From Synechococcales cyanobacterium VAR_4_metabat_354 (GTDB lineage: Bacteria; Cyanobacteriota; Cyanobacteriia; Cyanobacteriales; Chamaesiphonaceae): DNA of 35,752 nucleotides. Shown in pieces: positions 1 to 35,752 of the stretch. Under the pieces are notes generated by a model. That model saw only the letters and a list, made by a program, of their open reading frames with translations, did no database searches and was not told where the DNA came from. The position numbers were made by a program, and so were the translations under genes. Within the stretch, counting starts at the first letter, position 1. Each line of letters starts with the position of its first letter. The stretch spans positions 1 to 35,752 of the forward strand of contig JANOQI010000064.1 of NCBI GenBank assembly GCA_031414775.1, given 5' to 3'.

Positions 1-1
1 T

Positions 2-109
2 CGCATGTTTGCAGACGAAAGCGAGTTAAGGGAAGGAGTAATAGCTGCTATTGAGTCAAGAAATCAGAAAAACAAGATGCGTGTTGAACAGTTTTCATTA
101 GTCTCATGA
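2..109 (+). mobile_element. C-terminal end of an IS630-family transposase (runs in from the window edge)
   Basis: Manual translation RMFADESELREGVIAAIESRNQKNKMRVEQFSLVS* resembles the C-terminus of cyanobacterial IS630 transposases (GRMFEDE..L...I..R); a likely element end ACCTACTTA follows at 165-173. Confidence 0.55.
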
Positions 110-170
110 AGTATTATCTATCTCAATTAGTATTGAAATATTCATACTCTTTTTGTCTTGTATGACCTAC

Positions 171-411
171 TTACCAGAGAATATCATTTTGTTGTTTCAG
201 CCTCCTTATTGTCCAGAGTTAAATCCAATTGAGCACTTGTGGCAATACCTAAAATTTGATTTACGGTGGGCTTCTTTTAAAACCCTAGAGCAACTGCAAA
301 CTAAATTGGAGCAACTTTTGGCGCAGTTGACTCCTGAAGTGATTGCTTCCGTTACAGGATATCCCTTTATTCTGGATGCTCTATCTGTCGTGAATACTAC
401 TTAAATTGGTA
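171..411 (+). mobile_element. 3' part of a second IS630-family transposase (DDE domain C-terminal half) plus right end
   Basis: LPENIILLFQPPYCPELNPIEHLWQYLK matches the IS630 P.YSPELNPIE..W motif; stop at 402-404, then AATTGGTA and a TA target at 412-413. Confidence 0.8.
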
Positions 412-412
412 T

Positions 413-502
413 AAAAAGCAACTCTTTGAGCGGGATATTTACACCAAATATATCACTCCAGCTTTAGATCAAGATAATGAAGCAGTAGCTCGATCGATAT
501 AG
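413..502 (+). pseudogene. hsdR: N-terminal stub of an EcoAI-like type I restriction enzyme R subunit
   Basis: Manual translation KKQLFERDIYTKYITPALDQ resembles the K(S/Q)LSERDICTKFITPA N-terminus of EcoAI-family HsdR; start removed by the IS630 insertion; stop at 500-502. Confidence 0.6.
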
Positions 503-553
503 AAAAGTTGGGGAATGAAAAAGTCTTGATTCCTGTGTAAATTGGCAAAGATA

Positions 554-700
554 TTAAATGTCAAGCTTCGACGGGACAAACCAGCGTCGTGCCCCTTGAT
601 CCCATCGAGCGCCCAGGCACTTTGCGGCATCTTTTTGGGAGTAGGGGACGTTTAAGTAGGTTCGATCGGCTTTAGTAGGTGGGGGATGATTTTTGGGCAT
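554..700 (-). CDS. 48-aa DUF5710-like small protein (not in the ORF track)
   Basis: MPKNHPPPTKADRTYLNVPYSQKDAAKCLGARWDQGARRWFVPSKLDI*; YLNVPY..KD.AK.LGARWD....W.VP signature; ATG 1 bp after the nuclease stop. Confidence 0.7.
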   Translation of the reverse strand: MPKNHPPPTKADRTYLNVPYSQKDAAKCLGARWDQGARRWFVPSKLDI

Positions 701-701
701 G

Positions 702-1985
702 TTACTCCTCGATAAGACCGACTATCCAATTAACCCAGCTAATTACTGTTGAAGCACGCCGCTTATAGGTTGAGTCTGAATTCATTTTATATAATTTCAG
801 ATCATACATTATTTTAATAACCTCTTTTTCTGGTGGAGGAGTACTTCTAGAAAAGTATAGTTTTAGAGTATTTTGAAATGCAGAATGAGATAGAATTAGC
901 TTTATAGATTCAATTTTCCTATCAAAAATAGAAAGATTGAAGAAGCTCTCCCCTTTTTTTGTTAGACGTTGTACAGATAAATCGTTTTCTTTTATTGACT
1001 CAGCTAAACCTAAGTATTGGACGGCATTTGAATAATAGCCTGCTTGTCTTTCACTGAAATCATAGCTTCGGGTAATTTCTTCTTTTGATAGCGTACCTTT
1101 CTGTCTCAAAAGTTCACACAGATTAATAATACGCTCAAAAGAATCAGCCTGTGGAAATGGTACTTTGGGTTCATCTACTATTTTTATCTCGTTGAGAATT
1201 TGCTGAATCATTTCAGTGTTTATTCTTACGCTATCGTGAACTGTATACTTCTTTTGTTTGATTAACTGAAGAGAGTTGTAGTAATTATTATCAGTAAAAG
1301 CATATTCTCTAAAATGAAAGATACCATTTGTATATGTAAGGAAAATAGATCGTATTTTTTTTCCTATCTTCTGAGTCCATAATTTATGTGGATAAAATAA
1401 CTGTCTTACAAGAAAGTCATCGGAGATATAATTTTTAGCTTCGATTATACTTAGAGATTCATAACCCTCATAACCACCATCAATTTCAATTTGTGAATTA
1501 TCAACATTTACTTTGAGAAAACCTTTATTCATTCTAATATTAAAGTCAAATGAAGAAGAACTCATTCTTCCATTTACAGTTGAACATAAGACTTCTTCTT
1601 CGGTAAAATCTTGAATCATTCCTGCAATGAAAGCACAGTTTATTACTGTTGATTCGCTTGTGATATCTTCATAGTTTAAGCTCTCTAGGAATGAGGGAAA
1701 TTGTCTTCTATTAATTTCAACATCATCATAATTAAAATTATGGAATGTCTCAAATTTTCCAATGATGTACCCGCCTCTAGATACTGGAAGAATGGATAAT
1801 TTGTCCTCCTTAAATAATTCAGGAAGCTGAGATTTATGGTCAAACTTAGTCATCAAACGAGCCTCCCTAAACTCGTTTATATTACTTGACGATATAGCAA
1901 AGTAATTGGAATTTTCAAGAATACTTAATATCCGATACTTCTCAAATATCTTTTTCCAAGCTGCATCATTCTTAGAGTCAGTCAT
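702..1985 (-). CDS. Putative type II restriction endonuclease (PD-(D/E)XK)
   Basis: QIEIDGGYEG...IIEAKN catalytic-like motif; overlaps the stop of the upstream adenine methylase; AT-rich. Confidence 0.7.
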   Translation of the reverse strand: MTDSKNDAAWKKIFEKYRILSILENSNYFAISSSNINEFREARLMTKFDHKSQLPELFKEDKLSILPVSRGGYIIGKFETFHNFNYDDVEINRRQFPSFLESLNYEDITSESTVINCAFIAGMIQDFTEEEVLCSTVNGRMSSSSFDFNIRMNKGFLKVNVDNSQIEIDGGYEGYESLSIIEAKNYISDDFLVRQLFYPHKLWTQKIGKKIRSIFLTYTNGIFHFREYAFTDNNYYNSLQLIKQKKYTVHDSVRINTEMIQQILNEIKIVDEPKVPFPQADSFERIINLCELLRQKGTLSKEEITRSYDFSERQAGYYSNAVQYLGLAESIKENDLSVQRLTKKGESFFNLSIFDRKIESIKLILSHSAFQNTLKLYFSRSTPPPEKEVIKIMYDLKLYKMNSDSTYKRRASTVISWVNWIVGLIEE

Positions 1986-2811
1986 AATTTTTGATTAATA
2001 CTTCTTCAACTTGACCTCGCTTTTCACCATCTGAATTAACTGATCGATTAGCTTTTATGATATAAATTTTATAGTTTTTGTACTGCTCTTTAATAAAATC
2101 CGATGACGAATTAGATTGCAGGAATTTAACTCCTTTTTTATTAAGTCGGTCACAAGCTTCTCTCAATCTAATCTGTTCATTCATATCCCATCCACCTTGA
2201 ACATACCCAGTAAAATTAGAACTCTCAGACACTGGATGGTAAGGCGGATCTAAATATAAAAAGGATTTTTTATCTGCTTCTTGCAAAATCTCATCATAGT
2301 CAGAATTTCGCAGTTGGATATCATTTTCATTCAAGTAGTAGCTAACCGCTCTAAGAATTGGTTCATTCAAAATATTAGGATTCTTATATCTTCCAAAAGG
2401 AGAGTTGAACTCCCCAGAGCTATTGACTCTATATAAACCATTAAAGCATGTTTTATTGAGATAAATTACTCTGGAAGCTCTTTCTACATCTGTCAAATTC
2501 TTGAATTCTTTCGTCCTATCCATGCCTCGAATCCCATAGAAGTAAGCCGATTCATTTTTATGTTTAACTAAATCTACTAGAAGCCCTTCGACATCATCTT
2601 TTATAACTTTATATACATTTATCAGCTCTGAGTTGAAGTCATTTAATATAGCTTTTTTGGGTTGAAGATGAAAGAATACAGCTCCACCTCCAATAAAAGG
2701 CTCAATATAGTGCTTAATGCCTTTGGGCAGATACTGCTCGATTATGGACATTATTTGTCTTTTCCCTCCAACCCACTTCAAGAAAGGGGTGACTAATTTA
2801 TTTTTAGCCAT
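1978..2811 (-). CDS. Dam-family (D12 class) N6-adenine DNA methyltransferase
   Basis: KWVGGK, EPFIGGGAV (motif I), FNGLYRVN, LYLDPPY (motif IV). Confidence 0.95.
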   Translation of the reverse strand: MAKNKLVTPFLKWVGGKRQIMSIIEQYLPKGIKHYIEPFIGGGAVFFHLQPKKAILNDFNSELINVYKVIKDDVEGLLVDLVKHKNESAYFYGIRGMDRTKEFKNLTDVERASRVIYLNKTCFNGLYRVNSSGEFNSPFGRYKNPNILNEPILRAVSYYLNENDIQLRNSDYDEILQEADKKSFLYLDPPYHPVSESSNFTGYVQGGWDMNEQIRLREACDRLNKKGVKFLQSNSSSDFIKEQYKNYKIYIIKANRSVNSDGEKRGQVEEVLIKNYD

Positions 2812-2960
2812 TGTTATTAATGCTCTACCTGTAAATTCAAATTGGAGACTTCTCGTTGAATTGTCTCTATTTATGCCGAAATTTCTAGCAAGAATATAAC
2901 TATAATTATAACCTTTTGTCGCTAGTAGTTAAATGAATATTATGATACTCTACAGCTTAT

Positions 2961-3494
2961 TTAACTATTGCTGCCAGCCGGAGAAAAGGATTTGATGATG
3001 GCTTTAATAGGCAGAAAAAGTGAAAGAGGCTTGTCTTGAAATGGAATAAATTCATATTTTAGATAAAACTCTCTGGCACTTAAATCCATAGCATCTACTC
3101 TCACCGCGAAAATACCGACTTCTTGAGCAGCCTTCACAGCTCTAAGCAGTGCATCTACTAGCAACTCTCCCCCTAATCCTTGCCCTTTCACCGAGTTGTC
3201 AACAGCCAACTTCCCAATCAAAAATGCTGGAACCGGATAAGCTGGCATACTTTTCTTGGCGGACTCTGGCAAAGACTCAAACTCAATGATGCTGGCGCTA
3301 ACGGTATAAAATCCATTCACTTTTAATGGCTGGGATTTATCTACAGCAACAAAGGTTTTAGCAATTCCTTTTTCGTGGTTTTGCTTGGCATATTTCTTCA
3401 AGTAATCATTTAAGGCAGAGTAGCCACAGTCAAAATGCTCTCGCTGATATTTTTTATGGATAGCGACAAAATCCCATTTTTTCTCAATGTCCAT
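2961..3494 (-). CDS. GNAT acetyltransferase toxin (AtaT/TacT-like)
   Basis: FDCG...LNDYL, PVPAFLIGKLAVD..KGQGLG..LL, VDA, FY.KY.F; overlaps the DUF1778 gene. Confidence 0.9.
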   Translation of the reverse strand: MDIEKKWDFVAIHKKYQREHFDCGYSALNDYLKKYAKQNHEKGIAKTFVAVDKSQPLKVNGFYTVSASIIEFESLPESAKKSMPAYPVPAFLIGKLAVDNSVKGQGLGGELLVDALLRAVKAAQEVGIFAVRVDAMDLSAREFYLKYEFIPFQDKPLSLFLPIKAIIKSFSPAGSNS

Positions 3495-3768
3495 ATTTGC
3501 GCTGATATTGTTCGATCGCCGATTTGAGCTTTCCTTGAAGTTCTGGAGGATTTTCGATAGTGGACATGAATAAGTCTCGATCCCTGTCTGAGAGCACTAA
3601 TTTTTCTTGAGCAGCTATCTCTTCTTGAGCCAGGGGTAACAAGTGAAGAATAGTATAGGCACTCAAGGAAACTCCTTTTAAAGAGGCAGCCTTCTCAAGG
3701 AGTTCTTTTTGCTCTTGAGTTATTCTCAAGTCAATGCGGCTATCTTTAGCTGATGAAGTTTTCGTCAT
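3484..3768 (-). CDS. DUF1778 (RHH) antitoxin
   Basis: RIDLRITQEQKELLEKAA...SLSAY...LVLSDRDRDLF...ENPP. Confidence 0.9.
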   Translation of the reverse strand: MTKTSSAKDSRIDLRITQEQKELLEKAASLKGVSLSAYTILHLLPLAQEEIAAQEKLVLSDRDRDLFMSTIENPPELQGKLKSAIEQYQRKYGH

Positions 3769-3898
3769 GGGGAAACTATGTTGAATTCCAATTATCTACA
3801 TTATATTCAATCTGGGCGGGAAATGTACACACAGATTTGATAAATATGAAATAACCAAAGTTTTCTATCCACCAAGAGAGTGCGGGAAGTTTGGGAGT

Positions 3899-3978
3899 CG
3901 CGTCTCTTCAGAGCGCGGAGGAAAGACAACTCGTGCGAATAACCGAACAAAGCCCAACTTCTTAAAAAAGTTGGACTT
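3899..3978. repeat. Two short palindromes at the right edge of the AT-rich island
   Basis: CGCG-T-CTCT-TC-AGAG-CGCG (3899-3917) and AAGCCCAACTT-N7-AAGTTGGACTT (3950-3978). Confidence 0.45.
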
Positions 3979-4021
3979 CTGATATCGTTGAGCATTAACG
4001 ACAATTATTCAAAAAATTTCC

Positions 4022-4657
4022 ATGCAATCGATCGCCGATCTCCGCCAAGATTACACCCTAGCTGGCCTAGAAGTAGGCGACCCCAGTCCCTTTTCTCAAT
4101 TTCAACTGTGGTTCGAGCAAGCTATCGCCGCCCAAATCCTCGAACCCAACGCCATGACTCTGGCCACCGTCACCACTGAAGGCAAGCCCCACGCCCGGAT
4201 TGTCTTGCTTAAAGGTTTTGACGATCGAGGATTTGCTTTCTATACCAACTTTGATAGTCAAAAAGGTCAAGAACTGAGCCAAAACCCACATGCTGCCCTA
4301 GTTTTTTTATGGAAAGATTTGGAACGACAGGTACGCGTCACCGGAAAAATTGAGCGGGTGGCCGATGCCGAAGCCGATCAGTATTATCATAGCCGACCCC
4401 TAGGCAGTCAATTAGGGGCTTGGGCTTCACCGCAAAGTGAAGTAATTCCTGATCGACAGTTTTTAGTCGATCGAATGGCTCAGTTTACAGCTCAATACCA
4501 AAACAAAAAAATCCCTCGCCCAGCGAACTGGGGAGGGTTACGAGTAGTACCGTCAGAAATTGAATTTTGGCAGGGGCGGCCTAGTCGTTTACATGACAGG
4601 TTGCGTTATCAATTACAGCCAGCTGGTACCTGGCAGATCGATCGGCTGGCTCCTTAA
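4022..4657 (+). CDS. pdxH: Pyridoxamine 5'-phosphate oxidase
   Basis: LRQDY, EPNAMTLAT, ARIVLLK, FYTN..S.KG, ERQVRV, EFWQGRPSRLHDR. Confidence 0.97.
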   Translation: MQSIADLRQDYTLAGLEVGDPSPFSQFQLWFEQAIAAQILEPNAMTLATVTTEGKPHARIVLLKGFDDRGFAFYTNFDSQKGQELSQNPHAALVFLWKDLERQVRVTGKIERVADAEADQYYHSRPLGSQLGAWASPQSEVIPDRQFLVDRMAQFTAQYQNKKIPRPANWGGLRVVPSEIEFWQGRPSRLHDRLRYQLQPAGTWQIDRLAP

Positions 4658-5703
4658 GCTAACCGATAAAATTCCTTAGATTCCCGAGAATATCCCCAGG
4701 ACACCCCTTCCGGATCGCGATTCCTTGTCCACTCCGCAAAGCTGACATCCGATCGCCGCTTGTAGATGGTACTGGCATGAACATCTAGGCGTTTAGCCAA
4801 ATCAGCTTGGCTAATTATCTCTCGCTCCAATTCACTGCTAACTTCTAGATTTACCGCTACTTCTTGGTCTTCAACTTCCGTGTGTTCGGCGTTAAAAACA
4901 CTGCGTAGGGCTTGGCCAAAAGAGGAAACAGGGATAGTTTGCACCGGTTCTGGCAGCGGCTCGATCACTGATTGCACGGGAGTCTCCGTAAAATCAGTAG
5001 CGACTGGCTCAGTAATCAATTCCACTGTCGTTTCGGGAGCTATGGAGTCGATCGCTTGCTCCGTGGTGGACTCGGTACTAGTTTCTGGAATTAGCTCTAC
5101 AGTGGTTATTGTTTCAGAACTGACTGGCGGAACCGCTGCTACTTCCACCAAGGGAGCTATTTGAGCCGTTTCAGTTGTAGCAGTAGGTGGAGATAGAATT
5201 TCTACTGGTGGCTGTTCGATTGCTGGTATGGCGATCAATTCGGGCATTAACCGTGCAACTGGAGGAGCCTCAAAATCGAGCTTCTGAGTAGCAGTAGGAT
5301 TGGGGTTGATCCCAGTGAAAACATTTTCTAGGGAGTTGAAGGTCAAAAATTTATAAACTACGCCCTGATTGTCCGAGCGCTGGCTAGTGCCACCAAATTC
5401 GATAGCTTTACTATGTAGATAGCGACTTGCTACTTTGCCAGAAATGTTAGCGCGGACTGATAACTCTAGAGGAGTAATAGAACCCTGTTTTTCGATAATC
5501 AGTTGATTAAATAGAGGATTGACTTGCTGGGAGAGTTTGGATAGTTGATAGCTTTGCCACAGGTTATTGCCAGTAAATAGCAGTGCAGCACCCATGATAA
5601 ATGGCCAAGCTACAGACACAAACACAGCAAGAAATGCCACTGGAATCAGAATCAGTAAAAATCCTGATGCAGTATTGTTGTGTTTAACCGTTTGTTCAGG
5701 CAT
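4654..5703 (-). CDS. Hypothetical membrane protein with Pro/Glu/Thr-rich linker and C-terminal HTH-like domain
   Basis: N-terminal hydrophobic segments; low-complexity middle; ISQADLAKRLDVHASTIYKRR. Confidence 0.75.
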   Translation of the reverse strand: MPEQTVKHNNTASGFLLILIPVAFLAVFVSVAWPFIMGAALLFTGNNLWQSYQLSKLSQQVNPLFNQLIIEKQGSITPLELSVRANISGKVASRYLHSKAIEFGGTSQRSDNQGVVYKFLTFNSLENVFTGINPNPTATQKLDFEAPPVARLMPELIAIPAIEQPPVEILSPPTATTETAQIAPLVEVAAVPPVSSETITTVELIPETSTESTTEQAIDSIAPETTVELITEPVATDFTETPVQSVIEPLPEPVQTIPVSSFGQALRSVFNAEHTEVEDQEVAVNLEVSSELEREIISQADLAKRLDVHASTIYKRRSDVSFAEWTRNRDPEGVSWGYSRESKEFYRLA

Positions 5704-5804
5704 TTGGCCTTTAATTTTTCAAGTATGTTGATGCCAAAATATTTTAGGTGATTCTTGTACCAACTAACAGAATACGCTGCAAATAGCAACATTCTGCAAT
5801 ATTT

Positions 5805-6686
5805 TTAGACCCAATTCAAAATCTCTGTAGCCGTGATTTGGGGCTGCTCTAAGTGGGGAACATGGCCACATTTTTCAATCCAAATCAATTGACTATCAGG
5901 CAAATTCTGTTGAAACTGATTGGCATCCTTAATCCCCAGAATTTTATCGTTTTCTCCCCACAAAATTAGGGTGGTTTTTTGGATATTTGTCAGTCGATCG
6001 CCATAGTAACCATAGCCGCCACTTTTGGTAAAGGTAATGACAGCATTACTCCAGTTTTCACATTGCAAATGCAGCGCCGCACACAGCTGGGCATCGGGGC
6101 TAGCCCATTTTTGATCGTAGTAGGCAGCTTGGCTAATGCGTTGTCGGACACCCTGATTACTCAAAAAAGCGGTGGCTAACCTGTCGATCGGTGGAAACAT
6201 CAACTTGCCCGTGGCCGGTGGTTTGGTAAAACCAGCACTGTCGATCAGTACCAATTTGGCCACTGCTTCAGGATGGGCGAGGGTAAAGTCGATGGCGGTG
6301 GCTCCACCCATCGAAGCCCCTACTATGATCATTGGTCTTTGAATGGTGGTCTGCCAAAACTGATAGAGATGGGTCTGAATTAGTTCGGGGCTGTAGCTTA
6401 AACCGGGTAATCTTTCAGTAAAACCAAATCCTAATAAGTCTACTGCCCAAACTTCCATTTCTAATTTGAGCAGCGGCAGGAGCCGCCGAAATTCTAACAC
6501 CGAGCTATCAAAGCCATGAATTAATAAGAGGGGAGTGCCGCCGCTTCCCTGCTTGATGTAGCTAGTTCCGATGGATGAGGAAGTACCGGTCATCGGTACC
6601 GACTGAAATTGAATTTTTTGAAAGAGATCGATCGAGGTTGGTTCGGTTAATTGTTGCGCAACGGCAATTACGGCACTAGATAGCAT
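5805..6686 (-). CDS. Alpha/beta fold hydrolase
   Basis: LIHGFDS, DLLGFG, GASMGG nucleophile, ILWGEND, CGHVPH; ATG at 6686 preferred over 6734. Confidence 0.9.
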   Translation of the reverse strand: MLSSAVIAVAQQLTEPTSIDLFQKIQFQSVPMTGTSSSIGTSYIKQGSGGTPLLLIHGFDSSVLEFRRLLPLLKLEMEVWAVDLLGFGFTERLPGLSYSPELIQTHLYQFWQTTIQRPMIIVGASMGGATAIDFTLAHPEAVAKLVLIDSAGFTKPPATGKLMFPPIDRLATAFLSNQGVRQRISQAAYYDQKWASPDAQLCAALHLQCENWSNAVITFTKSGGYGYYGDRLTNIQKTTLILWGENDKILGIKDANQFQQNLPDSQLIWIEKCGHVPHLEQPQITATEILNWV

Positions 6687-6724
6687 TAAGGCTGGGGGAG
6701 AGAGCAACCCAAATTTTACCAAAA

Positions 6725-6754
6725 TTGCCCTCATCCCAGATTGGGAAAGGGCAA
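6725..6754 (-). terminator. Hairpin downstream of the YkvA-family gene
   Basis: TTGCCCT..TCCCA-GAT-TGGGA.AGGGCAA stem, followed by a short T-tract on the minus strand. Confidence 0.45.
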
Positions 6755-6773
6755 ATATTTCTATTTAAATGTT

Positions 6774-7082
6774 CTACTTACTAACTGAATCTACTGGCAC
6801 AGCGTCAATATCGATCGCATTACTGGCAACAGTTTCAGCCTCGGTATTTGATCTTTTGCTGTTTTCTTTGAGCTTAGCAGCAGCTATTTGGGACAATTCG
6901 GCTACCAACAAACCAATCACAATGGTGTCATCGAGCCAACCCACAATCGGAAAAACATCAGGTGAGATATCGATCGGACTAACCAAATAAGCGATCGAAG
7001 CAGCTACGACCCACCAACGATATTTGGGGTTTTGCAGCAGACCACGATACCAGTTGTAAAGAGATTGAATGGAGAAATTCAT
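6774..7082 (-). CDS. YkvA / DUF1232 family protein
   Basis: YLVSPIDISPDVFPIVGWLDD signature. Confidence 0.9.
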   Translation of the reverse strand: MNFSIQSLYNWYRGLLQNPKYRWWVVAASIAYLVSPIDISPDVFPIVGWLDDTIVIGLLVAELSQIAAAKLKENSKRSNTEAETVASNAIDIDAVPVDSVSK

Positions 7083-7379
7083 GAGTTAGTTAACCTGGTT
7101 GGTTCAACAATTAACATCATGCCAGATAGTCTCCAGGGCGATGGGGATGTAAACAACACTTCCAAATTAGTAAATACCGTCCGGTATTCCCAGGGTCAGA
7201 GTAATATGAGCCTTTTTGAAACGTTTGCAGGCGATGATTACATTTCTCGGACAGTTGTAGTATATTCTTGGGGAAGTAGGATCTTCTCAGAGAAAAATAG
7301 GGTATTATTAATCTATCACTTAATATAAATAAAAATTATTTTAGGTGTGTGGAGTTGTATTTAGGAAATTAAACTAATC

Positions 7380-7823
7380 ATGAAAAAGATTCTATCAATC
7401 GTTGCGTCTGCTGCTTTGTTATCTGTGGCCACTCAGTTGCCTAGCCAAGCCCAAAGCAAAGATAGCTATATTGGTGCCACCATTTTATTTGGCGGCGGCG
7501 ACAGCATTTTTGGTGTTAATGGCAAATTTGGTGTTGCCGAAAGCATCTCGATCCGACCAGTTGTTGCTTTTGCTTCCGGCACTACCGTTTTTGGTGGTTC
7601 TGCGACCTATGACTTCAACCTACCTGGTCAATCCAGTACTAAGTTCGATCCCTTTGTTGGCATCGGCTTCTTGACTGCGACTGGTGGCGGCAACGGCATC
7701 GCTTATGCTCAAGTTGGAACTGATGTTGGTGTTAGCGATAATATCGTTCTTAATGCCGATCTGAAAATTCCTCTGAATGGTGGCGGTACTTTAGTTGGTC
7801 TTGGCGCTGGCTTCAAGTTCTAG
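7380..7823 (+). CDS. Small outer-membrane beta-barrel protein
   Basis: Signal peptide (PSQA|), alternating beta-strand pattern, C-terminal GAGFKF. Confidence 0.8.
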   Translation: MKKILSIVASAALLSVATQLPSQAQSKDSYIGATILFGGGDSIFGVNGKFGVAESISIRPVVAFASGTTVFGGSATYDFNLPGQSSTKFDPFVGIGFLTATGGGNGIAYAQVGTDVGVSDNIVLNADLKIPLNGGGTLVGLGAGFKF

Positions 7824-7838
7824 AACTATTTCATAGTC

Positions 7839-7880
7839 CTGAAATAAAAAGCCTCCTAGATGGGGGCTTTTTTATTTCAG
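7839..7880. terminator. Bidirectional intrinsic terminator
   Basis: CTGAAATAAAAAGCCTCC-TAGAT-GGGGGCTTTTTTATTTCAG between convergent genes. Confidence 0.85.
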
Positions 7881-7884
7881 TATT

Positions 7885-8463
7885 TTAACGGGCTGGCCAG
7901 CCATTCCCAAATGTGGTGTAGAGAAATACTACCAAAGCTGATAGAGACAATAGACCTTGTATCAAGAGACCAACTATTGATCCAACCACAATGCCAATAC
8001 CTGCTTTTAGCGATTTTTGCAGTCGATCGATCCCCGACAAGTTGGCTTCCCTTTGTAAATAAAGAAGTTCTCCGGCTACAGCACCGATAAAAGGGCCAAA
8101 GAAAATTCCGAGCAAAGGTCCACCAATCGGTAAGGCTGGTAACAAGCCAAAGATGCCCAATCCCAAGCCCACCATCGAGCCAATTTGACCCCAGTGGCTA
8201 GCGCCAGCCTTCTGGCCACCCCAAATTCCGGCTAAGTATTCGATCGCAAAACACAGCGCTAGCACAACTAGAGAAACAACTAGAGCAGTAGTGACTTGTG
8301 GCCAGCCGTAGACAAACCCGGCGATGATCACCGCTCCCACAATCAGGCTGGGTCCGGGAATAGCCGGAATAAATGCTCCCACCACCCCCAACAGCATGGT
8401 GGCAACCAATAGCCAATAGATGAGTACTGGTATCCAGCTAGAAATTTCAGTAGATAGATTCAT
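7885..8463 (-). CDS. DUF456 family membrane protein
   Basis: GVVGAFIPAIPG, GGQKAGASHWG, GPFIGAVAGEL. Confidence 0.88.
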   Translation of the reverse strand: MNLSTEISSWIPVLIYWLLVATMLLGVVGAFIPAIPGPSLIVGAVIIAGFVYGWPQVTTALVVSLVVLALCFAIEYLAGIWGGQKAGASHWGQIGSMVGLGLGIFGLLPALPIGGPLLGIFFGPFIGAVAGELLYLQREANLSGIDRLQKSLKAGIGIVVGSIVGLLIQGLLSLSALVVFLYTTFGNGWPAR

Positions 8464-8546
8464 CAGACTTGGTGAATTTCTTGACGATAAGTTGGTGAGT
8501 TTTACTCTCCTTATTATGACAGTTGCCGGGAATGTAATGCTAGCGG

Positions 8547-10073
8547 TTAGGCTTTAAGCTGACCGCCAAAATGCTCAATTAACAGCTCTTGTAGTATTGG
8601 TTCAAGGTCTTCACAGGGAACACCTTTGCGCACACAAGTACCCAGGTGAGCATCTTTACCAACGGTGCCGCCCATATAGATGTCTACACCTTCTAGTGTC
8701 TTGCCCTCTTTACGTACCTTGGTACCCATCAAACCAATGTCGGCTACTTGTGGCTGGCCACAAGAATTGGGGCAACCTGTCCAGTGAAAACGGACTGGCT
8801 GTGGTACATCGATCGTATTTTGAAGCTTGGTGGCAAAGCTTTCGGCTTGCTGCTTGGTTTCCATCAAAGCAAAGTTGCAAAACTGGGCACCAGTGCAAGA
8901 AACCACACTCCGTAACAGGTTGCCCGGACTCGGCGAAAACTTCTCTAGGAGCGGATCAGCCAATAGGGCTGCTAACCTGTCAGCTGGCACATTGGGGATA
9001 ACAGCATTTTGTTCGATCGTAAACCGCAGTTCCCCACTACCATAGACTTCGGCAATTCTGGCTAGCTCAAACATGTCATCAGCAAATAGCCGTCCCAACG
9101 GAATGTGCACCCCAACATAATGTAAGCCCGACTGCTTCTGGTCATATACCCCCAGATGATCTCGTTTTTCCCACATAAATTCGTCTTTAGGAGCCGCTGT
9201 AGCCAACGTTGATCCAAATTCTTTTTCCAGCTCGGCACGTAGCTTGGGAATACCCCATTCATCAATTAACCACATCAGTCTGGCTTTGGTACGGTTAATT
9301 CGTAAGCCATGATCCCGAAAAACGCGCAGCAACGCTAGACTGACACCGATCACATCTGCTGGTGCTACCCAGGCATCGATCGGGACAGCTGGTTCGATTC
9401 GTTTGCCCGAAAAGAAACCACCTACAACGATATTAAAACCAAATTCGCCATTCAAATAAGCTGGTACAAAAGCTAAATCATTGATTTCGGCATGTACCGA
9501 GTTGTCGCGACAGCCAGCAATCGCAATATTGAATTTACGTGGTAGGTTACTAAATTCCGGATTACCCTCACCATAGCCAATAATTTGGTCTTGCAGATCC
9601 TGAATCATTTGGCGAGTGTCGTACAGCTCATCGGCCTCCAAACCAGCAACTGGAGAACCAGTGATATTGCGCACATTGTCCATGCCAGACTGCAAACTAG
9701 TCAGGTTCACCGCAGCCATCTGTTCAAAGATATCAGGCAGATCCTCAATCCGAATACCCCGTAGTTGAATGTTTTGGCGAGTGGTAATATCGGCGCTGCC
9801 TTCGTCACCATAACGTTGCATAATCTGCCCTAAAACCCGCAGCTGTTTGCTATCGATAATGCCACTAGGTAGCCGGAAGCGCATCATAAACTTTCCGGGG
9901 GTCACAGGTCGCCAAAATACCCCTAACCACTTGAGTCGATGCTCGCGATCGTTAGTGTCCATCGCTTCCCAGCCCATTTTGGCAAACTCGGCCAGTTGGG
10001 ACTTAACTAGCAGGCCATCTTTTTCGGCTTTGAGCTTTTCAAACTTGTTCAGGCTGGGTGTAGCAATGGTCAT
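8547..10073 (-). CDS. nirA: Ferredoxin-nitrite reductase
   Basis: LNKFEKLKAEKDGL, ITTRQNIQ, LPRKFN, SCTGAQFC and TGCPNSC siroheme/4Fe-4S cysteines; ATG at 10073 fits the promoter position. Confidence 0.97.
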   Translation of the reverse strand: MTIATPSLNKFEKLKAEKDGLLVKSQLAEFAKMGWEAMDTNDREHRLKWLGVFWRPVTPGKFMMRFRLPSGIIDSKQLRVLGQIMQRYGDEGSADITTRQNIQLRGIRIEDLPDIFEQMAAVNLTSLQSGMDNVRNITGSPVAGLEADELYDTRQMIQDLQDQIIGYGEGNPEFSNLPRKFNIAIAGCRDNSVHAEINDLAFVPAYLNGEFGFNIVVGGFFSGKRIEPAVPIDAWVAPADVIGVSLALLRVFRDHGLRINRTKARLMWLIDEWGIPKLRAELEKEFGSTLATAAPKDEFMWEKRDHLGVYDQKQSGLHYVGVHIPLGRLFADDMFELARIAEVYGSGELRFTIEQNAVIPNVPADRLAALLADPLLEKFSPSPGNLLRSVVSCTGAQFCNFALMETKQQAESFATKLQNTIDVPQPVRFHWTGCPNSCGQPQVADIGLMGTKVRKEGKTLEGVDIYMGGTVGKDAHLGTCVRKGVPCEDLEPILQELLIEHFGGQLKA

Positions 10074-10110
10074 ATAGTCCTGCTCTCTATCGAAAATGTC
10101 TTGAGCATTA

Positions 10111-10153
10111 AATTTAACGATAAACACCATTGATAATTAGTATCAATTGTTAC
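10111..10153 (-). promoter_or_regulatory. NtcA-activated promoter of nirA
   Basis: GTA-N8-TAC box at 10140-10153 (GTAACAATTGATAC on minus strand); TAN3T -10 (TAAATT) 23 bp downstream at 10116-10111. Confidence 0.85.
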
Positions 10154-10168
10154 GAAATGTTGATCACG

Positions 10169-10183
10169 ATGCATTTATTGCAT
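10169..10183. promoter_or_regulatory. NtcB (LysR) AT-N11-AT box
   Basis: ATGCA-TTTAT-TGCAT inverted repeat centred about 30 bp upstream of the NtcA box. Confidence 0.7.
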
Positions 10184-10277
10184 AATTATGACGCATTGGC
10201 AGGAATTTAATAACGTAGATTAAGTAAGCAGTCTAAATCTCCGGCATAATTTGGGCAGTGGCCATCACATATCTAGC

Positions 10278-10880
10278 ATGTCTAAAGTAAATCAGATTCT
10301 CCAATTTTGGTTTGGCTCTCCACTGAGCGCACCTAGCGAAAGTTATAGGAGCGAAAGCTATGGGCAGTTTCAGCCCTGGTGGTTTAAAGCAGACCCCGCG
10401 ATCGATCGACAACTGCAAGATCTCTTTACCGAGGATTACCAGTTGGCAGCGGCGGGTTATTTGGATGGCTGGCAAGGCTGGCCACACAGCTGTCTGGCGC
10501 TAATTTTATTATTAGACCAACTACCACGCAACTTGTTTCGGGGCAGCGCCGCTGCTTTTGATACAGATCCGCAAGCCCTGGCCATCGCCCAGCAAGCTAT
10601 TCAAGCAGGGATCGATCGAGAATTTCTGCCGATTCAACGTTGGTTCTTTTATCTACCCCTCGAACACAGCGAAAATATAGGAAATCAAGAACAGTGTCTG
10701 GCTCTTTTCCAACAACTGCCTGAGCATCTAGGCAAAGAACAGGCCGTCGCAGCTGCTAATCAACACCACCAGCTGATTAGACAGTTTGGTCGCTTTCCCC
10801 ACCGAAATATTTTGCTGGGTCGGGAGTCCACCCCCGCTGAGCTAGAGTATCTTAACCGTCCTGACTCATTTCGAGGGTAA
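10278..10880 (+). CDS. DUF924 family protein
   Basis: ILQFWFG, WWF..D, LALILLLDQLPRNLFR, FFYLPLEHSE, FGRFPHRN..LGREST. Confidence 0.93.
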   Translation: MSKVNQILQFWFGSPLSAPSESYRSESYGQFQPWWFKADPAIDRQLQDLFTEDYQLAAAGYLDGWQGWPHSCLALILLLDQLPRNLFRGSAAAFDTDPQALAIAQQAIQAGIDREFLPIQRWFFYLPLEHSENIGNQEQCLALFQQLPEHLGKEQAVAAANQHHQLIRQFGRFPHRNILLGRESTPAELEYLNRPDSFRG

Positions 10881-10881
10881 T

Positions 10882-12138
10882 ATGTCGAATTTGGCTTCAG
10901 CACAGGCGGCCGCAGCTGTCCAAGATTGGCCATTGGTGAACACTTGTTTAGCGGAATTGTCACTGACCACTGCCAGTCCGCCGGAGCAGTCTCAGATATT
11001 AGATTTGGCCTTACAAGTACTGAGGGCGGAGGACTTTCAAGATGGGTGGGCAGTTACCAAAATATTGCCAGCACTGGGTGAAATGGCGATCGAACCACTG
11101 CTCATGATGCTGCAAGATGATTCTTTAGAGCCAGAAGTACAGTGGCTGGTGGGTAAGGTGCTGGGCGAATTTCGATCGCCATTAGTCGCGACTGGTTTAG
11201 CACAATGCTTACTCCAACATCCTGATTCTGAGCTAGCCGAAATTGCCCTGCGGGCTCTCATTCAGATAGGCAATGTGGCAATCAGTCAGCTCACAGCCTT
11301 GCTAAAAACCAATAAATTGGCGGCTGTGACTGCCCTCGCTCAAATTCGTCACTCTCCCGCAATTACACCGCTCTTGACCGTAGTAAACGATCCCGATCCG
11401 CAAGTTAGATATCTAGCGATCGAAGCACTAAGTAGTTTCCATGATTCTCAAGTACCGCCCTTACTCATTCAAAAGCTCACCGATGTCTCGGCAGCGGTGC
11501 GGCGAGCAGCGGTCATTGGCTTGGGCTTACGAGCAGATCTCCATGCCGAATTACAGTTAGTAACCAAACTACAGCCCCTGCTCCTAGACTTAAACTTAGG
11601 TGTACGTACCGCCACCGCGATTGCATTGGGGCGTTTTGGTGATGAGCTGGCTGCTCAGGCATTGTTTAATTGCTATCAGCAACCCGCTTGTCCAGAAGCA
11701 TTGCAAAGACAAATCGTGCGGTGTCTGGGTTGGATCGATCGACCTTTTGCCCTCCAGTATCTACAAGCCATCATCACAACTAGTTCCCTCGCAGTCATTC
11801 CAGAAGTGATTCGATCCCTAGGCCAAAGTCGGGAATTGCTCGCCATCAAGATTTTGACTGATTATTTACAGATATTACCACCAGATTATCCAGCTCAAAT
11901 TAAGCAAGAAATAGCTTGTAGCTTAGGGAACTTCCCAAAAACGGTGGCGGTCGAAGAAGTTATCAAGCTACTGGCCGACAGCAACGAACAAGTGCGCTGG
12001 CACGCCATCTATTGTTTGAAGCAGTTCGATCGAACTATAGTAAGCGACAGGTTACAGCAGTTGCGACTGTCCGCCACGACCGATCCTCTTCTCTTAGCTG
12101 GAGTTGAACAATGTCTATTAGCTTGGAAAGAAAGTTAG
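10882..12138 (+). CDS. nirB: HEAT-repeat protein, NirB-like (nitrite reductase maturation)
   Basis: Multiple HEAT/PBS-lyase repeats; lies divergent from nirA and upstream of ntcB-cnaT, as in other cyanobacteria; the symbol rests on synteny. Confidence 0.7.
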   Translation: MSNLASAQAAAAVQDWPLVNTCLAELSLTTASPPEQSQILDLALQVLRAEDFQDGWAVTKILPALGEMAIEPLLMMLQDDSLEPEVQWLVGKVLGEFRSPLVATGLAQCLLQHPDSELAEIALRALIQIGNVAISQLTALLKTNKLAAVTALAQIRHSPAITPLLTVVNDPDPQVRYLAIEALSSFHDSQVPPLLIQKLTDVSAAVRRAAVIGLGLRADLHAELQLVTKLQPLLLDLNLGVRTATAIALGRFGDELAAQALFNCYQQPACPEALQRQIVRCLGWIDRPFALQYLQAIITTSSLAVIPEVIRSLGQSRELLAIKILTDYLQILPPDYPAQIKQEIACSLGNFPKTVAVEEVIKLLADSNEQVRWHAIYCLKQFDRTIVSDRLQQLRLSATTDPLLLAGVEQCLLAWKES

Positions 12139-12353
12139 AACAAATTATTTCTCTGGGGGAATGTGGTGTGATAAATTGAATGACTGTCCACCTCAAAATC
12201 TTAAGACATAAAGCTGATTAACATGTCTGAGATTATCGATAGAATGGAGTCACACCAATTTTTCGCGGTCTCTTCAGCAAACAGATTACTGCTGTTTCTA
12301 TCGAGCAATTTTCATCTTTTTATATTACGCAAGTGCCATTAATCTAGGTTCAT

Positions 12354-12899
12354 ATGTTTCAACGATATCTTCAGCAAAACTGGTTTTTAACTGCGCTCAT
12401 TTTATTTTCATTAATGGTGCCAGCACAAGCTCAAAATATCATTGACGCTCCCAACACCATCGATGGGACTGAAAAAACCATCAATGAATATGTTCCCCAA
12501 AAAAATGAAATTAATATAGTGCTCAAAGTGAGTGAGCGGCGCGCCTACCTCTATCGCGGCCAAAAACTGCTAAAGAAAATTCCGGTAGCTGTAGGTAAAA
12601 AAGGCTGGGAAACACCTACTGGTGATTGGAAAGTTCAGCTGATGAAAAAAAATCCTGGTTGGCTCAGCTTTAAAACTGGCGAAGCTTTTCCACCGGGGAA
12701 AGATAATCCTTTAGGCGAGAGATGGATTGGCTTTTGGTACGATGAAAAAAGCGGTGACCAAATTGGATTCCACGGCACTAGCAATTTGAAATCGATCGGC
12801 CAAGCTGCTTCACATGGCTGCGTGCGGATGAGTAATAAAAATGTCAAGATGCTTTATAAGTTGGTACAAGTGGGTACGGTAGTGAGGGTAAGAGCTTAG
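12354..12899 (+). CDS. L,D-transpeptidase (YkuD family)
   Basis: PVAVGKKGWETPTG, NPLGERWIG, IGFHGT, SHGCVRM. Confidence 0.93.
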   Translation: MFQRYLQQNWFLTALILFSLMVPAQAQNIIDAPNTIDGTEKTINEYVPQKNEINIVLKVSERRAYLYRGQKLLKKIPVAVGKKGWETPTGDWKVQLMKKNPGWLSFKTGEAFPPGKDNPLGERWIGFWYDEKSGDQIGFHGTSNLKSIGQAASHGCVRMSNKNVKMLYKLVQVGTVVRVRA

Positions 12900-13071
12900 T
12901 ATTTTTTCATATCTGTCTGTGAGTTAATAATCCAAACTTTGATCTGAGATTAATCTGGGGATGTAAACAATCAGTTCAGATGAGTGGTTAGTGAATTTTT
13001 GTTTTTTGAATCTGCTGGCATTAATTCATAGGCTAAACTAATAAAATCGGATTCTGTGGCGGCTTTGCTAT

Positions 13072-14046
13072 ATGCGTGTTGAGCAACTACAAACATTTTT
13101 AGCTATTGTCGAAACCCACAGTTTTTTGCAGGCTGCCCGGCGGTGCGGTCTTACCCAATCAACTGTGAGCCGGCAAATTCAAGCGCTAGAGACCGACTTG
13201 CAATCAGCTCTTTTTCACCGCAGCAACCAGTCAAAATTGACTGTGGCTGGGGAGGAGCTATTGCCTCATGCCCGGAAAATTTGTGATGAATGGCAACAGG
13301 CCACTCAAAAAATCAATGATCTGCTCGCTGGCAAACAACCAGAAATTTGTGTAGCGGCCATTCACTCAGTTTGCGCTTACTTTTTGCCACCAGTCTTGCA
13401 GCAGTTTTGTTTGCAATATCCTGAAGTACAGTTGCGGGTCACTGCTTTGGGTAGCGATCGAGCGCTGAAGGTCATGCGTGATGGTTTAATTGATGTGGCG
13501 ATCGTCATGCAAAATCGGCTGTTTACGAGCAGTGCTGACTTAGTGGTGTGGGAGCTTTATAGTGAACCGATCGAAGCGTTGATCCCTACTAGTCATCCGC
13601 TGGCCAAATACTCCGTGATTCCCTGGGCAGAGCTAATACTGTATCCACAGGTGGTATTTAAAGATGGTTACGGGATGCAACGGTTGGTACAAGAGCAGTT
13701 TTCCAAGCTGGGAGCTAAGCTACAGGCAGTGTTGGAACTCAACACGCTAGATGCTTTTCGGGGCGTGGTGCAGCAGGGTGAGCTAATTGCGCTACTGCCT
13801 CGATCAGCCTTGATGGATATCCAACCGGATATCGGTCTGACCGTCCGTAAAATTGAGCCATTGCCACTAGAAAAAGATGTCAGCAATACGGCAGCCGCAA
13901 TGACCCTTAGTCGCCAAGTGATGTTAGTTACCACCACTGACCGAATTTTGCTACCACCGATCGAGTATTTTTGTCAGCTTGTTCAAACCCGAGCGGCAGC
14001 ATTGGGTCTATTGAATACTATTTCCCCACATCATAAAATAAGTTGA
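13072..14046 (+). CDS. ntcB: LysR-family nitrate/nitrite assimilation regulator
   Basis: LysR HTH (MRVEQLQTF...TQSTVSRQI), ALGSDRALKV, FKDGYGMQRLV; context with nirA and cnaT. Confidence 0.9.
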   Translation: MRVEQLQTFLAIVETHSFLQAARRCGLTQSTVSRQIQALETDLQSALFHRSNQSKLTVAGEELLPHARKICDEWQQATQKINDLLAGKQPEICVAAIHSVCAYFLPPVLQQFCLQYPEVQLRVTALGSDRALKVMRDGLIDVAIVMQNRLFTSSADLVVWELYSEPIEALIPTSHPLAKYSVIPWAELILYPQVVFKDGYGMQRLVQEQFSKLGAKLQAVLELNTLDAFRGVVQQGELIALLPRSALMDIQPDIGLTVRKIEPLPLEKDVSNTAAAMTLSRQVMLVTTTDRILLPPIEYFCQLVQTRAAALGLLNTISPHHKIS

Positions 14047-14136
14047 TATCTGCTGCCTTGTTAGACGGACGGGGTATGCCGCTAGAATGATAAATAATAG
14101 TTGGGTTAGTTGTTTCGTCTCATTGGTTTTTTTAAT

Positions 14137-15180
14137 ATGGAAGAATTTCGGGAGCTGTTAAAGAAAATTGGCAGTGGTTCCCACACGGGCAAAAGTTTAG
14201 ATCGCGCAGAAGCAGCTCTAGCGATGCGCAAGATGCTGCAAGCAGAGGCGACCCCTGCCCAGATCGGTGCTTTCTTGATTGCCCATCGCATCAAGCGTCC
14301 TACTGCTGAGGAATTGGCGGGGATGTTAGATACGTGGCAAGAACTTGGTCCTTGCTTGCAGCCAGTCAGTAGTCATCAACAGCCGGTCTGTATTTTTGGC
14401 ATTCCCTATGATGGCCGCTCCCGAACAGCGCCAATTTCACCAGTAATTAGTTTATTACTGACAGCCTTGGGGGTGCCAGTAATTTTGCATGGTGATGGTC
14501 GGTTACCTACAAAATATGGTGTGCCTCTGATTGAACTATGGCAAGGTTTAGGAGTGGATTGGGCGGCTTTAAGTTTGGAGCAAGTGCAAAAAGTGTTTGC
14601 GGCTACTGGCTTGGGCTTTGTCTATGTGCCGAACCATTTTCCTTTGGCACATAGCCTCGTTACCTATCGCGACCAAATTGGCAAACGACCACCAATCGCC
14701 ACCTTAGAATTAATTTGGTCACCCTATGCGGGCGCGGCTCATCTAGTTTTTGGCTATGTCCACCCGCCTACCGAAAAGACGGCGTTGGCAGCGTTGGCCA
14801 TGCGATCTCCACCACTCCAAATCACCACCGTTAAGGGTTTAGAAGGTAGCTGTGACTTGCCTCACGATCGCCCGGTAATTGTGGGTAGTCAGCTTCCTGG
14901 TCAAGAATTAGAGCGGATTTTTCTCCATCATCAAGATATGGGCGTTACCAACCAAAATCCGCCGTTAACTGAAGATTTATTAGCGGAGTTACAGAAGGTG
15001 CTGGCTGGTCAGCCTTCCCCTCTGACTGAAACCATTATCTGGAATGGGGGATTCTACCTTTGGCACTGTGGCATGGCTCCGGATTTGCCTGCCGGAATCA
15101 CCAAAACCACTACTATGCTAAAAAATGGTCAGGTATTGGCACAGTTAGTTAAAGTCCAAGAAATAGTTAAAAACTTGTAG
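14137..15180 (+). CDS. cnaT: Anthranilate phosphoribosyltransferase-like protein CnaT
   Basis: FRELLKKIGSGSHT, QIGAFLIAHRIKRPT, PYDGRSRTAP, KGLEGSCDL; directly downstream of ntcB. Confidence 0.82.
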   Translation: MEEFRELLKKIGSGSHTGKSLDRAEAALAMRKMLQAEATPAQIGAFLIAHRIKRPTAEELAGMLDTWQELGPCLQPVSSHQQPVCIFGIPYDGRSRTAPISPVISLLLTALGVPVILHGDGRLPTKYGVPLIELWQGLGVDWAALSLEQVQKVFAATGLGFVYVPNHFPLAHSLVTYRDQIGKRPPIATLELIWSPYAGAAHLVFGYVHPPTEKTALAALAMRSPPLQITTVKGLEGSCDLPHDRPVIVGSQLPGQELERIFLHHQDMGVTNQNPPLTEDLLAELQKVLAGQPSPLTETIIWNGGFYLWHCGMAPDLPAGITKTTTMLKNGQVLAQLVKVQEIVKNL

Positions 15181-15321
15181 TCTAGATTCTTTAGTCCAGT
15201 CGATTAGTTGCTAAAGACACATCAGATTCAGATAAATTGTAACTTGAAAATTTGGCGGTTTTGGGTACCGACAATGCCATCAAGCTGAACGAGTATAATG
15301 AAAGGATGAGTTTTAGGCATC

Positions 15322-16197
15322 ATGATGGCTCACCTCGCTAACCGTCGATCTGAAAATATTGCTGGCGATCTTTATGTAGACACTAGTTGTATAGACTGTG
15401 ATACTTGTCGCTGGATGGCTCCAACGGTTTTTAATCGATCGAACAATCAGTCGGCGGTTTATCATCAGCCCCAAGATGCGATCGAACGGCTGCAAGCCAT
15501 GCAAGCTTTACTTTCTTGTCCCACGGCATCGATCGGGACTGTCAATAAGCCTAGGGATATTACTCAAGTTCAAGCCACTCTTCCCACCTTAATCGCCGAG
15601 AATGTTTATCACTGTGGCTACCATTCCGAGCATTCCTATGGTGCAGCTAGTTATCTGATTCAATTGCCAACTGGTAACATTTTAGTAGATTCACCGCGTT
15701 TCACACCCCCGTTGGTGAAAAGGATGGCAGCTATGGGTGGAGTGAAATATTTGTATCTTACCCATCGTGACGATGTGGCCGATCATCAAAAATTCCACGA
15801 TCATTTTGGCTGTACCAGAATTCTTCACCATGATGACGTGAGTAGAGATACTCAGGCAGTGGAAGAGAAAATCACCGGTACCGAACCAATCTCAATCATA
15901 CCGGATACATTGATTATTCCGGTGCCAGGGCACACGCGCGGTCATACGGTGTTGCTATATAAAAATCAGTTTTTGTTTACTGGCGACCATTTAGCCTATA
16001 GCAAAGAATTACAGCATCTCTATGCTTTTCGTAATGTCTGTTGGTATTCGTGGCCGGAGCAGTTGCTTTCTTTAGCGAAACTAACTTCCTATCAATTTAG
16101 CTGGGTTTTACCGGGTCATGGTCGGCGTTTTTATGCTGAACCGATAGCGATGAAAGAATCTCTCGATCGATGTCTCGCTTGGGCAAAAACTATGTGA
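15322..16197 (+). CDS. Ferredoxin-fused MBL-fold metallo-hydrolase
   Basis: CIDCDTC...CP Fe-S motif; THRDDVADH, PGHTRGH, FTGDH, LPGHG. Confidence 0.9.
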   Translation: MMAHLANRRSENIAGDLYVDTSCIDCDTCRWMAPTVFNRSNNQSAVYHQPQDAIERLQAMQALLSCPTASIGTVNKPRDITQVQATLPTLIAENVYHCGYHSEHSYGAASYLIQLPTGNILVDSPRFTPPLVKRMAAMGGVKYLYLTHRDDVADHQKFHDHFGCTRILHHDDVSRDTQAVEEKITGTEPISIIPDTLIIPVPGHTRGHTVLLYKNQFLFTGDHLAYSKELQHLYAFRNVCWYSWPEQLLSLAKLTSYQFSWVLPGHGRRFYAEPIAMKESLDRCLAWAKTM

Positions 16198-16214
16198 TTG
16201 AAAGGGGTAAATAG

Positions 16215-17534
16215 TTAGAACTCTACCAAAGAGTATTCCTGATTATCTTCTGGTTCCGGATCGAAAGCTGACAAACCGGCTGCAATTCTTTTTTCATCTT
16301 CATTTAACTCATCTACCGAAAAACCCTCAGCCACCATTGGGTCAAAATCCTCAAAAGTAGCTGCCAAGTCCAAAATATTTACAAACTGGCGCAGGAACTG
16401 ACGGGGCACTACCCCAACATCGCCGCGAAAACCCTCCGTTACTTTGGCTACCAATTGCTCCACAAACTGCGGCGTAATTTTAGCAATCAGACTAGGTCGA
16501 TCGGCCGTAGGATATAACTCCCGTAGTTTCATTGCCACTTCCTGCAAACGATCAGCATCAAAGGGCTTCAACTCCAATTGGGGTTGCCGAGGACTAGAAA
16601 AGTTACCAGAATGCAAAAACTTGATCCGATCATGTAACGGTGGCAATCCGGCCACTCCCCGATTAGTATCAAACAGCTCTGGCGTACCGGTAAACACCCA
16701 AAACAAGCCCCGATAGCGATCGGCCGCATCACAAATTTGACGAATTCCATTCAGCGATTTACCACGCACATCATGACGCATCCGCAGAATAGTTTCCACT
16801 TCATCAATTACAATCACCAGACCTTTATAGCCAGCCGCCTTCGTAATTTCCAAAATACCTTGCAGATAATCCAGCGCCTCCCGGCCACCAATATCGCCTT
16901 TGATGCTGGCCAACCGCTTAGAACTACCAGCCACATTCTCACTACCAGATAGCCAGGATAACAGCGCACTAGCCTCTACAATATTCCCGGCTTGCTTTAG
17001 CTCAAAGATTTTCCGCAGCACCCGGATCATATCTTCAGGAGCCTTACCACCAGTCAAAGAGGCCAAATCTTCTTCAATGCGAGTTTGTACTTGGTTGTCA
17101 AAATCTGCGCTATCTGGGTCAGCACCAGTGGCGATTAACGCATCCTCTACCCGAGCAATCCACCTGTCGATCACATCACTCAACGCTCCTCGATCGCAAG
17201 AATTGGTACCTAGCTCTTGCACAACCTTCCGATAGACATCATCAAAGCGGTGAAAATGTAAATCGTTGTCGGACACCACTACAAAACTGGTGGCGAAGCC
17301 CTGCGCCTGAGCATCTAGAATAGCCAACCGCGACATAAAAGTTTTGCCACAGCCATAACCGCCGCGCAAAAATTTGAAGGTACCTTCATTATCTCCGGCT
17401 AAAGCCAGTTGGCGATGAATTTCGTGGCGCTGGAGATTAATGCCGACGGCAAAGGCTTCCAGACCTCGATCGGGTACAACTCCCGATCGTAGTCGCTCAA
17501 AGATATGTTCGATGTCGCGAGAATTGATGTTCAT
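16215..17534 (-). CDS. brxD: BREX-system ATP-binding protein BrxD-like ATPase
   Basis: LRSGVVP..GL...AVG N-terminus, Walker A GGYGCGKT, Walker B LVIVIDE, PPLHDRI, GVVPRQFLR. Confidence 0.85.
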   Translation of the reverse strand: MNINSRDIEHIFERLRSGVVPDRGLEAFAVGINLQRHEIHRQLALAGDNEGTFKFLRGGYGCGKTFMSRLAILDAQAQGFATSFVVVSDNDLHFHRFDDVYRKVVQELGTNSCDRGALSDVIDRWIARVEDALIATGADPDSADFDNQVQTRIEEDLASLTGGKAPEDMIRVLRKIFELKQAGNIVEASALLSWLSGSENVAGSSKRLASIKGDIGGREALDYLQGILEITKAAGYKGLVIVIDEVETILRMRHDVRGKSLNGIRQICDAADRYRGLFWVFTGTPELFDTNRGVAGLPPLHDRIKFLHSGNFSSPRQPQLELKPFDADRLQEVAMKLRELYPTADRPSLIAKITPQFVEQLVAKVTEGFRGDVGVVPRQFLRQFVNILDLAATFEDFDPMVAEGFSVDELNEDEKRIAAGLSAFDPEPEDNQEYSLVEF

Positions 17535-17742
17535 GCTGAAGAGAAAGGTGCTGATAGCAGTCTACACGAAGAATTACCCAGAGAAACTTTTGCTAGTAAG
17601 TGTGATCTATAACCACTTCAATAGATCTTTCAAGTACTTGCCAACGGGTAAAACTATTGTGACTCCCGCCGAAATGATTAGTTTAATCGGCGCTGTATAA
17701 TTCAGATAACCCACAAATTCTTCCGGCAATGGATTAATTTTT

Positions 17743-18723
17743 ATGCCAACCATCGCACAACTTATCCAGCCACAATGGCAAGGACAACTGACCGACTACA
17801 TCACTGCGGTAGCCTGGTCACCAGCGGCGCATCAATTTGCCGCTAGCGCAGCTAGTGGCGAAGTAGTTAGTGGAAATGGTCAGGAATTAATTTATTTACA
17901 AACAGCACATAACTATTCGATCGATTGCTTAGGTTACTCCGCTGATGGTCAGTGGCTGGCAGCTGGCGGTCAACAAGGCAAATTATACGTCTGGGCTGGG
18001 CAACAGTTAGTTACGACCTTAGACTACCCCCGCACTTGGATCGATCGACTGGCTTGGCATCCGACCGAACCCCTGTTAGCCTTCAGCACTGGTAAGCAAG
18101 TGCAACTATGGGATGCAGTGCGTCAAAAAATTGTCAATACCTTAGACTTTAATCGATCGACAGTGGCCGATCTAGCTTGGCAACCGCAGGGCGATTATTT
18201 GGCAGTGGCCGGTTACCAAGGCGTAGAGGTCTGGCCATGGGGACAGGGCGATGAATCCGAGTTATTAGCCGTGGATACCGGAGTGCACGCCTTGGCTTGG
18301 TCGCAAACCGGTGAATATCTGGCTGGCGCTACTCTCGATCGACAGTTGGTCGTGGCGCGGGTGACAGAGTTAGAAATGCCTTGGGTGATGCGTGGATTCT
18401 CGACGAAGATTCAGCAACTAGCTTGGGCGGCGACCGATCTAGCCGTCATTAGTGCCGAGCAGTTGGTGTGGTGGCACTATAGTGATGAAGATTGGCAAGC
18501 GCTGCCCCCTAACAATGGAAGCATCATCTTGTTAGCGATTCATTCCCAGCGCCCCTTGGCGGTGTCTGTCAGTGCCACCGGTGTGCTCAATGTGACTAAT
18601 TTGGATTCTATGGACGGTGAACAACTAAACTGGCAGGACTGCACGGCCTTAGCTTGGCAATTGTCCGAGCCATATCTAGTTTGTGGCAGTGCCCAAGGAC
18701 ACCTGATGATTTGTAAATGTTAG
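17743..18723 (+). CDS. WD40-repeat protein
   Basis: Repeated (L/V)AWS/HP..G..LA..G blades. Confidence 0.85.
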   Translation: MPTIAQLIQPQWQGQLTDYITAVAWSPAAHQFAASAASGEVVSGNGQELIYLQTAHNYSIDCLGYSADGQWLAAGGQQGKLYVWAGQQLVTTLDYPRTWIDRLAWHPTEPLLAFSTGKQVQLWDAVRQKIVNTLDFNRSTVADLAWQPQGDYLAVAGYQGVEVWPWGQGDESELLAVDTGVHALAWSQTGEYLAGATLDRQLVVARVTELEMPWVMRGFSTKIQQLAWAATDLAVISAEQLVWWHYSDEDWQALPPNNGSIILLAIHSQRPLAVSVSATGVLNVTNLDSMDGEQLNWQDCTALAWQLSEPYLVCGSAQGHLMICKC

Positions 18724-18776
18724 ACTATCCTCTACGCCCACAATTTCGGTGTGGCTTAGAGTGTGAGGTCTCGATC

Positions 18777-19403
18777 ATGTTTAAAAAGTCCATTTCATTA
18801 GTACTAGTAACAATATCTTTAGGTTTTTTAGCTAGCTGTGGCAGCAAAGTTGAAGATAAGCCGGTAAAAGGTGGTGCCATCACGGCTGGAAGTAAAGCCG
18901 CTGCGGGTGCCATACCAGCCGGTACCACCATTAATACTGATTTACAGCAAGAAATTTCTACCAGCAAAAATCGTAATAACGAGAAATTCACGATCAAAAT
19001 AAAGAACGGTTCTGTCAGTAAATATCCAGCCTTGAAAGATGCTGTTATTGAAGGCCATTTAGAAGATGTCACCAAAGCTGCTAAGGGCAAAAAAGCTAAG
19101 TTGAATCTCTCCTTTGATGGTGTCAAGCTCAAAAATGGCGAGCTGTTACCGATCGAAGCTACTTTAGTTAACACCCAAGTCGAAACCAAGACTAAAGGCC
19201 AGTTTTTGAAAAATGCTGGAATTATTTTGGGTGGTACGGTAGCTGGTAACTTCTTGGGAGATAAAACCAAGTTTAAACATGGCAAGATGGCTGGTGCCGC
19301 CGCCGCCACCGCATTTGTCTTGTCCAGTCCTGGTGGTGAAGTCGTATTAAAAAAAGGCACCGACCTTCAGCTCAAACTGAAATCTAATCTAGACCCCAAC
19401 TAG
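18777..19403 (+). CDS. Hypothetical lipoprotein with glycine-zipper-like segment
   Basis: Lipobox LASC after MFKKSISL..., IPAGT, GIILGGTVAG...AGAAAA, GEVVLKKGT. Confidence 0.75.
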   Translation: MFKKSISLVLVTISLGFLASCGSKVEDKPVKGGAITAGSKAAAGAIPAGTTINTDLQQEISTSKNRNNEKFTIKIKNGSVSKYPALKDAVIEGHLEDVTKAAKGKKAKLNLSFDGVKLKNGELLPIEATLVNTQVETKTKGQFLKNAGIILGGTVAGNFLGDKTKFKHGKMAGAAAATAFVLSSPGGEVVLKKGTDLQLKLKSNLDPN

Positions 19404-19440
19404 TCTAATCTAGCGATTAGAGCGTAGATGAGTGCGGTAC

Positions 19441-20133
19441 CTACTCATCTGCGTTATTAGTCTCTGCCCCTAGCCGCAACTCATAGCTAATTTTTCCTTG
19501 AGCTTTAATAATTTTGCCAGTTGCGAACAAAATCTCCAGTAGTTGTTCGATATCTAGCTCACTGGGTTGGTATTTGACCAATAGTGATTTTAGATATTTG
19601 TACAAAGCTGATTTAGTTTTTGGCCTACTTTTGGGATCGATCGATAATATCTTGGGCAAAGCAATCTCCGCCAAAAAATCTGGAGAATAGGTTAGATCGG
19701 CAGACTGAGACAACCGTTCTAAGTTCTCGATCCGTTTGCAGGAAATTCCCAGTTGACCCAAATGTTGAATCAGCGGATCAAAGCCGCGATCGCGAGATAA
19801 AATCACAAAATTGGTAGCTGGGGCTTGCAGACTGAGCTGACCAAGATAAAAAACAATGTGAAAGTCCAGGGTATTAGGTCCAATGCCTTCCACCCCAATC
19901 CATTCCACCGTGGCACCCAACTGGTGCGCTTCCCGCACCAGCTCGAAGGGAATCTTGGTCTGGGCGCATCCCACAAAAATAAAGATTTTTAGGTTGGGAC
20001 GCTGGATGCGGGATAGCCGGATGTGGGTAATATTTTCATAATCAATGAACAGGATCGTGTTCGGAGTGGTCTCGTCGCACAGGATTAAGTCGGTTTTACT
20101 GGGTGAAGGGGTCGTAATTGGTTGATTGATCAT
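19441..20133 (-). CDS. PIN/NYN-like domain protein
   Basis: FIDYEN, N.LDFHIVFYLG, ILSRDRGFDPL acidic motifs. Confidence 0.8.
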   Translation of the reverse strand: MINQPITTPSPSKTDLILCDETTPNTILFIDYENITHIRLSRIQRPNLKIFIFVGCAQTKIPFELVREAHQLGATVEWIGVEGIGPNTLDFHIVFYLGQLSLQAPATNFVILSRDRGFDPLIQHLGQLGISCKRIENLERLSQSADLTYSPDFLAEIALPKILSIDPKSRPKTKSALYKYLKSLLVKYQPSELDIEQLLEILFATGKIIKAQGKISYELRLGAETNNADE

Positions 20134-20206
20134 CTGGAGGGGGCAAAATCAGGATTCAGATTGCTCTTACTGCTAAGATACATCAGTTATTTAGGGATCG
20201 ATCGCA

Positions 20207-21337
20207 GTGGGCAATTTCACATTTCAGTGTCAGGGAAAATGTAGCCATACCCGAGCGCGGGCCGGTACCTTTACCACACCGCACGGAGTAGTGGAAACGC
20301 CCAGGTTTATGCCTGTCGGCACCCAAGCCACCGTCAAGACCCTCACTTCTGAGCATTTAGTACAAGCTCAAGCCCAAATGGTCTTGTCTAATACCTATCA
20401 CCTGCACCTACGACCAGGTGAAGATATTATTGCCGAAGCCGGTGGTCTGCACAAATTCATGAATTGGCATGGCCCCATGCTGACCGATTCTGGCGGTTTT
20501 CAGGTGTTTAGCCTCAGTAAAACCCGCAAACTGACCGAGGAAGGGGTTACTTTTAAGTCCCCATTGGATGGACGACTAATTTTCATTTCGCCGGAAAAGT
20601 CCATCCAGATCCAAAATGCCTTAGGTGCTGATGTAATTATGGCTTTTGATGAATGTCCGCCCTATCCGGCTACCAAAGAAGAAGTAATCGCTGCCACCGA
20701 TCGCACTCAACGCTGGTTGGCTCGCTGCATTGCAGCCCACGAACGCCCTCACGATCAAGCACTGTTTCCGATCGTCCAGGGGGGCGTGCATTTAGACCTG
20801 CGAGCTGCTGCTGCCAAAGCCTTGGGCGAATTTGACATGCCCGGTTATGCAATCGGTGGGGTGAGCGTTGGTGAACCGGCTCATTTTATTCACGATATTG
20901 TGCGGGCGACAGCGCCATTGTTGCCGATCGATAAACCCCGCTACTTGATGGGAGTGGGTACCTACAAAGAAATGGCGATCGCGATTGCCTCCGGTATCGA
21001 TCTATTTGACTGTGTCATCCCCACGCGAGTAGCGCGACACGGCGCGGCCTTTGTGCGCGGAGAGCGCTGGAACATCAAAAACGCTGGATTCAAACGAGAC
21101 TTTACGCCCTTGGATGACGAATGTCCTTGCTACACTTGCCAAAACTTTAGTCGGGCTTATTTGTGTCATTTGATTCGTTGCAACGAAGTCACTGGTTTTA
21201 CACTGCTGGCGCTCCACAATGTGACGGAGCTGATCCGATTTACTACCAGAATTCGAGAGGCTATTTTGGCAGACAGATTTGTAGACGAGTTTGGCGAATG
21301 GTTAGCTGAAGTAGATACCAGCTTGCCCGGAGTTTAG
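20207..21337 (+). CDS. tgt: Queuine tRNA-ribosyltransferase
   Basis: [43 protein letters not shown] zinc site. Confidence 0.98.
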
Positions 21338-21378
21338 CGCAGTATTGATTCCGTGATGAAGGCAGGATACATCTTCTC

Positions 21379-22053
21379 CTATTCACGCAAGAGGTCTGTT
21401 ACCAATATTTTGTCATGGATGGAAGTAACGCTGAGGATCAGACAGCCCAGACTAGTCGCAGGTTGGTGACTAGTATCAGCAGCTGCCACAAATCGCTCGC
21501 CAACTTCATACACCGTCCCATCATCATCAATAAAGTTACCTTCTAGGACTAAGATCGATTCACCAGTAGCATGATAGTGATTCGGCAAGATTCCAGCTGT
21601 CGGCACCCGCAGAAAAAAGGCTACTTGGGCACGTACTTCATCCACTTGCCAAATAGCCATTTCCGATCCGCTGGGCATCGGGAATGTTTCCCAGTTAGGC
21701 AAGTCGATCGCTACCTGTTGGAGATCGGCAATCGGCCAATCGAGCAAATCTAATAAATTTGGGGGCAAATCTGCTGGCTTAATATCAACTCGATTTGATC
21801 GATCGATTGATTGCTCACCAGTAATAATAGACAGTCGATCGAACAACTTTTTCTTTAAATCTACTGGTAAAGACACAGCCGGTACACCATAGGCCAAGTC
21901 CTGTACCGCAGTCTGGAAAGTTGCTAACTCAGATTGCAAAGTAGCCGATGTTGCTAGCTCACGCTCAAATTCCGCCTGCTCTTCCAAAATATCGAGAGCG
22001 TAGGCAGCAACCCCTGCTTGAGGTGAGTCTGGCAGTGAAAATGGATTAGTCAC
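21379..22053 (-). CDS. Anti-sigma factor with C-terminal ChrR-like cupin
   Basis: AAYALDIL...EFERE anti-sigma domain; cupin HYH..GE..VLEG...SHQP...GC; directly downstream of the ECF sigma. Confidence 0.85.
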   Translation of the reverse strand: MTNPFSLPDSPQAGVAAYALDILEEQAEFERELATSATLQSELATFQTAVQDLAYGVPAVSLPVDLKKKLFDRLSIITGEQSIDRSNRVDIKPADLPPNLLDLLDWPIADLQQVAIDLPNWETFPMPSGSEMAIWQVDEVRAQVAFFLRVPTAGILPNHYHATGESILVLEGNFIDDDGTVYEVGERFVAAADTSHQPATSLGCLILSVTSIHDKILVTDLLRE

Positions 22054-22087
22054 AAAGTGCTCCTGTCATAGGTTCTACTCATAATCT

Positions 22088-22711
22088 CTATAAAGAATCA
22101 ATTAGCTGGGAAACCGATCGCAATTTTTCTAACCCCAAACGAATCCGGGTTTTGACTGTCCCTAAAGCCAGTCCCGTCTGCTCAGCAATTTCCCGTTGGC
22201 TCCAGCCTTGAAAATAGGCCATTTCTAATACTTGGCGCTGTTCGATCGGCAGACTGGCCAGAGCGGCAATCACCTGGTTACGGCGCTCCGCGATCTCTAA
22301 ATTACAGCTAGCATCAGCGGTAGTCGTGGTGGTTTCAAAAACCACGATCGCCTCTGTTGCTTTGACTCGTCTTTGCTTAGAACGCAGTCGATCGAGCACC
22401 CGACTGCGGGTCATCATGAAAATCCAACTATCCACCCTGGCTTTTTCGCAGTTATAAGATGCCGCCGTCATCCACACCTTCGCAAACACATCCATTACCA
22501 CCTCTTCGCTCTCTTCTACTGAACCTAAGCTGCGATAGGCCACAGAATATACCACCCGCGCATATCGATCATAGAGTGCTGACAGGGCAGCATGATCTTG
22601 CTGGATAATTTGCTGAATGAGCGAAAAATCCCGTTGTTGCAAACCTCCTGCGAGCGGCACTGCGACCGGAGCAGAAAGAGAATCATCACTGGGCATAGAA
22701 AGAACTTGCAC
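22088..22711 (-). CDS. ECF RNA polymerase sigma-70 factor
   Basis: LYDRY, EEVVMDVF..VW, SWI...RSR.LDRLR, region 4 SQREIAEQTGLALGTVKTRIRLGL; start may be 22696. Confidence 0.95.
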   Translation of the reverse strand: MQVLSMPSDDSLSAPVAVPLAGGLQQRDFSLIQQIIQQDHAALSALYDRYARVVYSVAYRSLGSVEESEEVVMDVFAKVWMTAASYNCEKARVDSWIFMMTRSRVLDRLRSKQRRVKATEAIVVFETTTTTADASCNLEIAERRNQVIAALASLPIEQRQVLEMAYFQGWSQREIAEQTGLALGTVKTRIRLGLEKLRSVSQLIDSL

Positions 22712-22771
22712 TACTGCCTAATTGTATCAGTATGACTGGAACTCTCTGGGAGGGGGTCACTCCCATATTTA

Positions 22772-22798
22772 TATACGCCAGCAGATTTAATTTGGATC
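22772..22798 (-). promoter_or_regulatory. Putative ECF promoter (autoregulatory)
   Basis: GATCCA-N15-CGTATA on the minus strand. Confidence 0.7.
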
Positions 22799-22846
22799 TG
22801 TCGATCGACTGGAATGCTGGCAAAGTCGATCGACAGATCCAAATTA
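22788..22846. repeat. Perfect 23-bp inverted repeat with 13-nt spacer
   Basis: TAATTTGGATCTGTCGATCGACT (22788-22810) / AGTCGATCGACAGATCCAAATTA (22824-22846). Confidence 0.95.
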
Positions 22847-22914
22847 CCGACACTTGGCAAGACACTCAATATTTGCTGCTTATTTTTCTGATGGAAAGAT
22901 CATTTAAAAAAAGA

Positions 22915-22941
22915 GATCCATTTAAAAATCAGCAGCGTATA
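22915..22941 (+). promoter_or_regulatory. Putative ECF promoter of the DUF4331 operon
   Basis: GATCCA-N15-CGTATA on the plus strand. Confidence 0.7.
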
Positions 22942-22974
22942 ACTATGTGAATCAACAAATTTCAGAGGATCAAA

Positions 22975-23223
22975 ATGACAATAGTCAATAGCACTCCTGA
23001 CGACGAAACTGTTTCTGGCAGTTCTGTTGTAAATACTCTTCCACGTAGCTGGGAGAAATTTATAACGAAGATTGCTGGCATTGGCATACTCACAATTCTG
23101 CACCCCATCAATGACTACGATCAGTTTAATGACACCGATTTTTTCTTGGAAGATGAAGATGAAATTGTCTGGGATTTCGAAACCAAAACTAACTTTGATT
23201 TCGGCTGGAGCTGTCGATGCTGA
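22975..23223 (+). CDS. Small acidic hypothetical protein ending in WSCRC
   Basis: AGAGGA RBS just upstream; first ORF after the putative ECF promoter. Confidence 0.55.
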   Translation: MTIVNSTPDDETVSGSSVVNTLPRSWEKFITKIAGIGILTILHPINDYDQFNDTDFFLEDEDEIVWDFETKTNFDFGWSCRC

Positions 23224-23345
23224 TGCCACGAGTCTGGAGTCAAAGCCCTTCTAGCTACAAGTTCACAAGTCGATCAACCTATCTCCAATCTTGCTCTCTA
23301 GATAACAGATTTATCCACTTCATAATTTAGCAATCAGGATTCAAC

Positions 23346-24569
23346 ATGTTAGTCTCAATGTTCAAATTTAGCCAATCTAATTGGCGAAAATCTCTAATTC
23401 TCGCTGGCATCTCCATCGCCGCTCTTTTGGTGGCCACTAGTTTCCCCAAAAATCTAATGGCTTCAGACCATGATGATGGCGAAGTTGATACTAAAGGTCG
23501 CAATTTGAATTTGACCGATCTATATGCCTTTCGCGAACAAGATCAAAATTCAGCAGCGGCGGCAGACGATTTAGTACTAGTCATGAATACTAACCCTCGA
23601 TCGGTAGCTCGTCAGCAATACTTTTTTAGTACTAATGCCCGCTACGAATTCAAACTAAGTCAGGTAGCTGATAAAGATGCGACACCCACCGGCAAAGAGG
23701 ATGTCACACTACGTTTTGAATTTAGTCCTCCGAGCGATCGACAACAGCAGCAAATTAAATTCACCGTTATTAAAGATGGTCGAGAAAGTGCTGCTAACAA
23801 TCTGCGCACCACCCCACTCAATGCCGAAAAACCCGTTGTTAATGAATTGGCCGCCAATGGTTCCAAGATTTCTGTTTTTGCTGGCTTAAGAGAAGATCCT
23901 TTTTTCTTTGATGTCGAACAATTTTTCCGGGTCCGAGCTGGGGCATTAGGCACCGGTCCCGCAGTAGGATTTCGGCCACCCAATCAAGCTTTAGATTTTG
24001 CGAAAGGCTATAACGTTAATGCGATCGCCATTCGCATTCCACGGCAACTTATTCAAGGCGAAAAGGGTGCCAAAATCTTTGATATCTGGGAGACAATTTC
24101 ACTCAAAGATCCAGTGACTGGCAAATACCAGCAAGTAGAGCGCCTCGCTCGCCCTGGTATTAATGAAGGCTTAATTACCAGTAATAGTTTGCTTAATACT
24201 TTTAATAGTGTCCCACCAACTGCCGATCTCAGTCCAGCGGCAGCTCCCATTGGAGCCGAGGCCACCCGCACACTGCGCGCTTTAGGCAATAGTCCAGAAC
24301 GGGCTAAGGCACTATTGACGGCCTTTTTACCAGATGTGATGCGGATTGATACTACTGGCCCGAGTGGTTTTGCTAATGCTCTCAATGCTAAAGGTAGTCC
24401 TATTCGGGGACGGCTATTTAAAGACGATACGGTGGATACGGTGCTGAGTGTCCTCACCAATGGTGCGGTAACTAGCGATAACGTCTCCTACGAGGGATCG
24501 TCAGGGAATCCGGCTCAGGGGCATAAGCCCCTGGAAAAGAACTTCCCCTATTTAGCCTTGCCCAATTAA
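23346..24569 (+). CDS. DUF4331 family secreted protein
   Basis: Signal peptide then ASDH; TDLYAF, VFAGLREDPFFFD, QVERLARP.INE, LPDVMRID, GR...DD.VD, FPYLALP. Confidence 0.9.
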   Translation: MLVSMFKFSQSNWRKSLILAGISIAALLVATSFPKNLMASDHDDGEVDTKGRNLNLTDLYAFREQDQNSAAAADDLVLVMNTNPRSVARQQYFFSTNARYEFKLSQVADKDATPTGKEDVTLRFEFSPPSDRQQQQIKFTVIKDGRESAANNLRTTPLNAEKPVVNELAANGSKISVFAGLREDPFFFDVEQFFRVRAGALGTGPAVGFRPPNQALDFAKGYNVNAIAIRIPRQLIQGEKGAKIFDIWETISLKDPVTGKYQQVERLARPGINEGLITSNSLLNTFNSVPPTADLSPAAAPIGAEATRTLRALGNSPERAKALLTAFLPDVMRIDTTGPSGFANALNAKGSPIRGRLFKDDTVDTVLSVLTNGAVTSDNVSYEGSSGNPAQGHKPLEKNFPYLALPN

Positions 24570-24713
24570 ATGGCATCAAAGCCAAGATAACTAAAAAATC
24601 ACAACTATTTACTATTTGATGTAGTTGTTTACGGGGATACGAGAAAATCGCTAGAGGTGAGAATTCACTTACCTCTAGCAAAATATCATTGAGGCAAATA
24701 TATTGCAACTGCT

Positions 24714-25262
24714 GTGAAATACTCTCTACTCTTCTGTTGGGGCATAAGCCTGACATTCATAACTTTTCCTAGCTATGCCCAATTTTCCACATTTCCGGTC
24801 AGCTCTGAAAGCTGTTCTAATATTTGCCTAAAACTCGATGTGGGTTCTGCGAATAATATCGATTCTTTGGGCTTTAACAATAGCAACAGTAGTAGTGGCA
24901 ATAATAATAATCTGCGCTGGCAAGCCAGTGTTACTTGGCGACTAAATGCCCCAGAAGTTGTCCAAGCAGAAGCCGAAAGAATTAAGCAGCGACTAGAAGA
25001 CAACAAAACTCTGATCACGACTTTGGCCGAGGCCATTGCTCAAAACAAACCAGAATTAGCGCGGGGGATTGCCATCATATTAGCCCCGCGCCTAAATTAC
25101 CAAGATCCGAAAGTGCTGATCGCCGAGCTAAAAGAAGGAACAATCAATTTGGGAACGACTCCGATCGCCATCAAAAAAGCAGCAGTCAATGTTAGTCCGA
25201 GTCTAGTGGGGACGTTAAAATCGCCCAGCCCAGACGAGCCAGGTATTATCCTGCTGCAATAA
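24714..25262 (+). CDS. Hypothetical secreted protein
   Basis: Signal peptide (PSYA|); Asn/Ser tract; coiled-coil segment; in-operon position. Confidence 0.65.
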   Translation: MKYSLLFCWGISLTFITFPSYAQFSTFPVSSESCSNICLKLDVGSANNIDSLGFNNSNSSSGNNNNLRWQASVTWRLNAPEVVQAEAERIKQRLEDNKTLITTLAEAIAQNKPELARGIAIILAPRLNYQDPKVLIAELKEGTINLGTTPIAIKKAAVNVSPSLVGTLKSPSPDEPGIILLQ

Positions 25263-25286
25263 ATTATCAACCACTACTCTAGTGTC

Positions 25287-26663
25287 ATGCAAATTCATTC
25301 CCTCAAACTATCACCTCTACCAAAATCAGTGCTAATCAGTGTCCTCCTCATTGGCCTTTCGATCGCGTTATATGTTGGACTATCGGAACCTTCATCTAAT
25401 TCAGCTTGGAAATATCGCTTTCAACGACCAGTAGTGGGCAGTGTCACCCAAAACATCCAACGAGAAATTGCCTTTCACCAACGATTAATTCAACAACAAC
25501 CAACATCTGGACTAGAACGTGCTGCCCTCGCCCAGACTTACTTAAGAATGGCGCGGGCAACGGGAGAAAGCAGTTGGTATCTGCTAGCTCAACAAATGGC
25601 ACAACAATCACTAGAGCAACTACCAGTTAGTAACTATGAAGCAATTACAGTGTTAGCTAAGGTCGCAGCGGCCAAGCATGATTTTGCCCAGTCTTTATCT
25701 TTGTTAAAACAACTGCCTCCTCAAGCTGAATCCCTCGCTTTATTAACTACTAATTATCTAGCGATGGGTGATGTAACTACCGCCCGTCAGACGGTGGATC
25801 GTTTAGTCCAAAGAATGCCCACTCTGGGAAATTTGGCTCTTAAAGCTTTGGTAGAAGTTGCTCAGGGACAAGACCAAGCCGCTTTGCGAGATTTCCAGGC
25901 AGCAATCGCAGCCGAAGAGCCGGAAGAAGCAGGCAGTTCGGCCTGGGTTCGGACTCTCTTAGGACGGTTTTATTACAAACGCGGCCAACTTCAGCAGGCC
26001 GAAAAACTATATCAATCGGCTCTGCAAATATTACCCAAATATCCGCCAGCTCTATTGAATTTAGCTGAGTTGTCGATACGACAGTGGCAGTCTGAGCCAC
26101 AGCAAGCCCAGTACCAAGAACGCGCATTACAACTATACAATCAATTTTTTCTCACCAATCAGCAGGCTCCTACCGTTTACGATCATGTCGCTTTGCGAGG
26201 TTCGGCCCGATTACAACTATTACAAGGAAATACTAAGCAGGCCAACCAAACTTGGGAACGAGCAATTGCCAGATTAAGATCGGATCTCAGCGGCTTTGGC
26301 CATCGGCGGGAATTAGCCCAATTGCTATTAGAGCGGGGACAGCAGCGAGATGTTACTGAAGCACTGAGTTTGATGCAAGCAGAAATTAAGATTCGCCAAG
26401 ATCCAGAAACCTGGGATACCTTAGCTACGGCTTACTTACAAACTGGACAATTGTCAGCAGCCGAGCAAGCTATTCAGAAAGCATTAAAGTCGGGGATTCG
26501 TGATCCAGGCTTGATCGATCGAGCGGCAACCATCGCTAACGCCCAGGGGAAATTAGCCCAAGCACAGCAATATCAACAACAGATTCAGTCGATCGATCCA
26601 CTGTTCGACCAAGGAGCTAGACAGGCGCTAGGTTTAGGTGTGGGCTTGTCGGGATTGAATTAA
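25287..26663 (+). CDS. Membrane-anchored TPR protein
   Basis: N-terminal TM helix; TPR motifs (LGRFYY..G....AE..YQ.AL...P). Confidence 0.88.
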   Translation: MQIHSLKLSPLPKSVLISVLLIGLSIALYVGLSEPSSNSAWKYRFQRPVVGSVTQNIQREIAFHQRLIQQQPTSGLERAALAQTYLRMARATGESSWYLLAQQMAQQSLEQLPVSNYEAITVLAKVAAAKHDFAQSLSLLKQLPPQAESLALLTTNYLAMGDVTTARQTVDRLVQRMPTLGNLALKALVEVAQGQDQAALRDFQAAIAAEEPEEAGSSAWVRTLLGRFYYKRGQLQQAEKLYQSALQILPKYPPALLNLAELSIRQWQSEPQQAQYQERALQLYNQFFLTNQQAPTVYDHVALRGSARLQLLQGNTKQANQTWERAIARLRSDLSGFGHRRELAQLLLERGQQRDVTEALSLMQAEIKIRQDPETWDTLATAYLQTGQLSAAEQAIQKALKSGIRDPGLIDRAATIANAQGKLAQAQQYQQQIQSIDPLFDQGARQALGLGVGLSGLN

Positions 26664-26695
26664 CGCCGGTATCCAGCTGATAGCTCCTACTAAAT

Positions 26696-27814
26696 ATGAA
26701 AAATTTACAATACTCTCATCGCTTAATATCTAAAACTGCCCAAATTGCCCTCCAGTGGGGCTTAGGCTTATTGATAACTTTATCTTTGGCTCTACCCAGT
26801 CAGGCCCATTGGGCGGATTTGGCGGTGGCCGATATCCAAATCGAGAAACAAGATGTCAGTCTTAATTTGACGGTGCCCACTGGGTTGATCGCACAGTTTG
26901 ATGACGACCTCGATCGACAATTATCCGACCCGGAAATCATTAAGCATCAAAAAGATCTCCAACAATTTTTCAATGACAAAATTCAGCTCACCGCCGCCAG
27001 ACAAAAAAATGACACCTTAACAATCAAGTCTACAGTAGCTAAAAAGTTGCCATCTAATTTGATCGCTACGCCCGATACTCATAGCAACTTATTATTGCAA
27101 TATCATTGGGCACAGCCCATTGAGCAGTTGCAAATTCATTACGACTTATTTGTACCAGGAGTAGCTACAGCCCGTTGTCTAGCTCAGGTATTTCGAGATG
27201 GTCAAGTTAATAATCTAGTCTTTACCCCTGGATCTAAAAATGCGGCGCTCATTGATAGTCCGATCGAACAACAAATTACTAGCTTCATTGGCCTGGGCAT
27301 CGAGCATATATGGACGGGTTACGACCATATTCTGTTTTTAATTAGTCTCTTGATGTTGGGTGGAGAGCTGCGATCTTTGCTCAAAATAGTAACGGCCTTT
27401 AGCGTCTCGCACTCCTTCACCCTCTTTTTGGCCGCCTTAAATATTGTTTCCGTCCCCAGTCGCTGGGTAGAAATTGCCATCGCCCTGTCGATCGCCTATA
27501 TCGCCGCCGAAAATCTGTGGCAAAAAGAGCCGCAAGCCAGATGGCAACTAGCTTTTGGCTTTGGTCTGATCCATGGATTAGGATTTTCGACCGCTTTACA
27601 AGAGCTAGACCTACCTCAGACTAATTTGGTAACTTCTCTGGCTAGCTTTAGTGTGGGGATAGAATTAGGACAATTTGCGATTGTGCTGATGGTCTATTTC
27701 TTACTGTCCTACCTCCAGAAATTCTCCTGGGATTTAACTATCCGTCGCTTCATTTCAGGGGGGGTCATCGTCATGAGTTTAATTTGGTTTTGGGAGCGAG
27801 CTTTTATTGGTTAG
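26696..27814 (+). CDS. HupE/UreJ family membrane protein with N-terminal soluble domain
   Basis: GIEHIWTGYDHILF, TAFSVSHS.TL, VE..IALSI, FGLIHGLGF, GIELGQ. Confidence 0.9.
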   Translation: MKNLQYSHRLISKTAQIALQWGLGLLITLSLALPSQAHWADLAVADIQIEKQDVSLNLTVPTGLIAQFDDDLDRQLSDPEIIKHQKDLQQFFNDKIQLTAARQKNDTLTIKSTVAKKLPSNLIATPDTHSNLLLQYHWAQPIEQLQIHYDLFVPGVATARCLAQVFRDGQVNNLVFTPGSKNAALIDSPIEQQITSFIGLGIEHIWTGYDHILFLISLLMLGGELRSLLKIVTAFSVSHSFTLFLAALNIVSVPSRWVEIAIALSIAYIAAENLWQKEPQARWQLAFGFGLIHGLGFSTALQELDLPQTNLVTSLASFSVGIELGQFAIVLMVYFLLSYLQKFSWDLTIRRFISGGVIVMSLIWFWERAFIG

Positions 27815-27878
27815 AGATTTAGTACTGGCTGTTGCTAAAATGCCCTTAAACCCCCATTTCGCAAACATATTGACCCCT

Positions 27879-29144
27879 ATGAATCCCTGGCAAATTCTGC
27901 TGGCTACCATTCCTCTGCTGCTGACTATTATCGTACTGTCCTTCACTATTTGGAGTGTGATTCCGGCTCCGAATATGACTTTGTTACCCCTGAGTGTCGG
28001 TGCCCCAGAACTGAGTATTTGGCTATTGGGCGGTAGTGCGATCGGACTCGCTAGCCAGACAATTTTTCGTCATAAGCTATTTCCCAAAACCCTGTGCTGG
28101 GTGGGCATCGGATTAAGCATCGTTAGCTTGATTCTCAGTATTCGTCCTTTTTTGCAAATGCCAGCGACGATCGATCGAGCTAATACGGCTATGACTAAAG
28201 CTTTAGGACATAATTATTTAGCCGACATCCCTGCCGCCGTGCAGTCAACCTGGCGATCGCACCCTTTTAGCCTCGCCGCCGCCTTGCAAGGAATTGACCG
28301 ATCCGGCAAAATTCGGATCCAGCGCCATGTACCATTTGCAAAACCAGCTGGCACCCCGCTAACGCTCAATTTGTACCAACCTCAGCTTCCTGGTAAATAT
28401 CCCACCGTAATCCAAATTTATGGTGGGGCTTGGCGAAATGGCAGCCCGGATAGTAACGAAGAGTTTAGCCGCTATCTAGCTAGTCGCGGTTACGTGGTGG
28501 TATCGATCGACTATCGCCATGCCCCTCAACATCATTTCCCTGCTCAGTTGATTGATGTCCGCACCGCCCTAGATTACATACAGCAGCAGGCCACCAACTG
28601 GGAAATAGATCTAGATCGGTTGGCGATCATAGGTCGATCATCCGGTGGACACTTGGCAACTTTAGCTGCCTTACAGCCGGATGTCTTACCCCTAAAAGCA
28701 GTGGTCAGCTACTATGGGCCAGTAGATTTAATCGCCGGATACGATGATCCACCGCAGCCCGATCCGATCGACTCTCGCCACGTATTGCGTGATTTTCTGG
28801 GTGGCACGCCCACAGAGTTTCCAGCACGATATCGGCAAGCTTCGCCTTATCAGCTCGTAGATGCTCCTAAACAAATACTGCCACCAACCCTATTGATCTA
28901 CGGTGGCCAAGACCACTTAGTGGAAGCCCGTTTTGGCCAGAAAATGGCCAGAAAACTGCAATCTGTTGGCACCCAGACTGTCTACATCGAAATCCCCTGG
29001 GCAAATCACGCCTTCGATGCCATTTTCAACGGTCCCAGTAATCAGCTGGCACTCTATTACACCGAGCGCTTTCTGGCCCATTCCTTACAACTAGAGGCTA
29101 AAATCGGGGTGGAGAGAAATACCCATACCACCAGCCACCTGTGA
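27879..29144 (+). CDS. Membrane-anchored alpha/beta hydrolase (esterase/lipase)
   Basis: YGGAW oxyanion motif, GRSSGG nucleophile, D-H triad residues, N-terminal TM helices. Confidence 0.9.
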   Translation: MNPWQILLATIPLLLTIIVLSFTIWSVIPAPNMTLLPLSVGAPELSIWLLGGSAIGLASQTIFRHKLFPKTLCWVGIGLSIVSLILSIRPFLQMPATIDRANTAMTKALGHNYLADIPAAVQSTWRSHPFSLAAALQGIDRSGKIRIQRHVPFAKPAGTPLTLNLYQPQLPGKYPTVIQIYGGAWRNGSPDSNEEFSRYLASRGYVVVSIDYRHAPQHHFPAQLIDVRTALDYIQQQATNWEIDLDRLAIIGRSSGGHLATLAALQPDVLPLKAVVSYYGPVDLIAGYDDPPQPDPIDSRHVLRDFLGGTPTEFPARYRQASPYQLVDAPKQILPPTLLIYGGQDHLVEARFGQKMARKLQSVGTQTVYIEIPWANHAFDAIFNGPSNQLALYYTERFLAHSLQLEAKIGVERNTHTTSHL

Positions 29145-31021
29145 CCAATCAACTACTCAACGATCGCTACCAAATCATCCGCACCTTGGGAGCTGGGGGC
29201 TTTGGTGAAACCTTCTTGGCCGAAGATACTCACATGCCCTCCCGCCGCCACTGCGTGGTAAAACGACTACGGCCAGTGCAGGACAATCCGCAAATTAACC
29301 AGCTGGTGCAGGAAAGATTCCAGCGGGAAGCGGCTATTTTAGAAAAGTTGGGCAACGAGCATCGCCAAATCCCGCAGCTATATGCCTATTTTTATGGGCA
29401 AACCGATCAGCAATTTTATTTGGTACAAGAATGGATTGATGGTGACACGCTCAGTTCGATCGCTCAACAACAAGGTCGGTTAGCCGAAGCTGAAGTCCGA
29501 CGGCTATTAATTGCTATTCTGCCAGTTTTTGACTTTGTGCATCGCCAAGCAATTATTCATCGCGATGTCAAACCCGACAACATCATTGTCCGCCGTCTCG
29601 ATCAACAGCCCGTCTTAATTGATTTTGGGGCGGTGCGCGAAACCATGGGTACGGCCTTGAATTCCCAAGGTCGCCCCACCCAATCGATTATCATTGGCAC
29701 TCCTGGTTATATGGCTAGCGAGCAGTCCGTGGGTAGACCAGTTTACAGTAGTGATCTCTACAGCCTGGGTTTAACAGCAGTTTATCTTTTAACTGGTAAA
29801 CAGCCCTCCGAATTTATGGCTCATCCCCATACCAGTGAGATTTTATGGCGATCGGATGCACCCCTGATCAGTCCAGAATTAGCCGCTATTTTAGATAAAG
29901 CTATTGCCTCTCATCCGCGCGATCGATATCAAACAGCCCCAGAATTTTTGTCAGCACTACAAGGTAATCCAACCACAGTTATAGAAAACAAAACCTGGGT
30001 AGTCAGTCAACCAATTGTCTCCCCCATTCCGACCGAAAATTATCCAGAAGCTAGTCGATCAACAACCACCAACTCCCGCTCCCGCCTACTACTCATGGGC
30101 AGCATCGCTGCTGGTATTTTAGTGGGCGGCGGCGTGATGGCCACTCTTTTTCAGCCAACCCGAACGCCAGTAGTGACTCCACTGGCCGTAACTCAACCAA
30201 ATGTCCAGCCAGAAGCCACTACGCCCAGTAGTCCTAGTTTGGTCGCGCGCCCACCAAGTAAAGAAGTTAATTTATCGACCACTAATCAGCAACAGCGCCA
30301 GCCATCCCTAGCCAGCATTCAGCCCCCCAATAACCCAGCCATCTACCCAAAACCAACAGCAACATCAGCTTGTAGCTACTTCACTGGCAATGCGATCGAA
30401 GGTCAACCAATAAATATAGACTTATGTTCGATCAGTAATACCAACAATTCTGAAAAAATCAGTTTTACGTACAGCCTAGGTAATCAGCGCCTCAAAAGCA
30501 CTGCTAATTGCACCCAAAGTAACTGGATCACACTCGCCGATCAGCAAGTTCATCGTCCGCTCTCCGCCGCCACCCAAAAAATGCTCGATCGGGTTTGTAA
30601 TAATCGACAGCCCAATAATCCTGGATCGGGAGTAACTCAACCAGCCAAAAGCCCTGAAATAGTTAAAGTTTCTCCACCTTCACCAGCGATAGCGCCAGCT
30701 GCCAGCGTCGCTAAGTACTATCAAAATATTAACAATCGGGACTTTGCCAAAGCTTGGCAGCAACTACCGATCGATCTGCAATCAAACACAACGATCCATC
30801 CCCAGGGCTATGATTCTTTTGTACAATGGTGGGATTCGGTAACAGCTGTTGATTTGAATGCGATGCAAACAACTCAACAAACAAATCAGCAAGCTGAGGT
30901 GCAAATAAGCGCCACCTATCACATGAAAAACAACCGATTACAGCCGTTTATCCTCCGTTATATCTTGGTGTGGAATGAGACCAACCAGGAATGGCTGATT
31001 GAAAAGATCCGACGTCGTTAG
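29141..31021 (+). CDS. Ser/Thr protein kinase with TM helix and extracytoplasmic domains
   Basis: LGAGGFG, VVK, HRDVKPDN, DFG, GTPGY, SDLYSLG; central TM helix. Confidence 0.95.
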   Translation: MTNQLLNDRYQIIRTLGAGGFGETFLAEDTHMPSRRHCVVKRLRPVQDNPQINQLVQERFQREAAILEKLGNEHRQIPQLYAYFYGQTDQQFYLVQEWIDGDTLSSIAQQQGRLAEAEVRRLLIAILPVFDFVHRQAIIHRDVKPDNIIVRRLDQQPVLIDFGAVRETMGTALNSQGRPTQSIIIGTPGYMASEQSVGRPVYSSDLYSLGLTAVYLLTGKQPSEFMAHPHTSEILWRSDAPLISPELAAILDKAIASHPRDRYQTAPEFLSALQGNPTTVIENKTWVVSQPIVSPIPTENYPEASRSTTTNSRSRLLLMGSIAAGILVGGGVMATLFQPTRTPVVTPLAVTQPNVQPEATTPSSPSLVARPPSKEVNLSTTNQQQRQPSLASIQPPNNPAIYPKPTATSACSYFTGNAIEGQPINIDLCSISNTNNSEKISFTYSLGNQRLKSTANCTQSNWITLADQQVHRPLSAATQKMLDRVCNNRQPNNPGSGVTQPAKSPEIVKVSPPSPAIAPAASVAKYYQNINNRDFAKAWQQLPIDLQSNTTIHPQGYDSFVQWWDSVTAVDLNAMQTTQQTNQQAEVQISATYHMKNNRLQPFILRYILVWNETNQEWLIEKIRRR

Positions 31022-31322
31022 TGTTAACATTTTTACCAATAAATGTTACTTATGTACCAAATAATGATAAAACTGGCCAGGATGGCACGTTTAGCTCTTA
31101 GTTAAAAAATTATATTATTTGACTAAACTAACATTTAGGTAAAGTTTTGCTTATCTAACTATATCCTAAAATTTGTCAGTTTGTCGGCCGTTTTCACAAC
31201 CATCCATAACATTGATTAAAAAAAATCGGTGGTAGAGCGACTTGCCTAATTTCAGCAATTTTTTCTAGAAAGTTTTGGCTATATCTAAATTTTAATCAGT
31301 AATGTGGGAAGCCTAAAGAAAT

Positions 31323-31931
31323 ATGACTATTGAGGCGTTGAGCATGAAACTAATTGAGCGTAGCTCCCAGCGACTAACCTTGCAAGACCGCAACCTTCCC
31401 CACCTGGCTAGGACTTGTGGTGTAGTATGTTTGTCGGCTGGTGTGTCACTCATTACTTTAGCCCAGCCCATTCTCCAGTTACTCCATCCCGACGCGGCTC
31501 CATTGCCTCCGTCAATTGTTTACTATGTTGCTGCGGCTTTAATGGCGCTAGGTGCTTGGACAATTGCTACAGCTACCATCACTAAGGTTTCATTCGATCG
31601 ACATCATAGTCGCCTCCAGATTGTCTGGCACCGCTTTTTGAAAGATGCGAAATACACCTGCAGCCTTCATGAAATTGTTGATGTCAAGCTAGAAAAATTT
31701 GTTAAAAGCTACAACATGCCTCAAAATATTGAAAATTACTACAATTTCAATCGCGAAGTACTGCCCCAGGAATATGTAGTATGGCGACTGAATCTCATTC
31801 TCGCTTCTGGACATTCTCTACCCCTCACCCAGCAATTCAACTCTGATACCCAGAATGGTGAAGATATTGAAAAGCTATTTAGCTATATCAAAGAATTTTT
31901 ATCTGCTCAGACCCGTTTTAGCGCCACCTAA
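31323..31931 (+). CDS. Hypothetical two-TM membrane protein
   Basis: Two hydrophobic segments followed by a soluble domain. Confidence 0.7.
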   Translation: MTIEALSMKLIERSSQRLTLQDRNLPHLARTCGVVCLSAGVSLITLAQPILQLLHPDAAPLPPSIVYYVAAALMALGAWTIATATITKVSFDRHHSRLQIVWHRFLKDAKYTCSLHEIVDVKLEKFVKSYNMPQNIENYYNFNREVLPQEYVVWRLNLILASGHSLPLTQQFNSDTQNGEDIEKLFSYIKEFLSAQTRFSAT

Positions 31932-31983
31932 TCGATTGAGATGGGTAGAATCTCCGTCAAAACCAGTAGATTTCGGATACCGC

Positions 31984-32024
31984 AAAAAATACGACCCAAC
32001 TACCAAAGTTTGGTCGTATTTTTT
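31984..32024. terminator. Bidirectional terminator-like hairpin
   Basis: AAAAAATACGACCCAAC-TACCAAA-GTTTGGTCGTATTTTTT between convergent genes. Confidence 0.7.
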
Positions 32025-32045
32025 ATGGGTGGAAGTTAGTTGAAT

Positions 32046-32432
32046 TTAACGGCAAGCTCTCCGATATTCAGCTCTTTTTTGGCGTAATTCTCTTTCGATC
32101 CAACGTAGTCTTTCAGGGTTGTAATTATGTCTGCGCAAAATTCGTTCCCGAGTTCTTTCTAAAGAATAAATTGATTCTCTTAATTCTCGGCACAGGCGGC
32201 GGTTATTCCTAACTTGATAAAAACCATCATCTCGGCGATGAATTTCTCTTTGATTATAAATAGAACCTCGAACATGATCATTGTGGTCATAGCCCCGGAC
32301 ATCTTCATGACCACGATGACGTTCTTCGGCGCTAGCGCTAGGCACAGCAACCATACCAGTCAAAGTTGCAATTGATAAACAACCAAGAACAGCTAGCTTG
32401 ATTTTAGAAAAAGTTATAGACATGATGAACAT
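32046..32432 (-). CDS. Hypothetical secreted Arg/His-rich protein
   Basis: Signal peptide (PSASA|), charged helical C-terminus with two Cys. Confidence 0.65.
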   Translation of the reverse strand: MFIMSITFSKIKLAVLGCLSIATLTGMVAVPSASAEERHRGHEDVRGYDHNDHVRGSIYNQREIHRRDDGFYQVRNNRRLCRELRESIYSLERTRERILRRHNYNPERLRWIERELRQKRAEYRRACR

Positions 32433-32738
32433 TCCTTTAGTAATTTTTTAATTGAGAATCACTTGGAATAAATCTCAATTTTGTTTTTTAAAACACTCGT
32501 TGTGTTTCATATATCTAATAGAGCAATGTGCTATCAAGTTGTTCCCTATTTTACAGAATAAAATACAAACTAATATTAAGGTCGATCTCAGTGAAAATTA
32601 ACTAGCTTATTGCTCTTTAAGATCTAATTTATTGGTGTAGCTAGCTACTAGTCTCTACCACTAGCCGTACGACATTTACATATAGCCCTAAAATAGACAA
32701 ATATTGATCACTAACATCAAGGGAGACATCAAGTCACA

Positions 32739-33050
32739 ATGCTAGCAGCCTATCGTACTCATGCCGCTGAACGTGCCGCCGTCGGAATTCCACCGTTACC
32801 ATTGGATGCCTCCCAAACCCAAGAATTGTGCGATCTTCTCCAACAGCCTCCCGCCGGTGAAGCCGATAATTTACTGGCTCTGATTCGCGATCGAGTACCA
32901 CCTGGAGTAGATCCAGCTGCTTATGTCAAAGCTGGCTTCCTGACTAGTATCGTCACAGGTAAAGTTACTAGTCCGCTGATTAATCCGATCAAGTCTATTT
33001 CTTTGTTCGGAACTATGTTGGGCGGTTATAACGTTCGATCCTCAATCTAA
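32739..33050 (+). pseudogene. acnB: Truncated 5' copy of aconitase B (103 codons)
   Basis: YR.H.AERA..GIPPLPLD, RVPPGVDPAAYVKA.FL, GTMLGGYNV, then stop; AcnB is normally over 800 aa. Confidence 0.9.
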
Positions 33051-33059
33051 AAATTCCAA

Positions 33060-33377
33060 TTAAGATTGGCGATTTTTCCAGTAATTTGGTTCGCGACTAC
33101 AGTGCATCACGGCTAGGATAAGAAAGTAGTCTTCTTCGATCGTGTAGAGAACTGCATAAGGAAATTTACGCACCATACATCGGCGCACGTTTTCGTCAAT
33201 CTTAGGATAGCGAGTAGAAGATTCTCGAATTCGGTAAACTGCATCCTCGATTCGGCAGAGCCGACGCTACGCGATCGAATTAATAAAAGCTTGAGCAACA
33301 TTGCTATTTTGAGTTGCATAGTATTTGACTGCTTCAGCATACTCGGCTAGCGAGTCTGGATGAAATACATATTTCAT
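33060..33377 (-). pseudogene. RelE/ParE-family toxin interrupted by an in-frame stop
   Basis: Manual translation MKYVFHPDSLAEYAEAVKYY...FINSI[A*RRLCRI]EDAVYRIRE...RRCMVRKFPYAVLY...ILAVMHCSREPNYWKNRQS*; ATGA overlap with the antitoxin. Confidence 0.9.
33248..33275. repeat. Small dispersed repeat-like insertion (20 bp plus 4-bp CGAT duplication) at a CGATCG site
   Basis: CGAT-TCGGCAGAGCCGA-CGCTACG-CGAT-CG; removing 24 bp restores an open toxin frame. Confidence 0.8.
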
Positions 33378-33604
33378 AGATCGATCGAGTTTCTAACCTG
33401 CGCTAGTGCGTCATCGCCAGAAATAACCCGCACAGTTCCATCCCGCACTTCATCTCGACGTTTCTTTGCTTCCGAACTCCAAGCCGATTGAATACTGGTA
33501 TCGATGTCAAATTCTAGGCTCTCAATTAACTTGTCTGCGAGGATTGCTCTGGATGCACTTGGCAAGGATAATATTTCTGCTGTCAATCGATCGAGTGATA
33601 TCAT
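33374..33604 (-). CDS. Addiction-module antitoxin
   Basis: EILSLP...RA.LA..LIESL...I..AW..EA.KR..E...G.V..I. Confidence 0.88.
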   Translation of the reverse strand: MISLDRLTAEILSLPSASRAILADKLIESLEFDIDTSIQSAWSSEAKKRRDEVRDGTVRVISGDDALAQVRNSIDL

Positions 33605-33663
33605 GCTTGTGTTCTCAGGTGTTAACCGTCCCTCTATTCTAACAAAATCCTTCCGCAGCGACT
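33591..33663 (-). repeat. Leader repeat copy 1 (promoter, RBS region and first codons)
   Basis: 60/73 ungapped identity to 34550-34622 by manual count; contains TAGAAT on the minus strand. Confidence 0.85.
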
Positions 33664-33782
33664 CGGTTGTTTCTAACGATCTGCTAAAGTTAATGAATGA
33701 TGCGATCGCTAATATTCAAAGTCGCATTCCTGCGTTAGAGCGGAGTCTAGAAGAAATTAAACTAGATTGGAGATTGAAATGA
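33664..33782 (+). pseudogene. 3' fragment of a hypothetical gene
   Basis: ...LLKLMNDAIANIQSRIPALERSLEEIKLDWRLK*, ATGA-coupled to the next ORF; upstream is the unrelated leader repeat. Confidence 0.4.
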
Positions 33783-33967
33783 ATTTTATCCCTACTATCC
33801 CAGATCCAGAAAAGATTAAGCAAACTTTAGCCAGAGCGCATCGAAATTGTCAGGAAATGGAGTTGGCAGGTATTCAACTAGAAGAAGTGATTGCCAACCT
33901 CGATCGAGAGATTTTGACTCAGCGAAAACAACGATTAGGAAAAGTATTAGAGCAAGGACAAAATTAG
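33779..33967 (+). CDS. Small coiled-coil hypothetical protein
   Basis: ATG at 33779 with GGAGA upstream; helical composition. Confidence 0.55.
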   Translation: MNFIPTIPDPEKIKQTLARAHRNCQEMELAGIQLEEVIANLDREILTQRKQRLGKVLEQGQN

Positions 33968-34038
33968 CACGATCGAACACTCTCATTTTAGCTTGGGGAG
34001 AAATCAGAGCTGTTTTTGTCGAAAGATAGTGCGATCGC

Positions 34039-34248
34039 TTAAACCCATTCCAGAGAAAGCTTGCGCTCAGTCCGCACACAATCTTGAAGATAAAGATTAA
34101 TTAGATTTTGATAGGGAATTCCTGTTTGCTCGGACAACTTTTGAAAATAGTCCACGACATTTTCTTCCAGATTAATGCTCACCTGTTTTTTTAACTTCTT
34201 CAGGTAAGGGTTAGGAACGGATTGTGAAAAGTCATATTCATCTCTCAT
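34039..34248 (-). CDS. BrnA-type antitoxin
   Basis: MRDEYDFS...NPY...KKQVSI.L...V.YF......GIPYQ.LINLYL. Confidence 0.9.
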   Translation of the reverse strand: MRDEYDFSQSVPNPYLKKLKKQVSINLEENVVDYFQKLSEQTGIPYQNLINLYLQDCVRTERKLSLEWV

Positions 34249-34538
34249 GTCAAATAACCTTTGTATTCTTTTTGTTCTGTTTTTGTTGCTCTACGGGCGG
34301 AAATAATCCGAATAGACTCATCATTCTCCCGATACACATGACACACTACTATCAATTTAAAAGATTCACTCATCCCTAATAGAATATGGCGATCTTCATC
34401 CTGTGAGTGGTCTGGATCGTAAGAAATACGCGCATTTGGATCGTAGAAGGCAGTTTCAGCTTCTTTAAATGATATGCCATGCTTCCGATCGTTTATCTGA
34501 GCCTTTTGCGTGTCCCAGTCAAAGGTTATCTCATCCAT
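34245..34538 (-). CDS. BrnT-family toxin (DUF497)
   Basis: FDWD..KA..N..KHGISF.EA, DPDHS..EDR..LLG, IRIISARRAT. Confidence 0.93.
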   Translation of the reverse strand: MDEITFDWDTQKAQINDRKHGISFKEAETAFYDPNARISYDPDHSQDEDRHILLGMSESFKLIVVCHVYRENDESIRIISARRATKTEQKEYKGYLT

Positions 34539-34549
34539 ATCGATCGAGG

Positions 34550-34622
34550 TCGAGTGATATCATACTAATTTTCCCAGGTTTCAACCATCCTTCTATTCTA
34601 GCAAACTCCTTCCGTAGCAACT
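34550..34622 (-). repeat. Leader repeat copy 2
   Basis: Matches 33591-33663 (60/73). Confidence 0.85.
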
Positions 34623-34767
34623 TTCATCTCGACGATCGATCCTCTTGCTCCAGAGGCTACACCAACGAATCAATCCTTACCAGAAAGACAATAAAATCAC
34701 GATCGATCGAATATTTATCATTATTTCCCATAAAAACGAAATATTGATCGTTTTATGGCTTTAGTTG

Positions 34768-35493
34768 CTACCACGGCACGGGATTGCGAGAATTGAAAAA
34801 ACCTCCTGTGAAACCGTCCTCAGATAATGTTGCTAACCACACAGGTGTATCCGCTCCTTCTTCAACAGAATGAGTTGCCGCTTCTGTACCCATTTCTGTA
34901 CGACACCAATCAGGATCGGCAGAGTTGACTTTGATATTTGTGTGCTTCAGTTCTGCTGCTAGCATGACTGTGAATGAATTAAGGGCAGTTTTAGATGAGT
35001 TGTATGCCAAGGTCTTCGCATAGTGACAGATAGGGTCGCTATGCTGTGTGAGTGAGCCACGTCCGCTACTCATATTCACAATTCGACCTCCCTCACTTTT
35101 ATGAATCAGTGGTAGCAATGCTTGAGTGATTGCAATAACACCAAAAAAGTTTGTCTCAAATGTTTTTATGATAATATTCAAACTAACTTCGCTAGACTGT
35201 TGCCCTGAATCAAGACAGATACCAGCATTATTAATCAAAATATCTAACTTGCCATACTTCTTGTCTAAGTAGCCACGAATAGACTCAATGCTTTCAGTAT
35301 CAGTCACATCTAAGCACTGAAACTCCACATCAAACCCAGCTTGCAGTAATTGATTTGCAGCAACTTTTCCTTTAGTTGCATCTCGAACTCCCATCACAAC
35401 TATGATACCTTGTCGAGCTAATTGACGACTGATTTCAAAACCAAGCCCCTTGTTAGCTCCAGTAATCAGTGCAATCTTCTGACTCGAATTCAT
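34768..35493 (-). CDS. SDR-family oxidoreductase (carbonyl reductase-like)
   Basis: TGANKGLG, LDILINNAG, YNSSK catalytic motif. Confidence 0.95.
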   Translation of the reverse strand: MNSSQKIALITGANKGLGFEISRQLARQGIIVVMGVRDATKGKVAANQLLQAGFDVEFQCLDVTDTESIESIRGYLDKKYGKLDILINNAGICLDSGQQSSEVSLNIIIKTFETNFFGVIAITQALLPLIHKSEGGRIVNMSSGRGSLTQHSDPICHYAKTLAYNSSKTALNSFTVMLAAELKHTNIKVNSADPDWCRTEMGTEAATHSVEEGADTPVWLATLSEDGFTGGFFNSRNPVPW

Positions 35494-35624
35494 AAGTGCT
35501 TTTCAAACGCGAATAATTACCAAGAACTTTCAATGAGGCTAGATACATACAGAATTTAGGCTCATTCTGTATTTAGACTAAATAACTTAAAATAGAACAA
35601 CCTAGATACAGAAGCTAAATCCAG

Positions 35625-35752
35625 ATGTTAGAAGCATATCGCCAGCATACAGCCGATCGAGCCGCATTGGGCATTCCCCCATTACCGCTCGATGCCGAAC
35701 AAACCAGTGCCCTCTGCGAACTATTACAGCAGCCACCAGCAGGTGAAGAGGC
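35625..35752 (+). CDS. acnB: Aconitase B, 5' end (runs off the window; not in the ORF track)
   Basis: Manual translation MLEAYRQHTADRAALGIPPLPLDAEQTSALCELLQQPPAGEE; TAAAAT -10 at 35588-35593. Confidence 0.9.
   Translation, partial: MLEAYRQHTADRAALGIPPLPLDAEQTSALCELLQQPPAGEE

Follow-up and report, generated by a model that had tools for sequence, protein, structure and literature searches.

Arrays whose modules are separated by pdif sites carry 28-bp dif-like sites of XerC/D in alternating orientation. Integrons and their detached cassette clusters (CALINs) also line up small modules (Cury et al. 2016, PMC4889954), and spots made of toxin-antitoxin (TA) pairs occur in Photorhabdus (PMC13617665). 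Hot spots without integrase, whose flanking core genes recombine, have been described as well (Oliveira 2017, PMC5635113). Finally, recombination at HIP1, a motif with the core CGATCG, has been reported for smtB excision, between plasmids and as HIP1-flanked deletion (PMC13756078, PMC4390886), and HIP1 raises transformation and integration in a methylation-dependent manner (bioRxiv 10.1101/2024.09.10.611283). What HIP1 does has been a question for many years, and in the cited parts of these papers the natural cases in which it served as a recombination joint amount to a few single events.

The window, i.e. the whole stretch of DNA analysed here (a complete contig of 35,752 nucleotides), ends in a TA array just upstream of acnB, and it shares its last 141 bp with contig C26, which carries the continuation of the intact acnB. 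Between a stub of the acnB 5′ end and the intact gene lie parE, an antitoxin, a truncated orfA with orfB, brnA, brnT and a dehydrogenase. We lean towards regarding this array as a hot spot that works without integrase, resembles an integron in appearance and shows HIP-core joints of unusual clarity. Its features are the following.

32739–33050, plus strand: 5′ stub of acnB, 103 aa (Aconitase_B_N); resident type over nt 1-159, Chamaesiphon type from nt 168 to about 303
32898–32905, plus strand: interval of type exchange between stub and intact acnB (a putative single crossover), 4-12 nt past a CGATCG; Fisher p 1e-11
33036–33041, plus strand: joint of the acnB stub with the parE flank, at an acnB CGATCG site that is one letter off here
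33060–33377, minus strand: parE/relE toxin pseudogene of an addiction module; intact copy in a related locus (L057)
33252–33275, minus strand: 24-nt SDR5-like insert within a CGATCG, bringing the stop that breaks parE; also in L063, site empty in L057
33374–33604, minus strand: addiction-module antitoxin, intact (PF09720)
33591–33663, minus strand: leader copy 1, a putative extended -10 promoter with the first antitoxin codons
33668–33782, plus strand: 3′ third of orfA (114 aa when whole), no named family; truncation not at a CGATCG
33779–33967, plus strand: orfB, 62 aa, coupled to orfA, no named family
33970–34038, no strand assigned: spacer E of type R1, CGATCG at both ends; includes GCGATCGC next to brnA
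34039–34248, minus strand: BrnA-like antitoxin; CopG_antitoxin PF12441 over cut-off (30.8 bits), BrnA model PF14384 under it
34245–34538, minus strand: BrnT toxin (PF04365, 95.7 bits)
34531–34563, minus strand: remnant of an antitoxin start, MISLDLDRYG*, in a frame other than that of brnT, with its stop 8 nt inside brnT
34540–34547, no strand assigned: TCGATCGA joint between antitoxin leader and brnT, 1 bp ahead of the brnT ATG
34550–34622, minus strand: leader copy 2
34623–34705, no strand assigned: spacer E of type R2, containing an SDR5-like core
34701–34752, no strand assigned: R3, conserved anchor between the TA array and a variable gene slot
34768–35493, minus strand: short-chain dehydrogenase in the variable slot; another gene is there in most relatives
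35510–35752, plus strand: upstream region of acnB, of Chamaesiphon type, with the start of the intact gene (ATG at 35625)

Modules of this array are present in 22 of the Chamaesiphon-family genomes examined, and the content differs from relative to relative at the same position upstream of acnB. The region upstream of acnB yielded no module in 8 other genomes of the window's own genus (g1) or in 6 outside genomes, several of which have short flanks there. Ten module types recur, seven of which Pfam or NCBIfam models identify as TA pairs, in some cases below cut-off. Each type keeps a fixed orientation, as observed directly for 50 of 50 copies in 20 acnB-anchored loci, 16 of them module-bearing. 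The order is not fixed: by hand count, the 44 module boundaries of 27 loci represent 34 ordered neighbour pairs, and six pairs occur in both orders. This means that the array has been shuffled, beyond mere loss of modules. The genomes being related, the array counts are not independent. Seven of the 27 loci lack a full acnB and were oriented by hand; they are excluded from the 50 copies above and included in the element count given below. One locus (L065), with a leader match and no antitoxin, was not counted as antitoxin in the module order. A small gene with no assigned function, followed by a clan AA aspartic protease (TIGR03698), is also found as a module amid the TA pairs of 5 loci (for instance L055:11509-12137 and L058:8957-9629).

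Accessory genes thus vary at a fixed place without mobility genes, with one exception: the 105 proteins of arrays and flanks include IS transposases, in 3 loci, and no other recombinase. The block had no match in the phage collection, and plasmids gave only single-module matches, on 5 of them. We found no description of a TA array at acnB, or in Chamaesiphon, in the literature searched, which largely leaves out subscription journals. As in the hot spots of Oliveira 2017 (PMC5635113, in the parts cited), there is no integrase, genes next to a core gene turn over rapidly, this flanking core gene is a recombination mosaic, and the host has ComEC, which is present in this genome. Unlike them, the acnB array has one constant flank, acnB, the far flank not being constant among genomes; its cargo consists almost only of TA pairs with a locus-specific spacer in between, and integration would duplicate the acnB 5′ end and leave stubs. 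Exchange by double crossover at both flanking core genes is what that study describes; here the far flank varies, and a single crossover inside acnB fits. The Photorhabdus clusters are likewise small, high-turnover spots of TA pairs that erode via toxin loss, but they accompany transposases and integrases, and the cited parts of that report mention neither a spacer repeat nor core-gene stubs (PMC13617665).

The main repeat of the array, overlooked in a preliminary description of this DNA, is the asymmetric spacer E of 60-105 bp. R1 and R2 are two forms of it, and R3 follows at the array edge. E lies at the slot-side edge of nearly every array and at 26 of the 44 module boundaries (one of them doubtful); truncated genes are found at many of the remaining boundaries. 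All 103 copies of E, R3 and the leader (27 loci) have one orientation. Compared with pdif sites by orientation, E never alternates, and the different module types, each fixed, point in both directions relative to it. It was absent from a 281 kb flanking control except for one weak partial match, and in 5 whole genomes it is confined to the acnB array locus, short SDR-like cores aside. Outside the family, one 27-nt match was obtained among 251 genomes of the order, few candidates being scored per genome. E types are alike within arrays (62 of 82 pairs, against 40 expected) and loosely track a weakly supported acnB tree.

These properties raise the question of an unlinked site-specific enzyme recombining at E, in an integron-like cassette system with R3-E as entry site. 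An asymmetric, locus-specific, one-directional element, with CGATCG at both ends and found at the slot-side edge and at most boundaries, would suit such an enzyme, and its homogeneity within arrays recalls attC sites, which in the cited parts of Cury et al. are more alike within than between integron arrays (PMC4889954). Nevertheless we hold this explanation to be rather unlikely. Leaving the IS transposases aside, the array and flank proteins include no recombinase; E folds no better than shuffled sequences (z of −1.97 to +0.88, against −2.0 to −3.3 for true attC), with almost no compensatory change; modules run in both directions relative to it, and many copies are partial or chimeric. A structured RNA, in the leader or in E, was also rejected (no Rfam match up to an E-value of 1, no folding signal). 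On the other hand, the likeness of spacers within arrays is not predicted by homologous exchange between lineages alone, which counts against the explanation that we prefer. A bolder proposal, to which we give a low probability, is that the lineage-specific, HIP-bounded spacer, copied from the resident R3-E at each acquisition, would be the working recombination site of a new, self-renewing TA platform, with the acnB start docking circles between genera and orfA-orfB as an undescribed TA family. If true, this would be an integron analogue built on a HIP methylation site.

The genome does contain a canonical integron, with intI beside alaS, a pentapeptide-repeat cassette and a classical attC (L097, G000:C35:92343-94608), unlinked to the array. 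Like integron arrays and CALINs, the acnB array is made of small modules, many of them TA pairs, with a repeat at most boundaries and a changing order (E at 26 of 44 boundaries, 34 orders, one orientation). Unlike them, as far as they are described in the parts of PMC4889954 cited, it has no adjacent intI, no attC fold or ends, and modules with their own leaders pointing both ways. Indeed no tyrosine recombinase lies beside the arrays among the 105 proteins, and cassettes are not mostly promoterless, since conserved upstream regions of their own were recognised, by sequence only, in 8 of 9 module types tested. The palindromic CGATCG would moreover permit inversions. For these reasons we judge that the array is not an integron, as far as sequence criteria go. 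That it is a detached cassette cluster served by the IntI of the family is most improbable. In the family, 18 of 39 genomes, among them the present one, have an IntI over cut-off, and a truncated intI is found downstream of acnB in two genomes, at 1.4 kb in G013 and about 15 kb in G020 (L098:1656-2177; L099:367-858), with a PIN-type TA pair in between; this gene near the far end of acnB is the sole link to integrons. Against this, a heuristic attC scan matched 0 of 13 arrays and 9 of 19 intI loci, and IntI over cut-off occurs in just 6 of the 22 module-bearing genomes, being absent from both 3-contig genomes. In G020, duplicated internal and 3′ pieces of acnB also lie downstream of acnB. The truncated intI, the PIN-type TA pair and these pieces suggest that the far side of acnB is unstable too.

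The preliminary description had noted that two TA operons begin with the same 73-bp leader, and all its coordinates proved correct. The two copies are identical at 60 of 73 positions without gaps; the match extends to 34540 if a 2-nt gap is allowed (E-value about 1e-14), and there is no further copy in the 3.56-Mb genome. Both copies hold the TAGAAT −10 (minus strand, 33641-33636 in copy 1 and 34600-34595 in copy 2) and the codons M-I-S-L-D, which in copy 1 run on, as claimed, into the PF09720 antitoxin. A sigma-70 scan missed this −10, its sites being no commoner than in shuffles (8 against 7.8). Neither copy has a CGATCG at its upstream edge. The leader was also considered as the 3′ end of a plus-strand gene and rejected as such: the ORF at 33504-33782 has no family, and the orfA match is limited to its last 38 codons. 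A leader pattern run against a collection of 185,579 species matched 7 records, all from Chamaesiphon, the sister genus (g2), and two patterns had no match in the metagenome contigs.

What follows the leader in relatives had been proposed as a check, and five kinds of genes were found behind 17 copies in the family arrays: 7 addiction antitoxins, 6 brnT, 2 parD, 1 other antitoxin and 1 DUF6737. Both parD fusions reach parD via a short antitoxin remnant, and the fusions to brnT, to the second antitoxin and to DUF6737 (3 of the 4 kinds) switch at the same CGATCG, in antitoxin codons 4-6. The first antitoxin codons are kept in all 17 leaders, and TA(A/G/T)AAT after TG in 16. Leaders are not clustered according to the gene behind them: antitoxin leaders and brnT leaders share 0.84 identity on average, against 0.83 and 0.86 within these groups, and leaders 98% identical are found ahead of different genes (a leader tree on 62 columns was poorly supported). 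Stand-alone antitoxin genes in g1 have an upstream region loosely resembling the leader, with a CGATCG within the first codons in 2 of 4, and stand-alone brnT genes have unrelated ones. We therefore read the leader as the addiction antitoxin's own putative promoter and start, which other genes would have captured via deletion.

The second copy would be a case of such capture. The gene order, BrnT and then a ribbon-helix-helix antitoxin, fits BrnT/BrnA. As previously claimed, homology ends at TCGATCGA (34540-34547), leaving MISLDLDRYG*, and the brnA stop directly adjoins GCGATCGC (34031-34038). In all 6 brnT copies the vestigial peptide is read in another frame, and its stop lies 8 or 13 nt inside brnT. 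From such framing, the preliminary description had derived a model in which crossover takes place at bare HIP1 cores and TA cassettes lacking a promoter are exchanged behind one already in place. The framing of brnTA is indeed unusual, as just 38 of the 2076 long ORFs of this genome have a CGATCG within 20 nt before their ATG, and 34 of 2076 within 20 nt after their stop. This is with CGATCG at 1 per 422 bp genome-wide and 1 per 132 bp in the array. Proximity of TA boundaries to HIP1 above background therefore stands for brnTA, but does not generalise: among nine module types tested, a CGATCG precedes 5 of 44 starts, all brnT, and the other 39 have none within 20 nt. Nor does brnTA move alone: all 6 array copies of brnT whose start is intact, from two genera, come with the leader, and GCGATCGC belongs to the longer spacer E, of which it forms the end.

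As a general rule the bare-core model is thus largely refuted, and we hold it to be very unlikely. It would account for the one CGATCG break shared by the fusions to brnT, the second antitoxin and DUF6737, for the 6 array copies of brnT without an upstream region of their own, and for the CGATCG found within 20 nt of the 3′ end in 15 of 54 modules; but the 39 starts without CGATCG have their own conserved leaders, 8438 genomic sites leave the location at acnB unexplained, and a palindromic site of 6-8 bp sets no direction, so that inversions would be allowed, yet 0 of 50 modules is inverted. Of cassette exchange at CGATCG, what holds is that the leader switches genes and that joints are enriched in CGATCG; the recombinase, the attC and the inverted modules are missing. 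The model survives as the deletion step of our preferred explanation.

How far joints coincide with CGATCG was measured in several ways. Among junction classes, 15 of 87 hold the full hexamer, against 2.7 expected. In arrays, 101 of 777 homology ends fall on CGATCG (13% against a 2.7% background), and in flanks 14 of 250 do (5.6% against 2.1%). Since ends outside the arrays are enriched as well, part of the signal may be genome-wide or an alignment bias; that most array ends lie off CGATCG is a further point against the preferred explanation. TCGATCGA is the commonest octamer in the genome, in line with the pattern reported for Chamaesiphon in the cited part of PMC4390886. As in the reported HIP1 events, the joints lie at the CGATCG core and the family favours TCGATCGA; unlike these events, as described in the parts cited, they recur at one locus family-wide and build promoter fusions and acnB stubs (PMC13756078, PMC4390886).

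Many intragenic CGATCG matches turned out to be insertions rather than rearrangements. These SDR5-like inserts, 22-24 nt long and in both orientations, lie inside CGATCG at 15 sites in this genome and are 10 times denser in arrays than in flanks. Filled and empty sites are seen in parE, the antitoxin, orfB and acnB, with insertion between CG and ATCG. The same insertion place characterises SDR5 (Elhai et al. 2008, as cited in PMC4390886 and PMC13756078), to which we liken them by place and not by sequence; SDR5 is 21 nt long, and the present family is non-heterocystous. The acnB locus thus offers a family-wide series of joints in filled and empty forms, making the roles of the CGATCG core, of methylation and of RecA testable on defined sites.

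Evidence for transfer comes from acnB itself. Up to nt 159, the Chamaesiphon majority base is found at 44 differing sites in the intact gene and at 2 in the stub; from nt 168, at 7 sites in the intact gene and 26 in the stub. Stub and intact gene are thus directly seen to be reciprocal mosaics, switching within one 8-bp interval that lies outside the nearby CGATCG. Parts of the block are 86-96% identical to Chamaesiphon copies, against about 72% for the acnB body. The acnB 5′ end, the only place examined in this way, is mosaic in this genome (G000) and in G001 and G007. A misassembly with a co-occurring Chamaesiphon was rejected, because the depth of the block equals that of the host flank in three metagenome runs and contigs span the joints; all four runs come from one study, and X1 and X2 may be the source samples. 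No circle was seen among contig joints, which cannot reveal rare forms. We infer that the mosaic is the footprint expected of a 2886-bp Chamaesiphon-type circle integrated by a single crossover, or else of a double crossover with a stub-bearing donor, which would produce this mosaic too, since distant genera have few identical stretches and crossovers between them gather there.

Seven acnB stubs were found in six genomes, and every one of the 7 ends on a CGATCG site or next to it. Four different sites (4) are involved, and sites of this kind make up 15% of the region. In L063, the parE flank is joined to an R3 element at a CGATCG. An SDR5-like insert is present at the joint in 5 of the 7 stubs, so the insert rather than the bare hexamer may make the joint, and two joints share ~10 bp around the core (microhomology). 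The stubs of L055, L060, L069 and L075, from two genera, have a related insert at acnB nt 153, which suggests that some stubs were inherited together with the array. These data also bear on the possibility of an old, inherited TA cluster decayed by random deletion and tandem duplication, its CGATCG joints resulting from motif density and SDR5-like insertions. TA clustering and erosion are known (PMC13617665, in the part cited), but decay alone does not explain the reciprocal acnB mosaic, the transfer into this genome from another genus or the six pairs of modules seen in both orders, nor can intergenic CGATCG density account for stub ends located inside a gene. We regard it as unlikely.

Our preferred explanation, which we find somewhat more convincing than not, is an acnB-anchored, integrase-free hot spot in which homologous recombination and CGATCG-centred microhomology reshuffle the TA array. 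A CGATCG of the array would first join one in the first 300 nt of acnB, and a circle would be excised that carries TA modules together with the gene of the slot and the promoter and beginning of acnB. The DNA would then enter a relative, probably via natural transformation, and a single crossover in the conserved acnB 5′ end would restore a full acnB and leave a stub. Modules would be reordered through recombination between spacers, leaders and shared genes; deletions, some starting from the CGATCG in antitoxin codons 4-6, would bring brnT and others under the antitoxin promoter; and SDR5-like inserts with random deletions would erode the modules. Array turnover is thus likely due to ordinary recombination between short direct repeats, and CGATCG is likely a joint for deletions and excised circles, not an integron-like insertion site. 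In that case, no integrase is needed for a TA array resembling an integron to form and to pass from one genus to another, the beginning of a core metabolic gene serving as its landing pad.

Some other features of the locus deserve mention. The slot between R3 and the acnB promoter holds, depending on the genome, DUF6745, HNH, HEAT repeat, DUF4261, a dehydrogenase or one of several genes of no assigned function, and looks like a one-gene replacement slot. The orfA-orfB pair is the commonest array module (14 of 27 loci), and across cyanobacteria an ORF of 59-77 aa begins at the orfA stop in 17 of 19 loci with an orfA relative (L141-L156). No Pfam, NCBIfam or PADLOC family matched the pair, and PADLOC, run on 18 proteins, matched 2, generic HNH and coiled-coil only. 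Just 1 of 7 orfA 5′ truncations falls on a full CGATCG, which speaks against CGATCG as a general joint. This unnamed gene pair is a candidate new two-gene TA system. Finally, outside the array, an 18-nt inverted repeat with a 5-nt loop (31984-32024) lies between convergent genes and is likely a two-way terminator.
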